Origin: an uncultured delta proteobacterium
GTDB lineage: Bacteria; Desulfobacterota; Binatia; UBA9968
Assembly (NCBI GenBank): GCA_963804165.1
Contig: CAWDPO010000009.1
Coordinates: 64,001 to 128,000 of the forward strand
Reading direction: 5' to 3'
Length of the DNA stretch: 64,000 bases
How positions within the stretch are numbered: position 1 is the stretch's first letter; each line of letters opens with the position of its first letter. Shown here piece by piece: positions 1-64,000 of this stretch. The notes under the pieces are model-generated. The model ran no database searches. It was not told the origin of the DNA and was given only the letters and a program-made list of their open reading frames with translations. Both the position numbers and the translations under genes were made by a program.

Positions 1-116
1 ATCTGGTCTTCGCCACGGTACTCGCCGTCATTATTGAAGCACTGGCATTGCTGGCGGGAATGCAAGCATTGGAAAAAAGGATCACCCGTTGGGCGCCGAA
101 CATCTCGATCGGGTAG
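1..116 (+). CDS. ABC transporter permease, C-terminal fragment (window edge)
   Basis: Frame from position 3 reads LVFATVLAVIIEALALLAGMQALEKRITRWAPNISIG*, a typical SsuC/TauC-type C-terminus, directly before the ABC ATPase. Confidence 0.7.
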   Translation, partial: LVFATVLAVIIEALALLAGMQALEKRITRWAPNISIG

Positions 117-896
117 GTGAGTGAGATGATACGGGTGCATGGCTTGAGCAAAGAGTTCGGCACGCGCGATAACGGCGGCGGCGTGCTTGCGCTCAGTGAC
201 ATCGACTTCGAAGTCCATGACAATGAATTCGTCACCATCATCGGCCCGAGCGGTTGCGGCAAGACCACTTTGTTGCGCATCGTCGCCGGACTGATTCCCT
301 ACGACCAGGGCGAAGTGGCCATCGACGGCCTGGCGGTCACCGGACCCGGACCGGAACGCGCAGTGGTGTTTCAGAACTTCGCGTTGATGCCGTGGGCCGA
401 CGTGCTTGGCAACGTAACCTTCGGACTTGAAGTCCGCGGCACGCCGCCGGATGAATGCCGAGAGAAAGCGAAGGATCTCATCAAGCTCGTCGGCCTCGAA
501 GGCTTCGAGAAACGCTTGCCCAAAGAGCTGTCGGGAGGGATGCAGCAGCGAGTCGGCCTTGCCCGCGCGTTGGCGGTCAATCCGCAGATTCTGCTCATGG
601 ACGAACCCTTTGGCGCCTTGGACGAGCAGACGCGCCGGCTTCTGCAGGAGCAACTGCTCAGGCTTTGGGAGGGACAACGCAAAACAGTGGTATTCGTCAC
701 GCACAGCATGGATGAAGCGGTCATGCTTGGCGATCGCGTCATGCTGATGACGCCGCGCCCCGGCAGGGTCAAGGAAATGATCGACGTGCCGCTGCAGAGA
801 CCGCGCTCGCCGCAAGTAGAAAAATCCGGCGCGTTTGTCGAGATCAAAGAATATCTGTGGGAAAACCTACGCGCCATGCAGGTGGGTGAATCGTGA
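117..896 (+). CDS. ABC transporter ATP-binding protein (NitT/TauT family)
   Basis: Walker A GPSGCGKT, LSGGMQQR signature, LLMDEPF, VTH. Confidence 0.95.
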   Translation: MSEMIRVHGLSKEFGTRDNGGGVLALSDIDFEVHDNEFVTIIGPSGCGKTTLLRIVAGLIPYDQGEVAIDGLAVTGPGPERAVVFQNFALMPWADVLGNVTFGLEVRGTPPDECREKAKDLIKLVGLEGFEKRLPKELSGGMQQRVGLARALAVNPQILLMDEPFGALDEQTRRLLQEQLLRLWEGQRKTVVFVTHSMDEAVMLGDRVMLMTPRPGRVKEMIDVPLQRPRSPQVEKSGAFVEIKEYLWENLRAMQVGES

Positions 897-1714
897 AACA
901 GGAGACTGTCACGAAAGCCGCGGTCAAATCAAACACCGCGCGCACGCTCGATAGACTACCGGCCCTGTGGCGTTTCGCGCGCGAAAACGCACCTGAGGTT
1001 TTGGCTCTTTTCGCCGGAGCCGCGCTTTGGGAAGTCTTGGGTTGGAGCCTCAGGCTACAGTGGCTGCCGCCATTTTCGAAAGTGATGGAAGCGCTGGTCC
1101 AGTTCGTCGGCAGCGGAGTCATTCTCGCCAACCTGCGATCGAGCCTGCAAGGATTGATAGTCGGCTTCAGTCTCTCTTTGATTCTGGGACTCTTTTTGGG
1201 CTCACTCATGGGTCGTTATCGCCACGTTGAAAAAGCCCTCGATCTTTATGTTCACGCGCTCTTTGTCTGCCCGTCCATTGTTTTCGCGCCAATCTTCTTT
1301 GCTATTTTTGGTTTGTCTGACGCATCTCGTATCGCGATCATCGTGGTCTATTCCATGTTCGTTATCGTCATCAACACCGCTGTCGCGATCCGCACGGTCG
1401 ATCCGTCGCTGGTCGAGATGGCCCGCTCGTTCGGCTGCCGTGAGCGCCAGATCTTCACGAGAATTTTATTGCCGGCTTCTCTACCTCTGGTATTCGCAGG
1501 CATCCGTCTTGGCGTGGGGCGCGCGGTCAAGGGAATGATCAATGGCGAGATGCTGATCGCTTTTGTCGGTCTCGGCGCGCTGGCGCAGCGCTACGGCGCT
1601 CAGTTTGATGCCGCCAAAGTATTTGCTATTGCGATGGTTGTCCTTATAATCGGCCTCGTTAGCAACGCGCTCGTCCAAATGCTCGATAATCGGCTGACGC
1701 GTTGGGCCGGCTAA
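893..1714 (+). CDS. ABC transporter permease (NitT/TauT family)
   Basis: Hydrophobic helices, EMARSFG (EAA-like) loop, overlaps ATPase stop (GTGA). Confidence 0.92.
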   Translation: MKQETVTKAAVKSNTARTLDRLPALWRFARENAPEVLALFAGAALWEVLGWSLRLQWLPPFSKVMEALVQFVGSGVILANLRSSLQGLIVGFSLSLILGLFLGSLMGRYRHVEKALDLYVHALFVCPSIVFAPIFFAIFGLSDASRIAIIVVYSMFVIVINTAVAIRTVDPSLVEMARSFGCRERQIFTRILLPASLPLVFAGIRLGVGRAVKGMINGEMLIAFVGLGALAQRYGAQFDAAKVFAIAMVVLIIGLVSNALVQMLDNRLTRWAG

Positions 1715-1746
1715 ATCCATTCATAGATGACGTTCCAGGCAAGAAA

Positions 1747-2298
1747 ATGAAAAAACAAATAACCTTGAAGGTAAACGGCGAAACGCACGATGTTGAGATA
1801 GAAGCGAATCGTCTTCTGTTGCACTTGCTAAGAGACAACCTCGGCCTGACCGGCACCAAAGAAGGCTGCAGCATCGGTGTTTGCGGCGCTTGCAGCGTCA
1901 TCGTCGACGGCCGCTTGGTCAGTTCCTGTTTGACTCTGGCCGCAGGCTGCGACGGCAAGAAGATCGAAACCATCGAAGGTCTCGCGAAGGACGGCAAGCT
2001 CCATCCGCTCCAACAGGCGTTTATCGAATACGGCGGTTTTCAGTGCGGCATCTGCACGCCGGGCCAAATCATGGCGGCCAAAGCGCTGCTCGACGAAAAC
2101 CCCAAGCCGAGCGAAGAAGAAGTCAAGGAATGGATGTCGGGCAATCTCTGCCGCTGTACCGGCTATTATAAAATTCTCGAATCGGTCATGGCTGTGGTGA
2201 ACGGCAAGACGGATCCTAATTACACGTTCCGCAAGCGCGAGACCACGGCGAAGATCCAGAGCCTGGACGTTTATAAGCCTGTCGCGAAGACGAGCTGA
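1747..2298 (+). CDS. (2Fe-2S)-binding small subunit of xanthine dehydrogenase/CoxS family
   Basis: GCSIGVCGACS, QCGICTPG, GNLCRCTGY motifs. Confidence 0.95.
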   Translation: MKKQITLKVNGETHDVEIEANRLLLHLLRDNLGLTGTKEGCSIGVCGACSVIVDGRLVSSCLTLAAGCDGKKIETIEGLAKDGKLHPLQQAFIEYGGFQCGICTPGQIMAAKALLDENPKPSEEEVKEWMSGNLCRCTGYYKILESVMAVVNGKTDPNYTFRKRETTAKIQSLDVYKPVAKTS

Positions 2299-2416
2299 TC
2301 CTTGACGATAAATTAATTCATCGAGTTTGATTTCGGATTAGATAGTCGTATTTCGCGATTGCGCATTCGTCTCGGCATCTTATGAACGTCTTGAAATCAC
2401 AGAGAATATTGCAATC

Positions 2417-4707
2417 ATGTCCAAAGCAGAAAATTTTTCCGTCGTCGGTAAGCGCGTTCAGCGAGTCGAAGGTTTCGATAAGGTTACCGGCGACTCGGAG
2501 TACATCGCCGACATTTACCTTCCCGGCATGCTTGTGGGAAAGGTTCTTGCGCAGCCCCTACCCGCACGCGCGCATCCGCCATATCGACACGAGCAAAGCG
2601 GAAAAACTTCCCGGCGTGCGCGCGGTGGTGACCGCCGAAGACACGATCAAAAGACCCTGGGGCGCGTTCTTTGCCGACCAGTATATTCTGTCCGTCGGCA
2701 AAACCCGCTACGTCGGCGAGGAAGTCGCCGCGGTGGCGGCCATCGATCCGGATATCGCCGAGGAGGCGCATTGATCTCATCGAAGTCGATTGGGAACCGC
2801 TTCCCGGAGTATTCGACGCCGAAGAAGCGATGAAGGACGGCGCGCCGTTGGTGCACGACGACAAGCCGAACAATATCGCCATGCAACTTGGACCTGGAGC
2901 GCGGCAACATCGCTCAGGCCTTCGCCGAGTCCGACGTGATCGTCGAAGACACCTTCACCAGCATGCCGCAGTGGCACTGCTCCATCGAAACCATCGGCAG
3001 CGTGGCCGAATACGCCACCAGCGGCAAGTACACGATCTACATGAACACCCAGACGTTGTTTAACGCGCGCTACCGCATCGCCACGGCGCTGGGCGTTCCC
3101 GAGACCGACGTGCGCATCATTCAGAGCGCCGTCGGCGGCGGCTTCGGCGGCAAATCCTGCGACGACAACAACGCTTTGGTGGCCGCGGTCTTGGCGAAGA
3201 AAGCGCGTAAGCCGGTCAAGTTGATCAACACCCGCGAAGAAGAATTTCTCGCCGGCTGCCGGCCGCGCGTGTTCATGAAGATCAACGTCAAGATGGGCTT
3301 CAAGAAAGACGGCCGCATCCGCGCCAAAGAATTGAAAGTCATCGCCGACAACGGCGCCTACTCGGCCAAAGCGCCGGCGATCACCGGCGTCGCGGCGATG
3401 CGCCACGACACCTGCTATAAGTATTCCGACGTAAAGATCGACGCCAAGCTGGTTTATACCAACAAGGTTCCCACCGGCGCCTTTCGCGGCTTCGGCAATC
3501 CGTCGGCGGAATGGGCGGTCGAGCAGGCCATCGACTTAGGCGCCCACGCGCTCGGCATCGATCCTATGGAGATTGCCCGCATCAACGCCGCAGAAGTCGG
3601 CTACGTTTCGCCGCATGGCAATCGCGTCACCAGTTGCGAGCTCAAGCAATGCCTCGACATGACGGAAAAGATGATCGACTGGAAAGCCAAGCGCGCCAAC
3701 AAACAGCCGAACACCGGTTTGGGCTTGGCTTGCACGGTCCACGTCAGCGGCAAGCGCCACTTCGGCGACTACGACGGCAGCTCGGCGACAATCAAGATCA
3801 ACGAAGACGGCAAAGCGCTGATTCTCAGCGGCGAAGGCGAGTGCGGCCAGGGCGTGCACACGGCGATGTGCCAGATCGCCGCCGAAGAGCTTGGGCGTGC
3901 CGGTCGAAGACGTGGAAATTTCCCGCGCCGACACCGATCTGACGACATTCTGCTTGGGCGCTTTCGCGAGCCGGCTTGACCTACGTCAGCGGCAACGCGG
4001 TCAAGAACGCCGCGACCAACGTCAAGCAGCAACTGTTCGAGCAAGCCGCCGAAATGTTGGAGGCCAACGCCGCCGACCTGATATCGCGCGACGGCAGGAT
4101 TTTCGTCAAAGGCGCGGAAGGAAAATCGGTGACCGTCTCGGATGTCGCCCGCGCGCGATTATTCCGCCATAACGGCGCGCCGATCGTCGGCTCGGGCAGC
4201 TTCGACGCCGACTCGGTGCTCCCCGATAGCACGCGCTTCGGCAACGAGTCGGGCGCTTACAATTACGGCGCCCAAGCCGCGCAAGTGCACGTCGATCCGG
4301 AAACCGGGCAAGTTAAAGATTCTTGCAATTCGTCGTCGCCTCGGACTGCGGCACGGTGATCTATCCGCTCGGCGCCGAGGGCCAGGTCGAAGGCGGTCTG
4401 GCGCAAGGCATCGGCTACGCGCTCACCGAAGGATTGCAGATCGACGAAGGCAGGCCGCTCAATCCTAATTTTTCCGACTATCGCATTCCGTCCATGCGCG
4501 ACATGCCGCCGCTCCAGCATGCCTTCGCCGATTCTTATGAACCGACCGGGCCCTTCGGCGCCAAGGGTTTGGGCGAGCTCAACATGGACCCCACCGCGGC
4601 GGTCATCAATAATGCGATCTTCGACGCCGTCGGCGTGCGGGTGAAAACTTTGCCGATCACGCCGGAAAAAATCCTCCGCGCGCTGAAGGAGAAAGAACAA
4701 GTCATGA
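2417..4707 (+). CDS. Xanthine dehydrogenase family molybdopterin-binding large subunit (several frameshifts)
   Basis: Pieces in ORFs 2417, 2382, 2671, 2888, 3891, 3976, 4323: RSPYPHARI, GGGFGGK, AFRGFGNP, GQG, GAKGLGE; the 3' end is approximate. Confidence 0.88.
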
Positions 4708-5565
4708 TTCGCTTCGACTACCAGGAACCGACGACGCTCAAGAAAGCTTTCGGTTTGATGGAAAAGCATGGCGACGATGGCCGCGTCATTGCCGGCGGCA
4801 CTTCTTTGCTCATCATGATGCGCCAGCGTCTGCTCACGCCCAAAGTCGTGATCAGCTTGGCGCGCATCCCGAAGTTCGACAAAATCACCTTCAACGCGAA
4901 AGACGGCCTGCGCATCGGCGCCGGCGCGCGCCATCGCGACATCGAACTTTCCCCCGCCGTGCAAAAGCATTATCCCCTGCTCCACGAAACTTTTCGTAAA
5001 GTCGCCCAGCCGCGCATTCGCAACATGGGCACCGTCGGCGGCAATCTCGCCGCCGGCGATCCGCTGACCGATCCAGGCGCAAGCCTGATCGCGCTCGACG
5101 CCGAAGTGATGCTCACGAGCAGCAAGGGACAGCGAACGCTGCGCCTGGATGAATTTTTCGTCGACTACTATCAAACCGCTATGGAGCCCGGCGAACTGCT
5201 GACCGAGATTCATGTGCCGCCGCCGCAACGACCCGGCTGGTCGCACATCAAATTCACTCCGCGCAGCGTCGAAGACTTCGCCACGGTCGGCGTCGCGATC
5301 ACATTGAAAACCAACAACGGCACCTGCGAGGATGTTCGGCTCGGCCTCAATTCCGTCGCCTCGACCATCGTGCACGCAAAAAAAGCCGAAGAAGTTTTGC
5401 GCGGCAAAGCCGATCACCGATGCCGCTCTCAGCGAAATGGGCGACGTCGCCGCCACCGAATGCGATCCTACCGACGACAACCGCGGCTCCGCCGAATATA
5501 AGCGCGAGATGGTTAAAGTCTTAGTGCGTCGGGCGGCCGAAGAAGCGCTTCAACGCGCCAATTGA
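4704..5565 (+). CDS. Xanthine dehydrogenase family FAD-binding medium subunit (CoxM/XdhB-like), frameshift near 5410
   Basis: MIRFDYQEP start after AAGGAG, IAGGTSL, IRNMGTVGGN; C-terminal DNRGSAEYKR in ORF 5332..5565. Confidence 0.9.
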
Positions 5566-5760
5566 ATCCTCAGAACACGGGGCTCGACGTTCACAAGAAT
5601 TCGTTCACTCCGCTCGAACCGCGCACTATTTTTTAAACTCTCCGATTTCACGCCCTCGGCGCCGCGGCGGTGATTCATTCGCCGCTATCAGAGAACGTTT
5701 TGACGCTTCGAGAATTCCCGAAACGAAAAAATCCATGCGGTTGTCACTGGCGGGAGTTTC

Positions 5761-5823
5761 TTGAAGGGTTGAAACGTCTTGAACGGAGCGCAGCGATGGA
5801 ACGGCTGGAACTATTGGAACGGA
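5761..5823 (+). repeat. TTGAAC/TGGAAC-unit degenerate tandem repeat with core TTGAACGGAGCGCAGCGATGGAACG
   Basis: Core is nearly identical to 63775-63799 and similar to 11909-11928. Confidence 0.75.
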
Positions 5824-5852
5824 CTTGGGCCTGAAGATCGAGTCTCGACGCG

Positions 5853-6047
5853 TCAGGTTTGAGGAACAGCCCAGCGCACTTTCCCGGCGGCGATCTCGCG
5901 AAGAGCGATAACAATATCTCGGTTATCAGATTTTATAACCGGCTTGGCTCCTTTTAGGAGCTGCTTTGCTCGTATTGAAGCCAGCAAGACGAGATCAAAA
6001 CGACTCGAAACTTTATCCAAACAATCTTCAACGGTTACTCTTGCCAT
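5853..6047 (-). CDS. rpoZ: DNA-directed RNA polymerase omega subunit (orphan copy)
   Basis: [30 protein letters not shown]...[11 protein letters not shown]. Confidence 0.9.
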
Positions 6048-6307
6048 AGGCAAACACTGTAAGCGTCCGGATCGAAGAACACAAGGACAATTTCTGCAGT
6101 CCTACGGTGTTCACATCCTCAATTACCGCGAGTCTCCAGAATCGTCAGCGATCCCAAGGAGTTAGTCGAAACGGCAGGCCGAACAGGTGGTCATTTATTC
6201 ATTTCTTTCCTGCGCAGAGCCGGCGCAACATGTTTCGATTTGGGCCACTCCATAAACCGAGCTTAATCTTTTCCGAATCCACCGGGAACCTCCATTAGGT
6301 CCGAGTT

Positions 6308-6529
6308 TCACACACGCCGAGTCAATTCACCGCAGCGATGGCAGATCCAGAAATCCGAATACTGTCTCGCCGCGGAGCCTTCTTCACATATCTCACAATG
6401 GAGATGGCGGCAGTCGTCGCAAACGGTGCTACCCCTCAGCGCTGGGCGTATCGCTGGCCCCGAATTTACCTCGATGAGAGCAACGGATTTCGGCTCTCCC
6501 GGTATGTCCTTCACGGTCAGTCGCTGCAT
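6308..6529 (-). CDS. Small Cys-rich putative zinc-ribbon protein
   Basis: CDDC, CEIC, CHRC motifs in about 73 aa. Confidence 0.45.
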   Translation of the reverse strand: MQRLTVKDIPGEPKSVALIEVNSGPAIRPALRGSTVCDDCRHLHCEICEEGSAARQYSDFWICHRCGELTRRV

Positions 6530-7043
6530 TTTCCCGTCCCGCATATCAGCCATCTCAAGCAACTGTTGCTGGTGTCGCTGCCCGTGCCTTTATCTCCGCC
6601 AAACCGCAGGCATCTTCTCGGTCCCGAGGGGTACGAAAAACAGAATTGTAATGATCGTTGTAACGTAGGGCGACCATCGCGGAATATCCCTTGGTTCGGG
6701 CTTCCGGTCCTGCGGCCCCGGGTAGTTTAAGCTCGGACGGCTTTTTGTAGTGCGCGGATGCTATACCCGATTGCCTGCAGTTACAATGGCACGATGAATT
6801 GCACGCACAACCAAGCATGCGTCGGTTGGATCGTTTGCAATAAAAGGCGCGCGCACGGGCGCGGTGAAATCTTGCTGGCTCCGAGCCGTCGCGCGAATCG
6901 CTGTTTTCAGCAAAACGTCAGAGGCTGAGATTGCAAATTCTTCGTATGTCCAGGGCCGGGCCTCATAGATTTTACACTTAAACCATAAAGCTTTGAGATC
7001 AATCGGAAGGCGCCATCCGAAGCTAAATGACGGGAAGCGAATG

Positions 7044-7280
7044 TTATTTCCGTTGTTGAATCGCCAAAATGGACGTGAGAGGCGCGCTGACTGTGACCAT
7101 TGTGCTGGCCGCGGCAGTAGAATGTTCATCCCATGTCGCGCTCGATCTACCGAAATCGACGCCTGCTGCCGCGTCAGCGTGAATCCGAATGTTGCCGATC
7201 TTAAAGGATCCTGCTACCGGCTGGTGCCATCCATCATTGAGAAGCACCGCGCTAATATTGTTTTCATTGATATCAAGCAT
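7044..7280 (-). CDS. Hypothetical protein (78 aa)
   Basis: Strong SD AAAGGAG upstream of ATG at 7280; globular-looking sequence. Confidence 0.55.
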   Translation of the reverse strand: MLDINENNISAVLLNDGWHQPVAGSFKIGNIRIHADAAAGVDFGRSSATWDEHSTAAASTMVTVSAPLTSILAIQQRK

Positions 7281-7514
7281 CGATTTATCTCCTTTGGATG
7301 CGTCTATTAGGACAAACAATCACGAGAAAGCAACTAGGGCCGGGCTTCTGACGCACGAATGCTTTGACTTTCAATGGCAAACTAGCATTTCCACCTTTTC
7401 CTCCGCCCGGCACGGCAAGATTGACGAGTGCCGTGAGAACGGATAATCTTGGTTCCGAAGCAGATGTATCGGCGTAAGAAATCGCCCAAGGGATATTGTG
7501 AGGGAGGTTAACCA

Positions 7515-7646
7515 GTGAAGAGCTCAATTAAAATATTTGCCGTCCTTCTTGGTGTTCTTCTTTTAGCATCAAGCTGCGCGAGCCTTAGCTATTCTGTGGG
7601 CAATACTGCCGAGCCAATCAATTGGCGGGAGTACAACGACTGTTGA
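7515..7646 (+). CDS. Small lipoprotein (43 aa), below ORF-track cutoff
   Basis: AGGGAGG SD then GTG; MKSSIKIFAVLLGVLLLASSC lipobox-type signal; followed by GGCG-N7-CGCC hairpin and CCTTTT. Confidence 0.6.
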   Translation: MKSSIKIFAVLLGVLLLASSCASLSYSVGNTAEPINWREYNDC

Positions 7647-7801
7647 CGGCGTGAGAACCGCCCCTTTTCGCTCCCTGACCTCTTATTTCTCCCCGGCGTC
7701 CTCAGTGCTTCGGCGATACAATCATAAGTCGCCTCGCGGCGAACGTTCGGGCACTTCGACAATTCCCCAACGTGGCAGCTATAACAGCGTTGCTCTTCCC
7801 C

Positions 7802-7905
7802 TCGAACTTTTTGAACGTCAATTTGAACACTGGAACGTTTGAACCACCGCCAAGCATTGAACGAAACAATGCGGTTGAACGGCTCGAACGTTTGGAACGG
7901 CTTGG
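7802..7905 (+). repeat. TTGAAC-unit degenerate tandem array
   Basis: About 9 copies of (T/C/G)GAAC(G/A/C/T) units at roughly 9-10 bp spacing. Confidence 0.7.
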
Positions 7906-7934
7906 CTATTACTTTGAGCGACTAAGCAGGAATC

Positions 7935-8231
7935 TCAACCTTCGTCCATGTAGTCTCTGCCGAATCGGAACTGCTCAAACCGTTTTTGTGTCTGGATCTG
8001 CTCGCTGGCGGACGGTCCGGCGCACGGACCATAGTAATCGATGTAGTCACCGCCACCCATTTGCGCGGGCCTTGCGAGATCCGACGGACCGACGGGTTGC
8101 AGTTTCTTGTGGCAGTACCCATCACCGGCTGCTTGCTGGTTAACTGTGGCCATATTATACGTGCCGCTAGTACAGCCAACGAAAGACAACAGAATCATAA
8201 CCAGTGACATCGTCAAAACGAAACGGTTCAT
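7935..8231 (-). CDS. Hypothetical lipoprotein
   Basis: Signal peptide with FVGC lipobox; AAAGGGG SD; two further Cys. Confidence 0.7.
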   Translation of the reverse strand: MNRFVLTMSLVMILLSFVGCTSGTYNMATVNQQAAGDGYCHKKLQPVGPSDLARPAQMGGGDYIDYYGPCAGPSASEQIQTQKRFEQFRFGRDYMDEG

Positions 8232-8422
8232 AAAATATCCCCTTTGGTCAGGTCACTATCGACCGAACTCCTATCCCTCGCGGTTAAGCTTATCAATTCC
8301 CGACGCTTCGGGAAAGGGCTCTCGTATTGCGCTATGTATAATCTAACCGAGTAAAGGTTCGTTGCGCCATTTGAGAGTCTAACCTTCCTGAGCCGCAAAA
8401 TGCGGAGAAGGAAGGAGGAGCA

Positions 8423-8542
8423 ATGGAGGAGTTTAGGATGTCCGAATCAGGTTACTCTTGTCCGCTACGCGTCTTCGGCGTCTCGGCAATGCATCATCAT
8501 TTGCCGTGCAGAGAATGTTTCGACGTTCCGATAATTCCCTAA
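8423..8542 (+). CDS. Candidate small ORF (39 aa, HHH and CxxC)
   Basis: TATAAT at 8337-8342, GGAGGAG SD, MEEFRMSESGYSCPLRVFGVSAMHHHLPCRECFDVPIIP*. Confidence 0.3.
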   Translation: MEEFRMSESGYSCPLRVFGVSAMHHHLPCRECFDVPIIP

Positions 8543-9046
8543 ACCTGAAACTATGACCGAGTTGCGCTTCCCTTGAACGTTGATCTTTTAAGCCTGCTCC
8601 CGTTTTGAACGACTTGAACGTCTGAAACGACTAGGTTTTTACGGTCGCCTATTGATTTTGGCACATCACCGCACTGCGTTGCGCGCAATCTCCTACTTGT
8701 TCCAATCACCGATAGCCGTAGGGAGCCATGCTGCCCGTTGCCCGTTATTCATCGAGTCATGAGGGATGGCGCGGCGCCGAACCGAGCGTACGCGGATGCG
8801 TCGTCAGACTTTCGAACGCTCCCCTTGAATAAACTTAACCAACATTTAAATAAACCTACCGTCAAATCTCAGCACGGTGATTTGCTATCGACGCGAGAAA
8901 CGTTATTGTGAATTCATCGTGCCTCGATTTTCTTCACGTCTTATGAGACCAGCAAAACCATGAAACGCGAGCCATCAGATGCCGACAGGTCGTCGAACAC
9001 AAAACATAATTCTGCGAAGAACATTGGTCGCTGAACGCAATGAGCC

Positions 9047-9595
9047 ATGTGGCAAGAGACCATCACTCTGATTCCTGCGCTGGTCGGACTCGTCGCTGCC
9101 GCTGGAGGCGTTTGGGCCGCTCGCGCGGCCCATCGATCGGCTGTTACCGCACAGGAAGTAGCGAGACACGCGGAAAAGGTCGACCGTCGCGGACTGATGA
9201 GAGATCTGAGCACCACGGCTCATCGTGTTGTCGCTGAATCTTTACAGATAGGTTTGCTCATCGAAGAATTGAAGATCGAGTACCGAATGCTCGCTACCTC
9301 TTCGGGCCAATCGGGAAGTTCAAGAGAGAAGCTGCTCATCCAACGGGCCGAAGCGAAGCAGAAAGAAATGTGGCCGTTGCAGGAGGAAGCACGAAAATTG
9401 ATCGAAGAGCGGGCGCAACTTGGCAATGCTTCAGAAGAGGACTTGACGCAATCACTGAGCAAATTCGATGGCTATCTCGTTGAGGTACTCCGGATAAAAG
9501 ATAGCCTTGTCAGGGAAGTCGCCGCAACGGCAGGCGACAACCGAATTCACCGTGAACGCCGCGTCAAAGCTCTCCATCAGCACCACTTAAGATAA
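9047..9595 (+). CDS. Hypothetical protein, N-terminal TM anchor plus helical/coiled-coil region
   Basis: 182-aa ORF, hydrophobic N-terminus, E/K/R/Q-rich helices. Confidence 0.65.
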   Translation: MWQETITLIPALVGLVAAAGGVWAARAAHRSAVTAQEVARHAEKVDRRGLMRDLSTTAHRVVAESLQIGLLIEELKIEYRMLATSSGQSGSSREKLLIQRAEAKQKEMWPLQEEARKLIEERAQLGNASEEDLTQSLSKFDGYLVEVLRIKDSLVREVAATAGDNRIHRERRVKALHQHHLR

Positions 9596-9737
9596 TCGCA
9601 TGCGAAGCCTGACTTCGCTTAGTCACTGGCTTGGGGACAAAGAATCCTATCCTGCTTGCTCGGTTTGGGCCTTTTTTGAAGCGGGATATTTCCCCGGGTA
9701 CCCCTCGCGCCTTAACGGTGAACTTTTTCAAAGGACG

Positions 9738-10043
9738 CTACAATCGCAGGTCTCGCTTAGGTATAACCAGCAGCCACTCGACCAATCGATCGCGGCCGAA
9801 CTTGCTCGCATAGAAGCCGACGAGACCGAGAGGTGCAAACAGCCACGTCAAAAGCCACAAAGGCCAAGACGTTTCAAAGCTGAGTAATCCGCCTAAAAGC
9901 GGCAACGTGGCGATCTCCAGGCAAACGCCGCTGCTAAACACCAAGAGGCTTCTCTTCCACTGGCTAGTCTGCAGGCGCACCGCCTCCGGGTTCCACAGGC
10001 ACAAAAGAAATCCCTGGATCAAACCAAGTTCATGATGCTTCAA
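9738..10043 (-). CDS. Hypothetical membrane protein
   Basis: Two hydrophobic segments; GGAGG upstream of TTG. Confidence 0.4.
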   Translation of the reverse strand: MKHHELGLIQGFLLCLWNPEAVRLQTSQWKRSLLVFSSGVCLEIATLPLLGGLLSFETSWPLWLLTWLFAPLGLVGFYASKFGRDRLVEWLLVIPKRDLRL

Positions 10044-10511
10044 CTTCCTTCGCCTCCCACTGACAGAATTGTGTCGTTGCGGAATGTTTGTGAGAGACCG
10101 GATGGAATAAAAATGAGAACCCGATCACGGACACAACTTCAGTCTGCATTCCGATACAGGGTGCATATGTTAAATCGACATGGGTCGGAGTGCAAATATA
10201 TTTGCGTTATGAGGGCGAGGCAAGACGCATTCGTTTTTTAAAAATCCAAGAATGAAGAGCTGGCCCGGTCGTTTCCACCTGGCCTCCCGGGCAACAATGA
10301 AGTACGACTTGACCGGCGTTGATTCTTAAATAATCGTCTGTCAAACCCGAGGTATCTCAGCAATTTATCAACGAAAAAGCAGCACGGCATAGCACTGCAG
10401 GCGGAAAAGTTTTAGCATTATTAATGTTGGAAAACAGGGAACATCGATGACCGTCGCAAATTCCGAGAGATGCACGAGTTGCAGCCGAGCCCATCACCAG
10501 GAGTTGTCCAC

Positions 10512-11777
10512 ATGCGTTTTCATTTCGCGCTGACGGTACTGACCGCGTTATGCCTTTCAACAAATTCAGTTGAAGCTGCGGAGTATAAATATCCCTATCG
10601 CGATCCCTATTTAGCGACTGCAACGACCGCTATTTTGAGCGACGACGGCGCCACGGAGCGTACCAAGTCGATCATCGTCCACGTGCCTGGGCTCCCCGGT
10701 AGAAACAATCTGCCTTCTCTCGAAGGACGCGGCGACGTAAGTCTTGCTCTTTATCGCCAAAATCATGCGGCGCCGTTGCTTTTCATTCTCGCCGGGCTTG
10801 GATCCAGCCCCTACTTCGGCGTCGCCCCGTATTTGGCGAGCCTGTTCTATCAAGAGGGCTCACACGTGGTTATTTTGCCCTCGCCGATGAGCTGGAATTT
10901 TGCGTTATCGGCGAGCCGTAGCGGCGCACCCGGTTACGCTCCGGCAGACGCCCGTGATTTATACGAAGTCATGCAAAAAACCCTTACGGTTCTAAGGGAT
11001 CGGTATGACGTCAAGACCACGACAATCAATTTCATGGCGGTCAGTCTGGGCGCGCTTGAAGGCGCGTATCTAAGCGTTATCGATGCGGACGAGGGAAAGA
11101 TCGGGATCGCGAAGTATCTCCTCGTCAACCCGCCCGTAGATCTCGCTTATGCCGTTAGAAAAATCGATGAGTGGAACGCGTTGGCGGGTAAATTCGGCCG
11201 GAACAAGTCCCGGCAAATCGTAGCGAAAGCGATTGCCATCGTCGAGTCCTTTTCCGAGGAAAGGCGGGATGATCCCGCCGTCTTCGACCGATTGGCAAAG
11301 AAGTTCGCCGATTTCACAACCGAAGATCTTCAGTTCCTCATCGCCGAGAATTTGCAAAGCCAGCTTGGCGAGCTGGTCTATGTAACCCAAGCCATTCACG
11401 ATCAAAAGGTTCTTACGGCGCCGAAAGACGACATGCGGAAACGCCTGGAGGAAGCTAAACGCTTCACATTTGCGGATTATAATCAGAAGATCGCTTTGCC
11501 CTTATGGCAAAAGCAAGTCGGAGATCCGCAGGCCGATCTGGATACGTTCATCCAACGCGCCTCCCTAGCGCGTATCACTGATCGGCTGCGCGGCAATCCT
11601 AAGGTACGTGTCCTGCACAACGCCGACGATTTCTTGGCCGAGAAGAAATCCATCGAAGCGCTCAAAGAGGCCTTGGGCGATCAAATGATGCTTTATCCAT
11701 ACGGCGGACATCTCGGCAACCTCTGGTACCCGGAAAACAAGGAATTTGCTCTGAAATACTTCAAGCCGCGCCCATGA
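10512..11777 (+). CDS. Secreted alpha/beta-hydrolase fold protein
   Basis: Signal peptide, AGLGS, nucleophile elbow AVSLG, HNADD, GGHLGN. Confidence 0.75.
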   Translation: MRFHFALTVLTALCLSTNSVEAAEYKYPYRDPYLATATTAILSDDGATERTKSIIVHVPGLPGRNNLPSLEGRGDVSLALYRQNHAAPLLFILAGLGSSPYFGVAPYLASLFYQEGSHVVILPSPMSWNFALSASRSGAPGYAPADARDLYEVMQKTLTVLRDRYDVKTTTINFMAVSLGALEGAYLSVIDADEGKIGIAKYLLVNPPVDLAYAVRKIDEWNALAGKFGRNKSRQIVAKAIAIVESFSEERRDDPAVFDRLAKKFADFTTEDLQFLIAENLQSQLGELVYVTQAIHDQKVLTAPKDDMRKRLEEAKRFTFADYNQKIALPLWQKQVGDPQADLDTFIQRASLARITDRLRGNPKVRVLHNADDFLAEKKSIEALKEALGDQMMLYPYGGHLGNLWYPENKEFALKYFKPRP

Positions 11778-11854
11778 ATGCGGCATTCGCTCCGTTGACT
11801 TTCACCTCATGAGAGACTGTCGGACAGCGAGAAGTCCAAGTTCCGAATCTGTTC

Positions 11855-11982
11855 TTGAACAATTGAACCTTGAACGCTTGAACGAGCTGCGCCTGAGCAC
11901 GCCTGTAAGGGAGCGCAGCGATGGGACGTTTGGAACGGGTTTGAGTATTACTTTTAACTTTGGAACTTTGAACCTTTGAACT
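11855..11982 (+). repeat. TTGAAC-unit array between convergent genes
   Basis: ttgaacaattgaaccttgaacgcttgaacg ... ggagcgcagcgatggg ... tttggaactttgaacctttgaac. Confidence 0.75.
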
Positions 11983-12469
11983 GCTGGTTTCTAGAAGCGC
12001 ACCAGGAAAGCATTTCAATCTGCGGCATTGTTTCGACGATTGACCCCGCCCGCGAGACTACGCGTTCCGCCTCGTTCATCGGTTCGCCCAAGGCCAGCAG
12101 TACCGAGACCGCAAGCATCGCGGTGCGGCCGACGCCGCCCGCACAATGAATCAGCACAGCTTCCCCGGACTGCAATCGATTTGCTACTTCGTTCGCAAGC
12201 GCCCAGAAGGCATCCCGGTCTTCGGGCACCCCGCCCTCGCGAATTTCAAAAGGCAGGACGGAACAGGGAACGGTCCCGGCTTCCAGGGCCTCCGCGTACT
12301 TCGAGGATTTCGCGTGAATTTCGTATTTTTCGTTTAAGCAAACGATCGCGCCGACCGCATTGCTTTTCAGCTGATGCCAAACCCTCTCGATCGCTTCAAA
12401 GCGGCCCGGCATGCTGTGCAACAGCAGCTTTCCAGGAACCCGAGCGGGAAGATCGACACGACGGAACAT
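11954..12469 (-). CDS. Protein-tyrosine/dual-specificity phosphatase family protein
   Basis: HCAGGVGRT (HCX5R) catalytic loop. Confidence 0.85.
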   Translation of the reverse strand: MFRRVDLPARVPGKLLLHSMPGRFEAIERVWHQLKSNAVGAIVCLNEKYEIHAKSSKYAEALEAGTVPCSVLPFEIREGGVPEDRDAFWALANEVANRLQSGEAVLIHCAGGVGRTAMLAVSVLLALGEPMNEAERVVSRAGSIVETMPQIEMLSWCASRNQQFKGSKFQS

Positions 12470-12620
12470 TTTTTCTCTTTTTTCTATGCAACCAACCAAT
12501 GGTTGCTTTTCAAAAACACCTTCTAGCATCCAAAACGTCAATTGCTCGTTGAGCAACGAACGAACTTACGACAAACAACGAGAACCGAAAGATAGAGATG
12601 GTTGACGTGGGTCAATCGAA

Positions 12621-13490
12621 TTAGATGTCTGCATTGAACCGTAGCATCGTTCTAGATCTTTTCAGAATCATACCCAGCCCAGTTTCCTTCGCTGTTCGTG
12701 CGCAATCTCGCACTGGGCAAATATTCCGTAACAAGCTCCGCAGTCGGCCGCTCCATGATCGTATTAGGAGCACAGATGTTAAACGCCTCATGACCGGGAA
12801 AGTTTGCTTCGACCGCGAGACGACACGCGAGAGCCGCATCGCGAACATCGATATACGTCCACAGCGGGCCGCTCCATCTCAAGGGATTGTTTCGCCTCTC
12901 TTTGAGATTCTGGTGCGTGAAGTCGGCGCAAATCCCGGCGAATCGCCTGCTGGTCGATTTGTATGTCGCTCTTGCTCGGGAATGCGTCGCAGGCGCGCTC
13001 AATGACGAGCTTGGATACACTGTAGGGATCCTGCGGATTCAAAGGATAGTCTTCATCCACCGGCAGATACTCCGGCGCCGACCATCGCGAGGGATAATAG
13101 AAACCGTAAATCGTCAGACTCGATCCCATCACGAGCTTCGTGACTCCGGCGGTAAAAGCTGCCGCTATCACGTTGTAACTCAGGGTTACGTTGTAACCGA
13201 ATATTGACGCGTCGCCGAACACTTCGGCAGTTTTCAGCACGTACGAGACGCCCTATCCAATCGTTGTGGTATAGGGAAACTTTTTTCTGGCGAGATGGAT
13301 CACCGCGTCGGCGCCTTCAAAAGCCTTGGCAAGATCCTGCGCCTGGAGCAGATCGATCACCAGAACAGCGGCAGACGCTTTCCGAGATCGGCACTTTGTC
13401 GATCGACAGCACTTCGTGACCATGATCGAGCAATTCTCCGATCGTTAGGTGCCCGAGCCTCCCGGCGCTGCCTGTCACCACGATTTTCAG
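12621..13490 (-). pseudogene. NAD-dependent epimerase/dehydratase, degraded or frameshifted
   Basis: KIVVTGSAGRLG (start degenerate, CTG), DAVIHLA, SSLTIYG, PYSVSK, YIDVRDAA in different frames. Confidence 0.7.
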
Positions 13491-13691
13491 TTCAGTGTCT
13501 CAATGCACAGGTCTCGTACAACGCTTACATAAAACTTTATCAATGAAGGGGTGCTGGATCCTTTCGCTGCTGGCATTTGGGTATTCGAGGTGGTTGCGAT
13601 GTTCTCAATGCTTGACATGAATTGATCGCTTCAATAGATTCCACGCAAGTCGTTTGTGCCGGTCGCTGCGCGGATAGCAAAGGAAAAATAG

Positions 13692-14676
13692 ATGAGAAGT
13701 CAATTGCGGTTAATATTTCTGGCGAGCTTCGTTTTATTGTCAATTTCAAACTTACTGCAACGTTTTTCAGACGGAGGCGGCAAAAGTTATCATCGGTATG
13801 GATGCGCCGACGCTTTCCGATTTGCCGTTATCCGTAGCGCTCAAAAAGGATTTCTTTAAGCCAGAAGGCTTGAACGTCTTGCCGGTGCTGTTCAGGAGCG
13901 GGCCCACCGCCATGCAAGCTCTGGTCTCGGGATCCATTCAATTCAGCACCGGTTTCGGCACGGGAACGCGGGCCGCCATGGCGGGTGCGCCGGTCAAAGG
14001 TATCATTGGGTTCAACAACAAACCCGCCTTCATCCTTTACGGGCGTAGGGAGTACGGCATTCGCTCGATCGCCGACATCAAAGGAAAAAAGATTGCCGTC
14101 ACCGGCGTCGGCAGTACGACCGACTATGCCGCAAGAGCGATTCTGACGCATCACCACGTCGACCCTGATAAGGAAGTTTCGATCTTGGCTGTGGGCAGCG
14201 AGAGTGTTTTTGCCGCGCTTCAGAAAGGTGCTGTGGATGCGGCCATTCTTTGGGCTCCGGGTTTTGCCATCGCCGAGAAGCTCGGCATGGTCAGGCTCCA
14301 GTCGTTGGCTGACATCCTGGAGCTGCCCGGCTGGGGAGTCGTGGTCTCCGATCAGCTCATCAAGGAAAACCCTCTCCTGATCAAAAAATTCCTGCGGGGC
14401 ACGATCAGAGGATTTCACTATGTGCATGATCCAAAGAATAAGGATGAAATCGTGAGTTCGATAACGAAGGACTTTAATCTCGAACGGGATGTCGCGGACA
14501 CCAACTACAAATTTATACTGAGTATCCTGTCGGCGGACGGTAATATCTCGCGGCGATCGATCGAAAACGGCATCGAACTTACGCGCCAACGCGTGAAGAC
14601 ATCGGAGTCGACCGGCGAACTGGCCAAGAAGATGTATGATTTCACTTTGCTGGAAGACGTTCAGAGAGGCAAATAA
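13692..14676 (+). CDS. ABC transporter substrate-binding protein (NMT1/SsuA-like); frameshift in signal peptide
   Basis: AMQALVSG, DIKGKKIAVT, GAVDAA; ATG 13692 after AGGA, body in ORF 13798..14676. Confidence 0.85.
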
Positions 14677-14693
14677 TTTGTTATTGGAGAAAC

Positions 14694-15625
14694 ATGATGG
14701 CGGAAGCAACCCAAGCGAAACTCAACCTGTCGGCGATTTGCCATGTCGATGCCGGTAGCGCCGGCGGTGAAATGTTTCGACGCTACTGGCTGGCGATTTC
14801 CCGGGCGAAGATTTAAAAGACATTCCCCTGGCAGTCAAGGTTCTCGGTGAGGAATTGGTGCTCTTCCGCGATGGCGCCGGCCGCCTCGGTCTCATGGGAC
14901 TGCATTGCTCCCACCGTGGCACATCCCTGGAATACGGCGACATCGAGGAACGCGGCATAAGATGTCCTTATCATGGATGGCTCTACGACGTCGGCGGAAA
15001 CTGTTTGGAGCAGCCGCTCGAGCCCAAGGGCAGCACCTTCTGCCAAAAGGTGAAGCATCCGAGTTACCGGGTTAAAGAGTTGGGCGGCTTGATCTTCGCT
15101 CACCTCGGCAAAAGTGAGCCGCCGCCGTTGCCGCGTTATTCAACGCTCGTCAGAGACGACGGTGTCCGTTTGACGCTCCCGCCGCGCCATTGGGATTACA
15201 ACTGGTTCAATTTTTTCGAGAATACCATCGATTCGCTGCACGCATTTTTCTTGCATAAGCCTCGCCGCGCCGATCGCTATTGGGAAAATGCCTTCTGGGA
15301 TTTCACGGGCGACCATCATATTGAAGCTTTACCGATGGAGTATGGCTTGAAGACGATCGTGCACTGGTCGGGTCCAACACCAGATACTTTGTACGTCAGG
15401 CTCACGAGCCTCGCACTGCCGACGGTTTTTTCCCTGGGCGGGCGCGGAGTCGAGGAAGAAGGATTCGAGCGCTTGCTGTTCGTGACGCCGGTCGATGACG
15501 ACAACTTCATGGTCTTCAGCAGCGATTTTGTCCCTCAAGGTAAAGCCGATGTGATCAAGAAAAGAGAACAGTCCGCGGAATCGGAATCGTCCCAATCAGG
15601 CACTTCGCTCACGGCAGATTTTTAA
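14694..15625 (+). CDS. Rieske non-heme iron oxygenase alpha subunit (phthalate 4,5-dioxygenase-like), frameshifted and apparently C-truncated
   Basis: RRYW, CSHRG...CPYHGW Rieske motif, ENTIDSLHAFFLH mononuclear Fe motif. Confidence 0.8.
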
Positions 15626-15825
15626 CGGGGCCGTGAAAATCGTTAAGCGCGGCGGACCATTCAAAGGTTTAAAAGTTCAAAAGGAAACACACTCTGATCG
15701 GAAGCGCCACTTTCGCGAAGTTTAGAAACTTTTGGAAGTTTAGAAACCGGAAGGGAGTAGGTTGCTTCCGGATCAGCGACTCGCTCGCTTGACCCATTTC
15801 CGTGCAACCGATATTCTCGGATTTT

Positions 15826-16305
15826 ATGAAACAAACTATTCGGGTCACTATTAACGGTCGTCTTTATCAAGAAGATGTCGAGCCGCGAGTCCTGCTCGCG
15901 CATTTTTTGCGTGAGCAGATCGGCCTCACCGGCACCCATATCGGTTGCGTGGTCGGCGAGTGCGGCGCGTGCTCCGTGCTGCTCGACGGCAAAATCGTGA
16001 AATCCTGTCTCCATTTTGCTGTCCAAGCGGACGGCCGCGAGGTGACGACGATCGAAGGCTTGGCCAAAGACGGCGAACTCGATCCGGTCCAGGAAGCGTT
16101 CGTGAAAAATTACGCGTTTCAGTGCGGCTACTGCACGCCTGGCATGGTCATGACGAGCTACGCGCTGCTGCAGACAAATCCGGACCCGAGCGACGATGAG
16201 ATTCGCAAAGCGCTGGCCGGCAATCTCTGCATGTGCACGGGCTACGTGCAGATCGTCGAAGCCGTCAAAGATGCGGCGGAAAAACAAAAAACCGTGGGGA
16301 GATGA
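15826..16305 (+). CDS. (2Fe-2S)-binding small subunit (CoxS-like)
   Basis: GCVVGECGAC, FQCGYCTPG, GNLCMCTGY. Confidence 0.95.
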   Translation: MKQTIRVTINGRLYQEDVEPRVLLAHFLREQIGLTGTHIGCVVGECGACSVLLDGKIVKSCLHFAVQADGREVTTIEGLAKDGELDPVQEAFVKNYAFQCGYCTPGMVMTSYALLQTNPDPSDDEIRKALAGNLCMCTGYVQIVEAVKDAAEKQKTVGR

Positions 16306-16317
16306 AAAGCAAGCTCG

Positions 16318-16443
16318 AAGCACGAAATCCGAAACAAATTTAAATACTCGAAATCTAAAGTTCCAAACGAATCCGTTTTGAATTTTGTAATTCGAATTTA
16401 ATTCTTCCGTTTGTTTCGATTTCGAGATTAGAATTTCAGATTT
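16318..16443. repeat. AT-rich imperfect inverted repeat of AAATC(C)GAA units inside the operon
   Basis: gcacgaaatccgaaacaaa ... tttgtttcgatttcgagattagaatttcagattt. Confidence 0.65.
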
Positions 16444-16467
16444 ATCCTCTACAAGGTAAGCACACTT

Positions 16468-18901
16468 ATGGCTGACAAAAATTACATCGGCGCTCGCAGT
16501 CGCAGCAAAGAAGGCCCGCGCCACGTGACCGGCCGGGGACTTTTTACTGACGACTTCATGCTGCCGGGCATGTTGCAGGCGATGATCCTGCGGAGCCCGC
16601 ACCCGCATGCGAAAATCTTATCCGTCGATCCGTCCGAAGCGCTGAAAAATCCCAACGTCATGGCGGCGATCACGCCGGAGGACGTGAAAAAACTTACCAA
16701 GCCGTTTAAGCCGGGACGATATGCCGCCGGACTCAAACGGCCGATCGATGAATACGCCGGTGCCGTCGGAAAAGTTCGTTACGTCGGCGAACCGATTGGC
16801 GCCGTGGCGGCGCGCGACCGCGGCACGGCGGAAGACGCGCTTGAATTGATCCAAGTCGATTACGAGCCGTTGCGTGCCGTCGTCGACGTGCGCGAAGCGA
16901 TCAAGCCGTCATCTGCCGTTCTTTTCGATGAGTTGGATACAAATCTCGCCTGGCAAGGATCGCTGCAGTACGGTGACATCGACGCCGCGTTCAAATCTGC
17001 CGACCGCGTCGTCAAAGAAAATTTAAAAATTCATCGCTACAGCTCGACGCCGCTCGAACCCTTCGTCGTGATCGCGTCCTATGACGCAGCGAGCAAGCGT
17101 TTGACGGTTTGGGTGACGGCGCAGGTTCCGGAAGTGATTTACGATGGCGTGCGCGAGGCGCTCGGCTTGCAGGACATCCGCGTCATCATTCCCGATGTCG
17201 GCGGAGGCTTCGGCCAAAAGATTCATTTGATTCGAAAATATGTCGTCTTGGTATCGCTATTGGCGATGAAAAGCGGCCGACCGGTCAAATGGATCGAAGA
17301 CCGCACCGAGCATATGATGGCCGGCGGCCACGCCTGCGCCCAGGAATTCGAAGCCGAGGCGGCGGTCAAAAACGACGGCACCGTCCTCGGTCTGCGCTTC
17401 AATGAATACGACGATGTCGGCGGCTCGATCAGCACGCTTACGATCCACTTCACCAACAAGTTGAATAACCTTTCCAACACCTACCGCACGCCGGCCATTC
17501 ATATGATCGGCAATGCGGTGGTGACGAATAAGTGTCCGGTCATTCCCAACCGCGGCATCGGCAAGCCGGGCATGTGCTACATCTGGGAGCGCATGATGGA
17601 TCGGGTCGCTCAGGAATTGAACATGAGCCCGATCGAAGTGCGGCGCAAAAATCTAATTCAACCGAACGAGATGCCCTATCACACCATCAGCGGCAACGTG
17701 TATGACAGCGGCGATTATCCCGGACTGTTGTCGACGCTCTTGGAAAAAATCGACTACGACAAATTGCGCGAGGAGCAAAAGCAGGCGCGTGCAAAAGGTA
17801 AGCTCATGGGCATCGGCATCGTCATCGGCGTCGAGCCCGGCGGGCGCAACGCGGCGCGCGACATGGCGATCTTCCCGGAGATGAAAGAGCCGCCCGGCTC
17901 CGGCGGGGTCAACGGCGCCAAGATCAAATTGGAGAAGAACGGCACCCTGTCGCTTCATCTCGGATCGCCCAATTGCGGCCAAGCTCATGAAACCACCACG
18001 GCCCAGGTCGCGGCGGAGATTCTCGGTTCGACGCCGGATAAGATCAGCACCAGCATTCCCTTCGATAGCGACTTGTCGGCCTGGGGCGTGGCCGCGGCGA
18101 ACAGCGGCAATAATTTTCATCTCTACGACATCGGCGCGATCCACGGCGCCGCCACCCGGCTGCGCGAGAAAATTCTCAAACTCGCCGCGTTCAATCTCAA
18201 GGTGGAGCCGTTCGAGTTAACCATCGAAGACAGCGTCGTAAAGGTGCCCGGCGCGGCGGCGAAGCAGATCACCTTCGCCGAACTGGGCCGCATCGCTTAC
18301 AACAATCAGCATCTCATCCCCGACGATATGGAAGCGGGACTGGAGTCGACGTTCTACTACATGTTTCCCCACGCCAAGCCGAATATTGTTCCAGGCCCCG
18401 ACCGGCTAGTGCGGGCGCAGTTTACCTTTTCCGCCGGCGCCCACGCCGCCATCGTTGAAGTCGACAAGGCTACGGGCAAGGTCGAAGTGTTGCGCTATCT
18501 GATTGTCGGCGACAACGGCACGGTGATCAATCCCGACGTCGTCAACGGCCAGGTTTACGGCTCCGCAGCGCACGGCATCGCCGTGGCTCTCGGCGAAGGT
18601 TTCATGTACAGCGCCGAGGGACAGCCGTTGACGATCACCTATCTCGATTACGGCAAATGCTCGACGGCGGAAACGCCGCGAGTGGAAGTGATCCATCGAC
18701 CGTCGCCGTCGCCTTATACCGTCGCTCGGCCAAAAAGCCGCCGGCGAAGGCGCGGCGATTCCCTCGCCCGCCGCCATCGCCAGCGCGGTCGAAGACGCGC
18801 TGCAACCCTTCGGCGTCAAAGTCTGCGATCTGCCACTCACGCCGGAAGCGGTTTGGCGCCTGGCCAATCACAATCCCGAAACCGAGCGGAGGACTTTCTA
18901 G
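16468..18901 (+). CDS. Xanthine dehydrogenase/CoxL-family molybdopterin-binding subunit (frameshift near 18725)
   Basis: RSPHPHAKI, DVGGGFGQK, YDSGDY, GQAHET; shifted frame gives GQKAAGEG...LPLTPE ending TAG 18899-18901. Confidence 0.9.
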
Positions 18902-18904
18902 ATC

Positions 18905-19762
18905 ATGATTCCCGGTGCTTTCGAATATTACGCGCCCCGCTCGCTCAGCGACGCGGTCAAGTTTTTGTCCGAGCACAAAGACGACGTCAAGATTCTTTCC
19001 GGCGGCCAAAGCTTGCTGCCGCTAATGAAAATGCGCCTATCCAAACCTGGCTTTGTCGTCGACATCGGCCGGATTTCCGGTCTCGACACGATCGTCGAAG
19101 AAGGCAACAGCTTCATCGTTGGCGGACTTGTCACCCACGCGCAAATCGAGTCTTCGGATCTCCTCAAGGCCAAGTGTCCCCTGCTGCCGCAAACCGCGAC
19201 GACCATCGCCGACGTTCAGGTGCGCAATCGCGGCACCATCGGCGGCAGCATCGCTCATGCCGATCCGGCTGGCGATTGGCCGGCGACCATGATGGCACTG
19301 GACGCGGAAGTCAAGATCGTCGGGCCGAACGGCGAGCGCTGCGTAAAGTGCGATGAGTTTTTTCTGGGACTGCTAATGAGCGTTCTCGAACCGGACGAAA
19401 TCGTCACCGCGATCAAGGTACCGGTGACCGGCAAAGACAAAACGGCTTACTTGAAAGCCGCGCCGCGCTCTTCCGGTTTTGCCGTCGTCGGTGTCGCCGT
19501 ACGACTTGTCATTGACGGCGAAGGAACTTGCAGCCGCGCTGCCGTCGGCATCACCGGCGTTACCGACAAGGCGTACCGCGCCGAGCGCGTCGAACAAATT
19601 CTTTCGGGCAAAAAGCTGGAGGCATCGGTGATTCAACAAGCGGCTGCTGAATCCTGCCGCAACATTGAAGTGATCGAAGACATCAACGGCTCGGCGGAAT
19701 ATCGCAAGCAGCTCACCGAAGTGTACGTCGGGCGCGCGATCGAGGCCGCGCTGAAGGGATAA
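18905..19762 (+). CDS. FAD-binding medium subunit (CoxM-like)
   Basis: MIPGAFEY, SGGQSLLP, VRNRGTIGGSIAHADP, DINGSAEYR. Confidence 0.93.
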   Translation: MIPGAFEYYAPRSLSDAVKFLSEHKDDVKILSGGQSLLPLMKMRLSKPGFVVDIGRISGLDTIVEEGNSFIVGGLVTHAQIESSDLLKAKCPLLPQTATTIADVQVRNRGTIGGSIAHADPAGDWPATMMALDAEVKIVGPNGERCVKCDEFFLGLLMSVLEPDEIVTAIKVPVTGKDKTAYLKAAPRSSGFAVVGVAVRLVIDGEGTCSRAAVGITGVTDKAYRAERVEQILSGKKLEASVIQQAAAESCRNIEVIEDINGSAEYRKQLTEVYVGRAIEAALKG

Positions 19763-19828
19763 ACGTTTCGAATAGCTACGGGTTCATTCCTCGCTGTTTG
19801 CTACAACCGATAGAACCGATCCGAAGTC

Positions 19829-19905
19829 CGTCATTCCCGCATGTTTTAAGCGGAAATCCAGGCGAATCCGATCTGGATTCCCGATAAAAGCAATCGGGAG
19901 TGACG
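19829..19905. repeat. CGTC-tagged REP-like doublet (palindromic)
   Basis: CGTCATTCCCGC...GCGGAAATCCAG...CTGGATTCCCG...CGGGAGTGACG. Confidence 0.75.
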
Positions 19906-20001
19906 AGAATTGGTTCGGTCATGGGCTTTTGACACCCCGCGAGTTGCGGCGTAATTCATTCCAATTGCAGGCGGAAAGGCACGGTACTTGCCGTGCCTTT
20001 G

Positions 20002-20298
20002 CTACCTCCGGCGGGGAAAGACGTCAGGGTAAACCGAGATCGGATATTCATTGCCATAGTAGCGATCATCCGAGTAACGCTTCCGCTCACGCGTCTCCGT
20101 CGTATGCACGATCCAGCCATCTTTGGTTTTCCAAGTGCCGGCGGAGCGCGAATCACCGTCACCCCTGATCAGCAGCTCGATCGTAGAGTCGCTCACGCCG
20201 GCTTGTTTGAGCCGGATGATTTCGTCGACGGTCAGAGCTTGCGCGATTCCAGGGAGCGAGAGCATCCCGGTCAGCAAAAGTAACGTTAGCCTTTTCAT
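20002..20298 (-). CDS. Hypothetical secreted protein
   Basis: Signal peptide AQA, LTVDEIIRLKQAGVSDSTI motif, AGGAG SD. Confidence 0.7.
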   Translation of the reverse strand: MKRLTLLLLTGMLSLPGIAQALTVDEIIRLKQAGVSDSTIELLIRGDGDSRSAGTWKTKDGWIVHTTETRERKRYSDDRYYGNEYPISVYPDVFPRRR

Positions 20299-20322
20299 AC
20301 TGGGTCTCCTGCCTCAAATAGC

Positions 20323-20349
20323 GAAGCCTCCAACTGAGTTAGAGGCTTC
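20323..20349 (-). terminator. Stem-loop downstream of the transglutaminase gene
   Basis: GAAGCCTC...GAGGCTTC inverted repeat; U-tract weak. Confidence 0.45.
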
Positions 20350-20381
20350 CGTTCAACTTCTGTTCTGTTGTCGCGCCCGCC

Positions 20382-21478
20382 TTAAACTTCCTTCGATTTG
20401 ATCGAATAGGTAAAGCTCTTCGCGTCGAGACTGTCCTTGCGGCCGTTCGCTGTCTCGGCCTGTGGATACATCAAATAGGCGATCTCCGAACCGCGAGATT
20501 GCGGCAGCTTTACATCGTGGGAGTAGTTATAGGGCAGCCAATTCATTTCCCATGCGCCGAATAGTTTTGCCCGCGCTTTTTTAACTTTGGGATCGTCGAT
20601 CGGCAGCTGTTCACCCGGCAGATTTTCTTCGAGCACGACCTTGCGCACATCCGCAGGATCCACCGGCACCCAACCGTACCCCGTCAAAAAAACTTCCGCC
20701 CGGCAGTGTTGCGCTCCGGTGATATCATCGGCTCTACCGAGACTTTTGAATTCCGCTGAATTGGCAACGCGCACGCCGTAAACGTCGCGCGCCGGCAAGC
20801 CGGCCGCGCGCGCCAAACCGACGTAAAGCGCGTTTAAGTCGGCGCATTTTCCGCCGAGATAGCCGGTTTCGAGCATTGTGGTGATATCGCCGATGCCGCA
20901 ACCTTTGACCTTAGGATCACGGAAGGTGTTGTCGACGATCCATTCGTAAATAGCCCGCGCTTTATCGACATCATTTTGTAGCCCCAGCACGATGCCTTTG
21001 GACGTCGTCGCGACGATGCCGTCGGTCCTAATGAACTTCGAGGGTTTGCGAAAATAATCGAGCACCGCCTTGTTCTCTTTGATCGCCGGATTGGGTTTCT
21101 GGCTCAGATCCACCGATCGATCTTGGGTCATAAAGCGGCTTTTGATTTCCAAGCTCGGGCTCTTTTCGCTCGCGGGCCCATTCCGCAAATACCAGTCCGG
21201 TTCCGACCTTGTCGGCCTGCGCCGCGCGCACGGTTTTATAATTTCCGCTCCAGCGTATCGGGCTCCCGTTTGAAATAGTCCGTGTTGGTCATCAGCGGCA
21301 CCGGCACCCAGGTGCGCACGGCGCCGACGGGATCGGCGATGTCGATCCGAGTCGTGACTTCGAAAGTGCGCCATTTCGCATCGTTGGCGTTCGCAAACGG
21401 TGCAAATTTCGGCAGACCGCCGAGCGCGAAGCCGGCAGAAACGGTCAGTCCTTGTTTGAGGAAATCGCGACGATTCAT
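20382..21478 (-). CDS. Tat-exported transglutaminase-like domain protein (frameshifted)
   Basis: MNRRDFLK Tat motif; GGKCADLN, HCRAEVF, WVPVDP catalytic Cys-His-Asp. Confidence 0.85.
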
Positions 21479-21520
21479 AGAATCCCCCTCTACATCACAT
21501 AGGCTTTAACAATGGGGGAA

Positions 21521-21548
21521 AATATAACTGTTAAGCCACTAATGTCAA
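21521..21548 (-). promoter_or_regulatory. Sigma70-type promoter for the transglutaminase gene
   Basis: TTGACA-16 nt-TATATT on minus strand. Confidence 0.55.
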
Positions 21549-21619
21549 TTGCTGGCAATGATATTAATGTCTCTATCGGGGATGCTTGAAATCCCTGGCG
21601 TTCAGGCGAAGTGAAAGTT

Positions 21620-21644
21620 CGTCATGCCGGCGAACGCCGGCATC
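21620..21644 (+). repeat. Left half of CGTC-type REP element (5' exon of the intron)
   Basis: CGTCATGCCGGCGAACGCCGGCATC hairpin; continues as CAG after the intron. Confidence 0.75.
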
Positions 21645-23490
21645 GTGCGCCCGTGAGGGCGCCACATCAGCACGGTGAAAGTCCGTGTCGGAGAAAGCCA
21701 CAACTCCGAAGCCGAAGGTAACTGCGTCGCCGCGAGGCGGGGTGGGGAGCAACCGGAGGCGAAGTGTCGGTCCGTAGGATAACGAACTCGATTCGGCGGA
21801 GAGCTGCGACGAGCCTGCGATGCCAAGGTGAAGTCCGAAAATCGCTGGTCACGCTGGCGTGGTGGAAAGCGATGACCAGGCAGTTCACGTGGTTGGAGAT
21901 GGAACGACAAGAAGGTGTGGCGAAGTAAGCGGGGAGACCTGCGCCGTAGGTGAGCGGCGCAGGAGTCAGAGCCTTCATGGTACCGCAGCGGCGAGGAGCC
22001 GCGAAAAGCGCTGAAAGTAAAGCAGCGCCGAGGGACGGGAGGCAGGAAGGTAGAAGCGTGAGCGATACGGAGTGGCAAAGCGAAAGCCAAGCGTCGGTAG
22101 TGCCTGAGAGGGCTACACAAGGCGCAGAGACCCAGGGACGAGACTGGACATGGGTAGAAGCCACAGTGTGGAGTGAGCGCATGTTGGCGGCGCTGGGAAA
22201 CGGCGTCAGAGGAGGCAAATGGTTTAGCCTGATCGATAAAGTGTACCGACCACAGACGCTCAAGGCGGCGTGGCAAAAAGTAAAGAGCAACGCCGGAGCA
22301 GCAGGAGTGGATGGACAGAGCGTGGAGCGGTTTGAGTCGCGGGCAGAACAGTATCTGGAAGAACTTGGGCAAACGCTTAAGGCGGGACAATACCGGCCAC
22401 AGCCGATCCGGCGTGTGGAGATTCCCAAAGGGGGCGGCAAGCTGCGCCCGCTGGGAATTCCTGTGGTCAAAGACCGCATCGTGCAAACGGCACTGAAGCT
22501 GGTGATCGAACCGATCTTTGAGCGCGAGTTTGAGGACTCCAGTCACGGTTTTCGCCCGGGTCGCGGCTGCAAAGAGGCGCTGAGCGAAGTGGATGAACTG
22601 ATCAAGGAAGGCTACGCCCATGTGGTGGATGCCGACTTGGACAGCTACTTTGACAGTATCCCAAATGAGCCGTTGATGGGTGAGGTCTCGGAGCGGATTA
22701 GCGACGGCAAAGTGTTGGATCTGATTCGTGCATTTCTGAATCAGGACATCATCGAAGGGATGAAACGATGGACACCGGTGGGAGGGACGCCGCAAGGAGC
22801 GGTGATCAGCCCGCTTCTGGCCAATATCTATCTTCATCCCTTGGACCGGCAGATGAGAGAGAAGGGCTACCGCATGGTGCGCTACGCCGATGACTTCGTA
22901 GTGCTTTGCCGCACGGCGCAACAAGCTCAAGGTGCGCTGGGCGAAGTGAGAGCCTGGGTCGAGCAAAAAGGGCTCAGGCTTAATGCAGACAAGACCCATG
23001 TAGGAGATTGTCGGCAAGCCGGGCAAGGTTTTGAGTTTCTCGGCTATCGCTTCGAGGCGGGGCAGCGCTGGGTAAGACCCAAGAGCTTCAAAGCGCTGCG
23101 CGAGCGCATCCGGCAGAAGACCCAACGCACGCGTGGGGACAGCTTGGCAAAGATCATCGAGGATCTTAACCCGATGCTGCGCGGTTGGTTTAACTACTTC
23201 AAGCATGCTCATTCGGTGGCACAGCTAGGAATCGACGGGTTTGTCCGTCGCAGGCTCCGCGCGATTCTGCGCAAGCAGGAGAAGCGACCGGGGATAGGAA
23301 AATGTTTCCATGACCATCTTCGGTGGCCCAATACTTTCTTCGCGGCACAAGGGTTGTTCACCATAACTGCGGCCCGTGTGTTAGCGAGCCAATCCCGATG
23401 AGGAAACTACCGACTGGAGAGCCGTGTGCGGGAGAACCGCACGCACGGTTCGGAGGGCGGGGACGGCGAAAGCCGTTCTCGACCCCCTAT
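21645..23490 (+). mobile_element. Group II intron (complete, about 1.85 kb, RT/maturase lacking endonuclease domain)
   Basis: 5' GTGCG; domain V GAGCCGTGTGCGGGAGAACCGCACGCACGGTTC at about 23418-23451; domain VI ending CCCTAT; EBS1 GATGCC (21819-21824) complementary to IBS1 GGCATC. Confidence 0.93.
22058..23401 (+). CDS. ltrA: Group II intron reverse transcriptase/maturase
   Basis: GAAGVDG, RPLGIP..DRIVQ, SHGFRPGR, GTPQGAVISPLLANIYL, RYADDF, thumb LRGWFNYF; likely GTG start 22058 (ORF open from 21950). Confidence 0.95.
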   Translation: MSDTEWQSESQASVVPERATQGAETQGRDWTWVEATVWSERMLAALGNGVRGGKWFSLIDKVYRPQTLKAAWQKVKSNAGAAGVDGQSVERFESRAEQYLEELGQTLKAGQYRPQPIRRVEIPKGGGKLRPLGIPVVKDRIVQTALKLVIEPIFEREFEDSSHGFRPGRGCKEALSEVDELIKEGYAHVVDADLDSYFDSIPNEPLMGEVSERISDGKVLDLIRAFLNQDIIEGMKRWTPVGGTPQGAVISPLLANIYLHPLDRQMREKGYRMVRYADDFVVLCRTAQQAQGALGEVRAWVEQKGLRLNADKTHVGDCRQAGQGFEFLGYRFEAGQRWVRPKSFKALRERIRQKTQRTRGDSLAKIIEDLNPMLRGWFNYFKHAHSVAQLGIDGFVRRRLRAILRKQEKRPGIGKCFHDHLRWPNTFFAAQGLFTITAARVLASQSR

Positions 23491-23547
23491 CAGGTGACGG
23501 ACGGTCAAAGAGGATGGGGATGGACCTCGGTTTTCACCGGGGTGACG
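23491..23547 (+). repeat. Right part of the REP doublet (3' exon)
   Basis: CAG...TGGACCTCGGTTTTCACCGGGGTGACG ends with GACG, the inverse of CGTC. Confidence 0.65.
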
Positions 23548-23645
23548 ATAACGCCGAAAAGACGGGCACAAGAGTCGACTTCCAGTCGACAAATTTAGAA
23601 CCCTCGGCCTGGAACCGAGCGTTCGTTCAGTTACCCCCCTGGTGA

Positions 23646-23769
23646 CAGGTTGCTGTAAAAAGTCCGCAATGCTTCGAAACTCTCCCATGAACGGAAAATC
23701 ATCAACGATTTGAAATCCTCTCCGTTTGTCCCCAGCCAGGAAAGACTGGATCTTTTAGCAGCGTGTTAG
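23646..23769. repeat. Degenerate MITE-like element with imperfect terminal inverted repeats
   Basis: CAGGTTGCTGTAAAAAGTCC ... GGATCTTTTAGCAGCGTG; internal AACGGA/TCCGTT stem. Confidence 0.45.
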
Positions 23770-23894
23770 CTCGAATCGCCTATGGCGAGCTCCCAGTCGA
23801 ATGACCGATAGAACCGTTCGGGAATGATGTACTCAAAGAGAGCTGGATAGCTTTTGCGCCAGGTTGCGGCGAAATACCCCGGAGTGATTAGGGA

Positions 23895-24359
23895 TCAAAG
23901 ACTTTTCAGAAATGCCAAAACCTCTTCAGGATGAGCTTCGGCCTTCTTGACAGTAGGCCAGTGTTTGATGACATCGCCTTTGGGACCGATCACTACCGTC
24001 GAGCGAATCGTTCCTTGTACTTCCTTGCCGTACATCATCTTCTTGCCGAAGGCGCCATACTTTTTCATCACTTCAGCCTTTGGATCCGACAGCAGGGTAA
24101 ACGGCAACTTGTAGTTGCCGGCGAATTTATTGTGCGATTCGATGCTGTCCTTGCTCACACCGAGCACAATCGCTCCGGATTTCTTCAATGGCGCATTCAA
24201 GTCGCGAAAGCCACAGGCCTCCTTGGTACAACCCGGCGTGTTGTCTTTCGGATAAAAGTAAAGCACGACGGTTTTGCCCTTGAAATCCTTCAGCGAGTGC
24301 TTCTTGCCATCGTTGCCGTCCAGGTTGAAAGATGGCGCCTTTTTTCCTTCAAGATTCAT
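23895..24359 (-). CDS. bcp: Peroxiredoxin Bcp/PrxQ (Cys form)
   Basis: [20 protein letters not shown]. Confidence 0.93.
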   Translation of the reverse strand: MNLEGKKAPSFNLDGNDGKKHSLKDFKGKTVVLYFYPKDNTPGCTKEACGFRDLNAPLKKSGAIVLGVSKDSIESHNKFAGNYKLPFTLLSDPKAEVMKKYGAFGKKMMYGKEVQGTIRSTVVIGPKGDVIKHWPTVKKAEAHPEEVLAFLKSL

Positions 24360-24433
24360 GCTCTAGTTTCTCCCCTTGCCAAGAACAGTTTCTGTTTTTC
24401 TGTCATTGTCGAAGTTCGATCACAAACCATGAT

Positions 24434-25231
24434 TCACAACGCCACGCGGTCGGCAGCGCGTGCCATGCGTCGAATCGGGTCGTAGTCACTGTCCAGCGCT
24501 TCGGCGAATCGCTCGAGACGTGCGCTCGCGAGCACATCACGACCTACTGAATCTTGGTGCATAGCGAGCAGCAAGGAGCGCACGTCGATTCGTAATGTCT
24601 CAGGCACGCGCGTGGAAATGACCCACGGAGGAATCGGGCTTGGCCCGATAGTCTCGATCACGCGAATCCGCCCGGCGATGTGATGGCGCTCGGCGAGAAT
24701 CCATTCCAATACCGTGCTATCGATAGCTGCGCCATCCACCGTACCGCGCAAAACCATTTCGAGCGACGTGGTATGCGCTCCGCTCTCGAGGGCTTCGCCA
24801 AAAAAAGCTTCGTTTTGTCCAAACTCGGATAGGTAAGCACGCACGACGTTATAGCCTGAATGTGATCGAGGCTCGTTGTAAGCCCACGCGGCGCCGCGGA
24901 GATCTAGAAGGGTTTGATAAGGACTGTGGCGTCGGACGATTATATCGGAGAAATAGACCGGCTTCCCAAGATAGCGATCACCGCCGGGAATCGGCACGGT
25001 AAGCAGCTCGATGTCCTTCGCCGATGTCTTGGCTTTTTGGACGTAGGGCAAACCGCAAAGCCACAAAATATCAATGTCACCGTCGTCAAATAGCCTTTCC
25101 CTTTCTTGCCACGGAATCCCCGTGACATATTCCGTCGACACGTCGAGGTGCTCGTTGATGTGGCCAGCGACGGCATGGCAAAAGCCTTCGCTATTCTCAG
25201 CCATACAGGAAGCGAGTTTCAGACGAAACAT
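24434..25231 (-). CDS. PhnD/SsuA-family substrate-binding-like protein, no signal peptide
   Basis: LCGLPY, YFSDIIV, SHSGY, GAHTTSL, GTVDGAAIDS. Confidence 0.8.
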   Translation of the reverse strand: MFRLKLASCMAENSEGFCHAVAGHINEHLDVSTEYVTGIPWQERERLFDDGDIDILWLCGLPYVQKAKTSAKDIELLTVPIPGGDRYLGKPVYFSDIIVRRHSPYQTLLDLRGAAWAYNEPRSHSGYNVVRAYLSEFGQNEAFFGEALESGAHTTSLEMVLRGTVDGAAIDSTVLEWILAERHHIAGRIRVIETIGPSPIPPWVISTRVPETLRIDVRSLLLAMHQDSVGRDVLASARLERFAEALDSDYDPIRRMARAADRVAL

Positions 25232-25249
25232 GAGCAAGAGAATTCCGCG

Positions 25250-25531
25250 CTACTCACTCACCTCAACGCCGCGCCAAAAAGCGATGTGATCCTTGATCGA
25301 CTTGGCGGCTTCTTTCGGTTCCGGATAGAACCAGGCGGCGTCTTGATTCACCTTATCGCCGACCTGCACGTGATAATAGCTGGCGAGCCCCTTCCACGGA
25401 CAAGTGCTGTGGGTATCGCTCGCCTTGAAAAATTCCGCCTTGATAGCATCGGATGGAAAATAATGGTTGCCCTCGACGACAATGGTCTTATCGGATTCTG
25501 CGAGCAAGGTATTCTCCCAGGTAGCTTTCAT
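25250..25531 (-). CDS. DUF427 domain-containing protein
   Basis: VEGNHYFP, TCPWKGLASYY, DAAWFYPEP, IKDHIAFW. Confidence 0.9.
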   Translation of the reverse strand: MKATWENTLLAESDKTIVVEGNHYFPSDAIKAEFFKASDTHSTCPWKGLASYYHVQVGDKVNQDAAWFYPEPKEAAKSIKDHIAFWRGVEVSE

Positions 25532-25555
25532 GTATTGCCTCCTTTAAGCCCAGAC

Positions 25556-26918
25556 TTACGAATCGGATACACAGCGAAACTTGGCAAACACATAGGGATA
25601 ATGCGCTTGATACCAATTGCGAAGGCTCGGCCGCACGAGATCCGCGTCCGTCGCCCAGGAAGCGCCTTTGACGACGAAATGCTTACCGTCAAAAAAATCC
25701 GCCGAGTACTCCGGATAGCTCTGGATGTAGGGCGTAAATCCCGGCAAAGGAGCGAATGGCGTGTCGGTCAATTCCCAACCGTTGCCGACCAGCTCGGAAA
25801 CTCCCCAGCGGCTGGTACCAGCGGGACTGGCGCCAACCGGCGCCGGTGACCAAAGGCTAAAATTAAAGTTGCCGTGCGACTTGTCGGGGTTGCCGTTGCC
25901 CCACGGATACTGAGACTCGTGTTCGTCCGGACCGTAATAGGCTGCCCGGTGAAACTCGGCTTCGGTCGGCAGTCGCTTGCCGCACCAGCGCGCATACGCG
26001 CGCGCTTCCGCGAGACTAGCATACACGGGCCAGTTGGCGACCTTCTCGAGTGCAAATTCGTCGAATATCGCACGATAAGTCCATTGACCATTTAGCCAGC
26101 ACCAGCACGATGGATGTCGCTTATTCTCGAGATTCTTCCAGCGCCAATCTTCCGGCCGCCAATAACTTTCTTCTTCATATCCGCCCGAGTCCATGAACTC
26201 GAAAAATTGACCGTTGGTCACCGGCAGCGAATCGATCGCGAACGCCGGCACATCGACAATCGTCTGCGCAAACTCATTGTCCCAGCCGAAATCCAGCTCG
26301 TCGAAATTCGCGCCCAGGCGCGCTTTCCCCGCCGGTATTTTGAATGGTGCGGCGCTGTGGCGCCGGCTGATAGGAATAGCGGAGCGGCTGCTGCGGCCTG
26401 GTCATTTTGTCGATGGGTAATTGTTGCAACATGTACAACAACGTTTCCTGGTGCATGTATTCATGCTCGAGCACCAGCTGAAAAACTCGACCCCGCTGTA
26501 ACATGGGATCGCTTGATTCCGACAGGGAAAGCATATCGAGCGATTCCAAGACCGCGTCACGCACGTTATCGCGGTATTCGACCGTGTCGCTCAAGCTCGG
26601 CCAGGCGTCGGGAACCTCCGGGTGCCAGTGGCACTCTCCGGTATCGACGTCGGGATCGACGCCACGGCAAAACAGATCGTCGAAATAAGCATTGAAAGAT
26701 TCCCACTTCAGAATGGCGCTGCAGACTTGATTCCAGTAAAAGGCTGGCAGATGACCTACATAAAAAATAAACGGATGACGCCACACGATCGGTTTGTCCA
26801 GCAAATCTTGCCCGCGAACCAGCGCAAAAATTTGATCTGTGCGCGCCCATGCCGAAACAAAATTGTCGCGGAGAAACTCTGCCTTGTCGTGTTCGCTGCG
26901 TCGTAACGGTCTTGCCAT
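25556..26918 (-). CDS. EgtB/Egt1-like non-heme iron sulfoxide synthase (DinB_2 + FGE-sulfatase fold), one frameshift near 26340
   Basis: RHPFIFYVGH, RGVDPDVD..CHWH, HEYMHQETL (His triad), FGWDNE, RLPTEAE, GNGWE, YSADFFDGKH. Confidence 0.85.
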
Positions 26919-26957
26919 AAGCGTCTCCTGCCGTGATTCGTTTTGGCTATATACTTA

Positions 26958-26972
26958 ATAGGATTTGCCTAT
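26958..26972. promoter_or_regulatory. Putative LysR operator ATAGG-N5-CCTAT (T-N11-A)
   Basis: Perfect 5-bp-arm palindrome 40 nt upstream of the EgtB-like start, next to the LysR gene. Confidence 0.55.
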
Positions 26973-27015
26973 GGAAGAGGCCAAGTCAAGACCCCGCGCG
27001 AAAAATATGCCGCGC

Positions 27016-27927
27016 TTAGCTCAGCTTGAGGAATTCACGGAAAGCTTTTGCGATCGGGTGCAGGGGGCGGCGCCGGTGGAAGACTTGGTAGAAGTCGCGG
27101 GCCATGCTCAGCCCGCGAACCGGCACTTCGACGATACTCCCCTCCGCCAGTTCGTGGCGAATGGAAATGCGCGACAAAATAGATATTCCGAACCCCGCCA
27201 TCAACGCCTCTTTGACCGCTTCCGTGCTGCCAAGCTCCATCGAGACATTCAACTGATCGTCGGGGACTCGGCGACCTTTGGCGAGCAGTTGGCGGAAAGA
27301 ATCGAGCGTGCCGGAGCCGTGCTCTCGCGAGATGAACTTTTCGTTTCGTAGGTCGGCGACTTCGACAAACTGGCGCCGGCACCACGGATGCCCTTTGGGA
27401 ACCGCGAGAACCATTTCGTCGTCCCAAATCTTTTCGAAGCAGAGCCTCACGTCGTGTCCCTTGAATCCGACGATTCCGAGCTCCACCTTGCCGTCTAGAA
27501 CATCTTCGACGATCCCCGCCGAGTCGCTAATGCGCAGGACGGGTTTCACCGCCGGATATTTTTTTGTGAACGCGCCGAGTTTCAGCGGCAACAGGTATTC
27601 GCCCGGGATGTTGCTCCCGCCGACCCAAAGTTCCCCGCTCAGGGTGCCGTGGAACTGTTCCACCGCCGCCACGGTTTCCCGCTTGAATACGATAAGATCT
27701 TTCGCCCTTGCGGCAACCATGAGTCCCAGGGGAGTGAGACTCACCTTGCCCGGAATGCGATAGAGCAGTTTACCGTCGACCGCCTTCTCCAATTCCTGAA
27801 CGTGTGCGCTGACCGTCGGTTGGCGCAGCGACAAAAGCTCCGCCGCCTGGGAAAAACTTTTTAGCTCTGCGACCCAGTAGAAAATTTCCAGTTTGTGAAG
27901 ATCTAAGTCTGCTTTGAGCTTGGGCAT
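27016..27927 (-). CDS. LysR family transcriptional regulator (CysL / selenium-metabolism-associated type)
   Basis: HTH SFSQAAELLSLRQPTVSAHVQELE, GSNIPGEYLLP, REHGSGT, GSTEAVK. Confidence 0.9.
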   Translation of the reverse strand: MPKLKADLDLHKLEIFYWVAELKSFSQAAELLSLRQPTVSAHVQELEKAVDGKLLYRIPGKVSLTPLGLMVAARAKDLIVFKRETVAAVEQFHGTLSGELWVGGSNIPGEYLLPLKLGAFTKKYPAVKPVLRISDSAGIVEDVLDGKVELGIVGFKGHDVRLCFEKIWDDEMVLAVPKGHPWCRRQFVEVADLRNEKFISREHGSGTLDSFRQLLAKGRRVPDDQLNVSMELGSTEAVKEALMAGFGISILSRISIRHELAEGSIVEVPVRGLSMARDFYQVFHRRRPLHPIAKAFREFLKLS

Positions 27928-28041
27928 CGAGATTGGCAAGAGGCACAATCGTGATCGAAGGATGCGAGTATGAGAACCCTGTCCGGGGGGAGCATGGTGA
28001 GCGCGAAACCCGCCATGCTCCCTTTGGAAACTGATGGAAAA

Positions 28042-28509
28042 TTACTTCTGCAAAAATTCCAGAACTTCCGCCGGATGCGCTTCCGCATTGGCAACCGGAA
28101 TCCAGTGCTTCTTTACTGTGCCGTCAGGTCCGATCAATGCAGTCGAGCGAATCGGCCCCTCGACGGTCTCACCCTGGGCATTTTGCCGGGGACCCCACGC
28201 GCCATAGACTTTCATGACCTCCACTTGGGGGTCGGACAATAGGGCGAACGGCAAGTTGAATTTAGCGATGAACTGATTATGTGACTCGATACTGTCTCTG
28301 CTGACTCCCAAGACCACGGTATTGGCCTGTGTTACCGTTTGAATAGCGTCGCGGAACCCGCACGCTTCTTTGGTTCAACCGGGTGTATCGTCCTTGGGAT
28401 AAAACCAAAGAATGACGTTTTTCCCGGCGTAGTCAGAAAGCGAATGCTTTTTGCCGTCGCTCCCCGGCAGCGTAAACGCCGGCGCTTTTTGCCCCTCTAA
28501 ATTTGCCAT
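28042..28509 (-). CDS. bcp: Selenocysteine-containing peroxiredoxin (Bcp/PrxQ family), TGA at codon 45
   Basis: ATG 28509 after AGGAGG reads [10 protein letters not shown]...[11 protein letters not shown](TGA 28375-28377)-TKEACGFRD in frame into ORF 28042..28317; aligns with the Cys paralogue. Confidence 0.85.
28345..28377 (-). promoter_or_regulatory. Putative bacterial SECIS element
   Basis: UGA-ACCAAAGA-AGCGU-GCGG-GUU-CCGC-G-ACGCU hairpin; absent from the synonymous region of the Cys paralogue. Confidence 0.7.
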
Positions 28510-28639
28510 GCACACCTCCTGTAGAGTTTGGATTATAGCTATTGCTTTATCACACCGACAAACCGTTGATCAAACTTCCACGCCGCTTTCTTCGCTCTGC
28601 ATTGTCAACATCTGATCCAGGCGGTATATATTCAAGATC

Positions 28640-29728
28640 ATGGCAAAACAGCCATCATTGATCGACTTCCACCGCGCCAACGGCGCCATTTTCGTCGAGC
28701 GCGATGGATGGCTATTGCCCGATCACTTCGGCAACTCCGCGGCTGAATATGCCGCTGCGCGCTTCGCCGTCGGCTTGATCGATCTCTCACACCGCGGCTT
28801 ACTGCAATTCACCGGTCCCGACCGTCTCTCCTTCCTCCAAGGAATGTTGTCCAATGATCTGCGCGTCCTGAATCCCTTTGACGGCCAGTATGCGACGATC
28901 CTAACACAGCAGGGAAAAGTCGTCGCCGACGTGCGCGTGCTTTGCTCGCTGAACTCTTTCTACCTCGATTTCTGGGAAAATCTGAAAGAAACAATTATCG
29001 AGCATCTAAACCGCTACCTGGTCGCCGATGAGGTCGAGATGGCCGACCGCTCTAAGGAATATACGCTCATTTCGCTTCAGGGTCCGAATTCCGAGATGCT
29101 CTTGAGGACCCTGGCTGCAAACGCGGAATTGCCTGCCCAATCGAAGCAGCATGTCATGATCGAGGTCGACGGCGCGGCGATCTGCGTGGTCCGGGAAGAT
29201 CGCTATCGCCTGCCGGGATTTGACTTAATTGTGCCACTCACCAAGATCTCCCACATCGCGGAACAATTGACCGCGACGGGCAAACAAAATGCCGCCGTAT
29301 GGATCGGCGAGCAAGCGCAAAACATTCTCCGGATCGAAGCGGGCATCCCTCGCTATGGCGTCGATTTTAACGACGATAACTTGCTGTTGGAGGTTGGGAT
29401 CGATGACGCCGTAAGCTTCACCAAGGGTTGTTATTTGGGTCAGGAAGTGGTCGAGCGCATTCGCTCGCGCGGCCACGTCAACAAAAAGCTCTGCGGCGTG
29501 GTGCTCGACGGTAAATCGCCCGCTGCAGCCGGTGACCTGATCCAAGCGGGCGAGAAAGAAGTTGGCAAGATCACCAGCTCCGTTGTTTCGCCGTCGTTAG
29601 GCCGTCCGATCGCCCTGGGGTACGTGATGAAAGAGTATTGGGAACCGGGGACCAAACTCACACTTCAGCGCGACGGCACTGAGATGTACGCCACCGTCAC
29701 GCAGCTGCCCTTCATCGCCTCCCCTTGA
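28640..29728 (+). CDS. ygfZ: Folate-binding GcvT/YgfZ family aminomethyltransferase-like protein
   Basis: KGCYLGQE motif, LRIEAGIP, GPDRLSFLQG. Confidence 0.75.
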   Translation: MAKQPSLIDFHRANGAIFVERDGWLLPDHFGNSAAEYAAARFAVGLIDLSHRGLLQFTGPDRLSFLQGMLSNDLRVLNPFDGQYATILTQQGKVVADVRVLCSLNSFYLDFWENLKETIIEHLNRYLVADEVEMADRSKEYTLISLQGPNSEMLLRTLAANAELPAQSKQHVMIEVDGAAICVVREDRYRLPGFDLIVPLTKISHIAEQLTATGKQNAAVWIGEQAQNILRIEAGIPRYGVDFNDDNLLLEVGIDDAVSFTKGCYLGQEVVERIRSRGHVNKKLCGVVLDGKSPAAAGDLIQAGEKEVGKITSSVVSPSLGRPIALGYVMKEYWEPGTKLTLQRDGTEMYATVTQLPFIASP

Positions 29729-29790
29729 ATACGACAATCAAGTTCGTATAGTTATCGGAACTTTTGCGCGGATAAGAAAGGGACGTGAGA

Positions 29791-30099
29791 ATGGCTAATT
29801 TCGTTAAGGTTTGTAAAGCCGGCGATGTCAAAGCCGGCTGCGGCAAGAGTATCGACATCAACGGTAAGGCCATCGGAGTATTCAACGTCGATGGGAAATT
29901 CTACGCCATCAACGACGTATGCGGTCATCGCGGCGGTCCGTTGGGCGAAGGCGAGCTGGACGGCACCACGGTGATCTGCCCCTGGCATGGCTGGCGCTAC
30001 AACGTCGCCACCGGCGAGAACGAGCTGCTGCCGAATTTGCCCACCGAAAAGTTCGAAGTGAAAGTCGAAGAAGACGACGTGCTCGTAGACCTCGCTTGA
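29791..30099 (+). CDS. Rieske (2Fe-2S) ferredoxin
   Basis: CGHRGGPL...CPWHGW. Confidence 0.92.
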   Translation: MANFVKVCKAGDVKAGCGKSIDINGKAIGVFNVDGKFYAINDVCGHRGGPLGEGELDGTTVICPWHGWRYNVATGENELLPNLPTEKFEVKVEEDDVLVDLA

Positions 30100-30120
30100 T
30101 ACAGCGCGAAATCAACGCAT

Positions 30121-30159
30121 AAAAGGCTCGCCGTCACCAACATGATCGCGGGCCTTTTT
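30121..30159. terminator. Bidirectional intrinsic terminator between convergent genes
   Basis: AAAAGGCTCGC...GCGGGCCTTTTT. Confidence 0.6.
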
Positions 30160-30163
30160 CTTA

Positions 30164-30721
30164 TTACGCTTGGGGTTTCAGATAAAGACTAATGTAATCG
30201 TTGAGAGCATCCTTGGTGCTGTCGAAAGCGAGATCGTGCCAAGGTATTTCCTTCGGTGCGAAGATTCGCGCTTCTAACGACTCATCCGCCGCCGCCAGCT
30301 CGCCGCTGATCACTTCGGCCGTATAAACCACAATCACATTCGGCGACCGTGGGTAGGAATAGACATTGAGAAGCGGCCCCAGCTTTACTTCAAGCTGTGA
30401 CTCCTCTTTCGTTTCACGCACCGCCGCGTCGCGCACGCTCTCGCCGCGGTCGACATAGCCGCCGGGAAAGACCCATTTGCCGAGAGCCGGTTCGACGGCG
30501 CGTTTCAGCAGCACGATGCCGCCGTCAAGCATAAATAACGTTCCGGCGACGACCTTGGGGTCCTGATAAAAAATAAACGAGCAAGTCTGGCAAACCAGGC
30601 GTTTGGGTTCGTTCGACTTTACCATGCGATGCGCCAGTTCGCCGCCGCAACGCGGGCAAAAGCGAAACTCTATATGACCGTGGCCATGCTCGTGGTGATG
30701 TTGATCGTGGTCTGATGCCAT
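30164..30721 (-). CDS. NUDIX hydrolase with N-terminal zinc ribbon
   Basis: FCPRCG..CQTC; GGYVDRGESVRDAAVRETKEES Nudix box. Confidence 0.9.
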   Translation of the reverse strand: MASDHDQHHHEHGHGHIEFRFCPRCGGELAHRMVKSNEPKRLVCQTCSFIFYQDPKVVAGTLFMLDGGIVLLKRAVEPALGKWVFPGGYVDRGESVRDAAVRETKEESQLEVKLGPLLNVYSYPRSPNVIVVYTAEVISGELAAADESLEARIFAPKEIPWHDLAFDSTKDALNDYISLYLKPQA

Positions 30722-30781
30722 ACTTTTCTTATTAGCCTACATTCAGTTGAAGTAAAAGAAGATTTCTGTAATCGTGTGGTA

Positions 30782-31459
30782 ATGCTTCGCGCTATGATTT
30801 TTGATTTCAACGGCATCATCGTCGACGATGAGCCGATCCATTTCAAGCTGTTTCAAAGGGTCCTCGGCGAAGAAGGAATAATTCTCACCGAAGAAGCCTA
30901 TTACGCCCGCTATCTTGGCTTCGACGATCGCGGCGCGTTCATGGCCGGATTCCGAGATAACCATCGCCCATTGACAGACCCCAAGCTGGCCGAGCTGATT
31001 GATCGTAAGGCTGCTTACTATCAGCAGGCCATATGCGATCACGTGATAATTTTTCCAGGAGTCAAGACCTTGGTATACGAGCTGGCCCCAGTTGTCCCTC
31101 TCGGGGTCGCTTCCGGGGCTTTGCGCCGCGAGATCGTGACCATCCTCACAACCGCGGGATTGCTAAATTACTTTCAAGCGATTGTGAGCACAGAAGACGT
31201 TGAGCACGGCAAACCTGAGCCGGAAATTTTTTTGAAGGTCCTGGCGAAGCTCAACGCGGGCGCCAGCCCCCAGATCGAACCCGCCGACTGCGTCGTGATC
31301 GAAGATTCCAAAGAAGGCATCCGCGGCGCGCGCAGGGCTGGAATGAAGTGCTTGGCGGTAACCAATTCACACCCAGCGGAATTGCTCGGCGAAGCGGACG
31401 CAGTCGTGAAAAGCCTGGAAGACGTCGCGCTTCCGTTCCTGCAGCAAATCTGTTCGTGA
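30782..31459 (+). CDS. HAD family phosphatase
   Basis: IFDFNGII, KPEPE, VIEDSKEG. Confidence 0.9.
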   Translation: MLRAMIFDFNGIIVDDEPIHFKLFQRVLGEEGIILTEEAYYARYLGFDDRGAFMAGFRDNHRPLTDPKLAELIDRKAAYYQQAICDHVIIFPGVKTLVYELAPVVPLGVASGALRREIVTILTTAGLLNYFQAIVSTEDVEHGKPEPEIFLKVLAKLNAGASPQIEPADCVVIEDSKEGIRGARRAGMKCLAVTNSHPAELLGEADAVVKSLEDVALPFLQQICS

Positions 31460-31462
31460 GAA

Positions 31463-32182
31463 CTATCGAAACGGCGTTCGCTGCGGCCGCACCGTGATTT
31501 CCACCGGGCAACAGGTGGCCGGCGTTGTGAGCACGTAAAGTACGGATTGAGCAACATCGTCGGCCTGAATCATCTTGCTCCGATCCAGCTGCCGGTTGGG
31601 CGGTATCAGAGGTGTGTCGACAAACCCGGGCAAGATCACCGATACTTTGATGCCGTGCTCGCGCACTTCCTCATAAAGCGATTGAGTGAACCCGATCAGG
31701 CCGAACTTCGATGCCGAGTACGCCGCGCCATTCGCTTCGCCGCTCTTTCCCGAAACCGAGCCGATGTTAATTACCGCGCCCTCGCCCTTCTCGATCATCG
31801 CCGGCAAGAGACTCTGCGCGAGCAGCATCGGCGCGCGTAAATTGACGCGAAAGGTTTGATCCAAATCCTCCGTCTTGGCCTTCACCACCGAAGACCTCTT
31901 CCCCCAACCTGCGTTATTGATGAGAATATCGATTGCGCCAAAATACTGTCCGCTTTGACCGACGAGTTTTTCAATCTCGTCATCCCGGGTAAGATCGCAC
32001 GGCACGGCGGCCGCATTGCCATTGCCACTCTCGATCTCGCGACGAACGTCTTCGAGTTGATCGTGACTACGCGCAGTGAGAATGACGCGACAACCGGCTC
32101 TGCCGAGGACAAGCGCGATCGCCTTGCCAATGCCGCGCCCGGCTCCGGTCACGAGCGCGACTTTTCCCTGGAGCGTCAGCAT
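31463..32182 (-). CDS. SDR family oxidoreductase
   Basis: TGAGRGIG, NNAG, YSASK. Confidence 0.93.
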   Translation of the reverse strand: MLTLQGKVALVTGAGRGIGKAIALVLGRAGCRVILTARSHDQLEDVRREIESGNGNAAAVPCDLTRDDEIEKLVGQSGQYFGAIDILINNAGWGKRSSVVKAKTEDLDQTFRVNLRAPMLLAQSLLPAMIEKGEGAVINIGSVSGKSGEANGAAYSASKFGLIGFTQSLYEEVREHGIKVSVILPGFVDTPLIPPNRQLDRSKMIQADDVAQSVLYVLTTPATCCPVEITVRPQRTPFR

Positions 32183-32206
32183 CGCTTTTGAACCGGAGTT
32201 TCGTCG

Positions 32207-32629
32207 TCAGTGCACGGTAGTGGGGTCGTCGCCGCTTGGGGGCTGCGCAACGGATGAGCCATGGTGATGGACCATGCGCCAGCCATCGGAGCCCTTGCGA
32301 AAAATATTTGTGGTGAGAATCGTCGCAGCGACGTTTTGACCTTCCAGCGAGCTATTGAGATTTTCATACAGCGTAACCCAAGCCAGCTCGCCGCGCACTT
32401 CGATAAACAGGTCGGTCAACATGAAACGAATGGTGGGAGTATTTTCGAAGATGCGCCGCCAGCTTTCCATCACCGGATTCCAGCCACGCAGGATGCGCCA
32501 GCCGGGATGGCCACACTGAATATCGACGTCCTTTGCCCACACCGACTCCATTTGTTTAATGTCGAGACTTTCGAAAGCGCTGTAAAAGCTTTCATTGACT
32601 TTGGCCACCTCTTTTTCTTCGCTGGTCAT
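32207..32629 (-). CDS. NTF2-like/SnoaL domain protein
   Basis: NESFYSAFE, CGHPGW, TNIF..GWRMVHHHGS. Confidence 0.85.
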   Translation of the reverse strand: MTSEEKEVAKVNESFYSAFESLDIKQMESVWAKDVDIQCGHPGWRILRGWNPVMESWRRIFENTPTIRFMLTDLFIEVRGELAWVTLYENLNSSLEGQNVAATILTTNIFRKGSDGWRMVHHHGSSVAQPPSGDDPTTVH

Positions 32630-32635
32630 GGGCAG

Positions 32636-32962
32636 CTAATGATGAGGTTTAGGCGTGACAAAAACCAAGGTAACGAGGCGTTGCTGGCTGCGATTGAAAA
32701 CCCCATGATTCGCGCCGGCGGGCGCCAGCGCGATTTCTCCCGCTCCTAGTTCCCGCTCTTCGTCGCCGACTTTAAAAACGCCGCGTCCTTCAAGCACGTA
32801 ATAAATTTTATCCTCTCCGCCATGCGTGTGCGGGCTCTGCTCCTGCCCCGGTTCGAAGCAATAGGTGTCGCAAAAAAATCGATCGGTCTCGAAGACGCCG
32901 TTCTTTTTCATTTTTGCCGGAGAGAACTGCATTGCATCGGCGAGTTTTTTAAAATTACCCAT
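32636..32962 (-). CDS. Cupin domain protein
   Basis: PGQEQSPHTH, YYVLEG, PAGANHG. Confidence 0.88.
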   Translation of the reverse strand: MGNFKKLADAMQFSPAKMKKNGVFETDRFFCDTYCFEPGQEQSPHTHGGEDKIYYVLEGRGVFKVGDEERELGAGEIALAPAGANHGVFNRSQQRLVTLVFVTPKPHH

Positions 32963-33049
32963 GGCCCGCTCCTATCCAGCGATCGTGAAGCGATACTACC
33001 ACAGGGGTAGTTACATGCAAAACCAGGGCTTATCTGTTATCTGTAGCGC

Positions 33050-34226
33050 ATGGATTCAGTGCTCATCCGCTACCACGAAATCGCCCTCAAGAAAGGTAAT
33101 CGGGCCATATTTCACCGAATTGCTCAAGAGCAATCTGCTCGCCGCGGTCAAAGACTTGGGCACAAAGGAGATTCGCAGCTTGCCCGCGCGTTTGCTGATC
33201 ACTTTTAAAAACGACATCGAACCCGACATCGCCATCCATCGCTTAAGCACGGTGTTCGGCGTCGCGAACTTTTCCATCGTCAAGCGCACCGCCAGAGATA
33301 TCGACGCCCTGCGCAGCGGGATTTTGGAATCGCTCAACGGCAGTCACTTCGAGTCTTTTCGCATCGAGACTCAACGCGGCGACAAGACCTTTCCTCTGAT
33401 GTCTCCGGAAATCAACCGCCAACTCGGCGCCGCTGTCAAAGAAAGGTCTGGGGCTCGGGTCGATCTAGAGAATCCCGAGTTCACCGTGACGGTCGAAATC
33501 CTGCCGCGCGATGCGTTTTTCGGCTTCAACAAGATTCCCGGCGCCGGCGGGCTTCCCGTGGGGGCGAGCGGAAGAGTCGTCTGTCTTATTTCAGGTGGTT
33601 TCGATTCGCCGGTAGCGTCATACCGGATGATGCAACGCGGCTGTCGGATTATCTTTGTACATTTTCACAGCGCGCCGTATCAAGACAAAACTTCACAGGA
33701 AAAAGTACGCCAGCTCGTAACGCGCTTGACGCAGCACCAATTTCAATCGCGTCTCTATCTGGTGCCGTTCGGGGAGATCCAACGGCAAATCGTCGCCGCT
33801 GTCGCCCGGCCGCTGCGCGTCGTTCTATATCGACGCATGATGCTGCGCATCGCCGAAGCGATCGCGCGAAAAGAAAAAGCCAAGGCGCTCGTCACCGGGG
33901 AAAGCCTCGGTCAAGTCGCCTCGCAGACGCTCGACAATATGGCGGTGATCCAACAGGCGACGCGGCTGCCGATTCTCCGGCCGCTCGTCGGCATGGACAA
34001 GCAGGAAATCATCGATCAAGCGCGCCGCATCGGCACCTTCGAGACGTCGTCGTTACCCGATCAAGACTGCTGTCAGCTCTTCGTGCCGAAGCATCCGGCG
34101 ACCAAGGCGAGATTCGCCGACGTTGAGGCGGATGAAAGTAAATTCGACGTGAATGCGCTCGTGTGCTATGGCGTCGAAAACGCCACCCATGAAGAATTCA
34201 CGTTCCCAATTCTTAGGGAGATTTAA
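33050..34226 (+). CDS. thiI: tRNA 4-thiouridine synthase ThiI (frameshift near 33103)
   Basis: MDSVLIRYHEIALKKGNR, THUMP region, GGLPVG, SGGFDS PP-loop, TGESLGQVASQTL. Confidence 0.92.
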
Positions 34227-34277
34227 GACGTTTTGAACGGCTTGAACGATTGAATGAATTGAAAGAAGCCGTGCCCT

Positions 34278-35248
34278 CTAAATATAATGCTGAATCCTTT
34301 GTAGACTTGGCGCAAAGAACAAATCCTCGGCGCTGGGCTTTTTCTTGATCATGCCCTGCTCGTATTCGTAGCGGATCACTGCTTCGAGGGCCTTTCGATT
34401 ATCTTCCAAATTGTACGGCCACGGGTCGGGACCGAAAATTTCCCGCTGCTCGCGCATTAAATCTTGCACCCACACCAGGGCGAAACTGCGCGGGTCGCTG
34501 TTTCGCTCGTAGCAAATTTCTTTCGCCCGCTGAAACGCCTGCACCAGGCTGATGCCGACCCAGGGGTGCTCTGCTAGAATCGCATTCTTCACGACCACCG
34601 TGTGCATGATCGGAAAGAAGCCGCCGTTTTTGTAATATTCGATCTCCGCTTTCTTCGGTTCGGCAAAAAGCATCCCACTTTGGGATTGCCGCTACGAATC
34701 GACGGCAAAGTTTCCGGGTAGAGCGCCGCCTCCACCTCACCGTCGAGCAACATCTGATCGATGTTCTTGCCGCGCGCCACGCGCTTGACGTTCATCCACT
34801 TGGCCGGTTCAAACGGAATCTCTTCTTCTTCCTGGCACCACCACTCGATGGTTTTTAGATCCACGCCGTAATGATCCTGCAGGATGCCGCGCATCCACAG
34901 GCCGGCGGAGTTTTGCAGCGTGTCGAGAGCGACTCTCTTGCCGTTTAAATCCGACGGCTTTTCAATGCCGCAGCCGTTTCGCTTCACCATATACTGGTGG
35001 CGGAAACGGCGATGTGGAAAGACTGGGATGGCGTTGTAGTTGCAGCCCTTGTCGCGAGAAACCAGATAGCCGACCAATGACAGCTCGCACACATCGAATT
35101 CTTCGTGGCGCAGCATGCGGCCATGGCGCTCGGGCGAAGCCATGGTCAGCACGTTCAGATCAATTCCTTGGGGCTGAATTTCGCCGTTGATCAACGGTCG
35201 CAAAAAATCGTAATCGCCGCACGCCAGAGTTAAGTTCAGCTTCGCCAT
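34278..35248 (-). CDS. 4,5-dihydroxyphthalate decarboxylase-like / ABC substrate-binding-fold protein (frameshift near 34670)
   Basis: LTLACGDYD, FDVCELS, AIPVFP.RRFRH, FPIMHTVV, DPWPY. Confidence 0.8.
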
Positions 35249-35839
35249 CTATTCTCCTTTAACATGCTGCCGGTACAGATCCGGCGTATCGATATCGACC
35301 GTGATGCCTTCATCGTCGGTCTCGATTTCCAACGTATCGTCGCAGTGCGCGTTGACCACGGCTTTGGCGCCTCGATCTATGGGCGCCGCCAGCAATTCGT
35401 CAAACAGCTTGCGCGAAAAGATCACCGGATGGCCGCGCTTGCCATTGTGGCGCGGCACGACGAGCAGTTTGCCGCTCTCGTAGAAGCGCTCGATCATCAT
35501 CTCCACTAGTTTCGGGTCGATGTAGGGATGATCGACGAGATGAACGAGCATGCCGTCGCAATCCGTCTCCGTCTCCAAGCGACGCACGGCGACTTGCAGC
35601 GAAGATAGTTGGCCCAGCTTGTAATCTGGATTCAGCAGGATCTCGACCGGCAAGTGCTCGATCTGCCGCCTCATCTCATCGGCATTGTGACCGAGGATGA
35701 CGATGACTTTGCCGATGTTGGCGTGCTTCAGCACGCCAACGATTCTTTCGATGAACGTCTGGCCGTCAATGGGCAACAACGCTTTGGGCCGCCCCATGCG
35801 GCTGGATTCACCAGCGGAAAGAATCACTGCGACGATCAT
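35249..35839 (-). CDS. Nucleotidyltransferase, MocA/MobA-like (molybdenum cofactor cytidylyltransferase)
   Basis: ILSAGESSRMGRPKALL, GQLSSL, RGHPVIF, DIDTP. Confidence 0.85.
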   Translation of the reverse strand: MIVAVILSAGESSRMGRPKALLPIDGQTFIERIVGVLKHANIGKVIVILGHNADEMRRQIEHLPVEILLNPDYKLGQLSSLQVAVRRLETETDCDGMLVHLVDHPYIDPKLVEMMIERFYESGKLLVVPRHNGKRGHPVIFSRKLFDELLAAPIDRGAKAVVNAHCDDTLEIETDDEGITVDIDTPDLYRQHVKGE

Positions 35840-35870
35840 GGCCCCATTCACCGCCAGTTATTGTAGTCGG

Positions 35871-35963
35871 AAATCTCCCCTAGCCCCTCTTTTTCAAAGA
35901 GGGGAACAGATATTGCTCCGAAAGCGTCCTCCTTTGACAAAGGGGGATCGAGGGGGATTTTTT
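35871..35963. repeat. Palindromic REP-like element
   Basis: AAATCTCCCCTAGCCCCTCTTTTTCAAAGAGGGG ... CTCCTTTGACAAAGGGGGATCGAGGGGGATTT. Confidence 0.7.
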
Positions 35964-36018
35964 TAGCGATAAAGAATCTATCGAACATGGGACTGCCGAA
36001 GATTTCAGGCGGCTCCGG

Positions 36019-37011
36019 TCACTTGTAGACTTTATCGATGAAGCCGCTCTTATCCAGCTCTCTGACAATGCTGTCGTCGACGATATCCTCGACGCGCAAG
36101 GTAGCGCCGGGTTTTCGCGCCAGCGCCTCTTTGATCTGGACCTCGGTTCCTTCCCGGGTTACCAATGGAACGCGATCATGCAACTTTACGTTGGCCGCCC
36201 AGGACGACTCTAAAAACTGCGGATTATTCTGACGCGTGTACTTGGCGATGAATTTCATGGTGTCTTGCTTGCGGGTCTTGAGGAAGTGGGTCGCTTCAAT
36301 CAGCGCCATCGTGAGTTTTCTCATGGTTTCCCGGTTGCTCGCTAAATAGCTTTTTGTGGTGGTAGAGCAAATATACGGAAAATCGAACCGCTTTTGAAAA
36401 TCCGCCGTGCTGATCATGATCCGATGGGGCATGCCTTTGGCGAGGTGAATCGTTCCGGGCGGCGATGGAAAGCCGACGATCTTGCCCGTCCGAAACGCCG
36501 CCGCCCGCTCCGACGGGCCACCCACCTGCATGATCGGCACGTCCTTCACCGGCTCCAAACCCAGTCCTTTGATCAGTACCCTTGCCGCGACATCCGAAGC
36601 ACTCCCCACGCGGCTGATGCCAACATTCTTGCCTTTTAAGTCTTCCACCGATTTGACCGACTCCTGAACTACCAGTTCGTAGGGCAACGTATTGATGTAG
36701 CAGGCGGTCATCACCAAATTGGCCCCAGCCACGACTGCACTCGCCACCGCGCCACCGGAGCTGTTGGCAATCTGAATATCGCCCGAGACCAACGTGGAGA
36801 CGCTCATCGTCGAGCTTTGGATGAAGATGAGTTCGACGTCCAAGCCGTACTTGCGATATATACCCGCGTCCAGCGCGGTGAACCATACGACGTTGGATGC
36901 GTCGGCGGAGCTGTAGGCGATCTTGACGCGCTCCTGAGCCGCGCCGGTGGTGTAGCTTGCGATGGATAATAGAACCAAAAGCGATAAGCCAACGGTGATT
37001 CTGTCTATCAT
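36019..37011 (-). CDS. ABC transporter substrate-binding protein (NMT1/SsuA-like)
   Basis: Signal peptide, YGLDVELI, DLKGKNVGISRVGS, ELDKSGFIDKVY. Confidence 0.88.
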   Translation of the reverse strand: MIDRITVGLSLLVLLSIASYTTGAAQERVKIAYSSADASNVVWFTALDAGIYRKYGLDVELIFIQSSTMSVSTLVSGDIQIANSSGGAVASAVVAGANLVMTACYINTLPYELVVQESVKSVEDLKGKNVGISRVGSASDVAARVLIKGLGLEPVKDVPIMQVGGPSERAAAFRTGKIVGFPSPPGTIHLAKGMPHRIMISTADFQKRFDFPYICSTTTKSYLASNRETMRKLTMALIEATHFLKTRKQDTMKFIAKYTRQNNPQFLESSWAANVKLHDRVPLVTREGTEVQIKEALARKPGATLRVEDIVDDSIVRELDKSGFIDKVYK

Positions 37012-37149
37012 GCCAACCCAACCTCTTGCTTCGAACTGCTCACATGGCGAACGGATGCAACTGTAATCTTGATTTAACTCAAGAGCGCTCAGTGAATCAA
37101 CAAGGCGGAAAGCCGGTTCGGAGTTACCGGAGCGGTGAGCTGGTGATGA

Positions 37150-38253
37150 TCACTGTTCCGCGGGCAGCGCCATGCACTCACCCGCCGGCAGCTCGATCCA
37201 AACCGAGTCGCCGCGGCGCACTTGCAGGGTGTAGCGTTGATGGGTTTGCAAAACGTTTTTGCCGAGCTCGATGGTACAGTCGACGTATTCACCCAAAAAC
37301 ATGGCGGCGCCGATTTTGCCCTCGATAACGTTCGCAGTGATGGGCGGCTGCTGCTGGTGCAGGTTAATGCTCTCAGGTCGCACCACGACAACCACCTTGC
37401 TGCCGGCAGTCAAGCCATCGAGGATGCCGCAAGAGATCTCGCCGTCGTCGGTGCGAACCGTCGCCGTGCCGTTTCCTTCCAGCTGGGTTACCTGGCCGGC
37501 CATTTGATTCGTCGAACCGATAAAGTTGGCAACAAATTGCGTTTTCGGTTGCAGATAGATGTCCCGCGGGGCGCCCTCCTGAACGATCACGCCGGAGTTC
37601 ATCACGGCGATGACGTTGGACATCGACAACGCCTCGATCTGATCGTGGGTGACGTAGAGAGTCGTAATGCGCAGGCGGCGCTGTAGCTCGCGCAACTCGA
37701 AGCGCATTCTTTCGCGCAGCTTGGCGTCGAGATTACTGAGCGGCTCGTCCAAGAGCAGCACCATCGGCTCGCGCACCAAGGCGCGGGCCAACGCGAGCCG
37801 CTGCTGCTGCCCGCCGGAGAGCTGCGTGGCCATGCGATCTTCGTAGCCGTCCAATTCCACCTGGGCGAGCGCCCCTCTGACCTTTTTTTGCATGTCGGCT
37901 TTGCTGAAACGCTCCTTGCCGACACGCAGCGGGAACGCGACGTTTTCGAACACCGTCATATGCGGCCAGATGGCGTAGCTCTGAAAAACCATACCAATGG
38001 GGCGACGGTAGGCGGGCACAAACGTTCCGTCCGTTGCGGAAAAGACCTTCTTGCCGGCGACAAGGATCTCGCCACCGTTGGCTTTTTCCAATCCGGCGAT
38101 GCAGCGCAAAGTTGTCGTCTTGCCGCATCCGGACGGACCTAGGAGCGTATAGAACCGGCCTTCTTCGACCGTAAAGGAAATGTCGTTGACAGCCTTAACG
38201 CCGGCGTTGTCGCCGTCGGCAAAGATTTTTACCAGAGACTTGATTTCAATCAC
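37150..38253 (-). CDS. ABC transporter ATP-binding protein (PotA/FbpC type, TOBE domain)
   Basis: GPSGCGKT, FQSYAIWPHM, LSGGQQQR, DEPLSNLD. Confidence 0.95.
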   Translation of the reverse strand: MIEIKSLVKIFADGDNAGVKAVNDISFTVEEGRFYTLLGPSGCGKTTTLRCIAGLEKANGGEILVAGKKVFSATDGTFVPAYRRPIGMVFQSYAIWPHMTVFENVAFPLRVGKERFSKADMQKKVRGALAQVELDGYEDRMATQLSGGQQQRLALARALVREPMVLLLDEPLSNLDAKLRERMRFELRELQRRLRITTLYVTHDQIEALSMSNVIAVMNSGVIVQEGAPRDIYLQPKTQFVANFIGSTNQMAGQVTQLEGNGTATVRTDDGEISCGILDGLTAGSKVVVVVRPESINLHQQQPPITANVIEGKIGAAMFLGEYVDCTIELGKNVLQTHQRYTLQVRRGDSVWIELPAGECMALPAEQ

Positions 38254-38274
38254 TAGATTTTCCTCACCCGTCTA

Positions 38275-39999
38275 TCAAGTCTGGAGGCCTACTTTGCCGG
38301 TGAGCTTGTAGAAGATCGCCACGATCGATAACAAGGTCGCGATCATCAAAACGCCGATGGCCGCGACCACGGTGACCTGCCCCTGCTCGAACATGGTGAA
38401 GAGCAGAATCGAGAGCACCCGGCTTTCGCCGGTGGCGAGCAACACCGACGTAGAAAATTCCCGAAACGACACGATGCAGATGTAAATCCACCCCGCCGCC
38501 AAGCCAGGCCGCAAGAGCGGTAACGTAACCCGTTTGAACGACTCCCACCAGGAAGCACCGGAGGCCGCCGCGGCCTCCTCCAATTCGCTGTGAATTTGTA
38601 AAATCGACCCCGACGCCGCGCGCATGCCATATGGAATAAAGCGGGTGACATAGGCGATCAGCAAAACCCAGATCGTGCCGTAAATCGGAATGGGAAAGGC
38701 GACATAGAGCAGGATCAACGCCATGCCCATAACGATGCCAGGGATCGTAATCGGCACGAAGGCGAGAAAATCGAGGATCCAAGAACCCGGCAACCGGCTT
38801 TTGTAAACGATCCACGCGACCAGCGAAGTCAGCACCATCGCCACCGTCGCCGTCAAGGTCGAGAGGATAATGCTGTTCTGCATCGCATCCCAAAAGGGGC
38901 GAAAGCCTGACAGATAGCGATAGTTGTCGAGACTGAGCTTGCTCACGGCAGCCCAACTCGGCGCCGCGAAAAACGGCAGAAATGACGCCCAAAACAACAC
39001 CAAAAACGGCAACAGCACGACGAATAAGAAGTAACCGGACAAAAATCCGAAACCTACCCAGCGCCAAGGCCCGAGATCGAACTGGCGCGGCCTAAATGCT
39101 TTACCCGTGACGGTTTGGAATTTCTTACCTTCCTTGGTCGCTCGCGTATACAGCCAAACGCCCACGGCGCTCAACAGCAGCAATCCTACCGCCAAGGCAC
39201 CGCCCCGGCCATAGTCCGGTGGGTACTCGTTGAAGGCAAGAAAAATTTCACTGGTATACACGTAGATACGCGCCGGAATACCGATCAGCGCAGGAGTCTC
39301 GAAAGATTCGAGCGTGCGGACGAATAAAATCAGCACCACGGATCCGGCCGTCGGCATCAACAAGCGCAACGTCACGCGGCGAAAAGTCTGCCAGGTGTTG
39401 GCGCCGGACATCATCGCCGACTCTTCCAAAGAAGGGTCCATCGATTTGAATGCCGCCACCATCAGCAGAAACGCCAAAGGCACCTGGCCCACCGAATGAA
39501 CCCAAATCATACCCGGCAAGGAAAATACGTTGAACGGTGGCGAACTGAGTCCGAACAAATTGGTGAGCCACACATTGAGGTAGCCGAACTTTGGACTGAG
39601 CAGAAATATCCAAGCGATGGATTCCAATACGCCGGGAAGAATCAATGGCACAACGGCGAGGGGAACAAAGATACTGCGCAAAGGCGTGTTGGTGCGCTCC
39701 GTCAACCAGGCGAGCACCGTTCCCAACACGAAGGAAAGCGCCGCCGAGCCGAAGGCAAAAATCAGCGAGTTCATGAAAGTCGAGTAGGTGTACTCGCTGG
39801 CATAGGCAGCGTGGTAGTTCTTGAGGGTGTAAACAAATTCCCGCGGGGCTACTTCCGCCTGAAAGCTACCGACAAGAAGCATGATCAGGGGTAAGACCGC
39901 AAGATAAACGAGGATACCGGCGCCGACCACGGGGATCAGCAGCGCCGGATCCAGCGTCATGCTCACTTTTCCGGTACGGGGAATTGCCGCAGTCGCCAT
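38275..39999 (-). CDS. Iron(III)-type ABC permease (FbpB, duplicated domains)
   Basis: Two EAA motifs (LEESAMMSGA, LEEAAAASGA), about 12 TM. Confidence 0.92.
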   Translation of the reverse strand: MATAAIPRTGKVSMTLDPALLIPVVGAGILVYLAVLPLIMLLVGSFQAEVAPREFVYTLKNYHAAYASEYTYSTFMNSLIFAFGSAALSFVLGTVLAWLTERTNTPLRSIFVPLAVVPLILPGVLESIAWIFLLSPKFGYLNVWLTNLFGLSSPPFNVFSLPGMIWVHSVGQVPLAFLLMVAAFKSMDPSLEESAMMSGANTWQTFRRVTLRLLMPTAGSVVLILFVRTLESFETPALIGIPARIYVYTSEIFLAFNEYPPDYGRGGALAVGLLLLSAVGVWLYTRATKEGKKFQTVTGKAFRPRQFDLGPWRWVGFGFLSGYFLFVVLLPFLVLFWASFLPFFAAPSWAAVSKLSLDNYRYLSGFRPFWDAMQNSIILSTLTATVAMVLTSLVAWIVYKSRLPGSWILDFLAFVPITIPGIVMGMALILLYVAFPIPIYGTIWVLLIAYVTRFIPYGMRAASGSILQIHSELEEAAAASGASWWESFKRVTLPLLRPGLAAGWIYICIVSFREFSTSVLLATGESRVLSILLFTMFEQGQVTVVAAIGVLMIATLLSIVAIFYKLTGKVGLQT

Positions 40000-40039
40000 A
40001 AATCAGCCTTTAAAAGATAGCCGCAGTGTCACGCTGCGC

Positions 40040-41055
40040 TTATCTCAGTTTGAAGATTTCCTTCCAAATCTTATCGTATTTGGGAAACTCTTTTAGATCG
40101 GCGGCCGTGATAAAGTACGCTTTTTCAGTCTTGGTCTTGTCGATCGGGTCCACCTTCGGGTGCGCTGGATTTCTCCCCCCTGAGCCATGACCTTCTGTCC
40201 TTCCTGGCTGGCGACCCAGCGGGCGAATAAGGTTGCAGCGTTCGGATGCGGCGCGTTCTTGAAAATCGCCGTGCCGTTGATCGACGCAACGCCCTCACTG
40301 AGCAGGTAATTTACCGGAGCGCCCTTCTTTATTCGAATCGGATAATGGTGCGAATAGCAGGTCAAACAAGCCGCCGCCTGGCCGGCGACCAAAAGTTCAG
40401 CGAGTTGCGAATGACCTTTGTGAAACTCGACATTGTTAGCGGCGATTTTCTTCCAGTAATCGATCGCTTTTTCGTCGCTCTTGAACTTGTACTTGGCGAA
40501 AGCAAGGAGCATTTCCAGATCCCGCGGCTCCGCGATCAGGCGGTTCTTCCAGCGCGGATGGGTGAAATCGTCGTAGGATTTAGGCTCTTCGTCCTTCTTG
40601 ACCAGGCTGGTGTTCCAGGCAGCGATAAAATATTGCAAATCGGAGGAAATCCAAAACCCGCCTTTCAATCCGTCAGGATAGGCTGCCGCTTCGGGCAAAT
40701 TCACGTCGAGCAACAATCCCTGGTCGTGCACCTGGATGACATTTTCCAGCGGCACCTGTAAGACATCGCCAAGCGTCTTTCCGCCGCGCGCTTCGCTGAC
40801 GGCGCGCGCGACGAGCTTGTCCGAAGTTGCGTCGACGTGATTGACCTTGATGCCCGGAAAGCGTTTTTCAAAAATAGGAAGAATGATCTCCGCATTAATC
40901 TGCGCCAAGGTCGCATAAAAATTCAGCGAGCCGCCCTCTTTGACTGCGGCTTTATGAAGTTCATCCAGGGACTGTGCTCGCGCCGGTATACTCTCAACCA
41001 ATCCGGCTAGCGCCAAAGCCGCCAAGATTATGCGGATGTATCCAGTTATCACCAA
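40040..41055 (-). CDS. Extracellular solute-binding protein (FbpA/AfuA-like), paralogue 1; frameshift near 40170
   Basis: KEGGSLNFY, AWNT.LV, CLTCYSHHY, APHPNAA. Confidence 0.85.
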
Positions 41056-41134
41056 ACCTCCAACCGGGGATGCAAACGTGTAACGTTGATATCAACTTAA
41101 AACGGCGAGTCAATACGCCGTGACCGCCGTTCGC

Positions 41135-42161
41135 TTAACGTATTTTGAAAATTTCCTTCCAAGTCTTTTCGTAACGCCGCCACTCCTTGATTTCTTCAGT
41201 GCCAATGGGATAGAGCGTCGCCGGGCGAATTTTCTCCACGGGTTCAACCTTAGGATGGGGTGGCAAACGACCTCCCGCGGCATAAGCTTTTTGCCCTTCT
41301 TCGCTAGCGGACCAGCGGTAAAACAATCGGGCCGTGTTGGGATGGGGCGCGTCTTTAGCCAAAGCATTGGCGGTGATCGTCGCGATTCCTTCGGTGAGCA
41401 TAAATCCGAGCGGAGCGCCCTTTTTGATTCGCGGTGGATAGTGGTGCGCGTAACAGGTCACGCAGGCAGCGGCTTGGCCGGCGACAAGGAATTCCGCGAG
41501 CTCGGAATGGCCCTTGTGAAATTCAAGATTATTGGCCGCCAGCTTGCGCACAAAGTCGAAACCCTTCTCATCGTTTTTAAACTTATGCCTGGCCAATCCG
41601 ATCAGCAATTCGACATCCCGCGCTTCGCCGATCATTTTTCCCTTCCATTTAGGATCGGCGAAGTCATCGAACTGCTTGGGCTCGTCTTCTTTCTTCACCA
41701 AGCTCGTATTCCACGAAGCGGTAATAATGACCATATCCGCGGCCAACCAATTCGCCGCCTTGAAATTGGCCGGATAAGCGGCGGCTTCAGGCGGGAGCCA
41801 GTCAACCACGAGCTTCTGATCGATGACCTGCAGGACGTTTTCCAAAGCCATCTGAAACACGTCGGACAGAACCCTGGCCGCCCCGGGCCTCGGTAATTGC
41901 GCGCGCCGCGAGCTTGTCAGCGGTGGCGTCGACGTGATTCACTTTGATACCTGGAAATCGTTTTTCGAATACCGGCAGAATTTTTTCCGCATTGATTTGC
42001 GCTAGGGTGGCATAGAAGTTAAGCGTGCCGCCTTCCTTCAACGCCAATTTGTGAAGTTCGTCCAACGACTGAGTCTCCGCCGCTTCGACTCCCACGCATA
42101 GCGTAAGGGCAAGAACAACACTCATAAACGATAACACTACCGCCCGATTGATTCGTCGCAT
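41135..42161 (-). CDS. Extracellular solute-binding protein, paralogue 2 (frameshift near 41870)
   Basis: ORFs 41802..42161 and 41135..41860; CVTCYAHHY, APHPNTA. Confidence 0.85.
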
Positions 42162-42214
42162 TTTGCCTCCAGTGAGTTAAGCGTTGATCGATAAGTCTTG
42201 GGATTCGATCCCAC

Positions 42215-43239
42215 TCATCGCAACTTGAAAACTTCCTTCCATATTTTTTCGTACTTATCGTACTGCTTTAGATCTTCCACCCCTACCGCGTAAATCACTT
42301 TCGGTCGATATTGGCTCGGTGGGTTCGACTTTTGGGTGAGCCGGCGTCCTGCCGCCCTTGGAATATACCGTCTGTCCTTCTTCGGACGCCGCCCAGCGGT
42401 TAAAAAGCCAAGCCGTATTCGGGTGCGGCGCATTTTTCATCACCGCCACTGCGATGATTCCCGCGGCACCCTCCGTCAACATATAGTCGACGGGCGCGCC
42501 CTTTCGCTTGCGCTCCGGATAATGGTGCGAATAGCAGGTAAAACATGCCGCGGCCTGTCCGGCGACCAAAAATTCCGCGAGCTGCGAATGGCCTTTGTGG
42601 AATTCGACATTGTTCGCGGCGATCCGAGCCAGCACAGCGCGACGCCTTTTCCAAACTCTTATGCTTATGGGTGAGCCCGATCGAGAACCTCATAGTCTCG
42701 TGGTTCAGCGATCAATCGCCCTTTCCATCGGGGATCGCCGAAATCGTCGAGCGCTTTCGGTTCCTCCTCTTTCTTGACCTTGTCCGGTGTTCCACGCGCC
42801 GATAAAGAAAATCAGGTTGTTGGCAGCCCAATAACGATCCTCTCAAGTTGGCCGGGTAAGCGGTCGTTTCAGGCGGAGCTTTCTCCAAGATCAACCCCTG
42901 GGCGTGAATTTTGCTGATATCTTCCAAGCCGAATTCCACGACGTCCGCGATGGTCTTACCGCCGCGGGCCTCGGTGATCGCGCGCGCCGCGAGCTTGTCC
43001 GAAGTCGCGTCGACATGATTGATCTTGATTCCCGGAAAGCGTTTCTCGAATACCGGATAAATTTTCTCCGCGTTGATCTGCGCCAACGAGCAATAACAAT
43101 TGAGCACACTCCTTCCTCTTTAAGCGCCTTTTTATATAGCTCCTCGATCGTTTCGGTCTGCGCCAAGGCGTTGGCGCGAGGCCATCAACAACCCGAACAA
43201 CAGAGCTATCAGGCCGATCACATTGGATTTGGACTGCAT
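42215..43239 (-). CDS. Extracellular solute-binding protein, paralogue 3 (multiple frameshifts)
   Basis: Fragments with FPGIKINHVDATSDKL, CFTCYSHHY, IWKEVFKLR; GGAGG SD before ATG 43239. Confidence 0.78.
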
Positions 43240-43271
43240 TGTCTTCACCTCCAATCTGAAATCAGAAACAA

Positions 43272-44351
43272 TTATTTTTTTCCGGCGCCTTCAAGGCATG
43301 TCTGCAATTTGTTCTTCAAATCGCCGCTCATGCCCAGAAACTCGACGACGAGTTTGTGGATATCCTCGCCGATCATCGGGTCGATTTCGAGCTGCCCTTG
43401 TTGGCGTCCGCCATCAATTCCTTGTCAGCGAACACTTTGTCAAAGGCTTTTTCCAGCGCCGCGCGCGATCCGGCGGCGTCCCGGGCGGTACGACATAGAC
43501 TTTGCCAAAATCGTTGGGCGTGCTGGTGCCGTATTTGAGCAGAAGCCGATGCTCCTCGGTATCTGGCGAATTGCGGAATCGTCGGCACATTCGGGACGAT
43601 CAAGTCTTTGATCGGTTTTTCCGATAGCTGTGCCAAGACGACCCATTCGCCGCTTTTAATCTTTTCAAAGGAGGTTATTTTCAGCGATGTGCAGGTATTG
43701 AAGAAGCCGTCGACTTCGCCGGAATCGATCGCCATGCGAACATCGGCGGTGCCCTTGTAGCCGAAACGACTTTGACATTGGCACCGAGAACGTCACGCAT
43801 CAATGACCGGCGCGTGCTCCACTGTCGAGCCCGGAATGCCCCACGGTTATTTGCTTGCCGTTGGCACCGAAGATTTCATCGAATTTGGTACACTCCCGGT
43901 GCGTTTCGGGTTGCAATAAAAACATAGCTTTCGCTGACCGGGACGGCGAGATAGCGAAACTTGCCCATATCGTACTGAATGGCGGGATTAGCGAACAATT
44001 GCTCTAAGATAATCGGCCCTGAAATGTTTCCGATGACGGTTCCATCTTTCGGCGCGGCTTTGTAAATGTGGTTGGCGGCGATGATACTGCCGACGCCGGC
44101 CATGTTGTCGACAATCACGTTCGGGATTTCCTGGAATATACTTAGAAAGATGCCGTCCAATTAGCCGAGAATATTGGTCGTAACCGCCGCCCGCCGTGAG
44201 AATCCAACAAAATGCGCAGGGTCTTATTCGCGGTAGAAGTCGGCCACCGCTTTTTCGTCGAAGGATGACGAGCCTGGCTGCGCCGCCCAGGCAGACGCGC
44301 CGTAGCCAAGAACAGTAAGAAAGCCAAGATCCACGATTGCCTTTGCCGCAT
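43272..44351 (-). CDS. Bug/TctC tripartite tricarboxylate transporter substrate-binding protein (multiple frameshifts)
   Basis: DNMAGVGSIIAANHIY..APKDG, GYKGT, AIDSGEVDG fragments. Confidence 0.72.
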
Positions 44352-44469
44352 GGTCTCTCCTTGGTTCAACTTAAAACGGCCGTTTCTCAGTGCCTGATGA
44401 TACCCTGGGCATCCAGTTATTAGACGTAGACGGCGTGTCGCGCTTCAGACGTCATCGGCGTCAATCGGC

Positions 44470-45448
44470 CTACAAATTCTCCAACCTCTTCAAAGTCGCG
44501 CCGTAGTCCTCGACCGCCCTATCGACAGGATAATCCGGCTTCGATAGCCGAGCTGTTCCTTGGCCCGGGAAAAATCGCTCGGCAAGCGCGATTCGGGATA
44601 AGGCATGGGATTTTTGTTTTGATGAGCTCGATATTGGCCCCGGGAAATGTTCTTGCGGATCGGCATCGACGATATCGTCGCCGCTCACCGTTTCGCCATT
44701 GCCTATGTGAAAGAGCGTGTCTTTGAAGCTTGTCCTTGAGCACAGCAAGAACCGTCCCCTTGGCGGCGTCTTTGCCGTACAGAATCTCCGCCGGTCCATA
44801 AGGCCAGCCGATTTGCGCCGACTCGCCCTTGACCGCTGCGCGAATCATTTGCTGAATGGCGATCTCGCGGGTCGCTTTGAGCGCCGCCGGCGAGGGGCCG
44901 TAAAGGCCGCCGGTGTAACGAAGGCAAATAAATTCGAAGCCATACCGCTTCGCGTAAGCGCGCCCCATGAATTCGCAGCTCGGCTTTGGTCGCCGCATAA
45001 ACCGATGGCGGATTCATCGGAATACTTTCGTCGATCTTGGATACCCCTTCGCCGAGGGAACCCAAGTACACCGTGCCGGAGCTTGGAAAAACAACGCGGG
45101 AAACATTTTCCAAGCCGCGCCGCTTCGAAGACATTTACGGTGCCCATGTAGTTCAAGCGCACACCGCTATACGGGCGGCGCTGGACTTCTTCGCCCAGAA
45201 AGGCCGCCAGATGAATGATGCGGTCGCAATCGTTTTCGCGAATGCGCCGAAATAATCGCCGGCAGATCCATCATGTCGCCACGGATCAGCCTGACTTTGC
45301 TGCTATCGACGCCGACGGCACTGAGCAGCCGCTCGTTGAGGGCGACGTCGAATACCACAGGGCGCTCGCCGCGCTCAAGCAACATCCCCACCGCATAGGC
45401 GCCGACCAAACCGGAACCGCCGGTGACGAGAATCCCTTTTTTAGCCAT
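44470..45448 (-). CDS. NAD-dependent epimerase/dehydratase (multiple frameshifts)
   Basis: TGGSGLVG, GTVNVFEAA, PPSVYAATK, YGP, KDAA. Confidence 0.78.
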
Positions 45449-45624
45449 AAAAACGTTCCCTTGCGGAGAAGTGCCTCTAGTATATCAAATGGTATATTGA
45501 GTCAACGTAGCGGCAATTATTCTTGTCCGGTTTGTCGCGCAATGGCGGCATGCCTTGACCTCGTGCCTTTTTTAAGCATTATGTCAGCCGGCGCGTCTAA
45601 CAGAATGTACAGGAGGAACCGGCT

Positions 45625-46615
45625 ATGCCGTATCGTTGGACACCAGCACTTCTAACCTTCATCGCTCTTCTTGCCGCGCATTCGGCGGCGAGCGCTCAAG
45701 AAAGACTCCGGCTTGCATGGGCGGGGTTTAGCCCCACCAATAGCCCGATCTGGGTCATCGAAGATCGCAAGCTGATGCAAAAACAGGGCGTCCAACCGGA
45801 AATCATCGCGATCAGCGCCAGCCCAACCGTACTGCAAGCCCTGCTGGCGAACGAAATCGACGCCGCCAGCATTTCGGTGACAACACTTACAAGCTCGCGC
45901 CTGGCCGGCGCCGACACCGTGATGATCGTCGGAGTGGTTCCGACATTTGTCGACCACATCGTTTCATTGTCGAGCATCACAACAGTCGAGCAACTCAAGG
46001 GTAAAACAGCCGGTGTCAATCGTCTGGGCAGCACGTCTGATCTAGGATTGCGGCTGGCGCTGAAAAAACTTGGCGTTGACCCGGAAAAGGATGTCAAGAT
46101 CATTCCCACAGGCGGCGACCGCGGAGAGATTCGCGGCGCTTTCAAAGGGCGTAACTCAGTTCACCATCATCCCGGAACCTTTCTTGACCCAGGCGGAAAA
46201 ACTCGGTTTCCGCAATCTTTACAACATCACCGATCTCAAAATTCCCTTCTGGTGGAACGGCATCCTCAGCCGGGAAGCCATCGTCAAAACCAAAAGACCG
46301 CTTATGCTAAAACTGACCCGCGCAATGGTGGAAGCGATCCACATCATCAAAACCGAGAAGGAATATGCCAAAGGCCTCATTAAGAAGAATCTCGGCGTCG
46401 CCGATCCAGAAGGCCTGGAGCGAGCCTACAAGGACTATTCGAACGTGTTTCCTGAAATACCCTATCCAACTTCCGACGGCGTTAAAACCATGCTTGATGA
46501 TATGGCGCCTAAGAATCCTAAGGCAGCGTCCGCCGATCCTAGAACGTATGTCGACCTGAGCCTTGTCGCCGAGCTGGAAAAATCGGGGTTTATCAAGCAG
46601 CTCTATAAGAAGTAA
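45625..46615 (+). CDS. ABC transporter substrate-binding protein (NMT1/SsuA-like), frameshift near 46120
   Basis: Signal peptide, QLKGKTAGVNRLGS, ELEKSGFIKQLY. Confidence 0.85.
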
Positions 46616-46636
46616 ATCGCCGACAAGTACAAATTC

Positions 46637-46704
46637 TTGGAGTGTCGGAGTAATGGAGTATTGGGTCTCCGAAAACCCATCGCTCCATCACTCCGGTATT
46701 CCAA
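46637..46704. repeat. Inverted repeat of GGAGT(A/G)NT octamer units
   Basis: TTGGAGTGTCGGAGTAATGGAGTATTGG ... CCATCGCTCCATCACTCCGGTATTCCAA; related half-arrays at 49551-49577 and 54187-54223. Confidence 0.7.
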
Positions 46705-46787
46705 CCTTGCCGGCTCGGTTGAAAACGCTCGCCCGACCGCGGTAAGTGAAGCGGAGAACTTCACACACCAAAATCAGGAGGCAAGGG

Positions 46788-47623
46788 ATGGCAGAAATTA
46801 TTCTACGAGACGAACATGAAATGTTGCGGCCGGGACTCGGTCGCCTCAAAGGCAGAGTCGCGATCGTTACCGGTGCCAATAGCGGCATCGGCCGCGCGAC
46901 CGCGCGTCTGTTTGCGCGTGAGGGAGCGAAGGTGGTGTGCTGCGATATTCAGGAAACCATCTCGCCGCGCATCGACCAGCTCATCAAAGAAAAAGAAGGC
47001 GGCGATGTGGTCTTTGCCAATGTCGACGTCACTAAGCAGGAAGATCTGGACCGGATGGTGAAAGTCGCCGTCGACACCTTTGGCAAGGTCGATATACTTT
47101 ACAACAACGCTGGCGCCGGCATTCGCAAGAAAGTTCACGAACACACCGACGAGGAATGGAATTTTGTGCTGAATACCAACTTGAACGCGATGTTTCGCGG
47201 CTGCCGCGCGGTGCTGCCCCATTTATCTAAAACAGGGTAGCGGCAATATCGTCACCACCGCATCGACATTCGGCTTGCTCGCGTCGCCGGAATATCCCGG
47301 CTATTGCGCTACGAAGGCGGCGATTATCAACCTGACGCGAGAGATGGCGCTCGATTACGGACCCTTGGGAATACGCATCAACTGTGTCTGTCCCGGCGCC
47401 ATCGAGACTCCGCGCTTTCGCGGCTTTCCGCCGCAGGCCGACTCTCGGTGAAGGCATGACGGACGAACAACGCAAAACCCTGGGCGGCAGTAATAAAGCC
47501 CTACTGCGCATGGGCCGTCCGGAGGAAATCGCCTACGGGGTGTTATTTCTGGTCTCGGATGAAGCTTCGTTTGTCACAGGCCACGCGCTGGTCATCGACG
47601 GCGGCCAAACGATCGACGCGTAG
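46788..47623 (+). CDS. SDR family oxidoreductase (frameshifts near 47230 and 47410)
   Basis: [30 protein letters not shown]. Confidence 0.85.
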
Positions 47624-47630
47624 ATAAGAT

Positions 47631-47717
47631 TGTTCAAGGTTCCAGGTTCAATGTTCAATGTTCAATGTTCAATGTTTTGAGTGCGCGCTTTGAACCTTGA
47701 ACTTGGAACTTTGAACT
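47631..47717. repeat. Inverted pair of heptamer arrays (GTTCAAT)n...(TTGAACC/T)n between convergent genes
   Basis: gttcaaggttccaggttcaatgttcaatgttcaatgttcaatg ... ttgaaccttgaacttggaactttgaac. Confidence 0.8.
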
Positions 47718-48798
47718 ACTTTCGTACGACGTACCAATTGTTCTGAATATCGTGAGCCAGCTCGTTTTTTTCCACTGAGCGAAAACCGGCCTTCTCCAAA
47801 TACTCCCGCGTCTTTTCTTCGCCCCACATCGCGCCCAGCCCTTCGCCATTCTGCGCCAGCGATACGGTCATGCAGTGCATGCACGATACCGTATACAGAA
47901 ATGGACCGAGCGGATGATCCAGGTTTTTGTGAATATGACTTGACCCTTTGATGTCCTGCATCAGATAAACGCCGGTGGGCCGCAGCGTGCGGTGAATGCC
48001 GCGAAGCACGTTCAGCGGCTTGGCCTGATCGTGGACCGCGTCGAAAGTCGTTACCAGGTCGAACGCTTCGGCCTCGGCTGTTTTATCGAATTGGCTGAGA
48101 TCGGCAACGATAAACTCGATATTTCTAAGCTTCTTTTCAGCAGCTTCCTCCCACGCCGACAGAATTGCTTCGCTCGATAGGTCGATCCCGGTAAACCGGC
48201 TCTTCGGATAGAGTTCGGCGAGCCGATTGATAATCCGACCTCGGCCACAGCCGACGTCGAGCATTTGCATTCCGGCGCTGAGTCGTTGCGGCAACTGCGG
48301 AACCAACGGCACAATATGCAATTCCAGCGACGACAACACCGACTGCCCGCTATCCTCCGCCATGACGTCGTGGAAACGAGGGAATTTGGCGTAAGGCACG
48401 CCGCCGCCCTTTTTGAAGCATTCGACGATTTCCTCTTCGACCCCACCGAGCAGTGAAATGTACTGTGTGAATACACCGATATTATCCGCGCCGGCCGGGC
48501 GGGTAAGAAATGCCGCGTGCTCCGCCGGCAATGTGAACCGGTTCGTCGACGGATCGACATCAACAATGCGGCCCGTAACCATAGCGCCCAGCCACTCGCG
48601 CACGTAACGTTCATTCAGACCCGCTTTTGTTGCGATCTCGGCGGAGGTGGCCGGCTCCGTGTCGCGCATGGCGTCGAGCAAGCCGGTGCGGTGACCGATC
48701 GATAACATCAAGCACAGCGCGCCATCGTTGAGCGTAGTTAACAATCGCTCGGCAAAGGCGCCGGCTTTGGCGGAGTCAAAAGGTGAACCGGGTGTCAT
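47716..48798 (-). CDS. Class I SAM-dependent methyltransferase with N-terminal winged helix (Rv2258c-like)
   Basis: ERYVREWL, LDVGCGRG, FDAVHD, YTVSCMHCMTVSLA. Confidence 0.88.
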   Translation of the reverse strand: MTPGSPFDSAKAGAFAERLLTTLNDGALCLMLSIGHRTGLLDAMRDTEPATSAEIATKAGLNERYVREWLGAMVTGRIVDVDPSTNRFTLPAEHAAFLTRPAGADNIGVFTQYISLLGGVEEEIVECFKKGGGVPYAKFPRFHDVMAEDSGQSVLSSLELHIVPLVPQLPQRLSAGMQMLDVGCGRGRIINRLAELYPKSRFTGIDLSSEAILSAWEEAAEKKLRNIEFIVADLSQFDKTAEAEAFDLVTTFDAVHDQAKPLNVLRGIHRTLRPTGVYLMQDIKGSSHIHKNLDHPLGPFLYTVSCMHCMTVSLAQNGEGLGAMWGEEKTREYLEKAGFRSVEKNELAHDIQNNWYVVRK

Positions 48799-48816
48799 TT
48801 AAGGCCCTCCAATTGA

Positions 48817-49554
48817 TTAGCTTCCGAATACGCGACTAACTTCCGCCGCGACCTGTTCGTGCGCCTGATCTCGGCACGCGCGGCCGTGCGCGCCGAGCAA
48901 GTGTTGGAACTCCAGTTTTAACAAGCGCTCAAAGTCGGCGCGCAATGATTGGCCCGTGGGCGTCATCGCCTTGAGCCAGAAAGTTCCGATCAGCATGCGC
49001 AGCGAAAAGCCATTAACTCTAATCACTATTTCGGCGGCAAGGGTGCAGTAACTCCAGTCCGTCCAATACTGCAGGCTGTCGCAGGATATTAAAACGCCGC
49101 CATGGTTCTTAAGCAAGACGGCGCCCTCCGGAAACTTCGTCGCTTTGAATAGAAATATCTCAGCGGACGGAATCGGCAATAACGTCTCGTCGCGAAGTAA
49201 CTGTGTCGGGCGCGGCTCACGGTAACGCTCCGATCCGGGTTGACACCAGAATTCCGCGCCGTAGCGATCGACGTAATAGCGGTCATCCACACCATGATAG
49301 TAACCGATTCGAAGGACGTGCTTCACCTTGCCGAGTGTTTCCAACTGCGCTTCCGCTGGCGCCGAAAGCCGCACCGGGTTAATCAAACTGAGCTCACCGC
49401 CAGTGCGCACGATCGCCATGTTTCGATTCAACCGTATGCCGGGGCCGACGCGCGCGCTGCCGTGGACAAGATAAATATTAGGAAAGATCTCTTCGACCGG
49501 CTCGTGCGGCAAAGCCGCGGGATAAGCGGCGGGACGGATCGTTGAGCTAGCCAT
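48817..49554 (-). CDS. Hypothetical protein, metallo-beta-lactamase-like fold
   Basis: RNMAIVR, RIGYYHGVD, LISCDSLQ, LLGAHG. Confidence 0.7.
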   Translation of the reverse strand: MASSTIRPAAYPAALPHEPVEEIFPNIYLVHGSARVGPGIRLNRNMAIVRTGGELSLINPVRLSAPAEAQLETLGKVKHVLRIGYYHGVDDRYYVDRYGAEFWCQPGSERYREPRPTQLLRDETLLPIPSAEIFLFKATKFPEGAVLLKNHGGVLISCDSLQYWTDWSYCTLAAEIVIRVNGFSLRMLIGTFWLKAMTPTGQSLRADFERLLKLEFQHLLGAHGRACRDQAHEQVAAEVSRVFGS

Positions 49555-49589
49555 CACTCCCCTACCCCATCACTCCAAGCATTCTAGAA

Positions 49590-49961
49590 ATTATGCCCAA
49601 GTTGGAAAATTTCCTTCCGTAGCGAGCTCTTTGATGCGTTCGTCGAGCTGGCGCAGGTGACTCCGTCGGTCCCCCGTGCCACCTCATTTAAGAACTCCCC
49701 CAGTTAACTCTGGATATCATGTTCACGCGCGAGCATGCCGTCGATGGCATTAAGTGCCACGCGGACGAAACGCGCGACGCGCATCAGCAGCAACGGCCAT
49801 CTGGATTGCGGATTCACGAAAATTATAGCGCCAAGACAAAAAGATAGTGCTGCCGCAGCGATGGTCACGTGATTCGCTGTGACGCCGCTCGCCGGCATCG
49901 ACCTTACCAAGGGTCTGAGTAGTGCTTGAAAACGCGGCTTGAGATCGTAGACCGACGGCAT
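49590..49961 (-). pseudogene. Truncated CDP-alcohol phosphatidyltransferase (YnbA-like)
   Basis: YDLKPRFQALLRP..GVTANHVT..NAIDGMLAR, then TAA, then LGEFLNE, then similarity lost. Confidence 0.7.
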
Positions 49962-49966
49962 GAACT

Positions 49967-50854
49967 CTACGGCCGCGCCGCCGGCGCATCAGTCTCGATC
50001 ACCTTGGCAAGAGGCAGATATTCTCTTGCGAATATCTCAATGGAGTGCGCCAGATCGTCTGCTGTTCGATCCAAGTTCCGCCGCGAGCGGAGGTCGTTGC
50101 CGAACTCCAGCTGAATCGCGTCGATGCGGGTGCCGCGATGGCTGCCATAGGTCTGGGTCGTGTAGCCTCCGGTATAGCGTTGCTCGCGGCCATCGCCGAC
50201 GCCGGTGGGCGCAATCTTGTATCCTTTCAACGACATCTGCGCCAAGATACTTTTAGGTCCGTTGACGGCGTCAGCGCCGAAACGCTGCCGTAGTGCCGCG
50301 ACGCTTCTGCCATTGTTGGTACCGCGAAAAATCGTGTCCGCTACCGTGCCCTGTCCGTGAATGTCGAGCAGCAGTCCGCCGCCCCACTGGAGGCGAATCT
50401 GCTCCGAAGCTTCGGCGAGCGCCCGATGGTAATCATCGTAATAGGGTTTTGCCGCAGTGGACTCATAGGCCGCCGTTTCTGGCCGATTAGCGTCCACATA
50501 CTTTCTCTCGAAATGCGCGAGTACAAGAAACGGCCGAGCGCCGAATCGATTGCCGACCTTCAGCGCGAGCGTTTCGGCAAGTTCCGCCGTGTTGTTATCC
50601 CGTTCGGTGGTGAACTGCGGCACGCCGGCACCGCGCCGGATCGGGACTCCCGCGATCGCTTGTCGGCCGCCGTGGGGCGCGGCAATAATTATCGGCAACG
50701 TGCCCATCGCGGTGGTGAGTAAACGCGACGCTTCGCTATTCGCCGGCGGGTCGGCAAGCACCGGCGAGATAACCACCAGCGTCAACGACAGTATTGCTGT
50801 TCGTCCGCAAACCCGAAGCCACGCTACTATCGATTCCGACGTTAAATATCGCAC
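49967..50854 (-). CDS. N-formylglutamate amidohydrolase-like protein
   Basis: APHGG, DANR, LLDIHG, YTGGYTT..YG, AIQLE. Confidence 0.75.
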   Translation of the reverse strand: MRYLTSESIVAWLRVCGRTAILSLTLVVISPVLADPPANSEASRLLTTAMGTLPIIIAAPHGGRQAIAGVPIRRGAGVPQFTTERDNNTAELAETLALKVGNRFGARPFLVLAHFERKYVDANRPETAAYESTAAKPYYDDYHRALAEASEQIRLQWGGGLLLDIHGQGTVADTIFRGTNNGRSVAALRQRFGADAVNGPKSILAQMSLKGYKIAPTGVGDGREQRYTGGYTTQTYGSHRGTRIDAIQLEFGNDLRSRRNLDRTADDLAHSIEIFAREYLPLAKVIETDAPAARP

Positions 50855-50883
50855 CGCGTCTGGCCGGTAATTCCGATTCCGTC

Positions 50884-51645
50884 CTATTTCGGCTCGGGCA
50901 TTTTAGCCGAAAGCTTTTTGATGAATTCCGGCGGAAAGGGCTCGGCCTGGAGCTCGCGAGCTTTCTTTACTCTGAGCCAGGCCTCGGAATAGCGTTCCTG
51001 GTCGTATAAGGACATCGCCCACTCGCGCCAGCTCGGGGCGAATTTGGGATCGTTTTCCAGGCTCTCGGTAAACCGCGAATTGGCTAAAACAAAATGCTGC
51101 GCCCGTTCGAGCTGCCGATCCGCCGGTATTCGTGCCGCGTACGCCGAATGTACCGTGCCTAGGTCGCAGAGCAACGCCACCCGCTGGGCCGGATCCTCGA
51201 TCAGCTCACGGGCCGTTTCCAGCTGTTCTAACGCCTCGGCGAGTTTTCCTTTTTCACTCAGCACCGCGCCGAATCCCCAAAAGACGCTGTAGTTTTTAGG
51301 GTTTAAGAGCCACGCTTGATTGAAACGCTGCATCGCGAGATCGGCCTGCCGCGATCGGACCGCGGACCACCCTTGAGCCGCCAGCGTGTTGCTGCCCGCT
51401 TGCCGGTTGCCGTAACGCAGGGTCGAGTCGCGGATAAATACCTCATCGTTTTTCTTGAGATTGTCAGGCCGCGCGATCTTCGGCTGTCCGAACATTGGCA
51501 GCGATTCCGTCGCATCCGCTTGAGCACGGGCGATCGGCGAGGCAGCAAGAAGAAAAATTATTGCCCACTGCAACATTCCACGTGACAACTTCATCATAAG
51601 ACGCAGCAAACGCAATTTATGTTCCCCGTTCGTCAAAAGTTCCAT
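50884..51645 (-). CDS. Secreted TPR-repeat protein
   Basis: LPMFG, AMQRFNQAWLLNP, helical repeats; true start probably near 51597. Confidence 0.75.
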   Translation of the reverse strand: MELLTNGEHKLRLLRLMMKLSRGMLQWAIIFLLAASPIARAQADATESLPMFGQPKIARPDNLKKNDEVFIRDSTLRYGNRQAGSNTLAAQGWSAVRSRQADLAMQRFNQAWLLNPKNYSVFWGFGAVLSEKGKLAEALEQLETARELIEDPAQRVALLCDLGTVHSAYAARIPADRQLERAQHFVLANSRFTESLENDPKFAPSWREWAMSLYDQERYSEAWLRVKKARELQAEPFPPEFIKKLSAKMPEPK

Positions 51646-51761
51646 CTTCGAACTAACATGACGCGACGCGTTGTTCTAGAGATCCGTAGCGATTAGTTAA
51701 AACCGAACGTGCATGCTTCAACAGGGGTCACCCATTTTACATTTTATGGCATTGACTCCGA

Positions 51762-53207
51762 TCACGCCCAGTATGTCGTTCGATCCACGGGGATGTGCTG
51801 CAAAATTTCGCCCGGGACAAATTCTTCCAACTTGGTCCTCGCCAGCGCTTCGTCAGGACACTTCGATACCGGCGAGAACGGACGGTCGAGAGGCTTGGTG
51901 GCATCGACAATCATCGCTGAAGTCTTGCGGGCGTCTTCCATGGACGGATCGATCAAGCTGCCGCGCATGATTTCCGGGATGATCGAGATCTGGCGGTGCG
52001 GTTGCACGCGCGTCGCCAGCGCCCAAAGAATCTCCGTCGGATTGTAAACGTCGATGTCCTCGTCGAACACGAATACATTCTTGGCCCAATCCCACGTCAA
52101 CGCCGCTGCTGCTGCCCGCCCGGGATCGCCTTCACTCATTTTCTTCATCGAGATAAAAACATTAAGCAGCGCGTGACGGCCGCTCGCACATACGGCTTGC
52201 ACGCCGGGCACCGCCTCTCGGCAACGGCGCAAATAGGCGCCTTCGCGCGCCAGATCCATCCACGGCTTGTCGCCCTCCGGCGTGAGAATTGACGTATGCA
52301 TCGCGCCGCGCCGCCGCGTGATCGCGCGCACTTCGTAATGCGCCGATTGCTGAAACCCCTGCACCCCCAAATAGCCGTTCACCTCTCCGAACGGTCCCTC
52401 GACCATCCGCTGGCCCGGCAGCAACGCGCCTTCGATGACGATCTCGGCGTCGGCGGGCACAAGCAAGCGCTCGCCCCAGGTTTCCGACGGCGTAAGACGC
52501 AACGGCTCGCCCAAATAACCACCGATGATTTCGTACTCACTCACCTCGAACGGCCCGCCGTAGCAGGCGCCCATCTGATACGCGGGATGATGGCCGATCA
52601 CCGTCGCCACTGGACACTCTTCGTTGGCTTCTTCGTAGCCGCGAAAAATCCGCCACATATGCTGCAGCGTCATCAGAAAGCCGGTATGGTTACGATTTTT
52701 GACTTCCATTCGATGGTAAGAGCAATTGTATACGCCGCTGTTTCGATCCCTGGCAACGCTCGACATATCGATGTACGGCCCGCCGTCCATTTCGTGGTGG
52801 CGCAGAAGCGGTACCTCGTAAAGATCGACTTCATCATCTCGCTGAACAATCTCTTTTACCGGTGCCGCGTCTTTGCTCACCACAACCGGCCCGATCTTGG
52901 CCCTTTCGCGCCGCAAACATTCGCGCGCCATCTCCGCGCGACCGGTTTCAACAGGGACATCGAGTGCCACCTGAATCTTTTTCTGCGAATTCTCCGCGCT
53001 CATGACCAGCTTCATGTCGTTCCTTCGGCCACGTGCGTTGAGCGGCTGCTCGAAGATCAAAACCGGAAACTTTTTCAATACGCCGAGATGCTTGACGATC
53101 GCGGTGACGTCGTAGCTCATTGGATTGACGGTTTTACTAACCGTCACCACCTCGCTCGGGTAAGTCCGGCGCATGTCGTCGAGAAAAGTACGCAGGCTCT
53201 TTGGCAT
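51762..53207 (-). CDS. UbiD family prFMN-dependent decarboxylase
   Basis: DGGPYI, YHR, VPADAEIVIEG, EGPFGE, DEDIDV, WALATR, DATKP. Confidence 0.92.
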   Translation of the reverse strand: MPKSLRTFLDDMRRTYPSEVVTVSKTVNPMSYDVTAIVKHLGVLKKFPVLIFEQPLNARGRRNDMKLVMSAENSQKKIQVALDVPVETGRAEMARECLRRERAKIGPVVVSKDAAPVKEIVQRDDEVDLYEVPLLRHHEMDGGPYIDMSSVARDRNSGVYNCSYHRMEVKNRNHTGFLMTLQHMWRIFRGYEEANEECPVATVIGHHPAYQMGACYGGPFEVSEYEIIGGYLGEPLRLTPSETWGERLLVPADAEIVIEGALLPGQRMVEGPFGEVNGYLGVQGFQQSAHYEVRAITRRRGAMHTSILTPEGDKPWMDLAREGAYLRRCREAVPGVQAVCASGRHALLNVFISMKKMSEGDPGRAAAAALTWDWAKNVFVFDEDIDVYNPTEILWALATRVQPHRQISIIPEIMRGSLIDPSMEDARKTSAMIVDATKPLDRPFSPVSKCPDEALARTKLEEFVPGEILQHIPVDRTTYWA

Positions 53208-53233
53208 AGTTAGTTAGTCCAGTGCCCGGATCG

Positions 53234-53313
53234 GTCATACTGAAAATTTCATTCCTAGGCAAAATCGAGGAATCTCGCGTTGGGTCGAGATCCTTCACGT
53301 TGTTCAGGATGAC
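53234..53313. repeat. GTCAT...ATGAC REP-like palindrome
   Basis: GTCATACTGAA...GAGGAATCTCG..CGAGATCCTTC...TTCAGGATGAC. Confidence 0.65.
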
Positions 53314-53366
53314 ACGAAAACATCAGATGAAAACAGAACGCAAGAATTCATGCTTAAAAGCGGTCA

Positions 53367-54110
53367 TCAGTGGAAAACACTCCCGCCGTCGACAACGATT
53401 GCTTGTCCGGTCATAAAGTCGCTGTCAGACGAAGCAAGAAAAACTAGCGTACCCATCAAATCGTCCGGTGTCTGCAGCCGCTTGATCGAGCGCGCCTCGA
53501 GCTGCAGCTCCGTCAGCGCTTTCGGCGCGTTCTGACCTTCGTGTTCGACCAACCCCGGCGCAATCGCGTTGACGCAGATGCCGAAATCGCCGACTTCGCG
53601 CGCCAGCGCGCGGGTCATGCCGATCAGTGCCGCTTTGGACGCAACGTAATGCAGAAAATTCGGCGTGCCCCAATATGCAGTCGACGACGAGATGTTTATG
53701 ATCTTGCCGCTCTTTTGTTCCTTCATTTGCGGGAACACGGCTTTGGCGCACAGAAACGGCCCTTTGATGTTGACAGCGGAAACGCGATCCCACTCCTCGG
53801 AGCTAATCTCGTAGAAAGGATGCCGCTCAATATTGATAAAGATCGCTGCGTTGTTGACGAGAATATCGATGCGACCGAAAGCTTTCACCGTTTCGGCGGC
53901 CATGCCGTTGGTATCATCTTCCTTTGACACGTCAACTTTGAGCGCGAGCGCCCCGCCGCCTTTGGAGCGAATCTCTTCCGCCACCGATTCGCCGTCGAGA
54001 ATATCGGCGATCACAACAGCCGCGCCTTCCTCCGCAAGTCGGCGGCAATAAGCCGCGCCGATGTGCCGCGCGCCGCCGGTAACGATCGCGACTTTACCTG
54101 TCAGTCTCAA
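53367..54110 (-). CDS. SDR family oxidoreductase
   Basis: TGGARHIG, NNAA, YVASK, FMTGQAIVVDGG; TTG start after AGGAGG (ORF open from 54125). Confidence 0.92.
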   Translation of the reverse strand: MRLTGKVAIVTGGARHIGAAYCRRLAEEGAAVVIADILDGESVAEEIRSKGGGALALKVDVSKEDDTNGMAAETVKAFGRIDILVNNAAIFINIERHPFYEISSEEWDRVSAVNIKGPFLCAKAVFPQMKEQKSGKIINISSSTAYWGTPNFLHYVASKAALIGMTRALAREVGDFGICVNAIAPGLVEHEGQNAPKALTELQLEARSIKRLQTPDDLMGTLVFLASSDSDFMTGQAIVVDGGSVFH

Positions 54111-54139
54111 CGCTGCCTCCTGCAATCATTGTTTCTGAC

Positions 54140-54223
54140 GTTGAACCTTGAACGGTTGAATCGTTGAACGTTCCGACAGCTCCGAACCCATCACTCCACC
54201 ACTCCATTACCCCAATACTCCAA
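54140..54223 (+). repeat. Adjacent TTGAAC array and CCATCACT/CCAATACT octamer array
   Basis: gttgaaccttgaacggttgaatcgttgaacg then cccatcactccaccactccattaccccaatactccaa. Confidence 0.7.
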
Positions 54224-54227
54224 CTTA

Positions 54228-55850
54228 TCATCGCAACCCTTCCAGGTGCGTCTTGAAGTCCACCGGCTGCCACCATGGTTTTATTCCCAACGCCTCTGCA
54301 ATGACGCGTGCAGCGTTGTATCCCGGCGCACCGGTGATGTTGCCGCCGGGATGGCATGACGATCCGCACATGAATAATCCGTCGATCGGTGTGCGATATT
54401 GCCCCCAGCCGGGAAACGGACGGTTATCCAATGCCTGATCGCCGGAGTATTCGCCGACCATCCAGTCGCCGCTGTACATATTTTTATCATGCCGCTCGAT
54501 ATCGAGCGGCGTCGTCGAATCGGTCGAAAGAATATTGTTTTCATCCAGATTCGGCGCGAACTTCTGCCACACTGCGAGCTGCTTCTCAAACCATTCACCA
54601 CGAACCTTGTCCCAATTTAGCGCGTTGCCCCAAAGATTGTAGGTCATCAACTGCCACATGAATGCCGTCGCCTTACCTGGCGGCGCCTGCGTCGGATCGT
54701 GATAAGACGGTGTGGCGCCGTTCATGAATGGTTTCCGCGGCAGCTGGCCCGTGCGGCAATCTTCGAAGAGATTTACCAGGTCCTGATACTCGTCCAATCC
54801 GACGATGTGCATGAATGCGCCCGCCACTTCGGGATGTTTTTCTTCAGTGATGTATTTCGGCCGCTCGTTTAACGCTAAATTGACCGCGAAGATGGGCGTA
54901 GTTTTTGAAAAGCGAAAGTTTACCGCCAAATCGGCGAACTTCGAGTCGAGATTTTCCTTGCCGACAAGCTTGATGAACGTCTCGACCGGATTGACGTTCG
55001 ACGCGATAAACTGCCGCGCTCGGATTACCGTGCCGTCTTCCAGCACCACGGCCGTCGCTTGTCCTCTTTCGACGAGAATCCGCTCGACCCCATTGGCTTC
55101 GATATAGTCCACACCGTTGTGCGACAGCATGTGCGCGAGGTTGTCGCCGAGGGCGTGCGAGGTGCCGCGGCAGAGCTGCGGATTGACGCCCCAGGCGATC
55201 ATCGCGGGAATCAAATAGCCCGTTTGCGGCGCGTCGAGCTCATAGCCGCGCATCACCCCGAGAAAAGCGATGAACGCGCGCACGCGCGGGTGCTCGAAGT
55301 GTTGCAGGACGAATTCCTCCGGCGTCGTGTCGAAATATTTTAAATACTCGCGTCCCTCGGGAACTTTCTCCAAGAGCGGGCGCTTTTCTTCCATTGGCAA
55401 CGGCACTGAGTAGGTTTCATTGAACACGATCTTCTGCACCACCGGCTGCCAGCGCTCCCAGATATCCATGAAAGAAGCGGCGTCCTTCCTAGAGAACCCT
55501 TCGATGGTTTCGACGGTCCGCTTCACATCAGCGAACCAGCCGAGATAAGTTTTGTCGAGAAAGTGGTGCACGACACCGGGATCGGGCCGATAGTAGTGAA
55601 TGCCAAAATTTTCTAATTCTAAATCTTTGAACCACGGCAGCATCATCAGTCCGCGATGAAAGACTGAATGAATGTTGTGCCAGAAGCCAGGATAGTTGCG
55701 GTCTTCGTGGGAATCCAAGCCGCCGCCCACTTCCATGTTTTTTTCCACGACCATGATCTTCTGCCCGCACTTGGCAAGATAAGCCGCGCAGATCATGCCG
55801 TTGTGACCCGCTCCGATCACGACGCCGTCGTATTCCAATATTTTTGCCAT
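54228..55850 (-). CDS. NAD(P)/FAD-dependent oxidoreductase, phytoene dehydrogenase family
   Basis: IGAGHNG, DPTQAPPGK, TPLDIE, YRTPIDGLFMCGSSCHPGG.ITGAPGYNAA. Confidence 0.9.
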   Translation of the reverse strand: MAKILEYDGVVIGAGHNGMICAAYLAKCGQKIMVVEKNMEVGGGLDSHEDRNYPGFWHNIHSVFHRGLMMLPWFKDLELENFGIHYYRPDPGVVHHFLDKTYLGWFADVKRTVETIEGFSRKDAASFMDIWERWQPVVQKIVFNETYSVPLPMEEKRPLLEKVPEGREYLKYFDTTPEEFVLQHFEHPRVRAFIAFLGVMRGYELDAPQTGYLIPAMIAWGVNPQLCRGTSHALGDNLAHMLSHNGVDYIEANGVERILVERGQATAVVLEDGTVIRARQFIASNVNPVETFIKLVGKENLDSKFADLAVNFRFSKTTPIFAVNLALNERPKYITEEKHPEVAGAFMHIVGLDEYQDLVNLFEDCRTGQLPRKPFMNGATPSYHDPTQAPPGKATAFMWQLMTYNLWGNALNWDKVRGEWFEKQLAVWQKFAPNLDENNILSTDSTTPLDIERHDKNMYSGDWMVGEYSGDQALDNRPFPGWGQYRTPIDGLFMCGSSCHPGGNITGAPGYNAARVIAEALGIKPWWQPVDFKTHLEGLR

Positions 55851-55871
55851 CGCCTCTTGTTTCTTCGACCG

Positions 55872-55946
55872 ACGTTGAACCTTTGAACATTGAACCTTGA
55901 ACGAACACGCCCGTTCAAACGTTCAACGGTTCAATCGTTCAACGTC
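55872..55946. repeat. Inverted pair of TTGAAC/GTTCAA arrays within operon
   Basis: acgttgaacctttgaacattgaaccttgaacg ... cgttcaaacgttcaacggttcaatcgttcaacgt. Confidence 0.8.
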
Positions 55947-55954
55947 AGTCAATA

Positions 55955-57535
55955 TTAGATTGTAAGTTTCAAGTCTTCCGTCATGATCTGCCAGCAGTTA
56001 TAGCCCGAGCCTGCGATGACCGCGTCCGCCGGATGCATCGCGACGCCGACTTGATAGAGCCCGCGAATCGGTGTGCGATAGTCGGCAATCTGCTCGATCG
56101 GGCGCTGCTCACCCATCTGCGTTGCGACTTTGCGCGCGACCCATATCGAACCGCGCCGCATGTTCGGCCAGCGACCCGAGATATAAAATGGCTCCATCGC
56201 TACTTTCATCTCGATATTTTCATCGGTCAAGTTGGTCGCATAGCGACGCCAAATTTTAATAACCGAATCCATGAAGCTATTCTTGACCTTGACCCAATCC
56301 TCGGGCTGTCTGCCTTTTAACTGGAACGGGACCGGCATATACACCGACGCGGCGTGCTTTCCTTGTGGCGCTTGCAATGGATCGAACGCGGTCGGACAAA
56401 TTGCGTGCAAACAAACATGCTTGGGAAATTCGCCGGCGCGAATCTCTTCCCACATCTCTTCGAGATCTGTCGGCGTCTCCGGCCCCATGTTGACATTCAT
56501 CGCCTGCCCGACAGCGGGATCGTTTACCTCGTGGAGCGCGTAACGCACCGGCGCCTTCAACGCCAGGTGAACTTGAAAATAGGAGAATTCATCGCCCTGA
56601 ATATCTTTCACCCGCTCGATGAACGTTCGCGGCAGATAGTCCTCGCCGACCATTTCGACGAGGGTGGAATACGGATCGGCATTCGAAACCACCGCGAGCC
56701 GGGCCTTCCATTCGCGCCCATCGCGCAAATGCACGCCGACAGCGCGGCCTTCGTCGACGAGAATCCTTTCGACGTGATGGACGGCGCGGATCTGACCGCC
56801 GCTGTGCACGTAAGCTCGCTGCAGCACCTGCGCGATCGAATGCGATCCGCCGCGCGCCAGCTCCGGATTTTCGTCGCCGGCAATCATTTTTAACACTTCG
56901 ATGCCGCCGCCGGCGTAATCCAGTCCGACGCCCCGCGGGATCGCCATCTGAGACAGCACCAAAGTTTTTACCTCGGCATTTTCGAAGAGCTCGTCGACGA
57001 CCTGCCGCGGGGTTCGCTGCCACAACCGTTTGAAGTCTCCGCCAGCCGGCTCGGTGTCGATCTTGCGCAACAGCGTTTCGATTCGCGCCGGCGCCGTGCA
57101 GTAGTACGGAATCAGGTATTCCCTGATTAGTTTGCGGAACCGCTCGCGAGTCGCGCGCCACGCTTCCGCATCCTTGCGCGAAAACTTTTCGATCCCTGTA
57201 ACCGTGGCTTCGAGCGATTGGTGATGGCAGATCGATTTTCCATCAGAAAACAGCAACGCGTTAACCACCGGCGGCGAGACAAACTCGGCATGATAGCCGT
57301 CGGCCCAATCGAGTTCCTTCCAGACCGGCGAGACTTCGCGGTTGTCCTGAAAATAAGCCAGCGTATTGTGCCAATAGCCTGGGCGGGTGATCTCTTCGCT
57401 GGCGAGCCTGCCGCCATTCTCCAACCGGCTCTCGCAGATCACCGTCTTGAGACCGGCTTTCCCGAGGTAGGTGCCGAGGGCAAAATTATTTTGCCCGGCA
57501 CCGATGAGAATTACATCCCATTCGCCGTCAGCCAT
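55955..57535 (-). CDS. NAD(P)/FAD-dependent oxidoreductase, phytoene dehydrogenase family (divergent paralogue)
   Basis: IGAGQNN, DPLQAPQGKH, YRTPIRGLY. Confidence 0.88.
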   Translation of the reverse strand: MADGEWDVILIGAGQNNFALGTYLGKAGLKTVICESRLENGGRLASEEITRPGYWHNTLAYFQDNREVSPVWKELDWADGYHAEFVSPPVVNALLFSDGKSICHHQSLEATVTGIEKFSRKDAEAWRATRERFRKLIREYLIPYYCTAPARIETLLRKIDTEPAGGDFKRLWQRTPRQVVDELFENAEVKTLVLSQMAIPRGVGLDYAGGGIEVLKMIAGDENPELARGGSHSIAQVLQRAYVHSGGQIRAVHHVERILVDEGRAVGVHLRDGREWKARLAVVSNADPYSTLVEMVGEDYLPRTFIERVKDIQGDEFSYFQVHLALKAPVRYALHEVNDPAVGQAMNVNMGPETPTDLEEMWEEIRAGEFPKHVCLHAICPTAFDPLQAPQGKHAASVYMPVPFQLKGRQPEDWVKVKNSFMDSVIKIWRRYATNLTDENIEMKVAMEPFYISGRWPNMRRGSIWVARKVATQMGEQRPIEQIADYRTPIRGLYQVGVAMHPADAVIAGSGYNCWQIMTEDLKLTI

Positions 57536-57588
57536 GGTGTCTCCGAGAGGCTTTGGAACAATTGGAACGCTTCGATTTTTCTGCAGAA

Positions 57589-58608
57589 CTAGTTCTGCAG
57601 AAAAATCTTTCGGTACTCCGCCATCTTTTCCGCGTAGGTTTTCTTGTCCATGTCGATCATCTCGACCAGCTCGATCTTATCCGCATCCGGAATCGGCGGG
57701 TAGATTCCCTTGCGTGTAACGAACTCGCCGATGGCGGCCATGATCTTCAGTCCCTCTTCCCCGATGAAGTAATCGATAAACGCTTTGCCGGAGTTTGGAT
57801 GGACCGGTTTGGCCGCCAGGGCCACCGCTTGCCCGTCGCCCATGAACTTGCCCAGTCGCACGTAATCGATCGGCACTCCCTTCTTCCCGTAAAAGACGAC
57901 ATTTTTTAGAAATCCGATGCCGATGGGGGTCTCGCCGGTGGTCACCCGCTCGCCTGCCGGCGTCAGCGATTCGACCAGGAGTGGCTTGGTCGCCGCCAGA
58001 TCGCGGATAAACTTGTCGGCCCTCTCGCGACTGCCCATGACTTTATGGAGACTGGCAAGCCATTGAGCGGTAGTCGTGTGTTGGCTGGCATCCGGCATGA
58101 CCACTTTGCCGCGGTATTGCGGCTTGAGCAGGTCTTCCAACGACTTTGGCGCGTCGGCGGGCTTGACGATGCCGGAGTGGTAGATAATGCCGATCACCGC
58201 ATTGCGATACTGCGGTCCCAAGTTCGGATGCATCACTTCTCTGGAAAAGAAGCGGCCGGACGGCGAATCATATTTGGACAACCCGCCCTCGTTGAACATG
58301 AATTCCATCGGCGGCGTGGTGGTCAGCACGACGTCATAGAGCGGTTTTCCCGTGCGACTTTCGTTGAGCACGCGATCCATCACTTTGGTCGACGCCGCGC
58401 GCCAAAACTCGATGTCAAGACCAGTTTTCTTTTTAAACGCGGCGGCGATCAGATCCATGGTGTCATTCTCGATCGATCCGTACACCACGAGCTTGCCGCC
58501 TTCTTTCTTGGCCGCTTCAATCAGCTTGGCGTCTTGCGCTGCGACCGACCGATTGCCAATAAACGTCACTGCCGCGGCCAATGCTACTGCAAAGCAAATA
58601 CGGTGCAT
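57589..58608 (-). CDS. Extracellular solute-binding protein (FbpA/AfuA-like)
   Basis: Signal peptide, AAKKEGGKLVVYGS, APKSLEDLL, HPNSG. Confidence 0.88.
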   Translation of the reverse strand: MHRICFAVALAAAVTFIGNRSVAAQDAKLIEAAKKEGGKLVVYGSIENDTMDLIAAAFKKKTGLDIEFWRAASTKVMDRVLNESRTGKPLYDVVLTTTPPMEFMFNEGGLSKYDSPSGRFFSREVMHPNLGPQYRNAVIGIIYHSGIVKPADAPKSLEDLLKPQYRGKVVMPDASQHTTTAQWLASLHKVMGSRERADKFIRDLAATKPLLVESLTPAGERVTTGETPIGIGFLKNVVFYGKKGVPIDYVRLGKFMGDGQAVALAAKPVHPNSGKAFIDYFIGEEGLKIMAAIGEFVTRKGIYPPIPDADKIELVEMIDMDKKTYAEKMAEYRKIFLQN

Positions 58609-58715
58609 GCGCTCAGGTCTCCTTAATGGGAATGATGCCTCTCAATATCGAAAAGCATGGTGGATGTCCATTGTTTGTCTATGGCATGCTCCTTTGCTAG
58701 TTTAAATTGAAAGTC

Positions 58716-59834
58716 ATGACTCCAAGAGAAAAGCTCAAAAATATTCGCGAGGAACTGAAGCAAACGTTCCTAGAGCGCGCCGATTTGATCGACGGCGCTC
58801 TTGCGGCGCTGCTGTCGTCGCACCATTTACTGATCATCGGCCCGCCGGGCACCGCCAAATCCATGCTCGCTGACGAGCTTTGCCGCCGCATCGAAGGAGC
58901 GAATTATTTTCAGTGGCTGCTGACTCGCTTTACCACTCCGGAAGAAATCTTCGGCGCGGTCAGCTTAAAAGCGTTGGAACAGGACGATTACCGTCGCGTT
59001 ACGATCCGCAAACTGCCCGACGCCCACATTGCTTTCTTAGATGAGATATTTAAAGCGAACTCCTCGATTCTCAATGCGATTTTGACACTGATCAATGAGC
59101 GGCTGTTCCACAATGGCAAGGAAGTGACGCGGGTGCCGCTGCTCACCCTTTTCGGGGCGAGCAACGAGTTGCCGGAGGAAGAGGAGTTGACGGCGCTCTA
59201 CGACCGTTTTCTATTGCGCTTTGTGGTCAATTATATCGCCGAAGACTTTCGCTTCTTGAGAATGCTCGAATCCCAATCCCAACCGCAGCGAACCACGCTG
59301 ACGTTAGCGGAACTCAATGAATTGCAGCAGGCGGTGCGTGACGTACCGCTGCCGTCGTATGTTTACCGCGGCATCGCGGATATTCGCCGCGAGCTCAATA
59401 AGAAAAACATCCAGGCCTCGGATCGGCGCTACCGCCAATCCCTCGCCTTGCTTCAAGCCCACGCATTTCTCGAAGGCGAAGCTCAGGTTCAAGAAAAAAG
59501 CCTGTTGTTCCTAGAGCACGCGCTCTGGCGCGATCCAGCTGAACAGGAGCAGGTGCGCAGCACGATTCGTGAGCTTCTGCTCGGCTACGAAGAGGAGATT
59601 ACCGAATTGCTTTACGAGTCGCGCGAGATTCGCGAGTCTGCGCTGCAACCCGGCAGAACGACCGATGAGCGCGCCCGGGCACTCATTGAGTTTCATACCA
59701 AACTCAGAAACATTCTCACGAAGGTCGACCAAATCATGGACAAGGCCAAACGCCTTGGCCGCCCGATCGAGCGTGTCACGTCGGTGCGCAGCGAGATCGA
59801 GCAATTACAGAAAGATATGCTGGAACAGTTCTGA
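58716..59834 (+). CDS. MoxR-family AAA+ ATPase, RavA-like
   Basis: GPPGTAKS, LLTRFTTPEEIFG, FLDEIFKANSSILN, ALYDRFLLR, SDRR. Confidence 0.9.
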   Translation: MTPREKLKNIREELKQTFLERADLIDGALAALLSSHHLLIIGPPGTAKSMLADELCRRIEGANYFQWLLTRFTTPEEIFGAVSLKALEQDDYRRVTIRKLPDAHIAFLDEIFKANSSILNAILTLINERLFHNGKEVTRVPLLTLFGASNELPEEEELTALYDRFLLRFVVNYIAEDFRFLRMLESQSQPQRTTLTLAELNELQQAVRDVPLPSYVYRGIADIRRELNKKNIQASDRRYRQSLALLQAHAFLEGEAQVQEKSLLFLEHALWRDPAEQEQVRSTIRELLLGYEEEITELLYESREIRESALQPGRTTDERARALIEFHTKLRNILTKVDQIMDKAKRLGRPIERVTSVRSEIEQLQKDMLEQF

Positions 59835-61408
59835 TGCCTCCCAGGCGTAAACAAAAACCGCCGGTCAAACGCGTTTTTCAGCGTCTTCCCGAGAAAACCT
59901 TCTGGATCGACAACGACGCCTATGACCGGCGCGTCTGGGAACATCTGCGCGCTGAGTCCCCTTCGCTGCGCGAGCTGGAGGACAAAGGGAGCCATCTCCT
60001 GCCCCATTTTGCTTCGCTGCTGCAGGATATTTTCTGTCTTTTATTCAAGTATAACATTAACTACCATAACGACGCGGACGTCGCGTCCAGCGCCCTACTC
60101 AATCAGAAATTTCTCCACGCCATCCACCAGGGCGCGCAATATGATTTTCTGCGCGATCAAACTCTGCTGAACGAAGCCCACGCGGGACTATCGACCCTGA
60201 TTCTCGGTGAAAGACTGCTCAACCGAGTGCGCGAGGAGAAATTTCTTACGCGCCGAGATATGCGCGACCTCTGGGACATTCAGAAACAAGAAGAGTTGGT
60301 CAACCAGAAGATCGAAGAGTACGAAAACGCCGACACGATCCCGGAAGATCAAATGTCCGAGGAGGGCAAGAAGGCGTTACAAAAAGCCAAAGAACGCATG
60401 GGCGGTGAGGTGCAAGGAGCTGAGGCTTTGCTGCGCCAAAAGACTCAACAGCTCAAGGAAGACTTGAGCCAGATCGAGTCTCAGGCAAGCAACCGTCTGC
60501 AAGCCGAGACGATCAAAGTAGCGCAAGAGCTCGAAGACGCAACCGAAGAAGCGGAGACCTGGGGCAACACGATCGGCACTGGGCAGCGCACTCCGCCTGG
60601 ACAGAAACTCGAGCTCGGCCGCCGCCTCGCTGGCAACGAAAAGCTCAAGAAGCTTGCGCGCATGGTCGGACGCATGAAGCTGAGCGCGCTCGCTATACGC
60701 AAGAAGGTCTTCGAGCGATCTAGTGAAGAAATACTTGAAGTAGAGCAAGGCGACGCAATTCACCGCCTTTTGCCAAACGAATTGCTCTCGTTGCACCATC
60801 CCATTTTACGAAAGGATTTTTACCGTCGCTTTCTCGACCAGGAACTCATTCAATATTCGCTCCGCGGTGTCGAAGAAAAAGGCAAAGGACCGATGATCGT
60901 GTGTCTCGATGGCAGCTCGTCGATGTCCGGCGACAAAGAAATCTGGTCGAAAGCGGTGACGCTTACGCTGCTGGAGATTGCCCGAAAGCAACGTCGCTTA
61001 TTTCGCTCGATCTGCTTTTCATCGGCGGAAACACCGCTCCAGATTCTCGACATGAACCCGCGCGATCGTTACGAAGTCGAAACCAAAACCGTGATGGACT
61101 TGGCGGAATACTTTCCAGGCGGCGGCACTGATTTTCAGAAACCTTTGGATGCCGCCCTCGAGTGTCTGCAGCAGTCGCGTTTTAAGAAAGGTGACATCAT
61201 TTTCATCACCGACGGCGAGTGTCAGGTCGATGCCGAATGGGCGGAACAGTTTCGCGAGGAAAAAGAAAGACTCGGCTTCTCGCTTTTTTCGATTTTGATC
61301 GATACGGGACCCGCATCGCTCGGAACACTGAAGGAATTCAGCGACCGCATCTCGACGATCAAGCAGTTGACCGGAGACGAGGCAAAAGAGATCTTCGTGA
61401 AATTCTAA
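59834..61408 (+). CDS. VWA domain protein, ViaA-like
   Basis: RLLPNEL, KGPMIVCLDGSSSM (MIDAS), GGGTDF, FITDGE; translationally coupled (TGATG). Confidence 0.88.
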   Translation: MPPRRKQKPPVKRVFQRLPEKTFWIDNDAYDRRVWEHLRAESPSLRELEDKGSHLLPHFASLLQDIFCLLFKYNINYHNDADVASSALLNQKFLHAIHQGAQYDFLRDQTLLNEAHAGLSTLILGERLLNRVREEKFLTRRDMRDLWDIQKQEELVNQKIEEYENADTIPEDQMSEEGKKALQKAKERMGGEVQGAEALLRQKTQQLKEDLSQIESQASNRLQAETIKVAQELEDATEEAETWGNTIGTGQRTPPGQKLELGRRLAGNEKLKKLARMVGRMKLSALAIRKKVFERSSEEILEVEQGDAIHRLLPNELLSLHHPILRKDFYRRFLDQELIQYSLRGVEEKGKGPMIVCLDGSSSMSGDKEIWSKAVTLTLLEIARKQRRLFRSICFSSAETPLQILDMNPRDRYEVETKTVMDLAEYFPGGGTDFQKPLDAALECLQQSRFKKGDIIFITDGECQVDAEWAEQFREEKERLGFSLFSILIDTGPASLGTLKEFSDRISTIKQLTGDEAKEIFVKF

Positions 61409-61435
61409 ACGGCAGCGTAACTTTCCGGTATCACT

Positions 61436-61951
61436 TTAGACATCCCACTCCCCCGCCACGAGCCGCGGAATCACCGGCTGTAAAATCCGATAGGACAATC
61501 CCCAAAGTCGATGCTCGCCGATCCGGTAGAACGAAACCTGTTCCGCTCTTTGCCAAGTTGGAAACCGATCGATCATTTTGTCGCGTGAATCGGGGCGCGT
61601 GAGATCTCTTAGTCTGACATCGACAATCTCAGCGATCTCGCGCTCGGCAATCTGCCATTGGGCGGGTACCCTAATGCGCGCGAGATAGGGGAAAACTCGA
61701 TAGCCGGTTGTTCGTGTTTTCTCCATCGGCAACTCCGCGAGCACGTCGCTTCGATCGACGATCAAGGCGAGTTCTTCACGCACTTCCCGCAGCGCCGTGT
61801 CGAGCATCGTTTCGTCTCCCGGGTCGTGCTTGCCGCCGGGAAACGCGATCTGCCCGCCGTGTACGCCGCCTGGATTGCGCAGAATCATGACGATATGCAG
61901 CTCGCCGTCTCCGGAGCGATAGACAGGTATGAGCACTGCGGCGTCGATCAT
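61436..61951 (-). CDS. CoA pyrophosphatase (NudL-like NUDIX)
   Basis: AAVLIP, HGGQIAFPGG..TALREVREE, LWGLS. Confidence 0.88.
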   Translation of the reverse strand: MIDAAVLIPVYRSGDGELHIVMILRNPGGVHGGQIAFPGGKHDPGDETMLDTALREVREELALIVDRSDVLAELPMEKTRTTGYRVFPYLARIRVPAQWQIAEREIAEIVDVRLRDLTRPDSRDKMIDRFPTWQRAEQVSFYRIGEHRLWGLSYRILQPVIPRLVAGEWDV

Positions 61952-62076
61952 CTGCGAATCCTTTCCTCGTTTCTACAACAACCGCACTGTTTGAGGCAAA
62001 GATCGGCAAAACACAAATAGACGGATTGCATCAACACGCGGATGTGATAAACGGGAGCGACGAAAAGGCCACAGGC

Positions 62077-63684
62077 ATGGACAAAAAACCCAACTTTCTC
62101 TTCATTATCACCGATCAACACCGGGCCGACCACCTTGGCTGCTACGGGAATGCAATAGTTCGCACGCCGAACATCGATCGCCTCGCCTTCAACGGCGCGC
62201 GTTTCGACAATTTTTACGTCGCCACGCCGATCTGCATGCCAAACCGCGCGACTTTGATGACCGGGCGCATGCCGTCGCTGCACGGCGCGCGGCAAAACGG
62301 CATTCCACTCTCGCTCACGGCGACGACCTTCGTCGATATTCTGCGCGCCGCGGGTTATTCCACCGCGCTCATCGGCAAATGTCATCTGCAAAGCATCAAT
62401 GGCAACCTTCCGGTCGTGGGTATGCCCGAAACCGACCCGCATCGAACTCCACCGCCGGCGGATCTTCGTGAAGCCGACAACACGTTGACGAAACACGGTC
62501 GTTACGATCAGGAACTCCCTTCCACCTGGGCGCGTGAACCGCACTTCGAGCCGTCTCTTCCCTACTACGGCTTTGACCATGTGGAACTCGCCATCGGCCA
62601 CGGCGACAAAACCGTCGGTCACTATGCGCGATGGCTCAAGGCGCGCCATGCGAATCCTGACGCGCTCCGCGGGGCGGAAAATCAGCTGCCGGGCAATCGT
62701 TATATCGCCCCGCAGGCCTGGCGCACGAGATTGCCCGAGGCGTTCTATCCGACCGCATACGTCGCTGAACGCACTATGATGTATCTGGAAAATTACGCCC
62801 GCACCGACCGCAGCAGACCGTTTTTTCTTCAATGTTCGTTCCCCGATCCGCACCATCCGTTTACACCGCCGGGACGCTACTGGGATATGTACGATCCCGA
62901 TTCGATCGAGCTGCCGGCGTCGTTCAATTCGGACGAGAGGCCGCTACCCCCTCACCTGCGAAATCTCTACGACGAGCGCGCGCAAAACATGGCGAATAGA
63001 GACGGACAGCGCGTTTTCGCCGTCACCGAACGCGAAGCGCGCGAAGCGATCGCGCTGACCTACGGCATGATCTCGATGGTCGACGACGCCATCGGCAGTA
63101 TTTTGGGTTGGCTAAGATCGCTCCGCATCGATGAAGACACGGTGATCGTGTTCACCAGCGATCACGGTGACTTTATGGGCGACCACCAATTGCTCCTCAA
63201 GGGCGCGTTGCATTACCGCGGCCTCGTGCGCGTGCCCTTTGTTTGGCGTGATTTAGAGACCAATGGCCACGGAGTCGTTAACTCCGGTCTCTGCGGCACC
63301 CTTGACATTGCCAGCACGATCCTCGCCCGCGCCGGACTGCAAGGGCACAACGGCATGCAGGGAGTCAGTCTTTTGCCGGCGACACGCGGCGAGAAAACCG
63401 GCCATGACTCTCTCGTTATCGAGGAGCACCAACGGCGCGGTTACATGGGGCTGAAGAATAATTTCCGCGCCCGCAGCCTGATGACCCAAGGCGCTCGATT
63501 GACGCTTTACGAAGGCGTCGAATGGGGCGAGCTTTACGACTTCGACAACGACCCCTATGAGTTGAACAACCTATGGGAGGATCCGCGTTCGCGTGAAAGA
63601 CGCCATCAGCTAACGGAAGAATTGGCGCGCAAAATGATAGCGCTCGCCGATTCGAGTCCGGTGGCGACCCACCACGGGCCTTAA
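62077..63684 (+). CDS. Sulfatase-like hydrolase
   Basis: KPNFLFIITDQ, CMPNR (CxPxR), IGKCHL, DPHHP, TSDHG. Confidence 0.92.
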   Translation: MDKKPNFLFIITDQHRADHLGCYGNAIVRTPNIDRLAFNGARFDNFYVATPICMPNRATLMTGRMPSLHGARQNGIPLSLTATTFVDILRAAGYSTALIGKCHLQSINGNLPVVGMPETDPHRTPPPADLREADNTLTKHGRYDQELPSTWAREPHFEPSLPYYGFDHVELAIGHGDKTVGHYARWLKARHANPDALRGAENQLPGNRYIAPQAWRTRLPEAFYPTAYVAERTMMYLENYARTDRSRPFFLQCSFPDPHHPFTPPGRYWDMYDPDSIELPASFNSDERPLPPHLRNLYDERAQNMANRDGQRVFAVTEREAREAIALTYGMISMVDDAIGSILGWLRSLRIDEDTVIVFTSDHGDFMGDHQLLLKGALHYRGLVRVPFVWRDLETNGHGVVNSGLCGTLDIASTILARAGLQGHNGMQGVSLLPATRGEKTGHDSLVIEEHQRRGYMGLKNNFRARSLMTQGARLTLYEGVEWGELYDFDNDPYELNNLWEDPRSRERRHQLTEELARKMIALADSSPVATHHGP

Positions 63685-63755
63685 ACGGAAGAACACGTTC
63701 CAATCGTTATCCGCTGCCGACCCTCCGCAGCAAAGGCATCACCTCTGAGAAACGC

Positions 63756-63800
63756 TTTGAACATCTTGAACGACTTGAACGGAGCGAAGCGATGGAACGA
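63756..63800 (+). repeat. TTGAAC-unit array with conserved core
   Basis: tttgaacatcttgaacgacttgaacggagcgaagcgatggaacg. Confidence 0.75.
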
Positions 63801-63807
63801 GTTTAAT

Positions 63808-64000
63808 TTAAGATTTAATGCCTGACGCGATTAGCGCCGGCATCGGCAACTCGACAAAATCGCCTTTCGTATAACCTTGCAATTCGGCGCGCATCGCGCC
63901 GCGGATTTTGTTCAACACGGTAGGTTTTTGCGCGCGCAGCAATCCAGCAGTGCGCACCGTGCTGTCCTTCATTGCGTCGAATAGCCCATCGCCCGCCGGC
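63808..64000 (-). CDS. C-terminal fragment, probably a SAM-dependent methyltransferase (window edge)
   Basis: ...STVRTAGLLRAQ...FVELPMPALIASGIKS*. Confidence 0.5.
   Translation of the reverse strand, partial: PAGDGLFDAMKDSTVRTAGLLRAQKPTVLNKIRGAMRAELQGYTKGDFVELPMPALIASGIKS

Follow-up and report, generated by a model that had tools for sequence, protein, structure and literature searches.

An endonuclease-less group II intron lineage with IIE/IIF ribozyme traits is found next to DNA hairpins, mostly those of CGTC-type REP repeats

The window, by which we mean the whole stretch of 64,000 nucleotides of Binatia DNA that was analysed, carries a complete group II intron on the forward strand at 21645-23490 (1846 nt; 5' GTGCG ... 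CTAT 3'), delimited by sequence, Rfam matches and ORF domains. All intron and exon features given below lie on this strand. The intron runs from GTGCG at 21645 to ...CCCCCTAT at 23490 and shows the group II hallmarks, i.e. a 5' GUGYG end, a 3' AY end and the catalytic triad AGC of domain V. The Rfam model RF00029 (domain V/VI) matches 23417-23488 with 53.7 bits (gathering score 40) and RF02001 (D1-D4-3) matches 21726-21923 with 41.7 bits (gathering score 32). An intron-encoded protein with reverse transcriptase (RT) and maturase (X) domains is encoded in domain IV at 22058-23401; its frame is open from 21950, with GTG at 22058 as the putative start. The YADD motif is present, and a profile search of the ORF (21950/22058-23401) matched RVT_1 (E 4.9e-39, 134.6 bits) and GIIM (E 6.6e-16, 58.5 bits) and no further domain, endonuclease (D/En) included. 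The intron is antisense to the neighbouring gene on each side. It is intact and probably still mobile, and this copy may be active at present.

The element interrupts a REP unit of the CGTC type. The 5' part of the split unit (21620-21644), recognised from sequence, DNA fold and identical empty units, comprises the CGTC tag (21620-21623), the arms of a hairpin (21624-21631 and 21636-21643) around the loop GAAC (21632-21635), and a C (21644). Insertion at the 3' base of a DNA hairpin had been part of the original prediction, and the fold agrees with it: the stem has 8 bp (DNA MFE -9.4 kcal/mol, z -3.1) and ends 1 nt short of the intron junction. On the other side, the 3' exon (23491-23547, from sequence) opens with the REP tail CAGG (23491-23494), whose C 23491 is IBS3, continues with TGACG (23495-23499) and ends in a degenerate inverted partner unit (23520-23547). 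Excision of 21645-23490, predicted to restore a CGTC-type REP, does so: it yields CGTCATGCCGGCGAACGCCGGCATC joined to CAGG, and the exact 28-mer of the restored unit occurs uninterrupted five times in the genome (e.g. C3:34385, C25:53187). Furthermore, sequence comparison and the pattern published for such repeats mark an intact doublet in the same window at 19829-19905. A genome-wide search for other copies and empty REPs, proposed along with that prediction, returned a single full copy of the intron beside the five identical empty units.

CGTC-tagged REPs (Di Nocera 2013, PMC3733652) are defined by a CGTC tag, an 8-9 bp stem starting with AT, a 4-5 nt loop, a CCA tail and head-to-head dimers. 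The target shares with them the tag, an 8-bp stem starting with AT, a 4-nt loop, the CCA tail and the head-to-head doublet arrangement, a likeness that concerns the target and not the intron. Such REPs are equivalent to the NTS or Ssn-related motifs (SRMs) described, with the single-strand nuclease SsnA, in parts of a recent paper (Nat Commun 2025, PMC11893778). The published degenerate SRM pattern is matched by both the restored empty site and the unit at 19829, and 90 times genome-wide. The word "intron" is absent from PMC3733652, and the passages of PMC11893778 on the repeat motif and the cleavage site mention no link to introns. In this genome a small, putatively Ssn-like GIY-YIG gene (G000:C11:15857-16078) is flanked by two inverted REP units. 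RAYTs were also considered as partners of these REPs and are probably not their partners, because only one of the 18 Y1_Tnp matches in the genome has a palindromic CGTC unit at a distance of 1.2 kb or less.

The RNAalifold consensus of domain I (21650-21933; coordinates hand-mapped from alignment A1), obtained from 24 diverse relatives, contains 90 pairs, with compensatory changes at 61. In this fold and by covariation, alpha (GCCAC, 21697-21701) pairs with alpha' (GTGGT, 21859-21863) in the terminal loop of the D1d3 stem-loop. The alpha-alpha' pairing is present in 89.2% of cells, with compensatory changes in 4/5 pairs; none of 500 shuffles reached the observed level and slid controls gave 27-69%. 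Domain II is a small hairpin (21934-21967; consensus fold, alignment columns 326-362), and domain VI with the 3' end spans 23453-23490 in the RF00029 alignment, where the position points to A 23482 as the putative branch point. Domain V (23419-23451), located by the RF00029 alignment and the domain V pattern, is built of a 9-bp lower helix, an AC bulge, a 4-bp upper helix and the 5-nt loop GAGAA. The AGC triad claimed for it is present; the full length claimed with it is not, as the domain has 33 nt instead of the canonical 34-mer. Among the relatives, 29 of the 65 domain V matches are 33 nt long with exactly the loop GAGAA, and 33-nt forms make up 57 of these 65 regex matches, of which a few are spurious. 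A shortened domain V is a criterion of class IIC. The 5-nt loop, which reads GAGAA or GAAAA in the 33-nt forms that prevail, is a criterion of IIE/IIF, and alpha' in the terminal loop of the D1d3 stem-loop is likewise given as an IIE/IIF trait in parts of PMC3753933. IIE/IIF traits characterise the ribozyme, which falls outside IIC; the earlier suspicion of a non-IIC intron is supported by the consensus fold, the alpha-alpha' pairing and the domain V loop.

IBS1 (GGCATC, 21639-21644) is the hexamer with which the 5' exon ends, and five of its six bases lie inside the 3' arm of the hairpin. Its perfect complement, EBS1 (GATGCC, 21819-21824), had been proposed from this complementarity; the Rfam alignment, the consensus of 24 relatives and covariation all place it in the terminal loop of the D1d hairpin, closed by 21813-21816 and 21826-21829 (GCCU/AGGU, with one G-U pair). 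Across 72 related introns, EBS1-IBS1 forms 6/6 pairs in 58 and 5/6 in 11 more (five or six in 69/72), with a mean of 5.6 pairs for cognate against 2.6 for non-cognate combinations. These introns carry 26 distinct EBS1 sequences that covary with IBS1 at all six positions, and fewer than five pairs are formed in 3 of 36 distinct EBS1/IBS1 combinations. Even between close copies the two change in step (GATGCC/GGCATC, GATTCC/GGAATC, TCATAC/GTATGA). EBS3 is G 21892 (ACGTG[G]TTGGAG) and pairs with the 3' exon nucleotide +1; the equivalent pair is formed in 64/67 introns, mainly as G-C and also as A-T, T-A or G.T, leaving three misfits. In a permutation scan of D1 windows for EBS2-IBS2 in 24 sequences, only EBS1 exceeded the null (4.46/5 pairs vs a null maximum of 3.42); the scan used fixed alignment columns, so a pairing in a length-variable loop could escape it. 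Two individual loci stand apart in the collection, L110, whose EBS1 is mismatched to its own exon, and L102, with 4/6 EBS1-IBS1 pairs.

The relatives, found in several phyla, share 59-86% RT identity. A tblastn search of a plasmid collection gave four matches at 60.9-62.2%, after which identity dropped to 42% or less; judged from these sequence identities, the lineage is sharply bounded, with members at 59% or above and the best outsider in the plasmid collection at 42%. One plasmid match at 40.9% RT identity is from Rhodococcus jostii RHA1, an organism name that would link it to Rh.js.I1 (g1). Locus L040 is a divergent relative. The loci confirmed by tblastn number 195. The 5' ends of the relatives were placed by nhmmer coordinates, and many loci lie on short MAG contigs whose taxon labels are uncertain.

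The targets of the relatives are mostly multicopy CGTC REPs. Desulfosarcina has 33 REP copies against 0 for a control pattern, and two other hosts contain 43 and 19 empty units. Both orientations of the REP are hit, at ATC/CAGG and at ATGA/CG (the slash marks the junction), by introns with correspondingly different EBS1, and in a quick tree the RT of the window falls in an 11-row clade where A-type and B-type sites intermingle. In a Paraburkholderia branch the target hairpin is present only twice in the genome and both copies are occupied, so that the hairpin would be the conserved requirement and the REPs its commonest supplier. The idea of an endonuclease-less lineage living on multicopy REPs applies to this genus, an alphaproteobacterial MAG, a Sulfuritalea MAG and Desulfosarcina, and fails for the Paraburkholderia branch. 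The lineage is a non-IIC one specialised on REPs with an IIC-like hairpin targeting, in which we infer that the hairpin is recognised as a structure.

Insertion sites throughout the RT clade obey a common hairpin rule. In 78/80 unique sites a hairpin with a stem of 4 bp or more lies just upstream, though many of the sites are drawn from the same repeat families and hence not independent; homologues in unrelated, hairpin-free targets, the case that would speak against the proposal, did not turn up. The distance from loop to junction is 9-12 nt at 72/80 unique sites vs 150/1474 control positions and in 29/32 EBS1 classes. The stem-base offset is not constant, being 0-6 in all but four of the 78 hairpin sites. 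Perfect stems ending 0-6 nt before the junction have at least 6 bp at 53/80 sites vs 41/1474 controls, and at least 8 bp at 34/80 vs 2/1474. For the 32 nt before the junction the median DNA MFE is -7.75 kcal/mol, against -2.5 kcal/mol in 740 controls (Mann-Whitney p 1e-35). Hairpins acting as terminators were also considered and ruled out, since none of 49 sites has four or more T within the 9 nt past the stem.

The same sites could be reached by sequence alone, a reading which we consider unlikely while giving it some chance. EBS1 and EBS3, perhaps with protein-base contacts, would then read the REP sequence; the hairpin would be incidental because REPs are palindromes, such that any REP-directed EBS1 carries a hairpin along, and copies would persist in REPs because intergenic repeats are harmless. 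REPs are indeed described as harmless landing sites of insertion sequences in parts of PMC1525189, the stem-base offset varies as given above, and IBS1 lies mainly within the stem, which must melt; at CGTC targets IBS1 overlaps 4-5 bp of it, so the lower stem has to open for pairing. Safety and pairing alone, however, predict a scatter of insertions over loops, 5' arms and spacers, whereas 26 EBS1 sequences and unrelated hairpin families share the 9-12 nt spacing from loop to site. This genome has 1242 occurrences of GGCATCC, and of its about 104 REP-like units only 15 carry GGCATC, yet 20/21 same-genus 5' junctions follow a REP hairpin. Moreover, the hairpin targeted in the Paraburkholderia branch is a non-repeated one, and a second intron family of this very genome (two copies) persists outside REPs, in hairpin-free exons (DNA MFE -2.8 and 0 kcal/mol).

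Much less probable is that the element is a plain class C (IIC) intron. Such introns, among them B.h.I1, GsI-IIC and the E.r. intron, are already known for hairpin targeting and have their insertion sites behind the stem-loops of terminators or attC sites. Like these it has neither an endonuclease domain nor a detectable EBS2-IBS2, it combines an upstream DNA stem-loop with EBS1 and a one-base EBS3, and it favours the lagging-strand template. In a similarity search, the solved RTs closest to it are also of class C (6ar1, 240.8 bits; 7uim, 225.3 bits). Against this, EBS1-IBS1 has 6 bp here vs the 3-4 bp given for IIC in parts of PMC7923331. The class C RNP reads a DNA stem-loop, and in the portions of PMC10190682 describing the solved complex the order is stem, spacer, IBS1; here the hairpin lies far closer to the site, its loop ends about 10 nt from it and IBS1 overlaps the stem. 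In addition, class C introns follow terminators whereas the REPs lack a T-run, the RNA has alpha' in a terminal loop and, in its 33-nt domain V, a 5-nt loop, both loop traits being those of IIE/IIF, and RT identity to sequences outside the clade is at most 42% in the plasmid search.

With classes E and F (IIE/IIF; g1-g4 of Toro and Martinez-Abarca 2013) the intron shares alpha' at the tip of D1d3, the 5-nt loop of domain V, a ribozyme that is small and IIB-like, and an RT-maturase without En. It differs from them in the expected EBS2-IBS2, none of which was detectable in the 24-sequence scan. The examples presented in parts of PMC3753933 were picked for apparent EBS2-IBS2 pairs and treated as homing-site introns.

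That copies were spread by hitch-hiking on a REP doublet or another carrier moving as DNA, and not by retrohoming, is scarcely credible: REP doublets are thought to be mobile, this genome holds the unit-flanked GIY-YIG gene and the Y1 transposase matches mentioned above, and the Paraburkholderia copies have a 45-nt 5' flank in common, but 3' exons differ right after CAGG or CG, 5' flanks differ beyond the unit, EBS1 follows the exon sequence copy by copy, and this genome has only one copy.

The explanation we favour, and consider likely as a whole, is that of an endonuclease-less intron lineage retrohoming into DNA hairpins, here a CGTC-type REP unit. The site would be fixed by pairing of EBS1 (21819-21824) with the last six exon bases and of EBS3 (G 21892) with the first base of the 3' exon, and the target stem-loop, with its loop ending about 10 nt before the intron junction, would stand in for EBS2-IBS2. 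Once IBS1 is bound to EBS1, the remaining upper stem may come to lie directly against the EBS1-IBS1 helix, an arrangement already proposed for class IIC; it would be the folded hairpin itself that is recognised. The substrate is most likely transiently single-stranded DNA, in particular the lagging-strand template at the replication fork, where REPs can fold. As the protein has no nuclease, cDNA synthesis would be primed by the nascent strand. Changes in EBS1 would have retargeted the lineage repeatedly, from one face of a REP to its other face and to further hairpin repeats. In Desulfosarcina alkanivorans the G>C strand carries 8/8 copies; it is the lagging-strand template as judged by GC skew from twenty 20-kb samples. 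For the contig of the window the skew of -0.022 is weak and noisy, and its negative sign would mean the other template strand.

A bolder joint reading, which we regard as quite improbable, would see here a second, non-IIC form of shape-guided targeting that measures about one helical turn from the single-stranded hairpin tip and is locked onto the CGTC REP/Ssn system. The REP-associated single-strand nuclease Ssn would nick the opposite strand and thereby supply the RT with the primer that the endonuclease-less protein cannot make. According to parts of PMC11893778, the Ssn cut is placed a few nt 5' of CGTC, and at ATGA/CG sites the nick would fall some 5 nt downstream of where the intron inserts. 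If so, a REP type common to several phyla would offer a landing site in all of them, through which the intron could spread horizontally.

Other known systems resemble single aspects of the proposed targeting. REP-targeting insertion sequences (ISPpu9, ISPpu10, IS1397 and others; Tobes and Pareja 2006) likewise use multicopy REPs as specific harmless sites; in their case a transposase reads the REP and DNA is moved, while here an RNA loop would pair with the REP for reverse splicing. The group II intron of P. putida KT2440 is REP-associated in only 2/9 copies, as stated in a section of PMC1525189. RmInt1 (class D) also lacks the En domain and uses the replication fork for priming (portions of PMC4424553); in contrast to our intron it relies on EBS1, EBS2 and EBS3 and on a homing site that is long and lies within an IS element, with no hairpin requirement reported. 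In the relevant parts of reviews up to 2025 hairpin-guided insertion is ascribed to class C introns alone (PMC4424553; PMC12584367), and a 2021 paper (PMC7923331) says that reports of a role of upstream structure are lacking for IIB-type introns.

Our data suggest that more than one intron class can read DNA shape. If this is true, the combination of a 6-bp EBS1, no EBS2 and a fixed hairpin-loop distance would mean that structure reading arose twice or predates the split of class C. The 26 EBS1 variants, together with the two faces of one repeat, form a natural retargeting series from which rules could be derived, and the finding as a whole suggests a gene-targeting intron that needs only seven programmable bases and a hairpin. 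It would also link group II introns to the REP and Ssn-motif repeats, whose biology is only now opening up. In the public reads, depth was 0 at 21300-21467 and from 23652 on, and near zero between; contigs from these reads carry related introns from soil metagenomes.

The group II intron at 21645-23490 (plus strand, 1846 nt, starting with GTGCG and ending with CCCCCTAT) is complete, with domains V and VI at 23417-23488 (Rfam RF00029, 53.7 bits) and a D1-D4 model match at 21726-21923 (RF02001, 41.7 bits). Its ORF (frame open from 21950, probable GTG start codon at 22058, stop codon at 23399-23401) encodes RVT_1 and maturase GIIM domains, and no nuclease domain was found alongside them, in agreement with the original prediction of an endonuclease-less intron. 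The 5' exon ends in CGTCATGCCGGCGAACGCCGGCATC and the 3' exon opens with CAGG; five unbroken copies of the two joined together exist in other parts of the genome, and an intact doublet lies at 19829-19905 of the same window, confirming that the intron split a REP (short repeated palindrome) doublet unit. A blastn search returned a single full intron copy in the 7.5-Mb, 46-contig genome, in which intron-free REP units are also present. As the neighbouring transglutaminase-like and AhpC/TSA genes are both on the minus strand, the intron lies antisense to them. Its 3' end (23484-23490) reads CCCCCTAT versus CCCCTAT in nearly all relatives, i.e. one additional C in domain VI/3' end.

The target family is built of inverted doublets, CGTCA-T-hairpin-A-TCCAGG ... 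CCTGGA-T-hairpin-A-TGACG. The hairpin of the window 5' exon (8 bp, loop GAAC, -9.4 kcal/mol as DNA) ends 1 nt short of the junction; the insertion is at the 3' base of a DNA hairpin, as was proposed. The family fits the CGTC-tagged REP superfamily (PMC3733652) with its CGTC tag, 8-9 bp stem starting with AT, 4-5 nt loop, CCA tail and head-to-head dimers, and likewise the NTS/Ssn-related motif (SRM) as presented in PMC11893778, where the Neisseria consensus is nearly identical in sequence. The degenerate pattern published for the SRM fits the intron-free target site and finds 90 matches across the genome. Approximately 104 REP-like units were counted in the genome, and GGCATC is found in 15 of these versus 1242 occurrences of the 7-mer GGCATCC. 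A small GIY-YIG gene on another contig (G000:C11:15857-16078, open frame of 101 aa) lies between two CGTC REP units in inverted orientation (region 15753-16124, L158 1397-1768), the layout that PMC11893778 gives for ssnA single-strand nucleases; three other small GIY-YIG genes in the genome are without such flanks. Of 18 matches to the Y1 transposase family across the genome, many of them with an open frame of some 320 aa, just one has a palindromic CGTC REP unit within 1.2 kb.

When 40 related genomes were searched at the DNA level, 13 of the 24 other members of the genus carried the intron, in many cases at the end of a contig. A REP hairpin precedes 20 of 21 same-genus 5' junctions (one, L039, assigned by eye); the remaining one, L040, has diverged too far for placement. 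Two site types were distinguished: A, CGTCAT-hairpin-ATC before and CAGG after the insertion point, and B, the opposite face of the same repeat, CCTGGAT-hairpin-ATGA before and CG after it; in both types EBS1 of the intron matches the respective site. For the wider clade, one genome per species was scanned with the protein as guide, and 195 relatives were confirmed; the 80 best, which were retained, show 59-86% identity and carry record titles of Binatia, "Deltaproteobacteria" MAGs, Acidobacteriota, Nitrospira, Desulfosarcina, Comamonadaceae, Burkholderiaceae and alphaproteobacteria, labels to be taken with care because many sit on short MAG contigs. Plasmid tblastn placed the clade boundary between four records at 60.9-62.2% identity and the next best at 42% or less.

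Homologue flanks were tested for hairpins, as had been suggested, at 82 junctions whose 5' exon extends over 45 nt or more (80 unique) and at control positions from the same loci. A perfect stem of at least 6 bp ending 0-6 nt upstream of the junction was present at 53/80 sites versus 41/1474 controls and one of at least 8 bp at 34/80 versus 2/1474. The median DNA folding energy of the last 32 nt before the junction was -7.75 kcal/mol (n=80) versus -2.5 kcal/mol for controls (n=740; Mann-Whitney p = 1e-35). The 3' end of the loop lies 9-12 nt from the junction at 72/80 sites versus 150/1474 controls (9-11 nt at 69/80), and 29 of 32 EBS1 classes have their modal distance within 9-12 nt; the distance from stem base to junction spans 0-6 nt in all but 4 of 78 hairpin sites. 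The loops of these 78 hairpins are mostly of 4 nt (51) or 3 nt (17). Intrinsic terminators as targets were ruled out, since none of the 49 sites having both exons carries at least four T within 9 nt past the stem. All of these counts exaggerate independence, because many sites share repeat families. Loci of the genome G005, marked unpublished (L026, L028, L029, L045, L047-L049), account for three of the 80 unique sites and for EBS1 type TCACTG, and no conclusion depends on them alone.

The proposed EBS1, GATGCC (21819-21824), was upheld, lying in a terminal loop in both the Rfam alignment and an RNAalifold consensus built from 24 diverse relatives (61 of its 90 pairs with compensatory changes). 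Among 72 introns with loop and exon, EBS1-IBS1 pairing (Watson-Crick or G-U) is 6/6 in 58, 5 in 11, 4 in two and 3 in one, and the 26 distinct EBS1 sequences form on average 5.6 pairs with their own exon versus 2.6 with other exons. In same-genus copies loop and exon covary stepwise, from GATGCC/GGCATC in the window to GATTCC/GGAATC (L022) and TCATAC/GTATGA (L023). In 64/67 introns the base that opens the 3' exon pairs with EBS3, G21892 in ACGTG[G]TTGGAG, A-T, T-A and G.T variants included (misfits L117, L123 and L079). A scan of all 5-nt D1 windows against exon offsets 0-21 detected no EBS2-IBS2 pairing, EBS1 alone exceeding the permutation null (4.46 versus a null maximum of 3.42), a scan that a pairing in a length-variable loop could escape because it used fixed alignment columns of 24 sequences.

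Domain V has the AGC triad noted before and is 33 nt long, not a canonical 34-mer; its 5-nt loop reads GAGAA or GAAAA in the common forms, and 33-nt forms account for 57 of the 65 regex hits, which include a few spurious ones. Alpha' (21859-21863) occupies the terminal loop of a D1d3 stem-loop and pairs with alpha (21697-21701), with 89.2% of cells pairing and compensatory changes in 4 of 5 pairs; none of 500 shuffles was as high and slid controls gave 27-69%. The intron carries both traits described for IIE/IIF introns by Nagy et al. (PMC3753933), alpha' in the D1d3 terminal loop and the 5-nt domain V loop. Among solved structures the RT is closest to class C RTs (6ar1, 240.8 bits; 7uim, 225.3 bits), followed by T.el4h (170 bits) and LtrA (153 bits). 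In the solved class C RNP, as described in PMC10190682, thumb, DNA-binding domain, D1d and D4a form a cleft that holds the DNA stem, and IBS1/IBS3 are paired after a spacer. The present lineage likely follows the same logic with another geometry: whereas there a spacer precedes IBS1, here the upper part of the hairpin would abut the 6-bp EBS1 helix, standing in for EBS2-IBS2. The lower stem of CGTC REPs would have to open to let EBS1 pair, and this speaks for intron entry via single-stranded DNA. Twenty GC-skew samples along the complete Desulfosarcina chromosome show mostly positive values between about 4.76 Mb and 0.73 Mb, passing through 0 (a single one is slightly below zero), and negative or near-zero values between about 1.1 and 4.4 Mb. 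By this 20-point skew the G-rich strand, i.e. the lagging-strand template, carries all eight copies, five of them on the plus strand (0.026, 0.678, 0.915, 5.28 and 5.74 Mb) and three on the minus strand (3.469, 3.90 and 4.31 Mb). GC skew on the window's own contig gave no clear strand answer.

That multicopy REPs serve as targets holds within the genus, but not for Paraburkholderia humisilvae, whose genome has just two target hairpins, both occupied, so that what the targets have in common is the hairpin and not repetitiveness. Desulfosarcina alkanivorans has 33 occurrences of the target hairpin pattern, often in inverted pairs (control pattern 0), and empty CGTC units number 43 in an alphaproteobacterial MAG and 19 in a Sulfuritalea MAG. 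In Paraburkholderia/Caballeronia copies (L117, L122, L123, L125) the 45 nt of 5' flank up to and including the target hairpin are conserved across species, with unrelated 3' exons; this flank may represent one end of a different mobile element. A control from the same genome is its second group II intron family (RF02003, 108.8 bits; 437-aa ORF): the two copies, 99.9% alike (G000:C17:20515-22562 and on G000:C12; L161 2016-4063 and L162), are both preceded by ...TATTG and have no upstream hairpin (5' exon folds of -2.8 and 0 kcal/mol). In a quick RT tree of 39 rows, leaving out duplicates and introns without a resolved 3' end, including the Paraburkholderia group, the window RT is sister to L053 (99) within an 11-row clade (98) mixing six A-type and five B-type sites; the starred branches require at least three changes of A and at least five of B.

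Full-text searches of article bodies yielded no description of a group II intron lineage aimed at REPs. Michel et al. 2007 reportedly treat specialised lineages and could bear on this novelty, as could Simon 2008. The nearest precedent is a table line in PMC1525189, a P. putida KT2440 group II intron REP-associated in 2 of 9 copies. Zimmerly and Semper 2015 (PMC4424553) give three specificities, with hairpin ones limited to class C, IIC is again the sole class named in the introduction of Gomes et al. 2025 (PMC12584367), and Sonbol and Siam 2021 (PMC7923331) state that upstream structure had no reported role for IIB introns.

ORF-less versions of 733-741 nt, L021 (G021:C44:24045-24777), L022 (G019:C11:108-848) and L023 (G001:C350:3068-3802), retain the first 570 or so positions of the intron and those from about 1690 onward, lie each inside a REP unit with matching EBS1, and are presumably mobilised in trans; two metagenome contig sets, one of DNA and one of RNA, also contain a joint that omits 22196-23377. 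A 73%-identical copy (L071) lies in a CGTC REP unit of a contig whose binning as Klebsiella pneumoniae looks doubtful. On a Patescibacteria-labelled contig, EBS1 GAGTGA of L110 mismatches its exon; that 5' exon is similar to the 3' terminus of a same-family intron, so this may be a nested or decayed copy. Finally, a module of about 65 nt with two small hairpins (GTCGACTTCCAGTCGAC and CTCGGC...GCCGAG) lies at 23574-23640, with further copies at G000:C3:34481, C34:65492(-) and C40:157660; a REP doublet precedes all four genome copies and in G005 the module also comes after intron 3' exons, which looks like a composite repeat.

Follow-up and report, generated by a model that had tools for sequence, protein, structure and literature searches.

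The minus strand of the 64,000-nucleotide stretch of DNA analysed here (the window) carries a series of six genes, for a Sec-containing PrxQ, a LysR regulator, a sulfoxide synthase, a DUF427 protein, an AioX-like protein and a second PrxQ, with a three-half-site operator between regulator and synthase. With moderate confidence, we read this locus as an antioxidant (ergothioneine/peroxiredoxin) operon under a LysR_Se regulator, not as a new selenium pathway. Ergothioneine and selenoneine are the sulfur/selenium pair of one antioxidant. Each part of the locus is of a known kind, and the combined wiring appears not to have been described; among the titles and abstract openings found in the literature on ergothioneine, peroxiredoxin, EgtB and operon, none concerned this locus. 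In order of transcription, the features are as follows.

28532..28561, minus strand: promoter-like site TTGTCG-18-TATAAT 5′ of the Sec peroxiredoxin gene (consensus scan, 10/12 matches)
28042..28509, minus strand: Sec-containing PrxQ/BCP-type peroxiredoxin (translated with TGA=U; Pfam AhpC-TSA, 1e-37)
28345..28366, minus strand: SECIS-like hairpin with a 9-bp stem and a GUU apical loop (consensus fold of 16 sequences)
27988..28022, minus strand: strong hairpin between the Sec peroxiredoxin and LysR genes (fold −31.2 kcal/mol, z = −3.0)
27016..27948, minus strand: LysR_Se-type transcriptional regulator (NF040786; NCBIfam 257.5 bits, cut-off 250)
26947..26972, minus strand: operator array ATAG-N7-CTAT-N7-ATAG (half-sites invariant in 19/19 orthologous spacers)
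25556..26918, minus strand: EgtB-IV-like non-heme-iron sulfoxide synthase, DinB_2 plus FGE-sulfatase (Pfam, NCBIfam)
25250..25531, minus strand: DUF427 (PF04248) small beta-tent protein (Pfam, 1e-32)
24434..25237, minus strand: cytoplasmic PhnD-fold protein of the AioX/ArrX subfamily (Pfam Phosphonate-bd)
23895..24359, minus strand: Cys-containing PrxQ/BCP-type peroxiredoxin, paralogue of the Sec form (Pfam, 1e-39)

All six genes of the original prediction are present between 23895 and 28509 and share one orientation. The gene-neighbourhood comparison that it had called for shows the same order in 14 of 14 same-genus loci fetched, and of 79 loci taken from public genomes 35 have it too; given this recurrence and an operator invariant across orthologous spacers, the locus is more than a chance arrangement. 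The predicted trio of EgtB-like enzyme, DUF427 and PhnD-like protein did not hold up as a unit, as DUF427 is encoded in 19 of 35 loci of the lineage (against 2 of 44 homologous loci elsewhere) and the PhnD-like gene in 17 of 35, being absent from about half. A search of three congeners whose genomes are fairly complete (G004, G007 and G023) did not find the LysR–synthase locus as a whole. A group II intron is inserted adjacent to the locus. In a search of sequencing runs, the shares of the stretch recovered were at most 0.13 and no run held all of it, so we make no claim about habitat or expression.

The first peroxiredoxin contains an in-frame TGA at 28375–28377 within the motif PGUTKEAC, which places the UGA at the peroxidatic position of a TxxU motif (TPGU), with the resolving Cys five residues later. 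This TGA is retained in 21 orthologous genes, and the TxxU peroxiredoxin family (COG1225 Bcp) is listed in the selenoprotein table of a review (PMC9312934). PrxU was considered as an identity but dropped on its score of 53 bits (cut-off 270). The SECIS-like stem begins 11 nt past the U of the UGA, and its 9-bp hairpin is kept in 16 of the 16 TGA forms folded; even synonymous sites are held in these forms and changed in seven Cys-codon forms, a pattern of conservation in which no covariation was seen. Between this gene and that of the regulator, the hairpin at 27988..28022, which has no U-tract, is possibly a terminator or attenuator. The upstream promoter-like site is weak evidence, since the consensus promoter/terminator scan of the region found such sites no more often than in a shuffled control.

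The second peroxiredoxin is 63% identical to the first (95/152 residues), and the predicted bracket of Sec and Cys versions is present here but varies among relatives. Over 21 loci, the upstream and downstream forms are Sec,Cys in 10, Sec,Sec in 5, Cys,Sec in 4 and Cys,Cys in 2, so that at least one flanking peroxiredoxin carries Sec in 19. The downstream orthologue is itself a Sec form in 9 of 20 related loci, which weakens a simple reading of this gene as a selenium-free backup.

The regulator, which probably starts at the ATG at 27927, lies about 7 bits above the NF040786 cut-off and is the sole copy above it in the assembly; the other three score at most 151 bits, the next-best at about 150. 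The LysR_Se family was proposed by Lin et al. 2015, and according to that report and a later one (PMC5322559, PMC11097638) its archaeal member HrsM selects between Sec and Cys isoforms in response to selenium. The genomic context here is that of the family, as the LysR gene adjoins the Sec peroxiredoxin gene and the host decodes Sec, with tRNA-Sec, selD, selA and selB all found. For bacterial LysR_Se, the literature examined held no experiment tying any member to selenium sensing, and a search on selenoneine together with LysR found only Methanococcus work and nothing on the wiring at issue.

Approximately 28 nt upstream of the synthase ATG lies the operator array, which includes the T-N11-A palindrome ATAGGCAAATCCTAT at 26958–26972 that had been picked out between LysR and synthase and that proves invariant in the same 19 spacers. 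The dyad by itself has 28 genome occurrences against ~68 expected from composition, and only the triple array, which occurs once in the 7.5-Mb assembly, is informative. In 24 of 35 lineage loci, an exact copy of the array stands directly 3′ of the LysR gene, which it trails whatever comes next; in three loci (L050, L066 and L122) a peroxiredoxin gene, not that of the synthase, takes this next place. The operator seems to overlap a conserved candidate core promoter, CTTnCA ... TATATA, which the consensus scan did not flag. This geometry would fit repression of the kind that archaeal HrsM exerts on Cys isogenes. None of the 13 sen/egtD loci examined has the motif, so joint control of the sulfur and selenium branches was not seen.

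These features could also belong to an oxidative-stress island that does not sense selenium, in which the LysR reads peroxide or another redox cue, the Sec peroxiredoxin is a mere neighbour, and an ergothioneine synthase cassette has been inserted into a peroxiredoxin–LysR–peroxiredoxin unit. Such an island would account for the peroxiredoxins on both flanks, the variable cassette genes, the three congeners in which the locus was not found and an NF040786 score barely above its cut-off. The regulator, however, reaches only 85 bits with the OxyR model (cut-off 329), and it has one Cys only in common with its orthologue in G013, hence no OxyR-like Cys pair. Its distance from the next-best LysR of the genome and the recurrence of Sec in the flanking peroxiredoxins further argue against this explanation, which we consider unlikely, if worth keeping in view.

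The best solved relative of the synthase is EgtB-IV (PDB 8vih; 185 bits in phmmer, full-length alignment), and the segments WRHPFIFYVGH and GIDPD align to the motifs of 8vih and 8khq. By our own reading of the alignments against published motifs, the 17-position motif is RHYH--D?HMHYYNWYY, compared with the EgtB-IV composite RxYH--DxHxHYxNWFx (Kayrouz et al. preprint). Positions 1, 3 and 4 (R, Y and H) and 7 (D) agree with the EgtB-IV rule, the corresponding R45, Y51, H54 and D86 being invariant in 37 sequences; positions 14–15 are the hercynine-type N-W, with N432 and W433 likewise invariant. The RNWY segment aligns with RNWF of 8vih and RNWD of 4x8b, where OvoA has RYAF. Position 16 is Y instead of F, which under the strict published rule assigns the enzyme to the ‘Other’ class and leaves its substrates less than certain.

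The Fe ligands, the catalytic Tyr and R-N-W do not vary among the 37 homologues, including those adjacent to egtD, and in a quick tree the lineage synthases form a clade (SH-aLRT 99) nested among egtD-adjacent homologues. An intact orthologue falls under the NCBIfam cut-offs for OvoA_Nterm (TIGR04344, 247/400), SenA (NF041186, 226/420) and EgtB (TIGR03440, 218/360). From these sequence comparisons, we infer an EgtB-IV-like enzyme of the OvoA-like branch that would accept hercynine and use cysteine. A literature search on type IV and type V EgtB and EgtB-V found no papers. The protein lacks a methyltransferase domain, for which reason Egt1, the fungal EgtD–EgtB fusion, was rejected as an identity; the earlier label ‘Egt1-like’ is imprecise on the same ground. 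Of the LysR-controlled module originally proposed to link Se/S status to a thio- or seleno-histidine antioxidant, the regulatory part is supported by the family score and the conserved operator, whereas the hint of new chemistry is not: the enzyme, with its EgtB-IV-like active-site motif, looks like an ordinary hercynine-plus-thiol type.

Hercynine would have to come from elsewhere. Whereas egtD is held by 32 of 44 homologous loci outside the lineage (15 of the 44 hold an EgtU-like transporter gene), it occurs in 0 of 35 lineage loci; as the original prediction noted for the window, neither egtD nor senB or senC stands beside the synthase, and in all 35 lineage loci the synthase has neither egtD nor any sen gene next to it. 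The locus also encodes no C-S lyase. The original prediction's own ground for refutation, an egtD partner lying elsewhere, is partly borne out, as all of the other genomes of the genus (30 of 30) carry egtD away from the synthase. SenA scores above its cut-off in 23 and SenB in 24 of these 30, counts that include the unpublished genome G005 (29/29, 22/29 and 23/29 for egtD, SenA and SenB when it is left out). In G014, the one cluster annotated, egtD adjoins senA/senB. In the present assembly, which is 81% complete, egtD, senA, senB and egtU were not found; if these genes are truly absent from the genome, the synthase would be without substrate here. The flank of the G014 sen cluster has a single ORF in common with this assembly, which shows neither loss nor an assembly gap.

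The synthase gene is split in the window, with the DinB part (26274–26918) and the FGE part in different frames, and the frames, read by hand, place the break at 26343/26344, where there is one base too many. An assembly error is the probable cause, because a 151-nt contig from soil run X2 (a single contig, depth 2, from another sample) is identical save for one base omitted at 26343. With that base skipped, a 453-aa frame without a stop is open, 69% identical to an intact 450-aa orthologue. Other genes in the assembly look split as well, namely a transglutaminase-like gene and selB, and frame breaks are abundant in sister assemblies with few contigs.

Alternatively, the synthase could be a true pseudogene that decayed after loss of the egtD/sen cluster, leaving the locus a relic in this genome; the broken frame, the four genes not found in the assembly and the adjoining group II intron would fit such decay. 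We regard this as quite improbable, given that the frame is broken only once and that its 453 codons contain no further stop, that the otherwise identical contig does without the extra base, that genes expected to be intact, such as selB, are likewise split, and that the assembly is incomplete.

DUF427, whose adjacency to the synthase is concentrated in this lineage, has one invariant Cys in an alignment of 23 sequences, and among solved structures only PDB 3djm was found to be related. According to Table 1 of a survey by Abbott et al. 2026 (PMC13674229), 5.7% of NHISS genes are co-encoded with DUF427 and 3.1% with ABC_peri_selen. A complex prediction for the synthase and DUF427 of G013 scored 0.00, which says nothing for or against an interaction.

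The PhnD-like protein has AioX and ArrX as its best solved relatives (88 and 74 bits; PDB 6esk, 6esv, 6x6b). According to our own mapping by residue spacing, six of the seven AioX pocket residues (Y88, C106, Y131, S161, S163, H192 and D210) are identical, including the arsenite-ligating Cys106, and Y88 is replaced by W; all seven positions are invariant in 12 orthologues. The description of this protein as signal-less is upheld: it has no signal peptide, and in most of the 12 orthologues read, stop codons precede the first beta-strand motif by only a few codons. No close cytoplasmic relative was found in 400 other genomes of the phylum, where homologues are at most 37% identical and mostly 290–370 aa long, some reaching ~600 aa. 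The match to the putative selenate-binding family TIGR04553 is weak (66.6 bits, cut-off 250).

New selenium chemistry, in which the synthase would work with DUF427 and the AioX-like protein to build a C-Se bond onto hercynine or histidine, independently of SenB/SenC and with selenite or selenocysteine as selenium source, would suit the selenium context of the locus, the Y at motif position 16 (as in SenA and OvsA), a Cys in the AioX-like protein that could bind selenite and its weak TIGR04553 match, but is very improbable, as the thiol-side residues R, Y and D match the OvoA/EgtB-IV branch, which uses Cys, the active-site columns are identical in egtD-adjacent homologues from phyla without selenium context, selenoneine is already provided for in the genus by SenA and SenB, and about half of the loci do without the PhnD-like gene.

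In the antioxidant-operon reading that we prefer, LysR_Se would bind the operator and set transcription of the operon by selenium status. The synthase would take hercynine made by the egtD product of another locus of the genus and begin the sulfur (ergothioneine) branch, which a C-S lyase encoded elsewhere would complete. The AioX-like protein may bind a thiol-reactive oxyanion, such as selenite or arsenite, via its conserved Cys, and DUF427 would be an accessory protein of unspecified chemistry. We know of no mechanism by which cells choose between ergothioneine and selenoneine. More speculatively, the locus could be the sulfur half of a chalcogen switch, in which an HrsM-like LysR_Se, through the operator, sets both the conversion of hercynine to ergothioneine and the peroxiredoxin isoform, the AioX-like protein feeds or buffers the signal as a selenite/oxyanion binder, and DUF427 is an unrecognised partner of sulfoxide synthases; this fuller scheme is a tentative one, to which we give rather little credence as a whole.

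The lineage has both sulfur and selenium routes, and the sulfur-route synthase and the peroxiredoxins lie directly behind the only selenium-family LysR of the genome. Together with its sharply conserved operator, this LysR_Se offers a concrete, testable promoter–regulator pair for selenium-dependent control in bacteria, control that has so far been shown for such a regulator only with archaeal HrsM. The locus also offers a handle on DUF427, co-encoded with about 6% of synthases in the published survey table, and on an arsenite-sensor relative that is cytoplasmic and retains the ligating Cys.

Among known systems, EgtB-IV (PDB 8vih, 8vig) shares with the synthase the R..Y.H, D, HxH, Y and N-W motif positions, and homologues of the synthase clade usually have egtD beside them (32/44 loci). 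Unlike EgtB-IV, the synthase has Y and not F at position 16, the phmmer score is only 185 bits, and the gene lies apart from egtD, inside a peroxiredoxin/LysR_Se locus. The selenoneine cluster, senA-senB-(senC) with egtD, occurs in the same genus and uses hercynine from the same EgtD, but it is a separate locus, not found in this assembly, without the operator motif, and its SenA is a distant paralogue of the synthase (~36% identity over the C-terminal part). With the AioX/ArrX periplasmic sensors of arsenic oxyanions, the PhnD-like protein has in common, by our mapping, six of the seven AioX pocket residues (Cys106 among them); it differs in having Trp for Tyr88, two further invariant Cys, no signal peptide and no AioS/AioR-type sensor kinase gene in the locus. 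As tabulated in PMC13674229, the co-occurrence of NHISS and DUF427 is a frequency, given without function and without LysR_Se or peroxiredoxin context. Similar to HrsM of Methanococcus, the regulator belongs to the NF040786 family, its gene adjoins a selenoprotein gene and, judging by position, it would control an operon that often includes the Cys isoform of the neighbouring selenoprotein. As opposed to HrsM, the host is bacterial, regulator and target are co-directional, the downstream peroxiredoxin is in many relatives a Sec form (9/20), and the target operon includes the synthase of a small-molecule antioxidant.

Six genes in a single orientation occupy positions 23895–28509 of the window on the minus strand, and the original prediction holds in this respect:

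28042–28509, minus strand: Sec-peroxiredoxin of the PrxQ/BCP type, with TGA at the peroxidatic residue (motif PGUTKEAC)
27016–27948, minus strand: LysR regulator, matching NF040786
25556–26918, minus strand: sulfoxide synthase, a protein with DinB_2 and FGE-sulfatase domains and a broken frame
25250–25531, minus strand: DUF427 protein, by domain match
24434–25237, minus strand: PhnD-fold protein, by domain match
23895–24359, minus strand: Cys-peroxiredoxin, a second PrxQ with 63% identity to the Sec-peroxiredoxin

The locus is most likely an ergothioneine and peroxiredoxin operon under the control of a LysR_Se-family regulator, in which the synthase would draw its hercynine via an egtD encoded at a separate locus. 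A new selenium pathway is not the reading that we favour, and we found no description of this wiring of LysR_Se, ergothioneine synthase and peroxiredoxins in the literature searched. Upstream, the operon is flanked by divergent genes for a GcvT/YgfZ-like protein, a Rieske ferredoxin and a Nudix hydrolase, and downstream by a gene for a Tat-signal transglutaminase-like protein. A group II intron (21726–23488, plus strand; Rfam RF02001 and RF00029) lies between the Cys-peroxiredoxin and transglutaminase-like genes, with a reverse transcriptase/maturase ORF inside it at 21950–23401. No such intron was seen at the same place in related loci; one of them, L077, contains part of a similar reverse transcriptase at a different position.

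Within the synthase gene, the DinB and FGE parts sit in different frames. The same-genus orthologues that we fetched are mostly intact open frames of approximately 450–480 amino acids, with a few split ones in few-contig assemblies. A 151-nt contig of depth 2 from a soil sequencing run (X2) bridges the break and is identical to 26271–26422 save for one base, omitted at 26343; omitting that base gives a 453-amino-acid stop-free frame with 69% identity to the orthologue in G013, a genome of the same genus. The transglutaminase-like gene is also split in this assembly, as selB appears to be, and sister few-contig assemblies carry many frame breaks across the same locus. The break is probably an assembly error, with thin read support from one contig of a different sample. 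The transglutaminase-like gene (20382–21478, minus strand) is read in two frames, an 80-amino-acid N-terminal ORF at 21236–21478 and a 330-amino-acid ORF at 20382–21374, and its G013 orthologue is a single 365-amino-acid ORF; an indel introduced during assembly probably accounts for this split as well.

Against NF040786, the LysR family associated with selenium metabolism, the regulator reaches 257.5 bits (cut-off 250), and it is the single copy above that cut-off in the assembly, the next scoring at most 151 bits. That family goes back to a proposal by Lin et al. (PMC5322559), and its archaeal member HrsM is described as repressing Cys isogenes under adequate selenium (PMC11097638). The T-N11-A palindrome that had been predicted between the LysR and synthase genes is present, as part of a longer array, ATAG-N7-CTAT-N7-ATAG (26947–26972), found at this one place in the 7.5-Mb assembly. 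An alignment of 19 LysR-to-synthase spacers shows the three half-sites unchanged in every one, against a background of divergent sequence. Of 35 related loci, 24 have an exact copy, in every case shortly 3′ of the LysR gene, and the position is kept in three loci (L050, L066 and L122) where a peroxiredoxin gene, not the synthase gene, comes next. Because the array follows the regulator whatever the next gene, it appears to mark the promoter of the operon behind it. By our reading the array shares bases with a putative core promoter, CTTnCA ... TATATA, which is conserved and was not flagged by a consensus promoter scan. None of the 13 sen/egtD loci that we checked carries the array. One related locus carries a second exact copy just downstream of its Cys-peroxiredoxin gene (L084:9367–9392).

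The source assembly encodes the selenocysteine machinery, with tRNA-Sec and a selD-selB-selA cluster. Across 21 orthologous TGA-bearing peroxiredoxin genes, the approximately 30 bases 3′ of the TGA are nearly invariant, synonymous sites included, and form a 9-bp hairpin beginning 11 nt after the UGA, supported by conservation, not covariation. Seven forms with TGC or TGT at this position differ at synonymous sites and have lost the stem. Bcp-type peroxiredoxins with Sec (TxxU) are a selenoprotein family listed in a table of PMC9312934. From its sequence, the Sec-peroxiredoxin is a genuine selenoprotein. The predicted bracketing by Sec and Cys forms proved not to be fixed: the 21 loci with both flanking peroxiredoxin genes are Sec,Cys (10), Sec,Sec (5), Cys,Sec (4) and Cys,Cys (2). 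Where the LysR comes ahead of the first peroxiredoxin (L050, L056, L058, L063–L068 and L102), the Nudix and Rieske genes have a third, distant peroxiredoxin-like gene between them, approximately 3–4 kb upstream of the synthase; it has 36–39% identity to the flanking peroxiredoxins, and its peroxidatic codon is TGA. The sel cluster, whose selD has an in-frame TGA, lies at G000:C16:139949–144339 of the source assembly; selB there matches two separate open frames (424 and 92 amino acids), which suggests frame breaks in a gene needed for the organism's own TGA decoding. Another FGE-sulfatase-domain gene (G000:C6:180698–181373) matches in two segments that overlap and contain a single TGA; it may be frameshifted or encode an additional selenoprotein.

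Among 79 loci taken from public genomes, 35 belong to a lineage with a peroxiredoxin, the LysR and the same flanks, some on the same contigs as 14 same-genus loci compared separately. No egtD was found in these 35, and the other 44 include 32 with egtD and 15 with an EgtU-like transporter. In a quick maximum-likelihood tree of 69 homologues with a SenA outgroup, for which 8 truncated or frameshifted loci were excluded beforehand and 2 more dropped for internal stops, the lineage forms a single clade (SH-aLRT 99) that branches from within the egtD-adjacent homologues. Seventeen of 24 same-genus genomes sampled have a synthase orthologue; three fairly complete ones (G004, G007 and G023) have neither an orthologue nor a close LysR match (E ≤ 1e-60).

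In the genus, hercynine could be supplied from another locus. EgtD (PF10017) is present in all 30 other genomes of the genus, SenA is above cut-off in 23 and SenB in 24, tallies that take in one unpublished genome, G005. Neither PF10017 nor senA, senB or the EgtUV-like transporter was found in the source assembly, which is 81% complete and may lack them through either gene loss or incompleteness. In G014, egtD clusters with SenB (339 bits, cut-off 300), SenA (490 bits, cut-off 420) and an EgtUV-like transporter. This locus (L135, G014:C29:291000–306000) runs from a senB-senA pair through GlcNAcase-like, alpha/beta hydrolase, short FGE-domain, LysE-type exporter and fatty-acid-hydroxylase-like genes to egtD and the transporter.

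The synthase, DUF427 and PhnD-like genes, proposed as a trio, are not a constant unit. DUF427 occurs in 19/35 lineage loci and 2/44 others, both acidobacterial egtB-egtD-DUF427 clusters, and has a single invariant Cys. It has a beta-tent fold (PDB 3djm) without assigned function (PMC4287342) and is co-encoded with 5.7% of these synthases, uncommented in the available text of Abbott et al. (PMC13674229). The PhnD-like gene occurs in 17/35 lineage loci; a search of a further 400 genomes from the phylum found no close relative, and a search for a signal peptide found none. Among solved structures the protein is closest to the arsenic-oxyanion sensors AioX and ArrX; 6 of 7 pocket residues are identical to those of AioX, the arsenite-ligating Cys among them, and none of the 7 positions varies across 12 orthologues.

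An intact synthase orthologue does not reach the NCBIfam cut-off of OvoA, SenA or EgtB, and the best solved relative is EgtB-IV (8vih, 185 bits), followed by EgtB-I and OvoA. The active-site columns are invariant in both the lineage and the egtD-adjacent homologues. Given these egtD-adjacent relatives, the nested clade and the invariant columns, the enzyme is most likely a hercynine-thiol sulfoxide synthase of the ordinary kind that has been relocated to a new neighbourhood. Its 17-position composite motif, defined from the methods and Supplementary Table 4 of the ovoselenol preprint with positions that we mapped ourselves from alignments, reads RHYH--D?HMHYYNWYY. The synthase shares the OvoA-branch pattern with OvoA but has the hercynine-type N-W where histidine-accepting OvoA has Y-A, and it departs from the strict EgtB-IV rule solely in having Y for F at position 16.
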